From positions 213,280,001-213,344,000 of the forward strand of contig OX597814.1 in assembly GCA_951406725.2 (NCBI GenBank): DNA of 64,000 nucleotides, given 5' to 3'. Below, piece by piece: positions 1 to 64,000 of the stretch. The stretch is from Octopus vulgaris. Taxonomy: Eukaryota. The notes under the pieces are model-generated. The model did not search any database. It had not been told where the DNA came from and saw only the letters and a program-made list of their open reading frames with translations. Each line of letters begins with the position of its first letter. The first letter of the stretch is position 1. Both the position numbers and the translations under genes were made by a program.

Positions 1-560
1 CTATTACTCATACCAATATTACGTCCGCTCGAATACATGCTAGAGGAGTTCTGTCTCATTGAAATTAACCCCAAATCTATTAAACAACACCAGAAAGTTT
101 CACATTTATAGTGACACTGTCTTAAAACGAAAACAGTATAACTAATATCCTGCCTATATATTTTCATTTCGTTTTTATTATCGTTGGAGCATTGGGCTAC
201 GTAACAACTGACATGCATAAAAACTTTAAAAAGCTTGGAATCTCCAAAACAGAACGGAGAAAACTGATTATCATCACCAAGTAAAATTGAATGTGAATTT
301 GAAGTTCAGATTAGTGTACGCGCGCGCGCGCACGCGTGTGTGTGGTGTGTGTGTGTGTGTGTGTGTGTGCGCGTATTTTCATATATGGGATAACGAGAAT
401 GTATGTATGTATTTATGTATGTTTATGAATGGCGTATGTATATTAGTATCTATGTATTTATGTATGTACTTCTACCGGTGTTTTTCAAATCACTTAACTA
501 GTCAAATCCCAGATGCTTATTTACTGAGATCTAATGCACATAATCGTCTCTTTCTCTCAC

Positions 561-634
<74 letters not shown>

Positions 635-635
635 T

Positions 636-885
636 GGAAGCGCGTAGCTTAGTGGTTAGGGTGTCAGCATCATGATCGCAAGATTGTGGTTTCCATTCCT
701 GGACCAGGCGACGCGTTGTGCTCTTGAGCAAAGCAATTCATTTCACGTTGTTGCAGTCCAGTCAGCTGGCAAACATGAGTAACACTGCGATGGACTGGCA
801 CCCCGCTCAGCTGAGGAACACATACGCCATAGAAACCGGGAAACCGGGCCCAGGAGCCTGACTAGTCTTTAAAAGGACGCATTTA
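636..885 (+). mobile_element. tRNA-derived SINE, type A head
   Basis: A-box-like tagcttagtggtta and degenerate B-box ggtttccattcc, then ttgtgctcttgagcaaagca body. Tail gatggactggc...gaaaccggg runs into simple repeat. Confidence 0.8.
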
Positions 886-887
886 TT

Positions 888-949
<62 letters not shown>

Positions 950-954
950 TATCA

Positions 955-1033
<79 letters not shown>

Positions 1034-1067
1034 CATCATCATCATCATCATTATTATTATTATTATT

Positions 1068-1102
<35 letters not shown>

Positions 1103-1161
1103 AATCATCATCATCATCATCATTATTATTATTATTATTATTATTATCATCATCATCATCA

Positions 1162-1195
<34 letters not shown>

Positions 1196-1271
1196 CATCA
1201 TCATCATCGTCATCATCATCATTATTATTATTATTATTATTATTATAATTATTATTATTAATATTATTATT

Positions 1272-1318
<47 letters not shown>

Positions 1319-1337
1319 TATTATTATTATTATTATT
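886..1337. repeat. Compound (ATT)n/(ATC)n trinucleotide microsatellite
   Basis: About 450 bp of alternating ATT and ATC blocks in one phase. Confidence 0.98.
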
Positions 1338-1878
1338 CATATATATATACATACATATACATACATGTGTGTGTGCGCGCGCATGTGTGTATGTGTGTGT
1401 AATACACATGCATGCACACATATGTACATAATCAAGCCATATGTATACTAACGTGTGACATGCACATCCACTACACGAGTGCCAGTTTGTCTCTACGCAC
1501 ACACATATAAGCACAATACACACTGATATGCATACATATGCATACATCGAGTTGTTCTTACAACCACAAACTCCAAGAGTTGTTTTCATCTAAACAAGGA
1601 TTAAAGGAGCCTAGTCACTTTATTTGTGTCCCGCTTGTATTCATCAAGGTAATAAAAAAACTTAAATTTCAAAGGGACATAATAACTACATATTTACAAT
1701 ACCACGTAGTTGCTTAGATCTCAGTAAATAAGCATCTGGGATTTGACTAGTTAAGTGATTTGAGAAACACCGGTAGAAGTACATACATAAATACATAGAT
1801 ACTAAAATACATACGCCATTCATAAACACGCATGTATACATACATACATTCTCGTTATCCCTTATATGAAAATACGCG

Positions 1879-1937
<59 letters not shown>

Positions 1938-3159
1938 ATACACACACACACGCATACACTAATCTGAACTTTGTTGCTAGACTGTTCGATTATCACATGC
2001 AGTTATGTAGGTAATTGGTTTATCTCCAACGAAATAAATTTAATTTTTGTTTCATGTCTAAGATTTAACTTCAGATGTCACCGTCATATAAATTGGGTTA
2101 GTCATTTTAAAAGTAGCTTTATTTGAATATAGGCCAAAGTGGATCTTTACTGCCTGGCCAAAGACCAACGCTATTTTTGTTCAGTTTCTTATAAATGACT
2201 TGTCTAAATCGATGTTACAAAGTAATCTATAGAAACCGTTTCTTTGGTAACTACAGAGAGTTGACATTGTAGCTACTATAATTAACTATTTTCAATTTAT
2301 TACTTCTTACTCATACAAATTAGAAATTACCCTTTCCAGTTTTTCCAATCATGGAAGAAACACGTCTCTAAATTTAGTCTCATGTCATGTTATAAGGATT
2401 GATGTTATGAAGTTCGCCTACTTCATAACATCTGCCAATTATGTGACTGTTAGTAATATGTTGTTGTCATATAATCTGCGTCTTCTTAGAATACTAGCTG
2501 CATATTCTATTTGTTTTGTTTTTGCCCGGAAATGATATTCAACTCACATAATATTAAAAGATACAACTTCTCGTTATCCTATATATGAAAATGTTAAACA
2601 CTATCTTTATGTACAAAATTTGTACAACATATCTACGAAAATAAAAGCAATAAAATACGAAAATATCAGTTAAGTAAATAAATAAGTCAACGACTTATAC
2701 AGGATACACATTTAGAAAATGACCGTTGAAATATCACATATACAAAAGAATTGCAATTCAGATGAATGACAATGTGATGTGTTCAGACCAAAACACTTAA
2801 TTTAGGTGTTGATAGTACTATGTGCCAAGCAATAACAAACATAATGAGATGATATTATTCAGCTCTGTAAAATCGTCGAGCACTTTTTTTAACTGCTTTC
2901 TATTTGTACAGCAGTTATTGGTCGCCACAGCAGAAATTCTGTATCTTGTATATCACATTATTATACACAAAATACTACGTCCGCATCAATTGTCTCTGCC
3001 CATTAGATATAAAAGCACGATTTCATGAGTACATAAATATATGTTAATATCTATATGTACTTTGGCTAGACTGCATATATTGTTATCGGCACTTAAAATA
3101 CGGCGAGCTTGCGGAATCGTTATCACGGAGCACGTCGGATGAAATGCTTTGCGGCATTT

Positions 3160-3581
3160 CTTACATATTTAGAAATAGCAGTCAAAACCGCTATAAAGCC
3201 ATTTTTATCACTCATATTATTTCTCTTCACGATAAAAGCTGTCTGCGGGTGACATGACAAATAGAATCAACAACTGGTTAATTCTCTATTGCAATTTCGA
3301 CGTTAGGGATCTATTAAAGGACCAATTCGTCTCGTCGGGGGACTATTCCTATAGATAGAAATCAATACAAGACCGGCAAGAGAATATTCCCCTGACGAGA
3401 CGAATGGATCCCTTAATAGGTCCCTAACGTCGAAATTGTAATATGGAATTAACCAGTTATTTTTAAGTTGTGAATTCTGTTTGTCATGTTAGCTGCAGAC
3501 AGCTTTTATCGTGAAGAGAAATTATACGAGTGATAGCAATGGCATTTTAGCAGTTTTGACTGCTATTTCTAAGCATGTAAG
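3160..3581. mobile_element. Fold-back/MITE-like hairpin, about 190-bp arms and 35-bp loop
   Basis: ttacatatttagaaatagcagtcaaaac... is reverse complementary to ...gttttgactgctatttctaagcatgtaa. It follows a truncated SINE head (3100-3160). Confidence 0.85.
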
Positions 3582-4544
3582 GGTTTAGAAATCCTCTTAG
3601 TTATAATTGTCACTTGCTCATAATTATTGTTCATAATTAAAAACATTCTTCTTCTATGTATTTTATAACGTTTGGCCATTGATATAGTCATAAATAAGTC
3701 TTAATTGTTTATAATACGTCTTCCGTAATGTATTATCACATTACTTTTTAATTATATATATATATATATTAGTTTCTGTTTGCTTAAATATTAGGTGCAT
3801 AGTCAGGTGTGCGAGATATCAGTAAGCACATGTGATGGACAGATGTGTATGATTGAAGAGTGTTGTCATTTGTATGAAGTGTAAATCTTGAAGCAAACGA
3901 TTAGGAAATGAAATGCTCTAATTGTATTGTTAGTAATTCAGAACCAATGTTTGTGATTCTTGTGGGTGAAGGATATTACTTTCATTGATATCGTAATAGT
4001 CGTCGTGCTTGAAATACAGCTAGTGAAATACAGCTGCAATGCATAATGAATTCTGAAAACAGTAAGATAAACTTGGGGTGTCTATTTTTCCCCTTATTTT
4101 TTCCTGAACAATCTCTAACCCAGCCTCTAAGACATTCGATATCCGATTGCACTAAAAATAGTGCAATTTTGATATCCGAAATATTGTTTGTGCTCAATTT
4201 CGTAGAAAGGTATTCTATATACTATGAATAAAGTAGATTATTCATGAGTGCTACTGAATACATATCTGATGCAATTTGTTGCATGATATGGTATTTGGCA
4301 GCTAAATCAGCTCCCTCACCAGGCCGGTCCGATTGCTTGAATTCTAGCTGAACAAAAATATATTTGAAAGTGATGGATGAATTGAGTGTAGCTTTAATGA
4401 TTCTCTAGCAGTAGCGTGATTACCAAGACATTCTGATTTAGTGTCAGGTGTGCTATAAATACACTTACCTTTTGTTAGAGCATGTCTCCAGGGGAAGGCA
4501 TTGCATTGCCCACACGTACACCGGTAGTATAATTGGTAGTATAT

Positions 4545-4779
4545 AAGGCGGCGAGCTGGCAGAAACGTTAGCACGCCGGGCGAAATGCTTAGCGGTATTT
4601 CGTCTGCCACTACGTTCTGAGTTCAAATTCCGCCGAGGTCGACTTTGCCTTTCATCCTTTCGGGGTCGATTAAATAAGTACCAGTTACGCACTGGAGTCA
4701 ATATAATCGACTTAATGCGTTTGTCGGTCCTTGTTTGTCCCTTCTGTGTTTAGCCCCTTGTGGGTAGTAAAGAAATAGG
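4545..4779 (+). mobile_element. SINE type C (aaggcggcgagctggcagaa family), full length
   Basis: B-box gagttcaaattcc; central gcctttcatcctttcggggtcgat motif; flanking duplication ggtagtataattgg at 4523 and 4778. Confidence 0.9.
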
Positions 4780-7288
4780 TAGTATAATTGGGAGGGTAGC
4801 CAAGACTCAGCTGTTTTGAAAGTAGCCTGATAAGCAAACGGGCAAGTCTGGGCATAAACCTTCACTGACACTAAATGCTTCACAAAAGACGAAGGCTAAG
4901 GTAGGTAACCCGAGCAGCATATCCGATCATAGGAAAATTCGGGGCCGACTTATGTTATTCGAGCTCCACCTAGGAGAGCTTCATGAAGCTCTCCACACTC
5001 ATTCATGGAAATAAGAATATTCATTCATTCATTCATTAGTTCATTTGTTCGTTCCTTCGTTCATTCACTGATATTATGGCTTTTACTTTCACGTAGACGC
5101 TAAGAAAGTGAACTGACATCAACTAAGATACAAACAATTTCCCGGTGTCCATGAGTCATCAGATTGACACTTGCTCTACAACACTTACTACAAGTAATAA
5201 GAAAATTCTAATAACATCAAATGCATTTTTAGTTTGTTTATTTTTTTTAGGTTATTTTCAATAGACGGCAATGTTGTTGTCTTGAATTCATTTCTTCTCA
5301 TTGTACCGAGAATTAAAAGGGGTCACAAATAGTATGTTCGTGTTTATTGGTTCATACAGTTTTTTAATACATTGCAAGAGACACCTGACATAAAAGAAAA
5401 TCATATTGTCTTTTACGTTTCGTGTAGACTGTTTAGTAGTACTATGGGGAAATCTTATGAGAAATGTATGAAATATCTCTCTTGTATTTCTTTGTGACTA
5501 CGAGGGGAAATTTGTATAAAGTTTAAAACTAATGATTCTATACATCGGAAGTTGAGAATCTATAAACTGTTGCTTAATAAGTGCAAAGTTTATTTAGAAG
5601 TTTAATATATTTTGGTTTCTGTGGGTTGAGCACAAAAGGGTGGAGCCTAAGGTCATGTTTGGTAAGTAGCGTGTTCTTATAGATTAGCAACATTGTGCCT
5701 AGTGTTATGGGATCATATTTTCAACATTTAAGCATGTTCCGTAGACATCAAACGAATGAAGGCATTATTGGACTGCTCCATGCTGCCTCTAGATTTTTAA
5801 TCAATTTCAAGTATTTGATTGTTTCATTCATTTTAAATACCATATTCGAAGGAGCTGTCGGAAATAATGAATAAATACTCTTACAATCGACAATAAGTTA
5901 GACTCATATCTTACTCAGAGAAGAAACCTGCTGGCTTGGTACTATGAAAAGTAACGAAGAATCGGCGCATATGATTTTTTTTTTAATATTTGGGAGACGG
6001 GCCTTTTTGATACATATGCATATCATATCAGAAGTTACTGACACCGTATTGAGTTATTTGAGTCACGTTATTTTTTATACAGAGAGCCGATGAGTCTTGA
6101 AGACCCTCCGATAATGGTGAGATTCTTTTCATTAAGGTTGAGATTGGAGATGGAAAACTGACTATCGTAGGAAAACAAGGCTTAGCTGCAACGAGAGTGA
6201 CATTATATAGAGAAACGAATCTATTCTGAATACCTGGTTTATGAAATTACTAGACCAGCTAGATCCGAGGAGCAGCAGCCATTAAAATAGCAATAGAAAA
6301 AGCACAAAGAGAAGGCAGTACAACAGTGGGCCAGGAGCGATAGTGTGTCTGTTACTAATGAAAAGTCATTTTGCCGAGTGGTCCTTCTCTGGATGTGGAC
6401 TAGGATGTCAGTGTGCGGAGAATCAGCACGAGATGTGGAAGTAGTATTCTACTGACGGCATCTCATGAGTTTTTTAATGTGCCAGCAGTTGTTAGGTGTC
6501 GAAATATCTCGTCTGACCCGAAAGAGAATGGATAGTTTGAACTATATTAATGAAGCGTTTTTGCCAGGTGAACCTCTCGGTGATACTGAGAAGTATTCAG
6601 AGCGACTGTGAGGACTTCAGTTGAATGCCGCTCGTATTTAGAGGGACCGTAATGCGGTTTTGTTTCCGTGATATGAAGAGTGCGTGAGGTTTTTGGGTGG
6701 CGGGAGCTGTTCACGAAAACAAGGTTGTCATGGCCTGTGTTGAATCATTGATGGTTTGTTGTACAGTATCAAGGTTGCGTGTGAAAGACATATAGTTAGT
6801 GGATGTTAGGGAGGAATGAAGGGTCATCTATTCTAACACATGTGCGGGCGTTATTAAATGTAGTAGGAAATAAGTCCGTCATCAATAGAAGAAAGACAGT
6901 AGGGGGCAGAACCGGCTCTTGCGAAACATCAAGTTTGATTCAGCGTGTAACACATATCACAATCTTATAGGAAGGTATTGATTGAAGAGATAAAATATAG
7001 GTGAGACTAGCATACAGGAGGGTTTAAAGGGGAATTTACATACAAGACACGACAGAATCTTTTTCTGATGCTTACAACAAAAACATTGCTCTTACCGAAC
7101 ATCTTTAAAGCGAATGTCCACTTTGAGTGATACATGTTCCCGAAGGATTTGATTTTAACAATAAATATTTTAATATTACATCTAAAAGTATCAAGGTATA
7201 TACCATCATTTTCTGGAAATTTTCTATCAGTGACCAGGCATTTTGAATGTTTAGTGATTATTATCTTTTGATAATTCTGCTTACCATT

Positions 7289-7680
7289 GCGTTACTTAGC
7301 CCGTCGGTAACGCTCTCACGTGATTAGAGAAACAGAGAGAGAAAGAAAGGAGGGAGGGAGAAAAGGAGGGAGAGAGAGAAGCGTCCATGACGAGCTAGAG
7401 AGAATATAATTGTAAAGCTTTCACGTGATTAGTTGAAAGGAAAGAGAGGAGAAAGAAAAGGAGAGAGGAAAGAGGACAAGGTGAAGTGTGAGAGACAAAG
7501 CAGGAGAAAGAACAAGAGAGAGAGAAAACGTAGAAAGAAATGAGAGAGAGAAGCGTCTATGACGTGAGGTGTGGAACATGATAATGTTAACAGAAGGGTG
7601 ATGTTCTGATGGTGATGCTAAAGAAAACGTAGAGAGGGGTGAGAGAGAAAGAAAGGAAGAGAAAGAGGTCCCAATTTTTT
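7289..7680. repeat. GA-rich low-complexity repeat with duplicated modules
   Basis: tcacgtgattag and gagagagagaagcgtc.atgacg each occur twice. Confidence 0.6.
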
Positions 7681-9312
7681 AGATTGTTCTATGTAAAGTA
7701 ATATATGCTTTATGATTTGCAACCTTACAAATATAACTACTGAAATCTCGGCTACAGTTTCTCAATTTTTGCAAAATTTACTTCTTAGAAAAGATCGACT
7801 GGAATATCATTATTTTGCTTTATCCTCCTATAGGGATGATGTCCTTATAAGAGCAAACATTCATGATCTCATCGACTACAGAATGCTGTAAGAGACACAT
7901 AAATAGTTTCCTTTCTACACATAAATGCGATGACTTCATATACAGCTATACTGTTGCATACTCATACGTATCATTTTATGCATAAACACACACACACACA
8001 CACAAACACATACACAAATACGCATAAAAAGAGTGACAAAATACCTGAAATACTGTACAATAACAGGTTAAAATATAACCATAGTTCAAACTCTTTTTTT
8101 AAAATTCATTACAGGATCTGTGATATATAACGAATGTTATGTTAAAGGAAACTATTAATGGAAAGAGAAAAGCTATTTGCTATGGAGACGTGAATATTTA
8201 TCCAGGTAAACTATCCAGTTGTATCGCTGTCAATAGCAAATATTCCAACGATGATAAAATTTTAACCTATTAAACTGGAAATATAAACCCAAACTTTCAT
8301 TCTAATAATCACTGCGATTCTACGTTGCGTCATACACGGTCAGCAGGAATTGATGCCTAAGCACGAATGACCACTAAGAATACAAGGGTCATGAATATGT
8401 TTTTGAAATATTGCATGTCTTTTACAGTCACACTATCAATGTGAGCAAAACCAAATGGATACAAATTATCTAAGCAAGCTCTCGAGCTCTATAGAACGGT
8501 GTCGCCATCTTCATAATGGTAAAATAGGTATGAGAGGTGAATACAAAACACGAATATATAGAAGAGAACGTTGAAATTTTTCGATACGATATCAATAATG
8601 TAAATGAAGTTAATAGCGTCTACGTGAAAATCGAAAAGTGCCCATGTATTCGGCTTGACAGAATGTTTCCTATTGATCTATATTGCTAGACAACAGATCA
8701 TATTAATACACGCACACAAATCATTTCGTTCTCTCTTTCTCGCAACTGTCTCCTTCTGTCTTTCCGAAGGAAACATAAAATCCTATTTGAGAGGATATAT
8801 GAGAACGTTTGAATTATTTTTACAGGAAACATTAAGAGTACAAATAAATTGTCATTAAAATACCAAAACTCATGTCAACCTACTCAAAAAGAAGAATTTA
8901 TAAGTTTCTTTGATACCTATCTCAACAAATGTTGGTATCGATTTTCTGTTTTGGAAGACAAATCTAAGGTATTATTCGTAATTCGTACTAAATTATGTTT
9001 TCGGACTATTAACCCCCGCGTTAGTGAAATATATATTTTCTTAATATTTGCACCAACACTATATTTCAGTTGGTTTTATCTTAACATTTTTCACTGCTTA
9101 TTTTCGACTGTTCTGGATTCGAACTGGGAGAGTTATTTTTAAATTAAGGATAAACACACTATTACTTGCTTTGAGACTGTCTTATATAGACGTATTCATG
9201 TTCTATTCTTGGGTCATTTACATTTATCTTCCATTAAATACAGCCATATTGAGAGAATATCCTCACTGAAATAACTGATTGCGCTATTAACAAGCGTGGT
9301 ATGTACTGCTTT

Positions 9313-9730
9313 AAGGCGGTGAGCTGGCGGAAACGTTAGCGCGCCAGGTGAGATGCTTAGCGGTATTTCGTGTGCCGTTACGTTCTGAGTTCAAATTCCG
9401 CCGAGGTTGACTTTGCCTTTCATCCTTTCGAGGCCGATAAATTAAGTACCAGTTACGCACTGGGGTCGATGTAATCGACTTAATCCGTTTGTCTGTCCTT
9501 GTTTGTCCCTTCTATGTTTAGCCCCTTGTGGGTAGTAAAGAATAGGCATTTCGTCTGCCGCTACGTTCTGAGTTCAAATTCCGCCGAGGTCGACTTTGCC
9601 TTTCATTCTTTCGGGGTCGATAAATTAAGTACCAGTTACGCACTGGGTTTGATATAATTGACTTAATCCGTTTGTCTCTCCTTGTTCGTCCCCTCTGTGT
9701 TTAGCCCCTTGTGGGCAGTAAAGAAATAGG
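9313..9730 (+). mobile_element. SINE type C head-to-tail dimer (full plus 5'-truncated monomer)
   Basis: Monomers 9313-9547 and 9548-9730 within one 15-bp TSD ggtatgtactgcttt (9298, 9729). Confidence 0.92.
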
Positions 9731-10218
9731 TATGTACTGCTTTGAAGTTTTCAAAGTTCCTGCTCTTTTACTCAGTCAATTAGGGAAAATTCCTTCCATA
9801 GCGATAAATGATCCGTCTTATCACACTATATATGTTCATAAAATTCTCGATATTTTCCTCTCACTATGGCTCTTTAGTTTTCGGTTTTCTGAAGTTTGGA
9901 GACTTCCAGTTTCAACTTTACGAAATCTTCCGTAAATGCACGGGATACTACAGATAAAGACATACGCTCCACTCTTTCTTCATGCATTTAACTTTGGAAG
10001 CCTTATCGGAAATTCATGATGTAATTTTAAAGTACAGTTCTACAGTTGTGAGTTTCATATTTTATAAATATTGTCAGTAAAAATCCGTCTACAAGGTAGT
10101 TTGGCTTAACTTTTAATTTGCGTTTGAGAATTGTATTTTATATGATGGGATGTGTATTTGTTATTCATCTATGTAGCCTCATGTAACTTATTTCTACTCT
10201 CTCTAATCTGATATATCT

Positions 10219-10602
10219 GGAGGCGCAATGGCCCAGTGGTTAGGGCAGCGGACTCGCGGTCATGGGATTGCGGTTTCGATTCCCAGACCGGGCGTTGTAA
10301 GTGTTTATTGAGCGAAAACACCTAAAAGCTCCACGTGCTCCGGCAGGGGATGGTGGTGATCCCTGCTGTACTCTTTCACCACAAATTTCTCTCACTCTTA
10401 CTTCCTGTTTCTGTCGTACCTGTATTTCAAGGGGCCGGCCTTGTCACTCTCTGTGTCACGCTGAATATCCCCGAGAACTACGTTAAGAGTGCACGTGTCT
10501 GTGGAGTGCTCAGCCACTTACATGTTAATTTCACGAGCAGGCTGTTCCGTTGATTCGGATCAACCGGAACCCTCGTCGTCGTAACAGACGGAGTGCTTCC
10601 AC
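10219..10602 (+). mobile_element. tRNA-derived SINE type B (ggaggcgcaatggcccagtggttagggc)
   Basis: A/B boxes; TSD aatctgataYatc at 10205 and 10603; near-identical to the copy at 47514. Confidence 0.92.
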
Positions 10603-10843
10603 AATCTGATACATCATTGCAGATTGTTTTGTCTGATGTTTCTGAGAGAGAATCATTTAATGAAAAGTGTATTGACGGTAAAATTCCTAGATTAAATGAA
10701 ACGAATGATTGTTGACTTTAACACGGTGATTTTGTTGAAAAGTGCTTGCCTCATCTGCATCAGTATAACAAGGAAACTCAGTTGACACTTTTTTCTCCTC
10801 CCTAGAAAATACTAGATTAAAATACATAGTAAATCCATTTTAT

Positions 10844-11122
10844 CAGGCCTTGCCCTATTTAACATTGTCCCGAGGGAGATCAAAGAGGAAAAGGATCCCA
10901 TCAACTTTAAACGGAGTCTGGATAGATTCCTTCAAAGAATACCAGATAAGCCACCCATAATTGGATACAACTCACCCAACAAGAACTCACTACTTGAATG
11001 GACCATAAACAAAACTTGACTTAAACAGGATTCGAATAATTCTATCAGGTGGTGCTATTAAGTTAGACATGGCCTGGACCAATCTTTGGTCGAAACATAT
11101 CTAAGTTTATCTAAGTTTATCT
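10844..11122 (+). mobile_element. 5'-truncated 3' end of a CR1-like LINE
   Basis: Nearly identical to 31463-31740, including the (ctaagtttat)2 tail. Confidence 0.9.
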
Positions 11123-11415
11123 GAGAGAACGTACGAGTTACCAGAGAACGAATGATAATAGTAAATTCATGATCATACCTTCCACTTGTTTCTGAATGCC
11201 ACTGTGTGTTAGGGAGATGTTGAATTTAAGAACGACTAACTTTCATATCGAAACTAAAATTTATCAACTAAACTGTACTGAAAACAATAGGTCAGTTGAA
11301 GATTCCCAGTTTGAAACAAGCCCCGGTGCTCTATGCATATCGCAAAAAATATAGCGACAATGATTAGGAGAAAATAGATTGAAAAAGAGATTGAAATATA
11401 GTGTACTTGTAAATA

Positions 11416-11800
11416 TTGATTTCAAGTTTTAGTTCAAGGCTAGGAATTTGGGTGGAGGGAGGCAAGTCGACCACATCGATCTCAGTACTGAGCTGGTACT
11501 TATTTAATCGACGCTGAAGGAATGAAAGTTGAAGTCAACTGCAGCAGTATTTATACTCAGAACTTAAAAACGGACGAAACAACGCTTATCCATTTTAAAT
11601 TTTGGCACAAGGCCAGCAAGCTCAATGAAGGTAGCCAATCGATTACACCGACCTCAGTGCTCAAATGGTACTTATTTAATCGACGAAGACTAGATGAAAA
11701 AGCAATGTTGACTCCGTGGAATTTCATCTAAGAACATAAAGACGGACGAAATGCCGCTAAGCATTTTGTCCGGCGTACTAACGATTCTGCCAGCCCGCTG
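11416..11800 (-). mobile_element. Two adjacent degraded type C-related SINEs
   Basis: ggtacttatttaatcgac occurs twice; head gacgaaatgccgctaagcatt...gattctgccagc. Confidence 0.75.
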
Positions 11801-13089
11801 CTTTTGTACTTGTAAGCATTAAAATGTTTTGTCCCTATCGATGATAATAATAACAGTCAGAACAATTTTAATCTTGTAATTAATAAGCCATCTCAACCGT
11901 TTAGATATTAAATTGATGTTATGGCTCCTATTATTAACGTCCCCGTAGATAAATATCAAATATGACCTTCTTTTTGAATTGAAATCAGAGGAATAAAATA
12001 ACGCACTAGACTAGGTGATTAAAACTAATTTAGCAAAGCTACTATTTACATGACAAACAATAATAGTTGAGCGGAGATTTTCTGACTCTGTGTAACGCCT
12101 TGAGCTATTTTGGAAAGGGAATTGTAATAAGCTTGGGATTATGTCGTTTAAATATTTATCTTAATAAATGAATTACATATAAAAATATAATCTTAAACAA
12201 TAAAGCAAATTACATCGTTTATGTTACTCTTGTTGCTGATATGTTTTATTTTAGTTTCCAGTGTGCAGACTAACGGCTGTTGGAAAAAAAATAACCGATA
12301 ACCATCTCCTATAATAATTTTCTTTTTCTTTTTTTTTTTTATTATTGAATGTTGAGGGAGATGCTGCTGCTGCTGTTGGCATCGTTGAATTTTAAACTTC
12401 CATTTATTTTCTTTCTATTCGCAATGGCATCCATTTAATTTATATTTTATCCCAATGGCTGTAATGCAATGATTGCATCCGTGTTTTATTTAAAAATCGA
12501 GATATTTTTATGATAGTTTTTCTCTTTTATTCCTCTGTCATGTTTTTCATTTATACGGTGTTGTTCTAATGTTTTTATTTGTAAATATAAATATATGTTT
12601 CTGAGGAAGTATATGTGTGTGTGAGTTTATGAGTATGTATATGTCTATCTGTGAGTAAATGTGCGTCTCTGCTGAGTTAAAAATCATTTATCATTCTTAT
12701 AACACAATGTTCAAAATAAAACTGATTTGAATACTTTTTTTTCCTTAGAACAAAATATAGTTCGCACAATTTGAAAATATCTTTGCAACACTGAAACGGT
12801 ACAATCGACAGGACAAATTGCGATAGTAGAAATATATGTTCTTTTTTCCGCTTGATAGACTTTTTACAAGTCTAAAATCATACTTAGCCACACGTAAATA
12901 AATTTAAATGTCACAGATGTAGAATATTTTATCACATGCAACAAGAAAAAATAATAGATACTTTCAAGTTGGTCACGAACGAAATGACAATAGTTCTTTG
13001 TGTAGGTGGAAATATTTCCAGAGATGTGTGAATAGCTGTAAGTTCGAATACGTGGATGCATATCGGAATATAACTGCACCGATATGTGT

Positions 13090-13220
<131 letters not shown>

Positions 13221-13401
13221 AGGATAAGATCGTTGATTTAAATATCGATCTTACCAAGTGGCCAGCATGGGAATAAAAATCTTCAAAGGCCAAATCTGAC
13301 TCTAAAACCACATTACATGTGGTCTTAGAGTCAGGTATTGGCTGCTATTTCCAGCGTGGTGGCATCTGTTAGATACCCCAAATTATAATTATATATATAT
13401 A

Positions 13402-13450
<49 letters not shown>

Positions 13451-14395
13451 CTTTGTTTCTATGTCATTCACAAATATGTGATTTATGTACATGTTTATGT
13501 CAAGAATCTCAGATGATTTGCTGTTAGAATGTTTCTAATGTTTCATTTTATGAATAACGGACTGGATTTAGTTTGGTCTGAAGAGTCTGCTTTGGTCTTT
13601 CCATTATAAAATGTTACCAAATCGCCGACTTCTCCACAGACGTAGTGCTTACTAACTACCTTCATATGGGAGTACTGTATAATCAACGAGCGTTTTTTGA
13701 AGTGAAGTGGTTCTTGTCCATTAATAGAAATGCTTACATAGTGGGCCAATTTTATCTTGCACCCCACGAAAGTTGATTCAATACGTTTATATAGAGCAAG
13801 TTTAAATAAGAAATATCTGTGGCTAACTGTGAGTCGGTTGTATTCAAAATAAACCGATAGTATACAATAAACATAAAATATAATAAAATGCAGTAAACTA
13901 CGAGGAAGATACTACTTTTTGTGCCCAACAAGTAGAATTGAGACGCAATTTCAGTTCTCGTTTTAGCGCAGCTAATCTCTTTTTTGTAGTAAGTCGTTGT
14001 TTAGAAACAAGTTACTCATCATCCTACAGAACGACAATCAAATGCATTCAAGTCGAATTTAATTGTCCTTTTCCTATGCATAGTGATTCCAGAAGATAAT
14101 TACAAGGATTTGTAAAGAGATAATTGTAAGTTAATATTTGAAGATACTTGACGTTTACATACGACTAGAGTTACATATGATACTCTATACTCAAGGTGCA
14201 AAATGTCTAGGTTCTGCATTAATTTCTCGTATTCACATAGTGACTGTCGTAAAGTCCATAGAACAATATCCGTTCTGTTGTGTTTGCATTGAGTTGCTGT
14301 GTTTATTTCTAAAGGTGAGACAACACCTTCTTCTTATGTGAACGGTATGATTACCGTCCAAATACGCCGTACTTAAACTATTGTAAACTATTGAC

Positions 14396-15378
14396 AGAAA
14401 TGAAGTACTCCCAGAAATGCACGGACTGAAGAAACCACCTGAACCAAGAGTACCATTTGATTTGAGCGACATTAAACGGAAAGAAATGGATGAGTTCATA
14501 AGGAAAGCAAGAACAAAAAGTGCACCAAGGAACGATGGAGTGAGCTACAAGATATACAAATATTGCCCAAAATTACGATTGCAGCTGTTTGCACTGATAA
14601 GAGAAATGTGGAAGAAGAAAGATGTAGCGGAGCGATGGTGAATAGCCGAAGGTATCTATCTACCTAAAGAAAAAGAGGCAAAAGTACTAGGCCAATTTAG
14701 ACCGATTTCACTACTAAATACAGACGGGAAAATCATGTTCGGAATAATTGCTAGACGAATCATAAGATTCGTACAGCATAACGGATACGTTAATGAAGCG
14801 ATTCAAAAAGCAGGAATCCCCGGAATCCCTGGGTGCATAGAACACGCATTTTCCATCGGGGAAGCCATCACCTGTGCAAAACAAATGAAGAAAAACCTAT
14901 ATATTGTTTGGCTAGATCTTGCCAATGCTTATGGATCTGTTCCGCACGCAATAATAAAAACAGCGATGGACCTCTTTTGGATTCCAAAAGATGTTCAACG
15001 AATGCTCGTGTCGTACTACGACAACCTGAGGATGGGATTTACAGCAGGAAAGTTCACCTCGGAGTGACAACGGCTTGAAATAGGTATTGCAGCCGGATGC
15101 CCAATATCAGTCATCTTATTCGTGCTAGTCATGGAAATGCTACTCAGATCTACAAACTGTGAGAAAGCTGTTACAAAGACACCATTAAGGGCTTTTATGG
15201 ACGACGTAACTATATTATCAGAAAATAGAGAAGCAGTTAGAGCGGTTGGGGGAACTGATAGGATGGGCAAGGATGAAATTCAAAGCCCAAAAATTTCGAA
15301 GCGTGGCTTTCGTGAAAGGAAGGCAAGAAGTGAAATTCAGGATAGGAAGTGAAGACATACCAACGGTGAAAGAATAAT
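14396..15378 (+). pseudogene. Reverse transcriptase fragment of a non-LTR retrotransposon (Hero/NeSL-like)
   Basis: Motifs FRPISLLN, QKAGIPGIPGCIEH, WLDLANAYGSVPH, GIAAGCPISVILF and FMDDV; in-frame TGA stops at about 14639 and 15065 and a frameshift near 15245. Clade assigned from memory of motifs. Confidence 0.9.
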
Positions 15379-15903
15379 GTGACCATTGCAAATGTACGAA
15401 ATAGCCTCGAGTATAGTAGAAAGGATGGAGAAAAGATGCAGTGTGTTTATCAGAACTGTTGTGATAGCAGACCACGAAACATGGTTGTAATTCCTCCTAT
15501 TGTAAACAGCTTCACAACAATGTCATACCACTTGAGAAGATCATAAACTGCGGAAAATTTGGGCAACTGATAATATATATATACATATATTTATATTTAT
15601 TTAAGTGTAAACAGAGTTAGCGGTTATAATAACCGACTAAGGGACAATATATCCGTATATACTATCGGTATCCGTTACCCGTATTATCCGCGGGCATTGG
15701 TGTGCAGGCGATCCCACACCACCTATATCATTGACTTCTCCCTCAGAACTTTTTTCTGTCTTTTATTATATAGACAAATCCGTTGTAACGGTTTTAACTT
15801 GCGACCTCGGTTCGAATTGTAGAGACGGTTGAACTTAGACTTGCCCCATTGTGGACCAAAGGTGGGATTCTCTGTAATTTCTGTGCGTAAATTTTCTTAA
15901 GCA

Positions 15904-16030
15904 ATTGCAGCGTGGAAGGTGTTTGTAAGCCATTTAAGAAACACACAAAAGCCGTTCAATTCACTTCAACATTCAAGTTTAATTTGTCAAAATATTTTCG
16001 TCGCTTTAAGACCCCGACCTGTTCACTTAC
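15904..16030 (+). repeat. Dispersed repeat shared with 34746-34872
   Basis: aattgcagcgtggaaggtgttt...ttcacttcaa...cgacctgttcact in both copies. Confidence 0.85.
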
Positions 16031-16169
16031 AAAAATCCGTGCTGCATCTCGGATGCACGGATTTCTGTCAGTAAGCAGGTTGCTGAGATCATTTCCTTCT
16101 GGTCTTTGAAAATGTGATCGCGTGTGTACCGTTGGCGATTTTTTTTTCCTCTGTCTTCCCTTCTCCTAT

Positions 16170-16204
16170 GTTTCCGACGAAGAGCTCCGCTCGAAACGTT
16201 AAAC
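16170..16204 (+). ncRNA. Minimal type-I hammerhead-like motif (core variant CCGACGA)
   Basis: gttt CCGACGA a gagc tcc gctc GAAA cgtt aaac: stems I and II pair, stem III is palindromic, one core substitution. Confidence 0.55.
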
Positions 16205-16308
16205 CCTCCTTCTTTCCTTCTTTCCTTCTTTCCTGAGCGTCCAATAATACTATATTTGTTCCACGTCCTCACGTTGTTGTGTTTTTTTGTACTTTCTTGT
16301 TTGGATTA

Positions 16309-16355
<47 letters not shown>

Positions 16356-16357
<2 letters not shown>

Positions 16358-16482
16358 CTTCTGTCTACCAAATCCACTCACAAGGCTTTGGCCGGGCCGA
16401 GGCTACAGTAGAAGTCACTTGTCCAAGATGACACGAAGAACCATGTGGTTGGTAAGCAACCTTCTTACCACACAGCCACTCT

Positions 16483-16484
<2 letters not shown>
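16356..16484 (-). mobile_element. SINE type D 5' half (gagtggctgtgtggtaag family)
   Basis: Matches 40790-40945. Confidence 0.8.
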
Positions 16485-16559
<75 letters not shown>

Positions 16560-16560
16560 G

Positions 16561-16605
<45 letters not shown>

Positions 16606-16707
16606 GTGTGTGTAAGTACGCGTGTGTGTTGTTCCAATTTCGAGGATATTTTGTATACCTTAATTTTCTCAGCTCACGGGAATAAACACACATACACACA
16701 TGTGTAT

Positions 16708-17101
16708 AACAATAGATCTAGTTCTGTTTAGATCGATTTGGCTAAACACGACATTTTCAGTAGTAATGGAAATAAGTATAGTTGCACTAAACTACTTAAA
16801 ACACTGGTGCAACTTCGATCAATTATGGCCAAATTTAAATTAGAAATGAAAAGTCGTTGCTACTTCTCGAAATTACTCGTTTTATCAATAGTGTTCAAGT
16901 CAGATTTAAGTAAGCATCATCACTTTCTACACAGGCATATAAATTTGATTTTAGTATTTTAGTAAATTCGTATGTTGAAATAGATTTGATTTTAGCTCGA
17001 TGGTGTGATATAAAGCCAAAATATAAACACACGCACTAGGTCAATTTTACTTCTTTATTACTTGTCAATTGTTCAGCAATCTAACGAACAGATCTATTGT
17101 T
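16708..17101. mobile_element. Non-autonomous TIR element (MITE), about 395 bp
   Basis: Imperfect TIRs aacaatagatctagttctgtttagat / atctaacgaacagatctattgtt. Confidence 0.65.
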
Positions 17102-17407
17102 TGTATAATCGTTCGGTTACTCAATCAGTCAATAATGTTTGTCAAAATGATTTCGTCATCATGGACCTTAGTTGTTTGATTCAATCCCAGGTTATTGCTG
17201 GTACTTTTTTTACCGACCAGTGAGAAGTGAATGGATATAGATATAATTATATATGTGACTAAACTCAGTACTACTTTCAGTCACATATCACAGAAGCAAG
17301 TGAGCGGATCTGTTAATAGTTGATCAGCGACAGCTCAAGTTTGCCGCATATTTTATTATACCATGTTACAAAATTGGTGACTTCTCCATAGACACGGCAA
17401 TTAATTA

Positions 17408-17634
17408 CCTATTTCTTTACTACCCACAAGGGGCTAAACACAGAGGGGGCAAACAAGGATAGATACACGGATTAAGTCGATTACATCGATCCCAGTGCGT
17501 AACTGGTACTTAATTTATCGACCCCGAATGGATGAAAGGCAAAGTCGACCTCGGCGGAATTTGAACTCAGAACGTAGCGGCAGACGAAATACCGCTAAGC
17601 AATTCGCTCGACGTGCTAACGTTTCTGCCAACTC
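17408..17634 (-). mobile_element. SINE type C
   Basis: Reverse complement of the 4545-4779 family. Confidence 0.9.
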
Positions 17635-19499
17635 ACATAATTACCATTATGTCAGTTCACCTAACTATCAACAGGTTATATGTAGTGATTGCCTTGATAT
17701 ATATATATCAACAGAAGAACAATGAATGTCAAAACGTGGACTCAAAATATTTATATAAATCAAGTTTAAATAAAGATAAAAAATATTTATTCTGGCTGAC
17801 TAGAAGCTGCAATATTGAAAAAGAAACAAACAGCATAAAATAAATGTAAAAACAATAAAAATAAAATGCAATATTCTACTTGAATATTGATGTTTTTGTA
17901 CTGAAGAAAGTGTTTAGAAATGCAAAACCATTTTCTGTTTAAACTTATCTAACTTTAATTACCTAGTAAGTCGTCTTTTAGGCCAGGTCAGCATTAATAT
18001 GGCGATAATATGATGAAACACACTAGTCAAAATCCCCTATCTTTTTCCTATATATAATACGCCCAGAAGTCTATTATTCAATGTTTAGTTCTTTTTTAAA
18101 CAGTAATGTTGTATTTGAGGAAGATTTGACTGCACCTTTTAGCAATTGAAACACATTTACAGAATCTGTCTCATTGTATTATTGTATCTAGCATTCTTGG
18201 AAAAGAATGAACATTATATTTTTGTAAACACTACTTACTACAAAATATACAAGTCCACATTCCTTCCAGCTACATAAAAAATAAACATTTTCTTTTTTGT
18301 TCATTTAAGTGAGAACAAAGGTAAAATAGAGAAAGTTTTGCTCTTGATGCTTTTACCGAGGAAATTAATACGATAGTAAAGTGAAATGGCTTCAACTAGA
18401 ATCGAAGCAGTACAGATTCAACTCTACAAAAGATTATCATTTTCTCTACGGCGTTGTTAAAGTAATTTCTCTGAATAAATTGCTATGTGAATATTCAAAA
18501 TAATTTACAGTTATGACGACTAAAGCTTCGTTTGGAAAAAACAGTTCATTTCCAGGTCCATTTATAGTATGTGCGCATAATATTTTCTTGTTTGTTGTTT
18601 TCAAGAAACATCTTAGAATGAATTCTGTTGAGTTCATTTAATTTTTGTGGTATTTACCGTATATAACCATAAGAAAAAACTATGTTATTATGTAAAGTTG
18701 TTACTTTTATTATTTTCTAGCGTGTTATTGCTTTGATTCTGGCGTTTTTAAGTGCGAAGACAACGTCAATATTTGTGTAGGTGACTTTTTTTTTTGTATT
18801 TCTATATTTGTATGTGTATACATGCATAAAATTCCACGCCATATATACATTTATATATAAATTCACATATAAACGTACGTTTTATGTAATACTGTAGGAA
18901 CCTGTGTGTATGTGTATCTGTTTGTCCTTGCCTATTATATTTACTGGATAGCAGAGTATCGCACTTTCGAGCTAAATTTGGTTTTGTTTTACCGTTGCTT
19001 TGTTTTTGCTTTGTCTTTTTTACAGCTTAAACGAAATATGTCTTCACTTAATATTTGTTGTTATTCATGTTTCTCTTGCATTCATAAATTTCTTTCTCAT
19101 TCATTTTCCAATGTGCCTTTTGCGTTGTTGCTTTCTTTTGTGTTTCTTTTTTCCAAAAGGAAGCACTTAGGTCAAATCAAGACAACAAGAATCGCTTACC
19201 ATAAAGAAAAGTAACCTTTCTCTGCTATTTCACTGACTATATCAAGGAATTTTTCCGGTCTTACAAGGAAAACACATTACGATCATAAAAATATGTCTAC
19301 GTTGTGTATATGTGATACATGATTTCATGAACGATGTGAGATGGTGTAATAGATGGAATGGTAGAGAAGAATGAAGAGATTTTTTTTAAAATTCGTTGTG
19401 CTATGGTATATTATGTTGAAGTCTCTGACAAACATTTCTATTACGACTCACTGGAATGGCAATGCAGAAAAGAGAATCTGATAAGCTATTTCACGCTAA

Positions 19500-19579
<80 letters not shown>

Positions 19580-19744
19580 GTGTGTGTTGTGTGTGAGGGC
19601 GTACGTAAAGAGGTATAAACAATAATCTACACAACGTTTCTATATCGAATTGAATACGTTTTGCGATGTAAGAAATAAAGCTTTTTATACATATACATTT
19701 TATCTAAATATAAGTAAATATACACATGCTCACACTGATCTGAA

Positions 19745-19990
19745 TACATATATATATATGTATATATATGTATGCATATGTGTATGTATGCATGCATGTA
19801 TGTTTGTATGTATGTATGTATGCATGCATGTATGTATGCATGCATGTATGTATGCATGTATGTATGCATGCATGTATGTATGCATGTATGTATGTATGTA
19901 TGTATGTATGCATGTATGTTTGTATGTATGTATGCATGCATGTATGTATGTATGTATGTATGTATGTATGTATGTATGTATGTATGTATG
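19745..19990. repeat. (GTAT)n/(GCAT)n microsatellite
   Basis: Direct. Confidence 0.95.
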
Positions 19991-20556
19991 TGTGAGCGCG
20001 TAGGCAACGATAAAACCGTACAGTTAGGCTGTTGACCTTGTAGAGCATTCCCGAAGACGAAATTTTCTTGAAACATAACAGACATCGTTCTGCTGTAAGA
20101 TCTTCTGGAGTTCAAGGACATCGATAATTTACCATTGCACGTGGTACCTATTTCCTGGAGCTCCTGCCAACGCGAGCGAGCGATTGCGAATGAAAAGAGT
20201 CGCAGCAAAATCTGTGCTCACAGAAGATCAAAAGCGGTCGTGACTAAATGCGTGTCGTGAACTGAAACAACAGTTGGATGTTAATCTGGACCTTTTTTCC
20301 GAAGGTCATCACTGTGACGATAGATGGTGCTACGGAATTCGCAGATGTGAAAGAGATGAAGAAAAAATGACGATGGCGTTAAAAGTGATCACTTCGCAAG
20401 AGTTCCAGCACTTCTTCGGATTGTGGAAAATGCGCCTGGACCGATACATTGCTTCAGATGAAGGCTACTTTGAAGGCGATAAAAGTTTAAGCATGTGAAA
20501 TTAAGTGAATAAAATGATATTGCAATATCCCAGTTTCTTTGGGGTACCACTTCGTA
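19991..20556 (+). mobile_element. Internally deleted mariner remnant
   Basis: Translates to a degenerate first-D region (HCDDRWCYG) and a mariner-type C-terminus (WKMRLDRYIASDEGYFEGD); ends ...ccacttcgTA. Confidence 0.7.
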
Positions 20557-22431
20557 TATCTATATAAATACCTGAGATTTGGTCACTTGTGTCAACATTT
20601 ACGCATTTCATCAATGTTTGAAATAAGGAAATTAAAGCCAACCATTATTAAATAGAAATATCGGAAGATTAGGACCATTTCAAAGTTGTAAACATGATAA
20701 CGGCAAAAAATTAACTAACTTTCAAATTAAATGCCTGCAAAATTTAAAACTGGGAAGGTGAGAATATCAAGGTGTGTCAAAGTTCTACGAGGTAGAAGAC
20801 ATTGAGACACCGCAATATGTTCCGACATGAACAATATTATTAGTACATTGATATGTAAATATACATAGACATGCATAAAAACATTTATACATACACACGT
20901 ACAGATACGCATATGCATACACATTGTTTTAATACATGCACCCTCGCATATGCGCACACTCACAAGCATACACGCACACACTCGCACACGTACATGCAGT
21001 TGTATATACATGTGTGTGTATGTGTGTATTTATAGTGACAAGTCTGGGTTATTTTACCTTGTTCTAAAGAAAACTTCAAAAGGTACAGCCTGACAAACAT
21101 TCTATACAACCAGTTGGAAACCAAATATATTTCGAATAAAACGATAATTTGAAGTATGATAGCTGCGTTCCAACAGAGAAATCAAGGAACAAATGCATCA
21201 AGAGATTAAATCAATTTATTGACCTCAAGTCTAAGTATACGGACTTGTGTACTTGTATATCAGTCGTAACGTCTTTATAGTCTCTATCCTATCTCCTGCA
21301 ATTACCTCTTTCAATTAGACACGAGAACAAACTTCTTTTAATTAATGCAAGTACACGTTAACTATGCGGTACTCATAAAATTATTTATGTATAATTAAAC
21401 GGTTAATAATTCTCATGGAAGCAAGTATAGCAGTGTCTTGTTTTCTTTGCTACATCATAAAAGACCCAAAACAGCATTTTCAGCCTAGAAAAGAAATCAG
21501 TAATTTCACTGATCATATATGCGAATGTGAATTTGAGAACATCTTTAAAATAGCTAAAGAATTTCTGATGAGGCATGAAAATGAAACTGGTACTGGATTC
21601 CCTCTGTGGAACATCGATAATCCTACACAACACATCACTATCATATAAGTTAAGTTAGTTCATTCAAAAATATTGCAGATGGGCGCTTAAAATGAAGACA
21701 ACAAGCCATATAGAAAATCATAACACACTAAAACCATTATGTGAAGTACCGATAAATGTATGACATTACATCTTGAAAGGACAAGATGAACAATTGCCAG
21801 CTCCAAATATTCCTGACAAGTATTTTTGCGCATAAAAAAAATCATCTCTCAATGCAAGCTATATAAATATAAATCTGGAAAAAATCAGCCACATAATTGT
21901 GCACTACCAGGGAATGACTTCTATGTACGATATTTCCGAGCGGTGTATTATGCTCACCAGAAAACAAATTTATCGGGAAAGAATAAATAAATAGACGGAA
22001 TGCGAGCTTCCCTAGCGTGCGGAACTGAGTCTATAAGAGAGTTTTTTTGCAACAACCACATGATTCTTTGAATTCACATTTTATTCTACTCATGTAATAA
22101 AATACAAATACTTTGAAACTGGTGAGTAGACGGAATTTAGAACAATTATATTCAAAGCAACAACCTATTTAAAGCAGTGTCGAATACATATTACTTGATA
22201 TAGCAAAATATTAGTGTACTATGTCTCGAAAGTTCGCAGTTTATTTGATGTTAATATGGTAAACAAAATGCAAGAAAAATAGATATATCAGTGGTCCATT
22301 GGTAGGGAGATTACAACGTTCAACTTTATATCTTTTCTTTATAATTGAAGCAACAATATGAGAAACCCACTCATAAACATATGAACAGATAGCTGAAATT
22401 CTTCAAGGATATATGCAGGTATGTATGTATG

Positions 22432-22493
<62 letters not shown>

Positions 22494-22609
22494 AATTCAG
22501 ATGAATATGGTACTTAAGTTGAGGCACCAGAATTTACAACGGTATTATCCATACAATTTCAAAATAAGGTGATTAAAATCAAATAAGCAGAAAGGATATA
22601 CAGTGGAAA

Positions 22610-22701
22610 TGCAGTACGTTCGTTTCATGCAATTCCATTTAATTGAACAATGCAATCATTTCATTACATCAATTTAAAATGTAGATCAATCTTCAGCTGC
22701 A
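22610..22701 (-). ncRNA. Type-I hammerhead-like motif in a PLE pLTR-like segment
   Basis: Minus strand tgcag CTGAAGA ...long loop... GAAA cgaac GTA ctgca: 5-bp stem I, weak stem II closure. Flanks are homologous to the 44285-44410 region. Confidence 0.6.
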
Positions 22702-22879
22702 CAAAGGCATATACTTTTATTAAATTAGAACAGAAGGACACATTATTATAATTTTACCTAGAATCACCAAGAAGTTAAAGAGATAGACAAAGAACATGTT
22801 GTACCAACATACTAATATTAATATGAAAGAACATGTGTACCAATCATACTAATATTAATATGAAATAAATAAATGTTAT

Positions 22880-23330
22880 ACTTACGGACCTATTATTAAA
22901 TTCAAAAATAAATTATGGGTCAGAAAAGACACTCACAACTGTTTCGATATTACAATGGGCGCGTCAGACTCAGCCCAAGTAACTGACCTTGTGGGAATTT
23001 ACCTTTTATCAAATATACATGAAGAATCCCCAGAAATTTGGTGGATTGTATAGGGGTGACGCTCTTTTTATAGTAAAAAGTATTTCTAATAAACCTCTTA
23101 AATTAATTAGAAAGCGCTTATATAAGTTCTTTAAAAGATTTGGCCTTTCCATTACTATTGAGAGAAAAAAACAACTCTATAAAGTTTCTGGATGCCAATT
23201 GTAATGTATCAACTGATCTATATGTACCTTATTAAAAACCTAACTCTAACTTCAAATACATACCCTTCTAAATTAATCACCCAAAATCAATAAAAATGCA
23301 CTTATTCATAATATTTTAATATTAAATTGG
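22880..23330 (+). pseudogene. Penelope-like element RT fragment (Naiad-like motifs)
   Basis: KLWVRKDTHNCFDITMGASDSAQVTDLVGIY, GGLYRGDAL, KFFKRFGLSITIE, KFLD and NHPKSIK, with frameshifts. Confidence 0.85.
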
Positions 23331-23825
23331 ATATAATAGATTCAGCACCTTCATATGTAGCTAATAATAAAGGGGCTTTCTTTGTTTAAATTAGAAAGTT
23401 TTCATTCTCTCGATGAGAAAATATTAACTAATTTTTATGAATATATTTACCCCAATATTAATATGATACATAAATACACAGTTAATTACTATATGTTATT
23501 TATCTCTATACTTTTTAATGATTACCCAGAGTATAGTATATATTATATTACATATTGTTTGCTAAATGTACACCCTTTCCTCCTTTATAAGGTCTATAAT
23601 GAATTTATCAATAAAACAAGACTCAGTTACCTGGAGTGTTCCGTAAACTTAACATATAAAAATGTAATGGTATATCATTTTTCTATCTCCGACCAGATTC
23701 TACTTTATACTGATTGAATTATTTCCTTTAAAATCTTCAAAGTCTGAATCGAAACACTTGTTATATCTATTTTTGTAAATAATAAATATAATTGTTAATT
23801 GATTTATCTCTATTTTCTTATTTTC

Positions 23826-23877
<52 letters not shown>

Positions 23878-24146
23878 AAATTGAAACATAGACAACTGAA
23901 GAAGGGAAATATTCTTTATGTTGTATGTCTCCTTTCTCTGGGTTTTTTTCGTTGTTCGAAAAAAAAGTTCGTTTCTATGTTTTTGTTTTTATGTTTTCGT
24001 TTTTCATTGTGTTCAACGTTTTTTTTTTTATGTCCCGTACCCATATATGCATGTATATATACGTATATATTATGTAGGCATGTACATATATGTATGTATA
24101 TATGCATATATTTATATATTATTTATACATATACATATACATATAC

Positions 24147-24248
<102 letters not shown>

Positions 24249-24276
24249 ATTATGTATATATATATATATATATATA

Positions 24277-25197
24277 GAAATATTGCATTTCTCAGGGAGA
24301 TTTATGCAGTAACATCACGATAAAGTCAAGATTTATTGCCAACTTAATGTGGTAGCCCCAGGAAATGGAAGAATGCTACTTCTATTTAGCTCCAAGAAAC
24401 ATCGTTTCTAGCTGACTAAGTGACACAAGCGTTTTGCGTCCCTAAGTTTTCAAACAGAGGAGATAAGCACCTCCACCTAACAAAGCCAGTCACCAGAGAC
24501 CAGTTTCAGGGTAGTTGCCGTCCATCGGTCTGGAGTAGATTTCCTCTGCTAGCTGTCAGTGCTAAAACGCTGTTGAAAACATAGAATTTCAAGTGAAATA
24601 AATTCACTGATCTCTAAAATTAGAAATATTTTAAATTCTTTAAGAGAGAGTTATGCAGTAGCAGCATGATAAAACCTCTGGATACTGGCTTTGTTGGGTG
24701 GAGGTACTTATCTCCCCTGTTTGAAAACTTAAGGACACAGAACACGTGTATCACGTAGCCAGCAAAACACAGTGTTTCTTGGAGCTAAATAGCAGTAGCA
24801 TTCTTCCCTTTACTGGGACTGCCACATTAAGTTGGCAATAGACAATCACTTTATCGTGCATAACTCTCTCTGAGAGATTTAGAAATGCAATATTTCTAAT
24901 TTTGTAGATCAGTGAATTTATTTCATTTGAAATTCTATAAGTTTTCAACAGCGATTTAGCACCAATAGCTAGTAGAGGCAAGCTACTCCAGACTGGTGAA
25001 CGGCAACTACCCTGAAATTAGTCTGTGAATCCTGGCTGTGTTGGATCAAGGTACTTATCTCCACTATTTGAAAGCTTAAGGACACAGAACGCGTGTGTCA
25101 GGTAGTCAACTAGAAACGGTGTTTCTTGGAGCTAAATTGCATTAACATTCACTTTGCTGGGACTGCAACATTAAGTTGGCAACAAACCATCACTTTA
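24277..25197. repeat. Tandem about 345-bp units: about 1.1 forward, then about 1.5 inverted, embedded in (TA)n
   Basis: ttgccaacttaatgt...tttagctccaagaaaca...aattcactgatct appears forward once and reversed twice (one reversed copy partial); diverged relative at 63405-63700. Confidence 0.9.
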
Positions 25198-25639
25198 TAT
25201 ATATATAGAGAGAGAGAGGGAGAGAAATAGAGAGATATATAATACAAAGGTATGCATGTAGATAAGATATATAGATAGATAGACAAATAGATAGATATAT
25301 ATTTACATGCATATATTTACATACATACAAGCATTTATGATCATACCATAGTTATACATACGTGTAAACGTGTGTGAGGTTGGTTTCAAACACGTAAGAA
25401 TGCACATATATACAGTACGTAAAGGTATTTGTGTGTGTGTGTGCGTCTATGTGTGTGTGGGTGTGTGTGTGTGTGCGTGCGTGTGTGTGTGTGTGTGTTT
25501 GTATGTGCAGTATACGTGATATATTGAAAGATATTACCTACTTGAAAACTATTTTTCTTTTAATTTGAAAGTATATTCGATTTAATTCTGTATGTTATTG
25601 GCTGTCACAACAAACATATTATCTGTCTCCATTCTTCAT

Positions 25640-25945
25640 CGAATGCATATACTGCACGATACAGATTTATGACTTTGATCAACGCTCCATTGCCCAAAAC
25701 TGAGTATTGTGCAGCTGAGAGCAGTCATGCGATTAATGTATATGCTTCTCACTGCACAAAATGATCGAACACAGCATGAACTAAAACGAAAGTGTCCACA
25801 CAGTGTTAACAGAGCGTTACTATTGCATAACAATATGATGGCATATTTCATTGGTGTATTGAACAATGGTGCCTGAATGTCGAAAATATCAGTTTCAAAT
25901 TCAACCGCTGCATGATGTACAAAAATTCACTATTTGACAGCTGAA
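25640..25945 (-). pseudogene. Possible highly degraded hAT transposase fragment
   Basis: Only HCSIHQ (hAT CxxH-like) and LIKVINLYRA are visible. Confidence 0.25.
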
Positions 25946-26185
25946 AATTATACACGTGTCCTCAATATCATATTTCTGCTCCTGAGGATTGAATCTTCTT
26001 AAAGTTATATGGGAAACCCATGGATTAATACACATACATGAAACATAGAATACCCTAGACGTTTCGGACAACCATATTTTTTTCTACTAAGAAACTAGAA
26101 GACATCTCAAATATATTAGACTGGAAATGAGGAATACAGGGTTACATGTATTTGAATAATACACACAAGCACAAATAATATATAG

Positions 26186-26449
26186 ATAAAAATATCGTGT
26201 ACATTACAACACATTGAGAGGCTCCCAAATAGGAAAGCCTTGTGCTAGAAAGAGCAGTAGAAACCTCAAACCACTAATTAGGGATAAATTCTCGAAAGGA
26301 ATTAAATTAGATGGTAAACGTTTTTAATTTTCATTCTTTTCGAGAATTTATCCCTAATTAGTGGTTTGAGTTGTCTACTGCTTTTTCTAGCACAACGCTT
26401 TCCTATTTGGAAGCCTCTTAATGTGTTTTAATGTACACGATATTTTTAT
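26186..26449. repeat. Fold-back palindrome, about 120-bp arms and 20-bp loop
   Basis: ctcaaaccactaattagggataaattctcgaaa / tttcgagaatttatccctaattagtggtttgag, with outer arms also pairing. Confidence 0.92.
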
Positions 26450-26642
26450 GTGAATAATATATAGTCTATTGACTAATCTTTTTTGTGCTAAGCCACTGGT
26501 AATAATAATTTCCATAATTCTTATTACCCTAATATTATTTATAATATATAGATAGATATGTATGTACATATATGTGTGTGTACATACACAAATATCTACA
26601 TACATGCTTACATACATAATTGCATATATATATATGTATATA

Positions 26643-26704
<62 letters not shown>

Positions 26705-26924
26705 TGGCTAGTAAACGATGAGAATGAGTACATAACACCGTATTTGGTGGTTAAATGTTTTCTTTATTTGCGAAAATTACCATACAACAACTGGTCTCAA
26801 GCAAGACATCAGAATTCTCAAACGTTACACTTAAAAATGCTGGTAATCAGTTTCCATTGTATATAATGCTATGTATGATTACACAAGACTTTAAAGGATT
26901 TGAAAATTATTTGGGGTAAGGTAT

Positions 26925-26987
<63 letters not shown>

Positions 26988-27104
26988 GCCCCCTTAATCG
27001 TTATTTCATGCGTACAGCTTAGTGGAAATAGTAAACCACAACGCGTGAAACGTGAAATGTCAATTAGTAGATTAACAGTAACCACATGTGTGCGTTTTTT
27101 CGTT

Positions 27105-27445
27105 GCTTCGTTATTTGTTATTTTTAATGTTCGATTTGAGTATATATTAGACTCGCGCACGTTGTGTGTGCAGCTGGTAAATATACTCAAAAACATATCA
27201 TGATTTTCCTGGATATTTTCCTTTCAGGGACCTTTCCTTTCTCCCCTTTCTGACGAAGAACTATGCTCGGAACGTTAAAAATCTACACTTCTTTCCATCT
27301 TTACTAAGCATAAAGAAAATACATTCCATGTGTACGTATTTCCGTTGTTTTGTTATTTGTCATATTTAATGTTCGATTTGACTATATACACAGGGTGTGT
27401 GCACATACGTGTGGAGCTGATAAATATACGCAACAACATATCGTG
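27105..27445 (+). mobile_element. pLTR-like partial tandem repeat enclosing a hammerhead-like motif (27247-27280)
   Basis: About 95-bp direct repeats (27107-27203, 27351-27445); ttt CTGACGA a gaac tat gctc GGAA cgtt aaaa; same family as 16160-16290. Confidence 0.6.
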
Positions 27446-28368
27446 TCAAAATCATCTGCGTTTTAAGAACTCCCACCCTCGATTCATGGGACGTTCAGAG
27501 ACATCTAAATTGTTTTTATAGCTTTGTTCAATGTACGACTATGTGTGTGTGCGTGTCTCAGCGTGAGTCAGTGTGCGTATCAGCTTGTGTGAAAATGTTT
27601 ACGGATGTGTGAGTGAATGCGTATGTATTAATATGTAACTGTGTGCGTGATTCTCATTCTCGCATGTCTAGATGTGAACCGATCACATACAATAAAAATA
27701 CTATCTTGTCAAAGTAATAGATTCTTAGATAGATTCACGTTTTTAACGAACACAGTGCATTTCATACTGTTATATTTAGCTGAGCAACAATGTGTATACT
27801 TATATCTTACGGAGAGGGTGCAGAAAGAGAAAACACAGATAAAGAAAGAGCGTGGTAGAAGTTGGCTGTGTGTGTATATGTATGAGATTGTATAGGTATG
27901 TGTATGGATTTGTATATGTATGTGTTCGATTGTTTTTGTATATAATATACATATGTCAGATTAAACAATATTATGTAGAGTGGACAAAGGACCTGATGTC
28001 TGAGATTGTTTTTATTGTTCTTCAGCTTATTTGTTTGCTTCAGAATTTCGCGTGAAATTGTATAAACAAGGACAAACACGATACAAATATTTCTATTAAC
28101 AATAAGCATTATGTTATTTGCTTGTTTTTCATTTGTTTGTATTTTTAATTCATTTTGGTAATTTGAATCACGAACAAAAATGCTTTTATACAATTTAGTC
28201 CATTCTACTAGAATCCTTTTGTTGCCTTTATTTCAAGTGCAAACATAGTTAATGTGTTTGGAAAACTTTAGAAAAATTTTAACCAGGAAATCTAAAGTAT
28301 ATTACTTATATACATGTGCGTGTATATGTGCGTGTGTGTTTACGTATACATGGATATATATGTATGTA

Positions 28369-28433
<65 letters not shown>

Positions 28434-29984
28434 TACGTAGATATCCAAAACTGATATGGCCGACAAGATAGGAAAATTAACAATTATTTGTTCATGTGGC
28501 TCGTGTTCAAGTCTGCTGAAGCCCTTTGCTTGTCTTTCTGAAGTCTACTACTTATCTCTAACCATTGCATAATAGGAACGAGATCTCCTTTAACATTCTT
28601 AAGTAAAACTATTAAGTTTCTTGATTTACATTTGGCGATTTTTAACGAGGCGGATATGGTTACGATGACAATAAAAAAAAAAGATTAAAGAAACAAATAC
28701 AAAAATGACAGTGTCATTAGAAACTTCATTTGCAGGATTGAAGCAGTCACAAATTCTATATTGGAATATAAAAACAGTATTGAGTTGGATTTCATTCACT
28801 TTTACTCTACATGTATATTTCTTTGTATTCTACCACAAATACTCACGTTTGGTGATTAAAAAGTAGCAACAGTGTATCGCGAAGTGCACTAAACTATTAC
28901 TCGTTTCGTATCTCTCTTTCGTATATCAGTATAAATGGCCTACATTTTTCTTTTGATCCTTCCAAAGTTGATAACATAAGTATTAGCTATGTTCTGTTGT
29001 TTAATCGTCTATATCTCTCTTCAATACGTTGTGTTCAAGCGCTAATTTATGATATCATTATTAAAAAAAACCCACAGAAACCATATGCAACCATTCTTTT
29101 CAAACGTTACCATGTAATGAATATTGTTGTTCTTGTTTCGCATTGCTCAAGAGAAACAAAATACATCTATTGATATCTAAATATAATTATATAAAAGTGT
29201 TGAATAAAATCATTGCACCAAATAGAAAACAAAAATCAATCATTTGTACCAAAGCTGAAATTAAAAAGTAATTAGGTAAAGTTAATGAACTTTCGCCATT
29301 ATTAATCGTATTAACAAGACTGAAGCACTTAGGTAGCAGATTTTGTCAATTCGTGTATTTGAGAGACTTTGATTCAAAACGAAAGCTTTCTCAAAGTAGA
29401 TTCTTTTATTTCATTTTATTTTTCGAAAGCATTCATCTGAATGTTTACTTTCCATTAAGTACGATTAAAAATAGAATTTATATACTGTTATAGTTTGTAT
29501 ACTGTCATCTGAGAAATACTTATTCACAGACACTAATTACCTCTCAAAGGATCCTTGAATTACCTGTAAATACCATGCAATATGTCATATGATAGTGTAA
29601 AAATTGTTGCACTATACAATATGTAAACAAAGATTGTTGTGTGCATACAATATCTACGGATTATTGTAAATAAAGAAGAACTAATACTGTGTACGTATCG
29701 TACAGGAACCTAAAATTTGCAGGGTCCCTGAGAATTCCTTCTAAATATGATCCCTTCTGAAATAGGTATTAAACGAAAACATTGACTCAATAACTCTGTA
29801 AACTTATAACTTTCAAGTCATAAAGAACATAATAATTTGTGATTAAGCGACACCAACATATTCCAGGTATATATTTTATACTACCATTTCAAATGTACCA
29901 TACCGTTCGCACTCATAGACTTAAGCGGAAAAGATACATCAGTACAAGTTAACAGTGTACATGTAGAGACTGTGTATGTCTGTG

Positions 29985-30021
<37 letters not shown>

Positions 30022-30256
30022 ATCATTCACCCACTGTCGTGAAAAATAAGTTTCTTTAATTCGACATTTACTTCTCGATAATTTTTATTTCCTTAGAAAA
30101 TTCAGTTCTTAAAAAGTCACAGGAATCTGCTCAATTTTGAGATATGATAGAAAATATTGTGAATAAATATGTTCAGAATACAAAAAGACTACATACATGC
30201 AACTTCTGAACAGTATAGTGTCCTTTATTTACATTATTTACAATTGACGGATATTT

Positions 30257-30302
30257 GTCACAACGTTTCGGCTGATATACTCTCCAGCCTTCATCAGGTG
30301 TC
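30257..30302 (-). ncRNA. Minimal type-I hammerhead motif
   Basis: gacac CTGATGA a ggctg gagagtatat cagcc GAAA cgtt gtg. Confidence 0.75.
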
Positions 30303-30371
30303 TTAGGGAAATTCAAACCTGGGTTCTCATTCCTGAGGTATTTTTCGATGTTGTTGTTGTTGTTGTTGTTG

Positions 30372-30425
<54 letters not shown>

Positions 30426-30713
30426 TCACTGCCTGGAATCGAACTCGCAAGTAGCCCGCACTTTTAACCACTACGCCATATGCCCGTGAGCAACTATGGA
30501 GTGAATTTTAGGGCTTATAAATCTAATATTCTCCTATCTTTCCTTAATACCGGTTCCCCATGTGCTCTTCATATCTGCACTCGGTCTGCTTAGGAGGTTG
30601 TTATGTGTCCTAGCATATGCGCTGCTTCTGTTAGTTTTCGTATTTTCCAGTGTTTTCTGTCTTTTAAAATAATAGAACTTAGGAATGAGAAGCCAGGTTC
30701 AAAGTTTCTCCAA

Positions 30714-30759
30714 GATACCTGATGAAGGCTGGAGGGTATATCAGCCGAAACGTTGTGTT
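30714..30759 (+). ncRNA. Minimal type-I hammerhead motif
   Basis: gatac CTGATGA a ggctg gagggtatat cagcc GAAA cgtt gtgtt: intact core, stems I and II pair, palindromic stem III. Confidence 0.8.
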
Positions 30760-31026
30760 AACAACAAACAAGATGAGGACACGTATCCGTTAGTTGTAAA
30801 TAATGTACATAATTCCTCATCTCTTAAATATAGAATAGCGTAGTGTCCTTATTGCCAAATTACTTTTAATTTATTTACGTTTAAATAAAAAGATCTTATT
30901 GAGGGAAATCCAATTCTATAAACCTCGTTTATGAGGCAAAACTTAGTGAATTTGAATGAGTAATACCCAAGACCGTTTTTAAACCAAGATATCTATTATT
31001 TAAAAAATAACATTTAGTATTATAAT

Positions 31027-31740
31027 AAGGTCGATATAGCTCGTAGGATGAGTTCCTGGATCTTAAAAACTTTCCGGTCCAGAGAACAAGGTGTCATCAT
31101 ACCACTCTTCTCCTCCTTTGTACGGCCACACCTCGAATACTGCTGCCCACTGTGGTCTCCCCATACAAGACAAAACATCTCGAGGATTGAATCACCCCAG
31201 AGAGCACTCACTAAACGAATTGAAGGCATGGCTGCTCTCGATTATTGGGATCGCCTTAAAGCCTTGAAACTCTACTCTCTCCAGCGTCGCCGTGAGCGGT
31301 ACATCATTTTTACGATGTGGAGAATATACCGCCAACTTTGCCCAAACGACCTGAACATAAGCTTCAAGGTTCATTCAAGACTGGGACCACGGGCAATACG
31401 TACCCTGCCCAATTCAAGATCACAGCATACATATACACTACAACATAATTTCTTTTCCTCAACAGGCCCTGCCTTATTTAACATTGTCCCGAAAGAGATC
31501 AAAGAGGAACAGGATCCCATCAACTTTAAACGGAGTCTGGATAGATTCCTTCAAAGAATACCAGATAAGCCACCCATAATTGGATACAACTCACCCAACA
31601 AAAGTTCACTACTTGAATGGACCATAAGCAAAACTTGACTTAAACAGGATTCAAATAATCCTATCAGGTGGTGCTATTAAATTAGACATGGCCTGGACCA
31701 ATCATTGGTCGAAACACATCTAAGTTTATCTAAGTTTATC
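31027..31740 (+). mobile_element. 5'-truncated CR1-like LINE (ORF2 C-terminus and 3' UTR)
   Basis: Open frame to 31638 with VRPHLEYCCPLWSP, LYSLQRRRER and FKRSLDRFL; taagtttatc tandem tail; tataat duplication at 31021 and 31741. Confidence 0.92.
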
Positions 31741-32867
31741 TATAATTATATTTTATCGAAAACTCCCAATGAAACACATCAATTACTAGAAACCAGTTTG
31801 AAATTGATGCAGTACAAGAAGACTTATGACGCAAAAGTAGTCAAATCGGAAAGAATAACACCAGATATCATCTTAAAATCCACAAATTTCTGTCGTTGTG
31901 GAACCAAATTAAAAGACCTAAAATTGGAGAATCTAATACTGGACACTACGTCCAAACTGATGCAGTAGATAAAGCTTATGGGGCAAAATGTGGTAAAGTC
32001 GATGAGAGATCACCAATAAATTTTCTTATATTGTTTTCTAATAAACTTATGTGGCAAGAAGTGAGGTATCTTTACACTAACTCCATATTTTGACCAGTTT
32101 CGGTTTGTTTCCACAAAAGGGTATGGTGGAGAGTCTTGTAAGGATAGAGTTCCTCAAGTTGAAATAATGTCTAATTTCCCAAACGTTTAAAGGGACATAT
32201 ATTTCATGTACTATAGTTAATGAGCGGAATGTAGGTGCAAAATTATCAGCGTTTTTCAGTTCAATTAAAAACCAGAATTTTAGATGCAAGAGTAAATGCT
32301 AAAGATCAATTTTTATTGAAATTTAGCAGAAATGCTAAGCTACGTTGGGAATAAGATTATTCTTATTCATCGTTTTAAAGCACAAATATGTCAATTTAAA
32401 CTCATTAAATAGCACATTTCACAGTTACTTTTTTAAATAAGATTTGTTTTTAGTCCAATCATATTTTCTATGTATCTTCGTAAGAAATAATACAAATTAA
32501 CTAATACACATCTTTAATAATGATAAAATTAATCAATCGACTCTTTGTCTCATTGGCATTTTTTAAATCTTATTCGTTTATAGAAAGCGCTGCTTGTAAA
32601 AACAGTGGACCAGCAAAGGAATGCAGGAGCACAAACGATAGCTTTCTTAATTAATTGAACAGGTGAAATCAGAACAGGAAGTGGAAGCTTTAAAAGATTG
32701 CAGGTGAAACTGAATATAAAAGAACATGTTATTTATATATTATTCAAGTATGGACCCTCGAACATACCCGAATTATGGAGAAATTTTATTCATTTTAGAT
32801 TTATAGAACTATTGCAATTCACCTAATTTCACTTCATAAACACTTCTTAATTCATTGATGATATATC

Positions 32868-33081
32868 GAAGGAGAGGAGCTTTCTCCGTCCGGGTTGCGG
32901 ATCCGTGGAACAAGCTGCCAGACGAGATGGTGAAGATGCCGACGACCGCTTTGTTCAAAGTCTCCCTTGACCTCAAGTGGCCTGAACTCTTTACATGAAC
33001 ACCACCCTGTACATAACTCCATGTCCCCCTACATGACCTTGCTTTTTGCTTTTGAGCCAAAAAAATTAACTAACTAACTAA
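32868..33081 (+). mobile_element. 3' end of a second CR1-like LINE family
   Basis: RRGAFSVRVADPWNKLPDEMV...FKVSLD followed by a (TAAC)n tail. Confidence 0.8.
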
Positions 33082-33108
33082 CATATATTGCATTTCGTTA
33101 AAATATAC

Positions 33109-33520
33109 TAAGGCGGCGAGCTCTAGAATCGTTAGCACGCCGGGAGAAATGCTTAGCGACATTTCGACAGTCTTTACGTTCAGAGTTCAAATTCCGCCGG
33201 GGTCGACTTTGCCTTTCATTCTTGAAGTTCGATAAATTAAGTACCAGTGAAGTGCTGCGATCAATGTGATCGATTGTAACCTGGTTAATATTTATATTAT
33301 TGTTAAGGTGGCATGCTGGAAGAATCATTAGCATTCCCGACGAAATGCTTAGCGGCATATCGTCCGGCTTTACGTTCTGAGTTCATATTCCGCCGCGGAC
33401 GATTTTTGCGTTTCATCCCTTTCGGGGTCGATAAAATAAGCAGTAGTTAAGTACTGGCGTCGATGTAATCGACTAACCCCCTCACCAGAATTTGCTTGCC
33501 TTGTGCTAAATATTGAAACC
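33109..33520 (+). mobile_element. Two type C-related SINEs in tandem
   Basis: Heads at about 33109 and 33304, each with the gagttca.attccgcc and tttcat...cgataaa motifs. Confidence 0.85.
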
Positions 33521-34459
33521 AATAATTTATATTCTTATTTGCTCATTTTAAAAGCAAATTCGATTGAAAATTTTCAACATATAATAATTACCATCCAAAT
33601 TAAATGGTGTATGAAACACTAGTGATCTAATGAATATACTAGCTCGCTCACCTCCTATCGTTGAATGTATAAGCTAATAAACAGCAAAAGATAAAAGTAT
33701 AAAGCTTTCGGCTATTTTGTAAAGAGCTGCAGTAAATATACCTCTATATAATCAGAGTTATTTCTCATATATTTCTCTGCATAGCATTATCTCTAGTTAC
33801 TCTGAAAATAAATTTAAAAAATCTCGTAAGGTGAACGCTTTTATATTTGCATACAATTAAGGTATGACTAAAATATAAAAAACATGCTATCGGCGATATA
33901 TGAACCATTTATTATCTTACAAATAACCATACCCACTGAGTGGGGATACGTTTATTTGTCATGTACGAGCATTTGTAGTACGTCATACAAGATTGAATTT
34001 GCCCTATTCTCACATAAAATCTTTTTTTGTCTTTCCATTTTTTTCTAATCTGTTTCTTTGTATATTAAAATAATAAAAGATCTATGTTATATATAAAATT
34101 AATTTTATATCTCGGAGCAAACACATTTCATACTGAAATATTTTCATCAAATTATTTCTTTCTTGAAAATAAAGATATATGTTCATTCGAGAAATTAATA
34201 CTGTGAAGTTGAGTTTATATTAAATTTTATATTAAATTGATTCCTGATCTAATTGATTCATCGAACATTTTCTTATTTGTGAATGAATTATTCCCTTAAT
34301 ACTCAATTTAATTCTAAGCTCGTATTTAAACAAGGCTTTAGCCACAGTCATATAAGTTTAGGCATATTTTTATGAATATACGTATTTCAATCTATGTGCA
34401 GGTGTGTCTGTGCTTAGTTCTGTGTGATATTTAGGATGAATAAATGATATATGTACATA

Positions 34460-34700
34460 GTCTTTACTCCTTTACGGACTTCAATCATTGCACAGAGATT
34501 ATGTTGGAACATTACTTTCAAGGGTTTTGTCAATGATATTGATTAAATCCAGTGCCTATCTAATTCACTCTGATAAATCTGTTGGTTACAGGAGCAGAAA
34601 CAAATCAATACCGGTTCTCAAGCGGTGAGAGACGAGCTCAAAGAATGAAACACGAGCACAGAGATACACAAGCAAATAAACACATACGTACACACACACA
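34460..34700 (-). mobile_element. Degraded SINE type D 3' half
   Basis: tttactcctttac...tcaatcatt...accggttctcaagcggtg. Confidence 0.5.
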
Positions 34701-35629
34701 CACAAACACAGGCGTGCGTGCGTACATATGTATGTATATATAAAACAATTGCAGCGTGGAAGGTGTTTATAAGACATTTAAAAACAAAAAAAACGTTATA
34801 TTCACTTCAATATTTAAATTTAATTTGTGATAAAACATATTTTCGCCGCTTTTAAACCGCGACCTGTTCACTGCACAAATCGCAATGATTCTGAAACACT
34901 GTACTAAATTTTTAAATTACACATCTCTAACTAAAAGAACTAAAAGAATATGAACGCAATTAACTTCTACTTTTAATGCGCGGGATAAGAGAGTAGAACG
35001 TCTCCTGCTTCAATAATTTTTTGATCGCTCCACAGAAAATAAGTGTCAAAATTCATACGCAATTTGTAGGAAAGAATAGTCAGCGAAAGCATAAAGCAAT
35101 CAGCAGTTAAGATATTATCATGCTGGACATCTTGAATAAGCTTAGACAACTCGGCATTAATTGAACAATATGTACTTTACAAGCATCTCACTGTGAATTA
35201 GAAGAATTGAGGAAATTTGAATATTAGTCTAACACTGTTATGATGAACTATAAAAATCTATATGCATTCCTTCTATACTTTCGGAACAAATATATATACA
35301 TAGATAGATAGATAAATAGATATAGATATAGATATAGATATAGATATATGTGTGTGTGTGTATTTATGTATATACTCAAAACTTACACGCATATGCACAC
35401 ACATATACTAGCGCACGCACACACGCGCGCACACAGATACACACACACATGTATGTATGTAAGTATGTATGTATGTATGTATGGATGCATGCGTGTATGC
35501 ATGTATACATGTATGTATGTATAAAAGAGACATTCCAGAAGCTTGAAACCTTTTTAGGAAAGGCCGTTTTAATTGTACCAGATTACTGTAATTTGAGTAA
35601 ATCATTATAATAGATTTTATAAGCTAACC

Positions 35630-35990
35630 TGCTTTTATTATTCCATGTTGAAGGAGACTGACAGCACGTTCATCAATGCCTAGCTACTTCTAACATTCTT
35701 TGTGTGAGGCAGGTGAGACAACTGATGCACAGGTTTTCGGTCTGGAGGATAAATTTTCCCTGTTCAACAATCAAATATGAACACTTTTTGTTGGCCAAAT
35801 TCCATTCCTACGTCAGCTGAAAACATTGTTATTAATTCCAGCTGATTTGTTGGCAATGTTAACAATTTTTGGCATAAATGCTGGGGTCATGCACAAAGTA
35901 TGGGTTACACTAATATCTCAGGTAGTTGCAGACCCTAAACTGTAACTATTTAATTTCTGTAGTAGGAATGATAATGGATTTGATGCCAAA
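35630..35990 (-). pseudogene. Degraded RT fragment of an R4/Dong-like non-LTR retrotransposon
   Basis: Minus strand reads QLELITMFSADVGMEFGQQKCSYLIVEQGK and later K*LGIDE, resembling the R4-clade motifs FS.DIGMEFG..KC and YKYLG. Confidence 0.7.
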
Positions 35991-36000
35991 CTGAGGGTGT

Positions 36001-36037
<37 letters not shown>

Positions 36038-37007
36038 TGTATGTATGTATGTATGTATGTATGGATGGATGGATGGATGGATGGATGGATGGATGGTTCG
36101 ATCGATCGATGGTTACCTGTCGATGAGGATTTGGTTTTAATCACTTGCATTACCTGGCCAGAGCGTTTACTCTTACCATAATTTCCAAAACAATCGGTAT
36201 AAAATCTTATGCCAGAAGGCTGTGCTGTAGCTTTGAGTAACATCTAAAACTAGTGATTCCTAGGAAAGACGGTCAAAAGGAAGCGGTAGATATTTGATCA
36301 TATTGCCACGCAATAGAATACAAGAATGAAATCTGGAGCTTAGTTGTCGTAAAGCAAACTTCTGAATAATTCATCCACCCTGTGCCAACGTATATATATA
36401 TATATATATAGAGAGAGAGAAAGAGATAGATAGATAGATATAATAACAATGATAATAATAATAGTAAAACAGTGTGTGTGTGTGTGTGCGTGTATGTGTA
36501 TGCGTGTATGTGTGCCTGCGTGTGCGTATGTTACTTATGTATTCGAAAACTGAGTTGCCGATTTTGACGTATGAGTTATCAAAAGATTCACCAATCTTTT
36601 GGCTACGAAATAAAGCATGGTTTTTATACAACTGTTATTTTACTTCAAAATTAACTTTGAAAACGAGGTTATTTTCGCACAATTTTGAGATCTTTAGCTA
36701 AGGGAGGCAACCCTGCTTGAACAATCTTAAAATACATGAGTTTTATCTGAGAATGTAACTTCAAAGATATACCGTCAACTTTATTAGTATTATTTAGTAG
36801 ATAATCTTTCAATGTGAAGTATGTTTGTGTTTTGTTTAACCTAGATTTGCTTCTGATGTAGCAGACCCGTCGTATAGCTTTCTCTCTTCCTGAAATACTC
36901 TTTTGATGAAACGGTGTTGAAGTAGCTCAAGTTACATCATAGAAACGTCTGTGTGTGTGTGTGCATGCATGTGTGTGTGTGTGCATGCATGTGTGTGTGT
37001 GTGCATG

Positions 37008-37038
<31 letters not shown>

Positions 37039-37249
37039 CTTTTTTGTGGTGAAAAAACAGAATATTTTGCACAATAATTTTTAAAGAAATCTGGACATCT
37101 TTCAAATTACAATTGTTAATCGTTGGAAGTCAACTAAACTGAAATATACATACAGTATTATTGTTTAGAGTGGAGCTTCAATACGAAGTTCTGAACTCAT
37201 TATCTTGTGATTAGTTATCCATTCCCTTAAATTTTAAACCATTAAGTCT

Positions 37250-37590
37250 TTAAACATTGTTTTACAAGGTTTAGTCTTTCGACTGTTGCCAAGACGGAGT
37301 ATCAGCTTCAAAAATTTAATTGATCATACTGACCTCAGTACATATTTCAATGTGGCATTTATTTTATAGATCTCTGCTTGATGAACTGCTAACTTTGAGA
37401 CAGAGTGGGACACAATACTCGATTTAACAACAAATGTAAATACACACACTCACACACACACAAACACATATTAGGTGTAATAATGACTGTGTGGTTGCAA
37501 CGTTTGTTTTCCAACCACCTGGTTCCATGTTCTGCAGCCCTGGACCAACCATAGACTTGTGACTGAATTTGGTAGATGGAAACTGCAGTG
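37250..37590 (-). mobile_element. Degraded SINE type D
   Basis: Family motifs are present, but the head half (tgtgtggtt...ccaaccacctggttcc...ttgtgactgaatttggtagatggaaactg) reads on +, so it is probably two pieces in opposite orientation. Confidence 0.45.
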
Positions 37591-37594
37591 TTTT

Positions 37595-37743
37595 TCATCA
37601 GAAAATAACCGAAAAACATGTTTATAAAGAATAATTGTTTGTTTCATACGCCGCGTGTGCCGATTCTTGCCATAAGAAAGGAACAAACGATACAATGTAG
37701 TTGTAGGTCATAACACCCGGGCAACACCGGGTTGCATTGCTAG
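37595..37743 (+). mobile_element. Helitron 3' terminus
   Basis: Hairpin cccgggcaacaccggg followed by ...gCTAG|t; 5' boundary uncertain. Confidence 0.7.
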
Positions 37744-37904
37744 TGTGTGTCTGTGAGTGTGCATGTATGTATGTATGTATGTATGTATGTATGTATGTAT
37801 ATATGTATATGTGTAGAGAAATAAATATCATATATATATGAATGTGTTTGTGTATGTGCGTGTGTGTGTATGTATATATGTACGTATGGAGAAATACATA
37901 TACA

Positions 37905-38070
37905 TTGCTTTCAAAGTCTGGCACGAATCCAATAATTTCGGGAGAGAGGTAAGTTCATTACATCGACGTTGGTGTTTAAATGGTACTTATTTTATCAACT
38001 CCGCAAGGATGATAGGCAAAGTCGACATCGGTGGAATTTGAACGCGAAACATACAGACGAACGTCGAAAT
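37905..38070 (-). mobile_element. Degraded type C-related SINE
   Basis: ggtacttattttatc...ggcaaagtcgac.tcggtggaatttgaac. Confidence 0.7.
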
Positions 38071-38723
38071 AAATATATATTAAATATGCATTGTAATATG
38101 TGGACATACATTATATTGATGTCTGTGTATATAAATACACATACATACACAGACATATATGTGTGCGTATGTATCAACTTTCGTCAAATGCTTTGTTTCA
38201 GTAATGTGTTTGATAGACCAAAATATAATCGGTAATTTAATAACGAAAATCTTTAATTAGGTATTGCTATTTGTAAAGGACTTAACAAGAGTTCGAATGC
38301 ATCACGCCATTATGGATCAATCATAAGATACAAGTGACTAATTAGAAGGCAGATTTTTACCATTGTAGCAGTACCATTTTTAGTTTGTACTTTTAGTTAG
38401 CTTTTCTCTTTTTACCTTTTATATACCGATTCGAGTGTTCTGTGCGAAAATCTTTAAGTAGTGTAATATTTCACTACTGGACAAAAGTATTAATCTAATT
38501 GTCTGAGAAATCCTACTGCGATATTATTTTCCTTTCTTATTTTCTCCTTTTTTTTTTTTCTTTGCCGTTATATTTGATTAAGAACTATGAAAATAGATTC
38601 ACTAAAAGTGATTTAGATTTTACCTGAATGCATAATATCATTTCACTTTTTGGACAAATAATTATTTAGTTCGCAAAAAACCTGTTCCCACTACACACAC
38701 ACATGTGTATGTGTATATATATA

Positions 38724-38764
<41 letters not shown>

Positions 38765-38813
38765 ATTAATGTATATATATACATATATATATGTATATAT
38801 ATATATATGTATG

Positions 38814-38858
<45 letters not shown>

Positions 38859-38996
38859 ACCCATATAATACAATAGATGAACTGATTGTTTGGCAATTTT
38901 TAACATCTATGTATTAGTCTTGTTGGGTACCTATCTAGCAGTATATTGGATATATGTTATCCCATGGTGGGTTGAATTTTCAACCCCTGTCTCATT

Positions 38997-39055
<59 letters not shown>

Positions 39056-39600
39056 TATATATATTTATATATATGTATGAATGTAAATATATGGCATATA
39101 CGGGTACAGCACGTCACCAACTGTATACAACATGGAATACGAAAACAAATGCAAATAACGAGAGAAAAATTGGAAAACAAGGTAAGTAATACAAAGAATA
39201 CAAAGACCGACCCTTCACCAGTTGTCTGCTGTCTGTCTACTCCCCATTTCGAGCGATAAACGACAACTTTTGGATTTATGGAGGCTCAAAGTTAGAAACA
39301 TAAACAGGACAGTGAGGCCATACAGGGAAACCAAGCGAAAACAAACATTGAGGATCGTTAGACCTGAACGAGGGGAAAATAGTGAACGCTGAGAGAAATA
39401 TTTTCTTTGAAAAGAGATCAGATAGAAGAAAGAGATATGAGACGTCCAGTCCTTAGAAGGTCCATGCAGGAAAGAAAGATGGTCACGTGTGAGCAACGAG
39501 AGAGAGAAAAAGAGAGAGAGACAGAAAGAAAACGGTGAAAGGGAGAAAAAGGGAATTAGAGAGGATGAGGTCAAAACAGCATAGAGTATATGTATATATG

Positions 39601-39651
<51 letters not shown>

Positions 39652-39922
39652 CCTTTTATATATTTATATATTTATATATTTCTTTATATTTTTATGTATT
39701 TATTATTCTAGATGTTATGTTAAAATATATATTTTTTTAGTCACTAAAGTATTAATCATTAACTTTTAACCACGATGGATTGTATTTGTACATTTTTGTT
39801 ATATTTTTCTCATATGCTTGTTTTGATGAGTTGTGTTTCATCTTCCATGTATATTCTATGTGAAAGAAAAAGCATGAAATGTTACGTGGATGACCTTATA
39901 TTTGTTTGTTCTGCAACCATAG

Positions 39923-39957
<35 letters not shown>

Positions 39958-40538
39958 AGGAATAACCAAATAACCACCAAGGTTAGCGTCTTCTTCTAGC
40001 ATATTGGTGTTTATTCCCTTTATATATGTAAGTAATATAGTTTCTTAATCTTCGGATTTTTTAAGTATGCTAGGCCACTGGTTTAAATTGATATTAATTA
40101 ATTAATATTAATTTAATTTCTACCCACATTACTTAACTTTTAAATAACCATGTTCTCTAAACATGGTTATTTCGCTGCCGAAATGAAGACAGATAACATG
40201 TTAAGTCTTCTGCTCCGAAATTTAAATTTTGAATTTGTTTTGAATTATAGAATTAGACCTCACTTAAAATCATCTTTTGGCTTTCGAATACAACCTTTTC
40301 TTTCTCTTTCTATATTTTTTGTTAAGTTATATTTTCTTGTTTTCCAATTTCTTTTTGCTTGTATCAAGGAATGGAAGAAAGAATTAAAAAAATTTTAAAT
40401 TCATAGAGTCGAACAAAATATTAATTCTATTTTTCCCATTTCCCTAAATACTAACAAGAGATTCGAGAGAGATTTGGCTGTTATTTCTAGCACATAGATT
40501 TATTTATACATAGATATACTCTCTTTCTCTCTCTCTCT

Positions 40539-40744
40539 TTTACTCTTTTACTTGTTTCAGTCATTTGACTGCGGCCATGCTGGAGCACCGCCTTTAGTCG
40601 AGCAACTAGACCCCGGGACTTATTCTTTTGTAAGCCCAGTACTTATTCTATCGGTCTCTTTTGCCGAACCGCTAAGTAACGGGGACATAAACACACCAGC
40701 ATCGGTTGTCAAGCACTGCTAGGGGGACAAATACAGACACGCAA

Positions 40745-40779
<35 letters not shown>

Positions 40780-40945
40780 CGTATATACGACGGGCTTCTT
40801 TTCAGTTTCCGTCTGCCAAATCCACTCACAAGGCTTTGGTCGGCCCGAGGCTATAGTAGAAGACACTTGCCCAAGGTGCCACGCAGTGGGATTGAACCCG
40901 GAACCATGTGGTTGGTAAACAAGCTACTTACCACACAGCCACTCC
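40539..40945 (-). mobile_element. SINE type D, full length, with internal microsatellite
   Basis: tRNA-like head ggagtggctgtgtggtaag...gggttcaatccc, CORE-like accttgggcaagtgtctt, internal (TA)/(CA)n, and 3' half ending taaaagagtaaa. Confidence 0.9.
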
Positions 40946-41519
40946 GTGTGTTATTTAGTGTGTGTGTGTGTGTGTGTGTGTGTAATTTACATATTTATGT
41001 ATATGTATATAATGTATATATAAATGCTTAAAACATATATTATACATGCATACGCATATAGATATATAATCTTAATATGTAAGTATATATATGCATATAT
41101 ATATATATATATATATATATAGTAATATTTATGTATGTATGTATGTATGTATTATGTATGTATTCTGAGTCATTGTTGAGACGCCAATCAATGTAATTTT
41201 TAGGTACACTCCTATATATGAGAAATTATTTCGAACAAGAGCTTCATCACATACATTTTTTCATATTAGTAAAAGCAGACCGACTGTAAATGTTCTACCA
41301 ATGTCACTTGACGACCACTGAACAATATACATTGCCCAGAAATACTTCTCACACGCTGACAAGGACTCATAAAGCAGAATCTACTACGGAGCTGTCATTA
41401 TCGAATAAAGTTTTAATATCTTAACTACAGATTTATGATATAGTGGCACGCTCGCAAAAGGCATGCACAGACAAACGTACACACAAACGTACACGCAATC
41501 ATACACGGACATATTCACG

Positions 41520-42121
<602 letters not shown>

Positions 42122-42297
42122 CTGTATTTTGATTTTCTGTTTCTGTTATTTCTTAAAATCCTGCTCATGATAGAAATATTGAGAAAAAAAATTGTGTTAG
42201 GACAGCCTCATGAGAATTTTATTAGTACTGCGGGTAGAAGAATCATAGTTGTTCAGTAATTGCTAGAAATACTCAGGACGCCTTCTGCATGGAAACG

Positions 42298-42390
42298 TAA
42301 GAATACGTTTGAGCAACGAGAGAAAATAATGGAGAAAGATCGAGAAAGGCAGAGAGACAGATAGAAACTGGTGAAGGCGAGGAAAAAGGC

Positions 42391-42426
<36 letters not shown>

Positions 42427-42680
42427 ATGTATAAATTTAATTAGAGATAAAACCAATATTAGGCCAATCAAACAGTGAAAAACATAAACCAAAACATAAA
42501 AATAAATATAATTAATATAATATACAAAAAATATAAAATTTTAAATTTAAATTATTAAATTTAAAATTTTTTATATTTATAAATTTTTATATTTTTTTAC
42601 ATATATATGTCTCTGTCGCTCTGTCTCTCTCTCTCTCCATATTTCTCCATTATTTTCTCTCGTTGCTCACACGTTACTAT
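42298..42680. repeat. Inverted repeat with about 65-bp arms; related sequence at 39480-39555
   Basis: tgagcaacgagagaaaataatggagaaa / tttctccattattttctctcgttgctca. Confidence 0.8.
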
Positions 42681-42732
42681 CGTCCATCTTTTCCTCAAGT
42701 GATCATATCTCTCTCTCTCTCTCTCTCTCTCT

Positions 42733-42780
<48 letters not shown>

Positions 42781-42949
42781 AGATAATGGTGTCATTGAGA
42801 CCCAAAGGTGTCAGGTAATGTTGAATAAGTACTATAGACAGACCATAGTTAAGTTCCAGCTTCGGTAATATTGCGAATAAAGGGTTCAGCTTTGGTTTTA
42901 TGTCAGCGTGTGTATATAAAAATTCTTATATATACACACACACACACAC

Positions 42950-42994
<45 letters not shown>

Positions 42995-42995
42995 G

Positions 42996-43027
<32 letters not shown>

Positions 43028-43030
43028 ATA

Positions 43031-43893
43031 CCGTAAATCCTCGAGTATAGTCCGCCCTTCAGTATAATACGCAGGGGATTTTTAGGGGGCTGTACCTCTG
43101 AAAAACCTAAACCTTGTGTTTAATACGCACCCCTTCTCTAACTTGAGTCGTGCGTAATTAAGGCAGCAGCACCTAGTCGAACAAACACTTCCGTACAAAC
43201 ACTACAATAACGGTGACGTTCTTAACTGTTATAGGTGTATGTAAATATGTTTGCAAATTGTTTTTGTTCCATGTTATTCTGTGTTCTGTGAGGGCGCGTG
43301 GCTTAGTGGTTAGGGCATTCGGCTCATGATCGTAAGGTTGTGAGTTCGATTCCCGGCGACGCGTTGTGTCCTTGAGCAAGACACTTTATTTCACGTTGCT
43401 CCAGTCCACTCAGCTGGCAAAAATGAGTTGTACTTGTATTTCAAAGGGTCAGCCTTGTCACTCTCTGTGTCACGCTGATTATCCCCGAGAACTACGTTAA
43501 GGGTACACGTGTCTGTGGAATGCTCAGCCATTTGCACGTTAATTTCACGAGCAAGCTGTTCCGTTGATCGTATCAGCTGGGACCCTCGTCGTCGTAACCG
43601 ACGGAGTCTTTTTTTTTAATTTTGTGTTCTGAATACTTTTATTTTAATAAATGTTGCTTACTGCAAGTTATGGATGATTCTTTTATGACTTCATTGCTTT
43701 CAGGCTTAGCTTAAGGTATTTCCGCGCCCGACATCACAAAATGCATCTGAATAAACATTGCCGGACAACAAATAGAGACTCGGACATTGCTTAGAAAATA
43801 TTTTTCATTTTTAACCTCGTATATACTAAACACTAGGGATTTTGACCTTTAAATTTTGGGGGAAAAATGTGGATTGTACTCGAGGATTTATGG
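43031..43893. mobile_element. Tc1/mariner-pogo-type MITE with TA TSD, carrying a nested SINE
   Basis: TA|ccgtaaatcctcgagtata ... tgtactcgaggatttatgg|TA. Confidence 0.88.
43291..43617 (+). mobile_element. Chimeric SINE (type A head, type B tail)
   Basis: 5' part matches 636-780 and 3' part matches 10421-10595; TSD tgtgttctg at 43280 and 43623. Confidence 0.9.
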
Positions 43894-44063
43894 TATATAC
43901 TTACTCACAAGGTACTTGAAACATATGTATACCATTCTGCCTAAATTATGAATCTACAGATGCAATATCCCTGCATATCTCACTTCTCTTTTCATTCCTC
44001 CACTTCACTCTCTATTTCATATCTTATCTAAAATAACTGTTGCTTAACCATTCTCTCACAGCA

Positions 44064-44109
44064 TCTCCGGTGAAGGGATATATAAATTATCCTGTAAACA
44101 GCTGTAAGA
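44064..44109 (+). ncRNA. Degenerate hammerhead-like motif
   Basis: tct CCGGTGA a gggata...tatcct GTAAA cagct GTA aga: all three stems pair, core mutated. Confidence 0.5.
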
Positions 44110-44193
44110 CCTATTTATAAATGATCTAAAGCCTTTCACACCGTTGGATTTTTACCTCATTCTGAACATCTTCTTATGTATACGTATATATAT

Positions 44194-44262
<69 letters not shown>

Positions 44263-44392
44263 TTGAGCGAAAATTTAGATTCAAATGAATATGGTACTTA
44301 ATTTAGATGCACAAGAATTCCGCATGGTGTTATCCATAAAAATCCGTGGGGTGATTATAATCAAAATAAGCAACAAGAATGACTCCGGTAAT

Positions 44393-44478
44393 TTGGTACG
44401 ATCGTTTCGTACTACATCATTTTATTAAATGTTGTAAGTATTACAACAGTTTTGAAATGCTGAGCACTCATCAGCCAA
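44393..44478 (-). ncRNA. Type-I hammerhead ribozyme motif with intact core
   Basis: ttgg CTGATGA gtgct...agtac GAAA cgatc GTA ccaa: stem I 4 bp, stem II 5 bp, palindromic stem III acgatcgt, GUA cleavage triplet. Confidence 0.82.
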
Positions 44479-44765
44479 TTATAGAGGTTTTCCATTGATA
44501 CAAACATTTTCATATCAAGCGGCAACATTTTAGAGAAGGTAGATACATAGACAAAGATGTGGATTTAAATTTTAAGAACATTTGAGGTAGTTGAGCCCAT
44601 CAACTGACTGACTGACTAAGATTCAGCTGTTCCAGACTACTGTAAGGTTCTGAGAGGGAAGAACAAATGAAAGGTGACAATAAAGATTCTCTAATTATAG
44701 AAATGGGGTAAAGGGGATATCAGAGCTCCATATAAGGAATTCCTTATTCTTGTTGCTTATTTTGA

Positions 44766-44817
<52 letters not shown>

Positions 44818-44819
44818 CA

Positions 44820-45532
44820 ATTTACACACTTCAGAAGCCCCAACGCAAATTTGGCAGTACGTGTAATATTACTGCTAGATAGCACAGGCTTAAATCTGAA
44901 GGTGGACGATCTTTATTCTGTACTCTACTATGTCTTAGCATAATGTAACCTAACTAATATTGACAAAAAGAAAAAAAACGGTAGAAATCGCTTTTTACAT
45001 CAGAGTGCTTTCGCGTATCAAAGGGTGGAGAAAGTGTAACCTTGAGTACTCACTAAAAGACATCCCTATACCAACCAAGAAAGAATACTTAAAACAACGA
45101 TCAACCAACTGGAGCTATTTCATAGTAAGAATGCCATGGAAATAATTCTTCTTTGAATTACAACGCCTTTTTGATACATTGAGTGGTTACATCTACCTCG
45201 CAAGCTACGACAGGCAGAAAGGATGCCCTGAAAGCCGAGAATTTGAGTTTAAAGACAAGATCTCATAATGCAGATAAACGGTCCCATAACCAAATATCTG
45301 CAAACCTGGAGCACTACGCTGCGTGGAAACAATTGTAGAAATTTCAAATAAATGTTCCCCTGTGCTCCTTGTTGACTCCAACTCATTCAATTATCCGTTC
45401 ACACATTACAGAAGCCCCAACGAAAATCTGGCAGTACCTATAATACTACTGCTGGATAGCAGCGGGTGAAATCTGAAGGTGGACGAGCTTTATATTGTAT
45501 TCTACTACGTTCTTAACACAATTTAACTTAAA
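44820..45532 (+). mobile_element. About 130-bp direct repeats flanking a PLE ORF N-terminal remnant
   Basis: Repeats 44822-44952 and 45399-45532; between them NLEYSLKDIPIPTKKEYLK...IVRMPWK, resembling the PLE N-terminal YSLKNIPIP...RMRWK motif. Confidence 0.7.
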
Positions 45533-45620
45533 TATATATATATATATATATATGTAGGTCCCGGGTTGATTCGGGGTTAACCACAGTAAGTAAGGTACTC
45601 AATACATAGCAGAGTAAAAT

Positions 45621-45678
45621 TAATTTATTATATAGAAGGAGCTTCTACAGGACTAGTCCTGTAGAAGCTCCTTCTATA

Positions 45679-45688
<10 letters not shown>
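45621..45688. repeat. Perfect 68-bp palindrome with no spacer
   Basis: taatttattatatagaaggagcttctacaggact|agtcctgtagaagctccttctatataataaatta. Confidence 0.97.
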
Positions 45689-45712
<24 letters not shown>

Positions 45713-46005
45713 ATAGATTGCCGTTAATTCATTCTTTCTTGCCTGTTTGTGTTTGCCTTTCAAATGCTGTGCCTTTACTGTGATCTCCCTTTTAGTAGAA
45801 GAAATAGCTATAATCTCTTTGACTGCTATTTCTAAATTCGGTGTGTGGTAAGGCAATTCGTTGCTAAACCCTTAATTGCTTAGTATTACTTATATATATA
45901 TATATATATGAATAAATAAATAAATGGAGTTGAACGAAGATGTTAACAAATTTTAACGAATTTTCCATGTTGAATGTAAACATAGGATAATTCATTCACC
46001 TATCG

Positions 46006-46052
<47 letters not shown>

Positions 46053-46099
46053 CATTTATGTATATGTATATGTGTATATGTTTGTAACTGTGTTTGTCA

Positions 46100-46310
46100 C
46101 ACGCACACGCATACCTCTTGAGAACCGATGTCGGTGTGTTTACGTCCCCATGACTTAGAGGTTCGGCAAAACTGACCGATAGATTAATTACTAGGTTTTT
46201 TTAAAGAAAATAATAAGTCCTGGGGTCGGTTTGTCAGACAAAAAAAAAACTTTCAATGCAGTGCTCCAAGCATGGCCGCAGTCAAATGACTGAAACAATT
46301 AAAAGAATGA
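46100..46310 (+). mobile_element. SINE type D 3' half
   Basis: aaccgatg...ggttcggcaaaa...gaccgatag...catggccgcagtcaaatgactgaaacaa. Confidence 0.85.
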
Positions 46311-46604
46311 ATAATTAAAATACGAATTTATAAGTTGTTAATTGATGTAATAACTCAGTACGTGGTTCCCTTTTCGTAAGCTCAAAAACCCAAACATTTT
46401 TGTGAAGTGTTGCTGTCTTTAGAGGTAGTGGTTCTTTCAGCAAACAACAAAACATATCCGGAATCGTATTGCCAAAAAGGAGACATTCACTCCCCTATAT
46501 TCCCTTGGTAGCTACTTTTAATGAATTCAAATTTCAGAAGTATCTCGTCCTTTTTTTTGTATTTACCGGAAGTATTCATTTGAATGACTGGTTTCATCAC
46601 TTTT

Positions 46605-46841
46605 TTACCATTTACTTGTTTCAACCATTGCACTGCTGGTATGCTTCGGACACCGCCTTGAAGTGTTTAGTCGAACGTATCGACCCCCCAGTACTCTACT
46701 CATTCTTAAGCCCGGTACTTATTCTATCGGTCTCTTTTGGGCAAACCGTCTAGTCACAGGGAAGTAAACAAACCACCACCGAATATCAAGCAGTGGTGAG
46801 AGACAAACACAAAGACATACACACCTAAATACATAATTTTG

Positions 46842-46904
<63 letters not shown>

Positions 46905-47052
46905 GATTTTATTTCAGTCTACCATATCCACTCACAAGGCTTTGGTCGGCTGGGGGTTTTAGAAAACACTTGTCCAAGGTCCCATGCTGTGGGACTGAAC
47001 CCGAAACAACGTGAATGAGAAGCAAGCTTCTTATCATACAACCATGCCTGCG
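46605..47052 (-). mobile_element. SINE type D with internal (GT)n
   Basis: Collinear with 40539-40945. Confidence 0.85.
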
Positions 47053-47513
47053 CCAGACCGTTAATTCTATTTAATTAATTAAAACGTATATCAAATATTT
47101 TCGCCAGTACTTTACTGTTACCTTTTTTATACATTAAATCTCCGTAAATATTCCCTCTATGTTATTTTTACAATCTATTACGCAACTGAACGTTCATTCA
47201 TGAAATCTTCTACACCCCTCTAATCATTCGGAGACCACGGAGTCATGGTTAGACTATTATTTGCTAATAAGGTCGCATAAGACCTAAACCCACCTAGAAT
47301 TGTCTCTGTGTGACTATTATAAGAAGCACTCATTACAGTATTCCACATTGAATTAATTTGATTAAAGTTTCTGGCTTGTTTCTTCAGCTTGTATTATCAG
47401 AAATAATAATTCAGGCAATGATCGTTCACGTCACAAATATTGTAATTTAATTGAACAAAACTCCTCGGCTTATATCAACTATGCAAGTAGTTATACCACT
47501 AGTAGCTTTATGT

Positions 47514-47900
47514 GGAGGCGCAATGGCCCAGTGGTTAGGGCAGTGGACTCGCGGTCATAGGATCGTGGTTTCGATTCCCAGACCGGGCGTTGTGGGTGTT
47601 TATTGAGCGAAAACACCTAAAAGCTCCACCAGGCTCCGGCAGAGGATGGTGGTGATCCCTGCTGTACTCTTTCACCACAACTTTCTCTCACTCTTACTTC
47701 CTGTTTCTGTTGTACCTGTATTTCAAGGGGCCGGCCTTGTCACTCTCTGTGTCACGCTGAATATCCCCGAGAACTACGTTAAGGGTACACGTGTCTGTGG
47801 AGTGCTCAGCCACTTACACGTTAATTTCGCGAGCGGGCTGTTCCGTTGATTCGGATCAACCGGAACCCTCATCGTCGTAACCGACGGAGTGCTTCCATCC
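47514..47900 (+). mobile_element. SINE type B, full length
   Basis: Near-identical to the 10219 copy; 11-bp TSD agtagctttat at 47501 and 47902. Confidence 0.93.
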
Positions 47901-48495
47901 CAGTAGCTTTATAGATTGTGATAAACTTGTTGTTGACCGCTGTAGCAAGTGGTGTCTGATGTATCTCAAATTAAGGTGGGGAGAGTGTAGAACGAACCAA
48001 GGTGAAGGCATATACGTCCATCTTAGCAATCTTGATGTTTCAGCTTCTGAATAACTTTTATTTTCTCTGTATTCCCAGTAGTTTTATTTAATTGCTTCAC
48101 ATGATTCTAATAAAATTTATTCTTTTTTCACTGTAAGTAAATTTCTTATTTGTTAGAATATTGATTATATATATTTCTTTAGGCTCATTTGTTTATTTTA
48201 TTCTAATATTTGCTTTAATGGTTTTATTTATTGAAACATCACATGATTAACTTCATTAACTAGTACAGGTGGTTTATAGTTAATTTTCACTCCTCCAAAC
48301 GATAGATGCAGTATATATCTTATACTACTTCTCAATAATTTTTCTTCTAATTTGAATATGCTTCTAGCACCAATGATCTCACGTGGAAATGTGTCTTTTA
48401 ACTGCTAAAACTAAAATACATTTGTTTAATATTTTATCCTTGTATCAACAAAATATTGGAGCTTCGTTGCGTCTGCACATCGTACACAGCATATA

Positions 48496-49748
48496 CGAGG
48501 GGCGTTCAATAAGTAATGCCCCTGACCCACTTCCCATAGCAGTAGAGCAACGACACTTGGCACAGTTATTAGTCTTTTCCTACATAGGAACTACCCAAAG
48601 TTATGCATTTCTCCCATCGTTTGATACAGCTCTAGATACCGTTTTTGTAGAAGACCCCAGCTTGGTCCTCCAACCACGAGGTGACTTCAGAAATCAAGGC
48701 TGCATCATCTGGGAAACGCTTTCCTTTCAAAATCAACTTCATGGCTGGGAAGAGGTGAAAATCAGAGGGTGCAAGGGGAAGAGTTCATAGCTGCACGCCT
48801 GTGCGTCTGATCTGGCGACACGCGAGTTGTGGACCGGAGCGTTGCCCTGCAGGAGGAGGATGCCTTTGCTGATCTTGCCCCGCCTCTTGATTTTGATAGC
48901 TTCTCTTAATTTCCTCAAAAGTGAAGCATAATAGGCTCCTGTAATTGTGGTACCCTTTGCCAGGAAATCTGTCATCACTACTCCGTCCTGGTCCCAGAAG
49001 ACTGTGAGCATAACCTTGTCAGCGGAGGGCTGCACCCTTGCCTTCTTTGGAGGAGGTGAGTCACGGTGCTTTCACTGCATTTCCTGGGCTTTGGTCTATG
49101 GATCATAGTGATGCACCCAGGTTTTATCCTGTGTGATCAGTCTCATCTTCTTGGCACATCTCCAAATTCATCCTCGAGCACTCAACGCGTTCTTGCTTCT
49201 GGAAAGGTGTGAGCAGCCTGGAAATCCATCTGGCAGACACCTTTTGCATATGCAAATGGTCATGAATGATAGTTTCCACAGACCCGGTATTAATCTTGAC
49301 CTTATGGGCTATTTGGCGAATAGTTATGCGTTGACCTTCCAAAATGGCAGCCTCAACTTGACGGACAGGCGTCTCATCAACGGCAGAAGGGGGCGACCAG
49401 ATCTGGGAGCTGTTTCCACAGAGTTCCGACTATGTTTGAATTCACAATGCCAGCGTTTTACAAGGTCATATGATGGGGCATCATCACCATAAGTTACTTT
49501 CATTTCATCAAAAGTCTCCCGTGGTGTGCGTCCTTTCAAATACAAAAGCCAGATCACTGCTCGACACTCAACAGGCTCCATTTCACATTTGACTCAGTTC
49601 AAACACCTGTAAATCAGAAACCACAATTAGTTCAGAGCTGTAATTCACCACTTAATCTATAGAGGTATAAATAAGTGCACATGCAAAATTTCAGCTAGAT
49701 CAAACAACTGCCAGTGGGTCAGGGGCATTACTTATTGAACGCCCCTCG
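48496..49748 (-). mobile_element. Full-length mariner transposon with frameshifted transposase
   Basis: Perfect 36-bp TIRs cgaggggcgttcaataagtaatgcccctgacccact and TA TSD; transposase pieces MEPVECRAVI, VSARWISRLL, KVMLTVFWD and LLLQGNAPVH. Confidence 0.97.
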
Positions 49749-50334
49749 TAAGAGCGCATTAGCAGTTACCTTTATAAGTGATGATTTTTTACTAGCAAAT
49801 ATTCATGAGAACAAAGATACGTGTATCTCGAATGAGTTAAATACTATGGGTCTTCATCTAAATTTGGTGCTGTTTTCCAGCATTTATCCAGAACAATTCT
49901 TTATCTTGCTCTTTCTCTAACTCACACCCTAGTCTACTGGAAAACTAGTCTTAGAATGTTTGTTTTTGTAACATGTCTCATTTTAATTTTGTTTTCAAAT
50001 TAATTCATGTCATCACATTAATAATTCAAGAAGCTATCTTTAACTGTATTCAACATCTGTGTTGCTTAAGTAGTAATGCGCCGTACATATACTTTCAAAT
50101 ATGTACTGCAAGTTGATCTAAAGACAGAGAAGTATGTGTTTAGTCACAGCAACGTGCTCCTTAACAGAAACAAGTTTTAGAAATTGTATTCGGGAATCCG
50201 ACGCTCTATACACCCAAGTGTGAATCTAACGACTTGAATTTTATAGTAATAACTCGAAATTGATCAGTTACCAAAACGTATATTTATAAATTGTTTAGGA
50301 CTGACTTATGAAATATCTCAAGTCACTTATTTTG

Positions 50335-51185
50335 TAGTTACAAGCTAAACAAATTCGTGTTGTTTATGAATGAGTTTCGTCGTGGAACCAAATCATCTCA
50401 GACAGCTCGAAATATCAATGGGGTGTTTGGTGAAGATGTTATGAATGAGCGCACTGTACGTCGATGGTTTGAGAAGTTCTGGTCTGATGACTTTACTTTT
50501 GAAGATCAGCCCCGTGGTAGACCTGAGATCAAGGTTGATAATGATGAGCTTGAAACTGTAATAGAAGCGGATACATCTCAACTGTATTGGACCAGCTGAA
50601 ACAAATCAGCAAGGTAAAGAAGCTGGACAAGTGGGTACCACACGAACTGAACGGGCATCAAATGACAAATCGTCTTGAAACTTGCTGTTCTTTACTGTCA
50701 CGGCATAAAAGTGAATCATTTTTGCATCGTAGTGTTACATGTGATGAAAAATGGATTCTTTTCTACAATAGCAAGTGTTCTTCACGGTGGTTGGATAGAG
50801 ACGAAGTCCCTAAACACAATCCAAAAACAAGTATTCGCCGATAAAGCTAAAGATGTCTCTTTGGTGACCCAGCGCTGGTGTCATTCCCTACAGTCTCATG
50901 AGACCTGGTCAGTCAATTACAGCGGATGTATACATCAACCAACTGGATGAAATGATGAGTGAACTTACAATTAAACGACCGAGATTGGTCAATAGAGACA
51001 GGCCAATTCTCTTGCAAGACTATGCTCGACCACTTGTTGTACAAAGAACGCTACTCAAGTTAGAAGAACTGAACTTGTCGTCTGCCATATTAACCAGACC
51101 TTGCACCAACTGACTATCACGTTTTCCAGGCATTAGACAAAATTTTGCAAGGAAAAAGCTTCAAATCTGAAGAAGATGCATCCTT
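50335..51185 (+). pseudogene. Degraded mariner transposase (Hsmar1/cecropia-like)
   Basis: TARNINGVFG, WVPHEL, VTCDEKW, LLQDYARP and PDLAPTDYH across several frames; no TIRs found. Confidence 0.92.
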
Positions 51186-51259
51186 TCATGACCTTTCGTG
51201 ACCTTTATGGTTTCATAAATTTGGTTTCATAAATTTGCTTTTCGAAATTTGAATTCCGT

Positions 51260-52810
51260 GTGACTTCATTGAACCCTTTGCAACAACCATTTTTGAAACT
51301 TTTTGGAAGCAATTATTTAATTAACTTTTTAATTAGATAAACTTTTTAATTAAATTAAATATATAGTGGTGTCTATACCCTTTACCCACCACTCGCAGTC
51401 CATATTTTCCGCATACTTCTGTAATCTCCGTACGTACTCCGTGTCTGCCAACACGTAAATAGCGTTCTCGGACAGACCCTTCACTCCCGTTATATCTACC
51501 TTTACTGCTCCGTCCTACGAGTCCAATTCATCGCACAGTTCTTCATTATGCCCATTATACATTATGACATATTTTTCTTTACAGGGCGGAGGTGGGTAAT
51601 TTTGTGGCTCTTGTGTGTTAGTACATATTTTCTATGTCAGACAGGGCATGAGGAGGATTGGTGTCTGTAGGGAGTGGTTGCGGTAAAGTGGCTGTGGGTA
51701 GGGGCCGGGTTGGTATGGGTTGGAGGTCATCCTTTACCACATGTGTCTGCCTCCTTTTTTTTTCTTCTTCCCTGCTATCTCCCAGTTGGTGCTTGTCTCC
51801 TCCTCTTCGATGGTGGTACTCTGTAACACCATATATCTTTTTCCTCCACGGACGGTGGATCATCTACCAATTTCTCATTCTCCTTAGCCTTTTCTGGTGG
51901 TAGAGGGCACTCCGCTCTAATGTCGCCTGAAAGGCCACATTTACAGCATCTCGGAATTCTTCCCCCGACTCTAACTTTCAACGTTCTGTCTCTTACTGTG
52001 ATGTTCTCTATCATCTTTTGTATATCTTCCTCCGCCACTTGTACCAACATATCAAGTGTTTCTACCCGCCAGTTCCTATGCGGTTTTCTGGTAGCCTGTA
52101 GGCCCACCACCTTCTCCTCCATACCTAGCAGTATGGCAGCCACCAGCCAGGCTACATTGACCTCCAGGGTTATTTCCTCTACCCTAACCCTGGAAGGTAA
52201 AGGGGCAGAAGAAATACTTCATTAGTTTTCAGCGGTGTTGCTGATTGCAGCCTCGCGATAGCTACCCCCAAAATGGCACCTCCACCGTTCCAAATTTTCT
52301 ACTTCTGGCAAGGTAGGTAATTCTTTGCCCGGTTTGAGCGCCTTTTCCACCTGAACTGTTGACATAATTTCAATCTTTCCGGCTGCTATCGAAAATGTTC
52401 TATAAATGATGATTTTCTCGATTTCTTTTCTTTTCACACTTATTTGGGGTGAAAAGGGAACATCTTCACGTCGTTCCTCTCCCTTTTAAGTATTTCCTTG
52501 AACTTGCTCAGCCCTTTCAGGTTTGTTTGATCAATTTCTTCTTCCCTCACCCCCGCTGCATAATTCTTCTTTTCAATAACCTTATTGACTAATTCCGACG
52601 GCGACGACATATGCTCCGAGGAAGGGCAGCCCTCAACACTCCAGATAGAACAATTCAATTCTTCGCAACTTCTTGTTCGACGTCCCTCCATCACAAGAAG
52701 AAAAACGTCGCCAAAAAAGAAAAAAAAATCACGCACAGCCAAAAAACACGTCTATTTCGTAGAAATACAACAAACCGAATGAACTCTGGATAACCGGAAG
52801 CAAGCTTCTT
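51260..52810 (-). mobile_element. Zinc-knuckle (gag/ORF1-like) element, copy 1
   Basis: GRIPRCCKCGLSGDIRAEC; collinear with copy 2, sharing the start aagaagcttgcttcc.gtta.ccagagttcatt. Confidence 0.75.
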
Positions 52811-52934
52811 TAGTTTATGAAATTGGTCATAAAGGTCTTACATAGAGGGGGCAGCACAAGGTGAGGACAAGAAAAAATGAATGGAAATGAAATTATGCAA
52901 TGAAAGATGAAATTGAATCGCTCGGCCCCACCTC

Positions 52935-54320
52935 CGGTTGACTTCATTGATCCCTTGCAACTCCCTTACTCCTGTTGTGTCCACTTTAATTGCAGTATAC
53001 CATGTTTCTATTTCTTCATATAGTTCTTCAATAAGCCTGTTGTATAATAGAATGTATTTTCTTTCTCAGGGCAAGGTGGGGGGCTTTGGGGCTCCTGTGT
53101 TTTTATGTTTGTCTTCGTGTTAGTCGGAGTGTGGAGAGTGTTGGTGTCCGCAGGGAGTGGTCGGGGTAGTGTGTGTGTGGGTGAGGGCTGGGTGGGTGTG
53201 GGTTGGGGGTCATTTTTACCCATGTGTGACTTTTTCTCCTCTTCCTGCTTTTTTTCTCCACCATTTCCCACCTGGTATTTCATTCTTCCTTCTCGATACT
53301 GGTGCCTGTCTTCTTCTGTGGCTCCTCCTCGTTACTTACTTCTTCCTCCATGGCCTGTAGAGAACTTACCACTCTTTTGCCCTCCTCAGCCTTTTCCAGT
53401 GCTGAAGGGTATTCATGCTCTAATGTGGCCCATCAGGCCACATTTATAACATCGTAGAATTCTTCCAGCCACTCTAACTTTCAAAGTCGTTTCACCCACT
53501 AAGATGGTTTCTACCGTCTTTTCTAGGTCCTCCTCCGTGACTTGCACCAACCATCATTTCCAGGCTTTGACCACTCCAATTCCTTTTGGGTATTCTGATG
53601 GCCTGCAGGGCCATCAACTTCTCCTCCATCCCCAGCTGCACGGCAGTCACCAGCCAGGTTACATTTACTTCCGGTGGTATGTCCTCTACTCGAACCATGG
53701 TAGTCCGTCTCCCAAGGTACACGGATAGCAGTACAACCTCATTTATTTTCAACGGTGTAGCCGAGTACAGTTTAGCTGTTGCTATCTAATTAAACTACAC
53801 CTCCACCGTTCCATATTTTCGACTTCTGGCCAGGTAAGATATCTCTTGTCAGACTGGCCTTAACACCTTTTCCACTTGTGCTCCCGACACCACTTCTATC
53901 TTCCTTGTTGTCACCGCATACGTTCTGTAGACGATTGTTCACTCTACCGTATCTTTTAACAGATCTTTGTGAGGTGGGGGGAACCTTCATATTGTCCATC
54001 TCCCTTTCAAGCATTTCCTTGAACTTGCTTAACTCCTCCAGACTTACGTCTTCAATTCTTCCCGTTGCCACTGCTGCGTAATTGTTAGTGTCCATTTGCT
54101 TGTCAATCTTCTCCAAACACTTTGCCAAGTCCTCCTCAGACGCGACTCAAATTCTGAATAAGACTTATACATTTTTCACAACTCTTCACACGACGCCTCT
54201 CCATCACACAAAAGGAAAAACTTTGCACAGCCAAAAAAATCCGCACAGCAAAAAAAAGGTCTACTTCGTACAAATAAAACAAACCAAATGAACTCTGGCT
54301 AACTGGAAGCAAGCTTCTTA
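52935..54320 (-). mobile_element. Zinc-knuckle (gag/ORF1-like) element, copy 2
   Basis: RCYKCGLMGHIRA*; NYAA, LSKFKE.L.RE and LGMEEK motifs shared with copy 1. Confidence 0.75.
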
Positions 54321-54719
54321 ACACACAGTCACGACTGACATATGTATGTGAAAGTGTGTATGTGCATAGGGGTACACTGCCTATTGTTTTGTATATCTTT
54401 GTATAATATTTCAATAATTTCATATTAAAATTTACTGGACTCCTTTGAATTATTTGATTATTATTTTACTATGGAGCTATGATGTCTTCGAGAGGTGAGT
54501 TGGCGGCGCTTCATTAACTTGCTATGGAATCTTCTTTTATTCTTTGAAATAAAATCTGCTGTCAAAACGTTCTTGATTATTGAAGAGCAGAAGTTTTTAA
54601 ATGATGCTGCGGTCAATTTTCTTTAATTCAGGTACACATCTCTGTTTGATATACGAATCTCATTACTAATGGCGTCTTGCTAACGCTTGTTATGGAAATG
54701 GTGCTGCGTGTAACATATC

Positions 54720-55320
<601 letters not shown>

Positions 55321-56252
55321 CGTTTATATTGATACATAGATATATAAATATTTGCAAAATTGTTGTTACTATTCGGTCCACAGAATATTAATTTCTTGTT
55401 TATGTCATTTCATATGTCATCGATATTTTTCCGTCTAGAGAATATCAGATTATATTTAATTCAATGAATAAATATGATGCTTGAAAGGTAATTTCGTTTG
55501 TTTGCTTCTTCATTTTAAATTTCTTTCAACACGTGGTTTGAGTAATATAAGTTACACATTACACAATCCATGCATGTGTTCACGCTGTCATATCGTATTT
55601 CCAGAAAAGTTAGAGTGATTGCTTCGTGGCAGTTCGAACCAACCCCGAATGAAAAACAGTTAATTACAAGAATGAAACATCCTCCAATACTGATATCCTG
55701 TTAATGAAAGATATTCAGATAGCTTGAATAAAAGAAGACAGCTGTGCTGATTGCATTTATTTAGGCAGAAACACGTATCAACATTTGCCGCTTGACTCCT
55801 GATAATTAAGCTCTCTCTAAAAGCACAAGGATTTGGCAGAAAAATGTTCTAAGTAATGCAAGCTGAAATCCAGAAGCAATGTATCAGGTAGTTAGGGGTA
55901 AATGCTGGTGGCGACGGCACACTATATATGTCACAATTTCCGTTCTTGTGTATATGAATTGCTCTACGGGTTATAAACAAAGGCTGATAGCTGCAGGTAA
56001 AAGAGTTAATAAATTCGGATATTAAATGCCGAAGCACAGCAGGTTCTTTACTCCTCTACAGTAAGTCATTTGAGAGAGCAGTCTTGTCAAAAGTTTTCTC
56101 CAGCTTTCGCAGATTGTTTAAAAGTTATCTATAACATAAAGTGCTCTCAACATATAAACAGATAGAATTACAAAGTACAAGATAAAAAGATAAAAATAAA
56201 TTATTCCATACATTTTCCCTAGAACAGGTGAAGTAATAACACCTAATGTACG

Positions 56253-56289
<37 letters not shown>

Positions 56290-56580
56290 CTTTATAAGTG
56301 CTAATCAGGTAGGGTTAGTGTTAGGGCTAAAGTTCGGGACAGTTAATGACTATGGCATGAAAAATAGTACTACAATGACTTTTTCCTGTCAATCTGGTTA
56401 ATCGTACTTTTAGAATTATTTTAAGGCATCATTATTTCCATTACCTAAGTTTTGCAAGAATTGTATACCTCATTGTTATGCCGTGAGAAACTCCCATATT
56501 TTGAAGTCAGGACCAAGATATGAAAACAATAGTGTGAGAATTTCTTATTACCTTTTACTAATATTCACAGTTTAGAAGAA

Positions 56581-56588
56581 TATATAAA
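56581..56588 (+). promoter_or_regulatory. Candidate TATA box (TATATAAA)
   Basis: Starts 64 bp upstream of the ATG at 56645. An alternative reading is a splice acceptor at 56570 (ctaatattcacag). The motif is weak evidence in AT-rich DNA. Confidence 0.35.
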
Positions 56589-56644
56589 TGCTTATCATTG
56601 CATATGGAATTGTATCTGGAATCGAGAAGAGAGCAAGGAACATC

Positions 56645-56738
56645 ATGTCCAAAATTCTAATCGTCATCGCATCTGCTCTACTTGCTGTCATTAGATCAGT
56701 AACTGCCTTGCACCCGCCATTTGTTCCTCACACAACTT
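56645..56738 (+). CDS. Candidate first coding exon of a secreted protein (signal peptide)
   Basis: aacatcATG context; MSKILIVIASALLAVIRSVTA|LHPPFVPHTT has a basic N-region, hydrophobic core and V-x-A cleavage site; followed by a GTAAGA phase-1 donor. An in-frame upstream ATG lies at 56588. Confidence 0.65.
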
Positions 56739-57149
56739 GTAAGAAGTTTTTACAATTTCATTTATAATTTTATGTTCTTCCTTTACGTACGTAAAACTAT
56801 AAAAATATGCTTTCTGTGAATTTAAAGGAAATTATACATAAGTGTCATTTGGAAAGTAAGGTAAGACGAATACATTTTTTTTTCTTTTGCAACTTCAAGT
56901 CGCTGGCGCTTTATTGCGAGAGGAAAAATAAGATAAAAATGCAACTGAATCGAAATATCTCGTCTGAAATGTCATATGAATACATATTCACAAAATATAA
57001 ATATAGGCTAGAAACAATATTGCTCACAAAACTGGTAACAACTTCATATTTTATCATTGTTCTCATATTTCACATATAAAAGTACTGCTAACTGGAACGT
57101 TCTTACTAAATGACTAACACTGTAAACTGATCAGAGAATTTGGATTACA

Positions 57150-57800
57150 CAATCGAACTAAACCTTAATCCCCTAGATTCCCCCACTTTACCCTAAAACA
57201 CCATAGACGAAATTTCTCTATGAAAACATTCATTAGGCTTCTTTACTCAAGGAAATTAGGTCTGAGTCGAATTAGAAATTACCTTAAAGACGGCTTATCC
57301 CCATGGTAAAAAAATAACGTTATACTTTCATTTAGAAGAGTCTTGGCGTCACCCACTCCCTTTCTAAAAAATCGAATACATCTTCCAATTAAACACTTTT
57401 AATTATTTAGTCTCCATATTCTCCATTCTATTAAATAACGCTTAATTTCCGCAAGAAAATTTGTGCCCCCATTCTCGGTCGGACGTCGACATCTTAACAG
57501 CTAAATAACACTCCAGTCTTTTCAAAACACATACTGGTTACGAAATTCCAGCATCAACTACTTTAGGGCCCCTATGTGTTCCCCGAACGCTGACTAAGTC
57601 ACTGATAAATCTCTTTCTTCTATTACAAATAAATTAGCACTTTCTCTGCCTTTCTGGGGTATTTATACAGGTATGATTATCTTCTTGTAGACGAGAGGAC
57701 ATCGACTGAACGTATCCGAAAAAGATCTTTACAAGTTCTTTAAAACTTGAAAATAGTACTAGAGAATCAAACTTCTTGGATGTGACTTTCGACTTAGTTT
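57150..57800 (+). pseudogene. Second degraded PLE RT fragment
   Basis: FTLKHHRRNF, FQNTYWLRNS..YF, YLYRYD, ERIRKR, YKFFK and NFLDVTFDL; parallels 22880-23330. Confidence 0.7.
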
Positions 57801-57801
57801 C

Positions 57802-57963
57802 CGGTGGTGTATATTTCGTTTGTCACTGTTATTTATGACAACCCTAACCCTAAAAACTTAAGCCTAACCCTAATACCCTAACCCTAAGACCTTAAAGCTA
57901 AAACCAGTAGAAACGCACGAAAGATGTCATAAATAACAGTGACAAACGAAAGATGTACCGCCG
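57802..57963. mobile_element. Small TIR element with internal telomere-like (CCCTAA) repeats
   Basis: Perfect 27-bp IR tttcgtttgtcactgttatttatgaca (57814-57840 / 57925-57951) around accctaaccctaa...ccctaaccctaa. Confidence 0.85.
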
Positions 57964-58126
57964 ATAGTTGTTGTTGACAAACAACGGCAGTAATTTTATT
58001 CAGCTGAATACACGTCATTGATTGGTTGAAATTACTGAAATAGGACAACTTTAACATGAAATAACTTCGTAAATATAAGTTTTTCTCAAAAATGCTAAGA
58101 GTAAAAGATGTTTTATATGACGCATT

Positions 58127-58206
58127 CTACCAGTGTCCGAAGTTTGAAAGTGTTTAGTTACAAAAAATTATTTTTTTAAATCTGTCGGTCAAAAGGTAAA
58201 GATCCG
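58127..58206 (-). mobile_element. DNA-transposon-like end; inverted homolog at 59906-59983
   Basis: cggatcttt.cc.tttga.cg.cagat...ttttttgtaactaa.cactttcaa.cttcggacactggtag. Confidence 0.75.
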
Positions 58207-58610
58207 AAAATCCCTCTTGTTCGTTCAGTTCAAGTAATTTTCAGAAGTTGATTAACTTGAGTATAAACTCTTACGATTAACTAATATTATATAATGATTA
58301 TATAGATAAAATAAAGCTGCAGCTGAGTTTAAACAAGATTAAGTATGATGAAACAAATGGCAGGTAACATAAAGATTATCACTGAACTCGGATTAGAAAA
58401 ATCCTATCAGAAAGAAATATCGGATTGTTTGTTAACAGAAATGTTTGAATGGAGCTTGACAGAAGATAAAAACCTAACAGAAACCTTAGTAAAATATACG
58501 TATTAAAAACCAGGAATACGACGGAAATATTTATCCCCAAGTACACTTACATATAATACTAAAAAGAAAAGAGATTGCTATTGCTTTCGTTTCTTTTCTT
58601 TTCCTCATAG

Positions 58611-58639
58611 ACTACAGCACACAAAGGCGTTTTCGTTAA
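58611..58639 (+). CDS. Candidate terminal coding exon (Y)YSTQRRFR*
   Basis: Strong polypyrimidine acceptor ttgctttcgtttcttttcttttcctcatag; joining it to the 56738 donor gives a 40-aa ORF. The join is unverified. Confidence 0.35.
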
Positions 58640-58992
58640 GAATAGGGAAAAAAAATCTTTTTTTTTTTCTTTTGCTACGCAAATGCAATATAGTTTGAAG
58701 CTGAGTCGGCATAGATCTATTATTGCACCAGATCTATTATTATGCTTGAACAATTACCAGAATGTAGAAGCGATGACTTAGCTTTGTTTCATATATCACT
58801 AGTTGATAAAAATCAAAAGATGCAGTAACGTTATAGCAATGGTAAATTTAGATTGCCAAGAATCACTAAGAAACTACACGACTACGTTGAAGTTGTTCGA
58901 AAAAAATCATTATAGCGTTGGGCTAATTATTCCACCTGAAAACTGACAACGCAACGTTTTCTTTAATGACACGTTGTAAGACAGCGAACAAA

Positions 58993-59387
58993 TCTTTATA
59001 TATAAAAGTGAAGTTGTGTGTCTGTCTCCTACGATTTAGATTCCTAACAACTCCCACATTTTGCGGTGCAGTTTAACCAAAACCGGGTATCTTATAGTCG
59101 TGATTCATATCGAGCACTTCTGGGTATTAGCGCGCGTCTACGATGAGTCTACGATTTTAAAAATAATTGACCATCATTGTTTTTCATTTTGATGCATTTT
59201 TTCGCTATTATATAAGGGAAGTAACTCTCTAAAAATGTCTACGATGAGTCAACGATTTAAAAAAAATTACCATCATTTCTTTTCCATTTTTAATGCATTT
59301 TTTTGCTATTTTTGGCTATAACTCTCTAAAAATGCTTATATAGTTATTTCCCTTACAAACCCGAGCAACGCCGAGCGATACTGCTAG
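58993..59387 (+). mobile_element. Non-autonomous Helitron
   Basis: a|TCtttatatataaaa 5' end; 3' cccgagcaacgccgagc hairpin-like motif then CTAG|t; inserted at A|T with no TSD; internal tandem modules. Confidence 0.88.
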
Positions 59388-59984
59388 TTATATCTATTTT
59401 GAACTGTTGCGTTAGTTAAAATGCAAAATTGTTTCCAGTTTGTCATTGGATACGCCACTAATAACGAACTTACCCGAGGAGGATAATTTTGTAATGAGAG
59501 TAAATCAAGTGACGCGCACATGTCTTACTATAATAAACTAGCATGTCTGAATATAACATACATTTTATATTAATATAACCTACTAGCATATCTTAATATA
59601 ACATACTAGTATGTTATATTAAAAGTTGAAGAACGTTGTAGTGTGTATATTAACGTACTATATTATAGTATGTTATATTAAGATGCACCTGCAGCTAAAG
59701 AGACAACAAAAGCCTCGAATCTTATTATATGCAAATGTGAGAGCTGCTTTCAGCCCTTGAACATGTGAGACGAAAAAATGTTACGACGCTAATCGGTAAT
59801 ATTTCCATATATTGCTGACTATTATCAACCCATAAATTTATTATTTGCTTTATTGCAACGCATGAACTGGGAAAAGACTATTCTTCCATCGGTACGCTGG
59901 AAAAGCGGATCTTTTCCCTTTGAACGGCAGATCGAGAAATGAATTTTTTGTAACTAAGCACTTTCAATCTTCGGACACTGGTAG

Positions 59985-60420
59985 TGCAGCGTTGTATTGC
60001 TTAATTTTGTTTTGGAAGTGCTTGGAATCTTGGTCAATTGATGACAAAAGTCCCTTTAATGACACTGGAGGTTAGGGGATTGCTGGGAGTTTAACCTTTC
60101 CACCACTGCAGGTGTCTTTCCAGGCCACTTTCTTGATTTACTATGTATGCACTCAGTTGTCCCTAAACCAATGGAATCTCTAGTACCATCTGCATAATGA
60201 ACTGCTGGATCATAATTGAAAGCTGCTTCATAGAAGTTGCTTCTCCGAGCAGTTGCAACTGCTCTTCGTTATGTAGTGGAGTTCCTAGTTCTTGTCAGCA
60301 GTGCATACCTTTGTTAATCACTTTGAGATACTCTGGCTTTTGTAGTGCACACTCTGTTCGTTTCTTGGCGTGCTTACCTTTCTGCAGCTGTCTCTCTTTC
60401 CCTGGACAGAGATATTCTTT
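59985..60420 (-). pseudogene. Helitron Rep/helicase N-terminal fragment
   Basis: Minus strand AAFNYDPAVHY...TECIHSKSRKWPG...CSGGKVKLP...PP..LKGLL...SKHFQNKIKQYNAA, resembling the RepHel zinc-finger region. Confidence 0.8.
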
Positions 60421-61459
60421 TGGCTGACCTTGACATTGTAGATAAATTTGACACTTACCTTGTAGGCATGGTTATATACGTATACAGAAATACACGGTTG
60501 CAGAAGAAAGTAAACAATGAAAATAACTTGGTAACGGAAATTATGTATCCTAATACGACGGGCAGAATGTAAATAAGAATAAATGAGAAATTTTTACAGA
60601 AAATAAAGAATTGTACGGGCTGAAGCGAAATTTGTCGCTCAGAGAACGAAAGAGCCAGTATGGAAGAAACGAGAAAAAAGCCGTCAACAACAGAAAAGCA
60701 CAAAACCGTTGCAAAAGTAAATAAGAAACGTGGAAGCGGTTCAACCGTTAGTCATGGTGTTCGTAAACCGTCCAAGTCTCAGAGGCTTTCATATAGCAAT
60801 GCTGCGCCCGTTGCTCGCCTCAAGTTGACATCAGCAAAACAGAGGTCCGTTGGAGTGGTCAGTATCCAAAAGAGTTCTCACGTTCCAAGTTCTAAGGTCA
60901 CATTCGCTTTGGCTGTAAGATTTCAGCTGTTTCCAGATTTAGTGCTACGACTACAGGAAAGGTGGCCTGCCGAGTGTGGCTATCCGTTCAAGTACTGAAA
61001 GTAACTTCCGATGTTTAGCCCTCCTTTTATCGGACCTTCCCCCATTGAGGTGAGCAGAGGTAGTTCAGAAACTCCTGCTCAAACATAAGTGTTTGACTGG
61101 ATCCCAATTAGTCACTGGATCTTGGGAAGGCAGCTGTCACACACTAGCTGCCAACCTGTAAGTCTGGACAAGGAGCTCCCGGTTTCACCTAAACCTGCTC
61201 TGTTATCTTTATCTTATCGCTATTGGACTTTATGAATCTTAGTTTAAGCATGAAAAAGAGAAGCAGGATATTAAAACGAGCAGTAAAATGAATAAGTGGT
61301 GTGGGTTTGACTTGAGTGGATCACGACTTGCCAGGAGGTAACCTATGCAATATAATCTCAAGACTTAGATAGGTACGTACGTACATACATACATACATAC
61401 ATACATACATACATACATACATACATACATACATACATACATACATACATACATACATA

Positions 61460-61939
61460 CGAGTAAGGTACTGAATAGTTCCTGACTTTAAGGGTGTCAC
61501 GAAAGATCTGGTTGGAATTCCAGCCTTCCGAGTTCTTTTACAGAGCTTTGAAAAACTGAGGGACCGTCGCAACAAATGTGTGAATCTGAGAGGCAAAGAC
61601 AAAGAAAAGTTACCTTCTACAGTCAAGCCGACCCCTAAAGGCCGGTTTCCCAGTCACCATGGCGGATAAACTTCCCAAATGGCAGGGCCGCCGGACCGTC
61701 AAAGAATTACTCATTTTTGCCGGCTGAGTGAACTGGAGCAACGTGAAATGAAGAGTTTTAATCTAGAACGCAATACGTCGCCCGGTTCAGGAAGCGAAAT
61801 CACAATTTCACAGTCATGATTCCCACACCCTACACTGGCCTCCAAGAATCTGAAAGGTGAATGTGTTCAATAAAATCATAATTAAGTGATCCCACTGTAT
61901 TTTTTTACCGTAAGCCACTAACTTTTCAGTACCCCCCCC
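61460..61939 (+). mobile_element. Mariner-derived MITE interrupted by a SINE
   Basis: Imperfect TIRs ggtactgaatagtt / aacttttcagtacc; residual C-terminus [10 protein letters not shown]. Confidence 0.7.
61594..61845 (-). mobile_element. Degraded type A SINE
   Basis: atttcacgttgctccagttcactcagccggcaaaaatgagt on the minus strand; TSD gaatctgaRagg at 61582 and 61846. Confidence 0.8.
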
Positions 61940-61966
61940 ATGTGTGTGTGTGTGTGTGTGTATACA

Positions 61967-62773
61967 CACGAGGTGCTATCAAAAAGTTCGCACATTACTT
62001 CTGTAGCGTGCACACAGATGACAGCGCATTGAGCAGAGTTGTTGCGCACACAGTGAGAGGTAGCAGTGGCCCTCATTCGGTAGTGTACCGAGTGACATTG
62101 TGTTTACTTCCAAAGTTGTGAAATCATTTGTCTTTTTTTTTTGTGATCACGTGTAAGCTGTAGCCTTCGATTGTTGTCATACGCAGGAAGTTGGATCAAA
62201 GCGCCAATGTGAAATTTCGCGTTTTAAGGTTGAGCATGATTCGGCAAGCTTACGGCATCGAGGCACTGGGTCGTACGAAATGTTTCAAGTGGAAGGGGCG
62301 CTTCAAAAGCGGAAGAGCTCTCCTGGAAGACGAAAAGCGATCTGGAAGATCTTCCACAAGCGTCACTCCTGGGAATGTGATATTGTGCGTCAAGAATTTG
62401 TCCCTCGGGGCAATCAAGAGTTCTGCTTCAAAGTTTTGAAGCGTTTGAGGGAGGGCATTCGGCGAAAGCGACCGAATCTGTGGTGTTCGAAGAACTGGAT
62501 TTTCACCGAGCTCTTCTCACTAATGAGTTTCTCGCCAAAAACATGGTATCGCTTCGGCACCTGCTCTATTCGCCAGATTTAGCACCTGCGGAGTTCCGTC
62601 TTTTCTCCAAGATGAAAATGCAGTTCAAAAATTGCCGTTTTAACATCATTGTCGAGAGCCAGAGCGAGTCGCAGAAGGTCCTCGACCTACTTACGGAAAA
62701 TGTCTATTTTATGTAAGTAAGTTATTTTTTTTATCAAACATAACTAGCCCGACAACTATTTGTTACCACCTGC
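61967..62773 (+). mobile_element. Internally deleted mariner remnant
   Basis: MIRQAYG, RFKSGR..LEDEKRSGRSS, LKRLREGIRRKRP and YSPDLAPAEF. Confidence 0.9.
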
Positions 62774-63029
62774 AATATATATATATATATATATCCATGC
62801 ATAGTTTTCTGCTCATATAGACTCATCCTTTCATCTGATGATACGTTGCGGTAGAGTCGTGCGAGGTCTTTGGGCATGTATTCTAGGCTATCAGACAAAG
62901 AGTATTGCTCGAGGAGCTGCCGTACAAGTCCTATGTATGTATGTATGTATGTATGTATGTATGTATGTAGGTAGGTAGGTAGGTAGGTAGGTAGGTAGGT
63001 AAGTAGGTATGTGTGTATATATGCATGTT

Positions 63030-63075
<46 letters not shown>

Positions 63076-63140
63076 GGGAATCGAAACCGCGATCCTCTGA
63101 CCGTGAGTCCGCCCCCTAACCACTGGGACTTTGCGCCTCC
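63076..63140 (-). mobile_element. SINE type B head fragment
   Basis: Reverse complement of ggaggcgcaa...cccagtggttaggg...gtttcgattccc. Confidence 0.8.
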
Positions 63141-63311
63141 GCAGATTGCCTAGTAGAACTGATACAAAAGGATTGCCTCCTTGCCTCGGGTAGAATTATC
63201 AGGAAAGTATTGGATAGCTGAAAAGAACGAGTAGCATGGTGCCGTAGGCTGCATCTCGTAAGCCCGCTACGCATGCAGGACTCCAGGAGCTCCAACAAAA
63301 CCTGTAATGAA

Positions 63312-63399
<88 letters not shown>

Positions 63400-63404
63400 C
63401 CAAC

Positions 63405-63700
63405 ATAACGTGACACTCCCGTAAAGGGAATTACATCACCGCTATATAGCCCAAGGAAGCATCGACGCTTCCTGTGGGCTTTGACACATTTCTTGTGTCC
63501 TTATATTTGCAAGAGGGATGCAAGCATCCCCACCAGCTAGAACTAGCAACCTGCAGGCATGCATGTTTCTGGGTCTTGACCGTCGTCAGTCCAGGGTAGC
63601 GAGTCCTCGCTAGCGGTGATACTTACCAAGCCCTTGCAAAATATATCTATTTACAGGGAAATCTATTCACTGGTCACCGTAATTAGAAATATTGAATATC
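63405..63700 (+). repeat. Diverged relative of the 24277-25197 repeat unit
   Basis: Shared tagc.c.a.gaa.catcg, tgacaca...tg.gtcc.ta and attcactg.tc...aattagaaatattg in the same order. Confidence 0.55.
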
Positions 63701-64000
63701 TAAACGTCTCAACGAGGTAGGAGCGGTGGTGGAGCGATAGAGTGGTTGTATAAAATAAGGCTGTCCATCTCATTCGTTTCACGAGATCTTCAATTTTCTC
63801 GAGGAGTATCCTGAGCTATAGTTTATTCGATGGCGTAGGTATTTTCTTAATCGAGTAATCCGTGTGGTGTAAATCCAGAGTAGTGTATAGATTGGTAAAA
63901 TCTTTAGCGTCTCTCACCTTAGCGAAGCAAACACACCAATCGCGTAAAGATTATGCATTTGCATCTAGTGAACGATGAATATTATTCAGAACGTTATGAT

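Follow-up and report, generated by a model that had tools for sequence, protein, structure and literature searches.

The locus analyzed here raises the question of whether a short exon encoding a signal-peptide-like sequence, preceded by a TATA-like motif and followed by a splice donor, is the beginning of a new secreted-peptide gene or a piece of a known one. Within a 64,000-nucleotide stretch of Octopus vulgaris DNA (C1:213280001-213344000, hereafter referred to as the window), the initial annotation had joined this exon to a second one at 58611-58639, predicting a 40-aa precursor that releases a 19-aa Pro/His-rich peptide. Our results indicate that the exon is very probably the first exon, with its promoter, of an octopus galaxin-2-like gene. 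It lies in a duplicate of 14.7 kb that has no galaxin exon and likely represents a pseudogene fragment under neutral decay. Because the main galaxin exon is missing from it, this stray copy is likely to be a pseudogene fragment of an ordinary kind, as opposed to a gene for a new peptide.

The elements from which the peptide gene had been proposed are present in the window (Table 1). The TATA-like motif was found at 56581, as reported, and the exon with its phase-1 GTAAG donor was confirmed as the first exon of a galaxin gene, which spliced contigs leave at 56738. It runs from the ATG at 56645 over 31 codons plus one base to 56738. The hydropathy of its peptide peaks at 3.1 over nine residues, the hydrophobic core is kept in six of six exon-1 copies, and cleavage of the signal peptide would be expected after residue 21. 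A Pfam search with the exon 1 peptide gave no match. The NCBI galaxin-2-like models begin at another ATG, at 56588, 19 codons upstream of 56645 (window 56588-56644); if the TATA-like motif is the true promoter, this N-terminal extension is likely an annotation error.

Table 1. Features of the galaxin-derived locus. Positions are those of the window unless a C1 coordinate is given.
Feature	Position	Strand	Remarks
Dispersed duplicate of the C8 galaxin-2-like locus	51255..64000, on to C1:213345982 (2 kb beyond the window)	+	Collinear blastn blocks, 83-98% identity
TATA-like motif TATATAAA	56581..56588	+	Also present in the exon-1 copies on C8 (all five); overlapped by an in-frame ATG at 56588
Exon 1 coding part of galaxin-2-like	56645..56738	+	Predicted signal peptide (residues 1-21) and Pro-rich linker
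Phase-1 splice donor GTAAGAAG, not GTAAGT	56739..56744	+	Identical to the donor used by the parent
Intron stretch	57221..57366	+	In run X1, one contig is window-type (146 bases, no differences, depth 11.2) and another is parent-type (7 differences and 1 gap, depth 11.4)
Deletion junction	57801^57802		14,798 parent bases missing (C8:36025261-36010464), whole exon 2a included; TTC microhomology on both sides
Pyrimidine tract, AG (58609-58610), and 9-codon tail ending in RRFR-stop	58590..58639	+	Copy of C8:36009546 onward; possible cryptic exon only
High-copy repeat, ~400 bases	58990..59397		Present in the window, absent at the matching parent place

When the 2.8-Gb genome was searched with positions 56540-56800, six matches were obtained, namely the window itself and five C8 sites, all on the minus strand in the interval 36.03-36.17 Mb. 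These five paralogues are 75-97% identical to the query, with promoter and exon matched at E 1e-50 or better, a resemblance far above chance. The TATA motif, the ATG, the hydrophobic N-terminus, and the phase-1 GTAAG donor are kept in all five, and the Pro-rich linker is variable. An exon-1 fragment of 230 bases that includes TATA, ATG, and donor was observed at C8:36031390-36031616 (L003), 5 kb upstream of the parent exon; it has unrelated flanks, shows three differences from the window copy vs. seven for the parent, is present in DNA run X16, and could be an alternative first exon.

Use of the donor was followed in five of the 14 listed RNA-like runs, all of them compared as assembled contigs, which drop rare forms. 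Four RNA-like runs (X1, X2, X9, and X11) were compared on 56300-61300, and the stretch 56520-57060 was covered with four runs, including a DNA run. The RNA-like status of these runs is a guess, none being recorded as RNA; runs X1 and X11 were called RNA because of a spliced junction in their contigs. Runs X1 (study P1) and X11 (study P4) each have a single contig that ends at 56738 and passes into a loose end of at least 255 letters. This loose end is the same in both runs and matches exactly one site in the genome, galaxin exon 2a, from C8:36014024 downward. The junction contig of run X1 is 615 letters long, 42 of them from exon 1 (depth 1185), and that of run X11 is 441 letters long, 89 of them from exon 1 (depth 1338). 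Since both contigs end at 56738 and enter another exon, a donor of the 56739 type is used.

The coding part of exon 1 differs between the window and the expressed parent exon on C8 at four bases (window type: G56663, C56673, T56674, and A56695), which alter three codons, each to another residue; at residue 10, the window copy has an outgroup-like Ser and the parent a Leu. The junction contig of run X11 carries four other letters in exon 1, the same number that separates window from parent, and both listed differing letters (56663 and 56695) are of the parent type. The final 43 bases of exon 1 are alike in the two copies, so that the junction contig of run X1, which covers only the last 42 bases, cannot be assigned to either copy by exon 1 alone. 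No window-type exon-1 contig was seen in the contigs of runs X1, X11, and X4, contigs being known to drop rare forms.

In the C8 parent, exon 1 is thus joined from the same donor to the cysteine-repeat exon 2a, with removal of a 12.4-kb intron. This exon sits behind a pyrimidine tract and an AG, 12,400 bases from the parent donor, and encodes 170 residues of dicysteine repeats that match the Pfam family Galaxin_repeat PF24748 (E 7e-22; 78.1 bits vs. a cut-off of 28). Its RNA-derived start is absent from the window (0 matches at 3 mismatches). The warning in the initial annotation that exon 1 could splice to other exons was therefore justified: parent exon 1 is spliced to exon 2a in the contigs of runs X1 and X11. 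A junction to a different downstream exon, named there as evidence against the short-peptide model, was found in the case of the parent, and for the window copy the contigs show no spliced form either way.

The nearest named proteins come from Octopus sinensis. Isoforms X1 (XP_036361252.1) and X2 (XP_036361253.1) of its galaxin-2-like protein were the only two matches among 11 candidates for the 40-aa unspliced exon-1 frame, and contain the exon 1 peptide, with 90% identity across 78% of this 40-aa query. They have the same junction residue after the linker, and their C-terminal parts match two C8 exons: isoform X1 is 98% identical to exon 2a, and isoform X2 combines the same first exon with a different repeat exon, exon 2b, found on C8 at 35994991. 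In the parent, exon 2b lies 31 kb from exon 1, to which it is joined in the NCBI model of this close relative. The galaxin-2-like proteins P0001 and P0002 begin with the exon 1 peptide (90% identical), and P0001-P0003 score 73-77 bits with PF24748. Galaxin-2 of Octopus bimaculoides (XP_014786332.2) shares the hydrophobic N-terminus, an LHP..TTY linker, and dicysteine repeats, and is 55% identical to exon 2a, but is more distant, being a full-length protein with a His-rich tail. LHPPFVPHTT is the linker that precedes the cysteine repeats.

Between C8:36026518 and 35994495, a single first exon appears to be shared by two alternative last exons, which are 61% alike and both encode a whole repeat domain. 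The contigs show the junction of exon 1 to exon 2a only, the junction to exon 2b being known from the model. No exon 1 of its own was found for exon 2b in 318 kb of C8, and exon 2b was therefore read as an alternative last exon, as in the isoform X2 model.

The relation between the two loci was analyzed by blastn, in which the window, extended by 20 kb past its end, was compared with 208 kb of C8. The duplicate block is 14,728 bases long on C1 vs. 36,227 in its parent counterpart (C8:36031162 to 35994936, minus strand), and substitutions amount to 3.6-6.1% by stretch, about 4% overall. The description of this sequence as non-repetitive was incorrect in one sense: the stretch duplicates C8 DNA, and 57803-58303 is a high-copy repeat. 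As introns and flanks came along, a DNA-level event would have copied the block from C8 to C1; no target-site duplication of at least 6 bases was found at the block edges. No match to exon 2a was found in 144 kb of C1, and sequence comparison indicates that the C1 copy lost this exon through a 14.8-kb deletion, retaining the exon 2b acceptor and 55 frameshifted bases. This difference was interpreted as a deletion in the copy and not as a gain in the parent: with only 61% likeness, exons 2a and 2b are far older than the 4% divergence of the copy. The deletion would have arisen with the duplication or after it.

It could be argued that the C1 block is an assembly artefact, i.e., a misplaced or collapsed C8 haplotype, and the presence of another galaxin gene on C1, 14 kb past the block, is an odd coincidence that would fit such an explanation. 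Against it, the block differs from the parent by 4% substitutions, large indels, and a repeat insertion, and no N was found in the 144 kb of C1 that were read. Moreover, DNA run X16 has window-type contigs (records 8 and 10), parent-type contigs, and, as a third type, the exon-1 fragment of 230 bases within flanks of its own; since this run has contigs of each type, the window copy and the parent coexist outside the assembly. An artefact can thus be considered extremely unlikely. The parent alone explains a 0.24 share of the 31-mers of the stretch, and three DNA-like runs contain 0.41-0.55 of them.

The neighboring C1 galaxin (C1:213359938-213361308), unrelated to the C8 fragment, is a 456-aa galaxin-like open frame on the minus strand, which lies 14 kb past the duplicated block and faces it. 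It matches PF24748 (E 1.5e-58), contains 28 dicysteines, and has an N-terminal repeat rich in W, P, and H. Capture of exon 1 by this gene was rejected, that galaxin being on the opposite strand; among 25 genome matches to PF24748, none is on the C1 plus strand near the window. Other sequences were noted in the window. Two tandem copies of an element, 67% alike and with broken frames, occupy 51255-54916; they were copied with the block and also occur near other C8 galaxin genes, and two of their frames gave no Pfam match. Transposon remnants were found at 14642-15064 and 48742-49593 (reverse transcriptase RVT_1, E 4e-9; Transposase_1, E 4e-21; HTH_48, E 7e-8). Seven of the ten window frames scanned against Pfam had no match.

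At the right end of the block, the acceptor of exon 2b (C1:213345928) is kept and is followed by only 55 bases of the exon, with one base deleted, before a repeat begins. With exon 2a gone and exon 2b reduced to these 55 frameshifted bases, the window copy cannot encode proteins of the XP_036361252.1/XP_036361253.1 type. A transcribed pseudogene might still splice exon 1 to the 2b remnant, at the acceptor used by parent isoform X2, and yield a frameshifted product or a non-coding RNA. The authentic acceptor has been retained, the in-frame join reads six galaxin residues before it shifts (63 aa in total), and window-type intron RNA occurs in run X1; however, the 1-base deletion and the truncation leave no second dicysteine repeat, and we regard this outcome as unlikely.

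The claim of a strong acceptor at 58610 was partly correct. The pyrimidine tract and the AG are there, the site being the first and most pyrimidine-rich (18/20) of nine candidate AGs from the donor to 2.2 kb past the window end, and the joined frame of exon 1 and 58611-58639 reads the expected 40 aa, without any Cys. The use of 58611-58639 as the next exon was not confirmed: the donor-crossing contigs enter C8:36014024. The corresponding C8 site lies 4 kb past the exon 2a stop, inside the intron of parent isoform X2, with AG and tail intact. Among ten AGs with at least 16/20 pyrimidines in the 31.5-kb span of the parent, two are annotated acceptors. On the plus strand of 318 kb of C8, 784 pyrimidine-rich AGs were counted, and 211 of them give tails of 5-15 residues.

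These data bear on the possibility of a new short secreted peptide, in which exon 1 would splice, after the deletion, to 58610 and give a 40-aa precursor made of the galaxin signal peptide, the linker, and nine former-intron residues. Promoter and donor are intact, 58610 is the foremost candidate acceptor downstream, run X1 has window-type intron RNA, and an AATAAA is present at 59532. Nevertheless, both donor-crossing contigs enter the galaxin exon, the same AG and RRFR-stop lie in the parent intron and are unused by the named models, and the tail is conserved no better than the intron. A dibasic or RxxR motif, such as the one at its end, is moreover found by chance in 15 of the 211 short C8 tails. 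The RRFR tail occurs in no named relative and the linker differs freely among the C8 paralogues, so that neither the peptide nor its processing site is conserved across paralogues, as would be expected of a neuropeptide, venom, or defence peptide precursor. No protein of 22-70 residues shared three words with the 40-aa unspliced frame, which is also absent from the protein collection, a weak test for so short a peptide.

No 56738-58611 join was present among the listed contig joints of runs X1, X2, X9, and X11, with runs X1, X2, and X9 having no cover at 58304-58971; as assembled contigs drop rare forms, missing contigs of the short form were not counted as evidence. Production of the 40-aa peptide would require cryptic splicing, which appears improbable. 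A dedicated 40-aa precursor is thus unsupported: exon 1 is a galaxin-2-like first exon, LHPPFVPHTT is a linker, and the proposed exon 2 is parent intron DNA. There is likewise only a slight chance that a gene has been caught at birth, the duplication and the 14.8-kb deletion having set an intact galaxin promoter and signal-peptide exon before a cryptic intron acceptor, with a 40-aa secreted precursor releasing a 19-aa Pro/His-rich basic peptide. If true, the short spliced form would provide a clean example of how deletion and intron exonisation can give rise to a new secreted peptide.

Alternatively, the 40-aa form could be a third, short isoform of the C8 parent (exon 1 to C8:36009546), merely mirrored in the window. 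The acceptor and 9-codon tail are intact in both copies, and a contig of 236 letters from run X11 (depth 4.5) covers 58616-58858. This contig, however, begins 5 bases inside the exon, contains no letters of exon 1, and is similar in depth to other intron contigs of run X11 (5.7 and 2.7); in addition, a 29-base stretch is expected to be nearly unchanged at 4% divergence. Such an isoform seems very improbable.

No excess conservation was seen in the window copy. Seven of 174 sites differ from the parent in promoter, exon 1, and donor vs. 45 of 1050 in the intron (Fisher p 1.0), a comparison of little power with 94 coding bases and 4% divergence. By part, changes were counted at 3/74 sites in the TATA motif and 5' UTR, 4/94 in exon 1, and 1/29 in the proposed exon 2. 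This flat divergence fits neutral decay as far as so weak a test can tell. The intact TATA motif, ATG, and donor count against the pseudogene reading, as does the outgroup-like Ser that the window copy has kept at residue 10.

Transcription of the window copy was assessed from the intron. At 57221-57366, the window and parent copies differ by seven substitutions and one gap, and a contig of run X1 is window-type at all seven diagnostic sites. The possibility that this stretch is a high-copy repeat was rejected, as it has just two close copies in the genome. Because this 146-base window-type contig occurs in run X1 at the depth of the parent intron contig, the window copy may be transcribed, weakly, its depth being ~1% of that of the spliced contig of the parent, although contig depth is a poor measure. 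The contig may also stem from a converted parent allele or from DNA carry-over.

Unprocessed (duplicated) pseudogenes arise from partial segmental duplication, in which introns, promoter, and flanks are copied together and a coding exon is lost, with even divergence of exons and introns. The window holds a genomic copy, with introns and flanks, of a functional parent, and carries disabling lesions, exon 2a being deleted and exon 2b truncated and frameshifted. It departs from this class in that its promoter and donor are still intact, so that low transcription and cryptic splicing may occur. By descent, exon 1 is galaxin-2-like; by product, the window copy is without the defining dicysteine repeats. 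It would yield no functional protein, the intact promoter possibly giving a little RNA. As a pseudogene fragment it has little weight in itself, and serves as a warning that orphan signal-peptide exons mimic small-peptide genes.

As for the parent, its protein is predicted from the sequence to be secreted. In a study of squid galaxins (PMC12773714), Euprymna scolopes EsGal1-10 are described as having dicysteine tandem repeats, octopus galaxin-2 is placed as sister of EsGal-3, -6, and -10, repeat-derived peptides of EsGal1 and EsGal2 are reported as antibacterial, and a role in calcification is proposed for the galaxins of corals and molluscs. By analogy with these members of the same family, the C8 parent may encode an antimicrobial or matrix protein; according to the same study, the active squid peptides stem from the dicysteine repeats, which are absent in the window copy (PMC12773714).

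A useful by-product of this analysis is the number of octopus galaxins. The squid study speaks of two described in O. bimaculoides (PMC12773714), a number exceeded by the C8 cluster, with at least seven intact galaxin-repeat exons, together with the long C1 galaxin. The cluster (C8:35934404-36174739) contains five copies of exon 1 and seven intact repeat exons, along with a broken copy and a partial one. Five of the repeat exons are of the galaxin-2 type with nine dicysteines, the two others being located at 35948535-35949248 and 35934404-35934889, and several of the cluster galaxins carry His-rich C-terminal tails. A further PF24748 match was found at C12:9778497-9779165, in a 249-aa open frame uninterrupted by stops.
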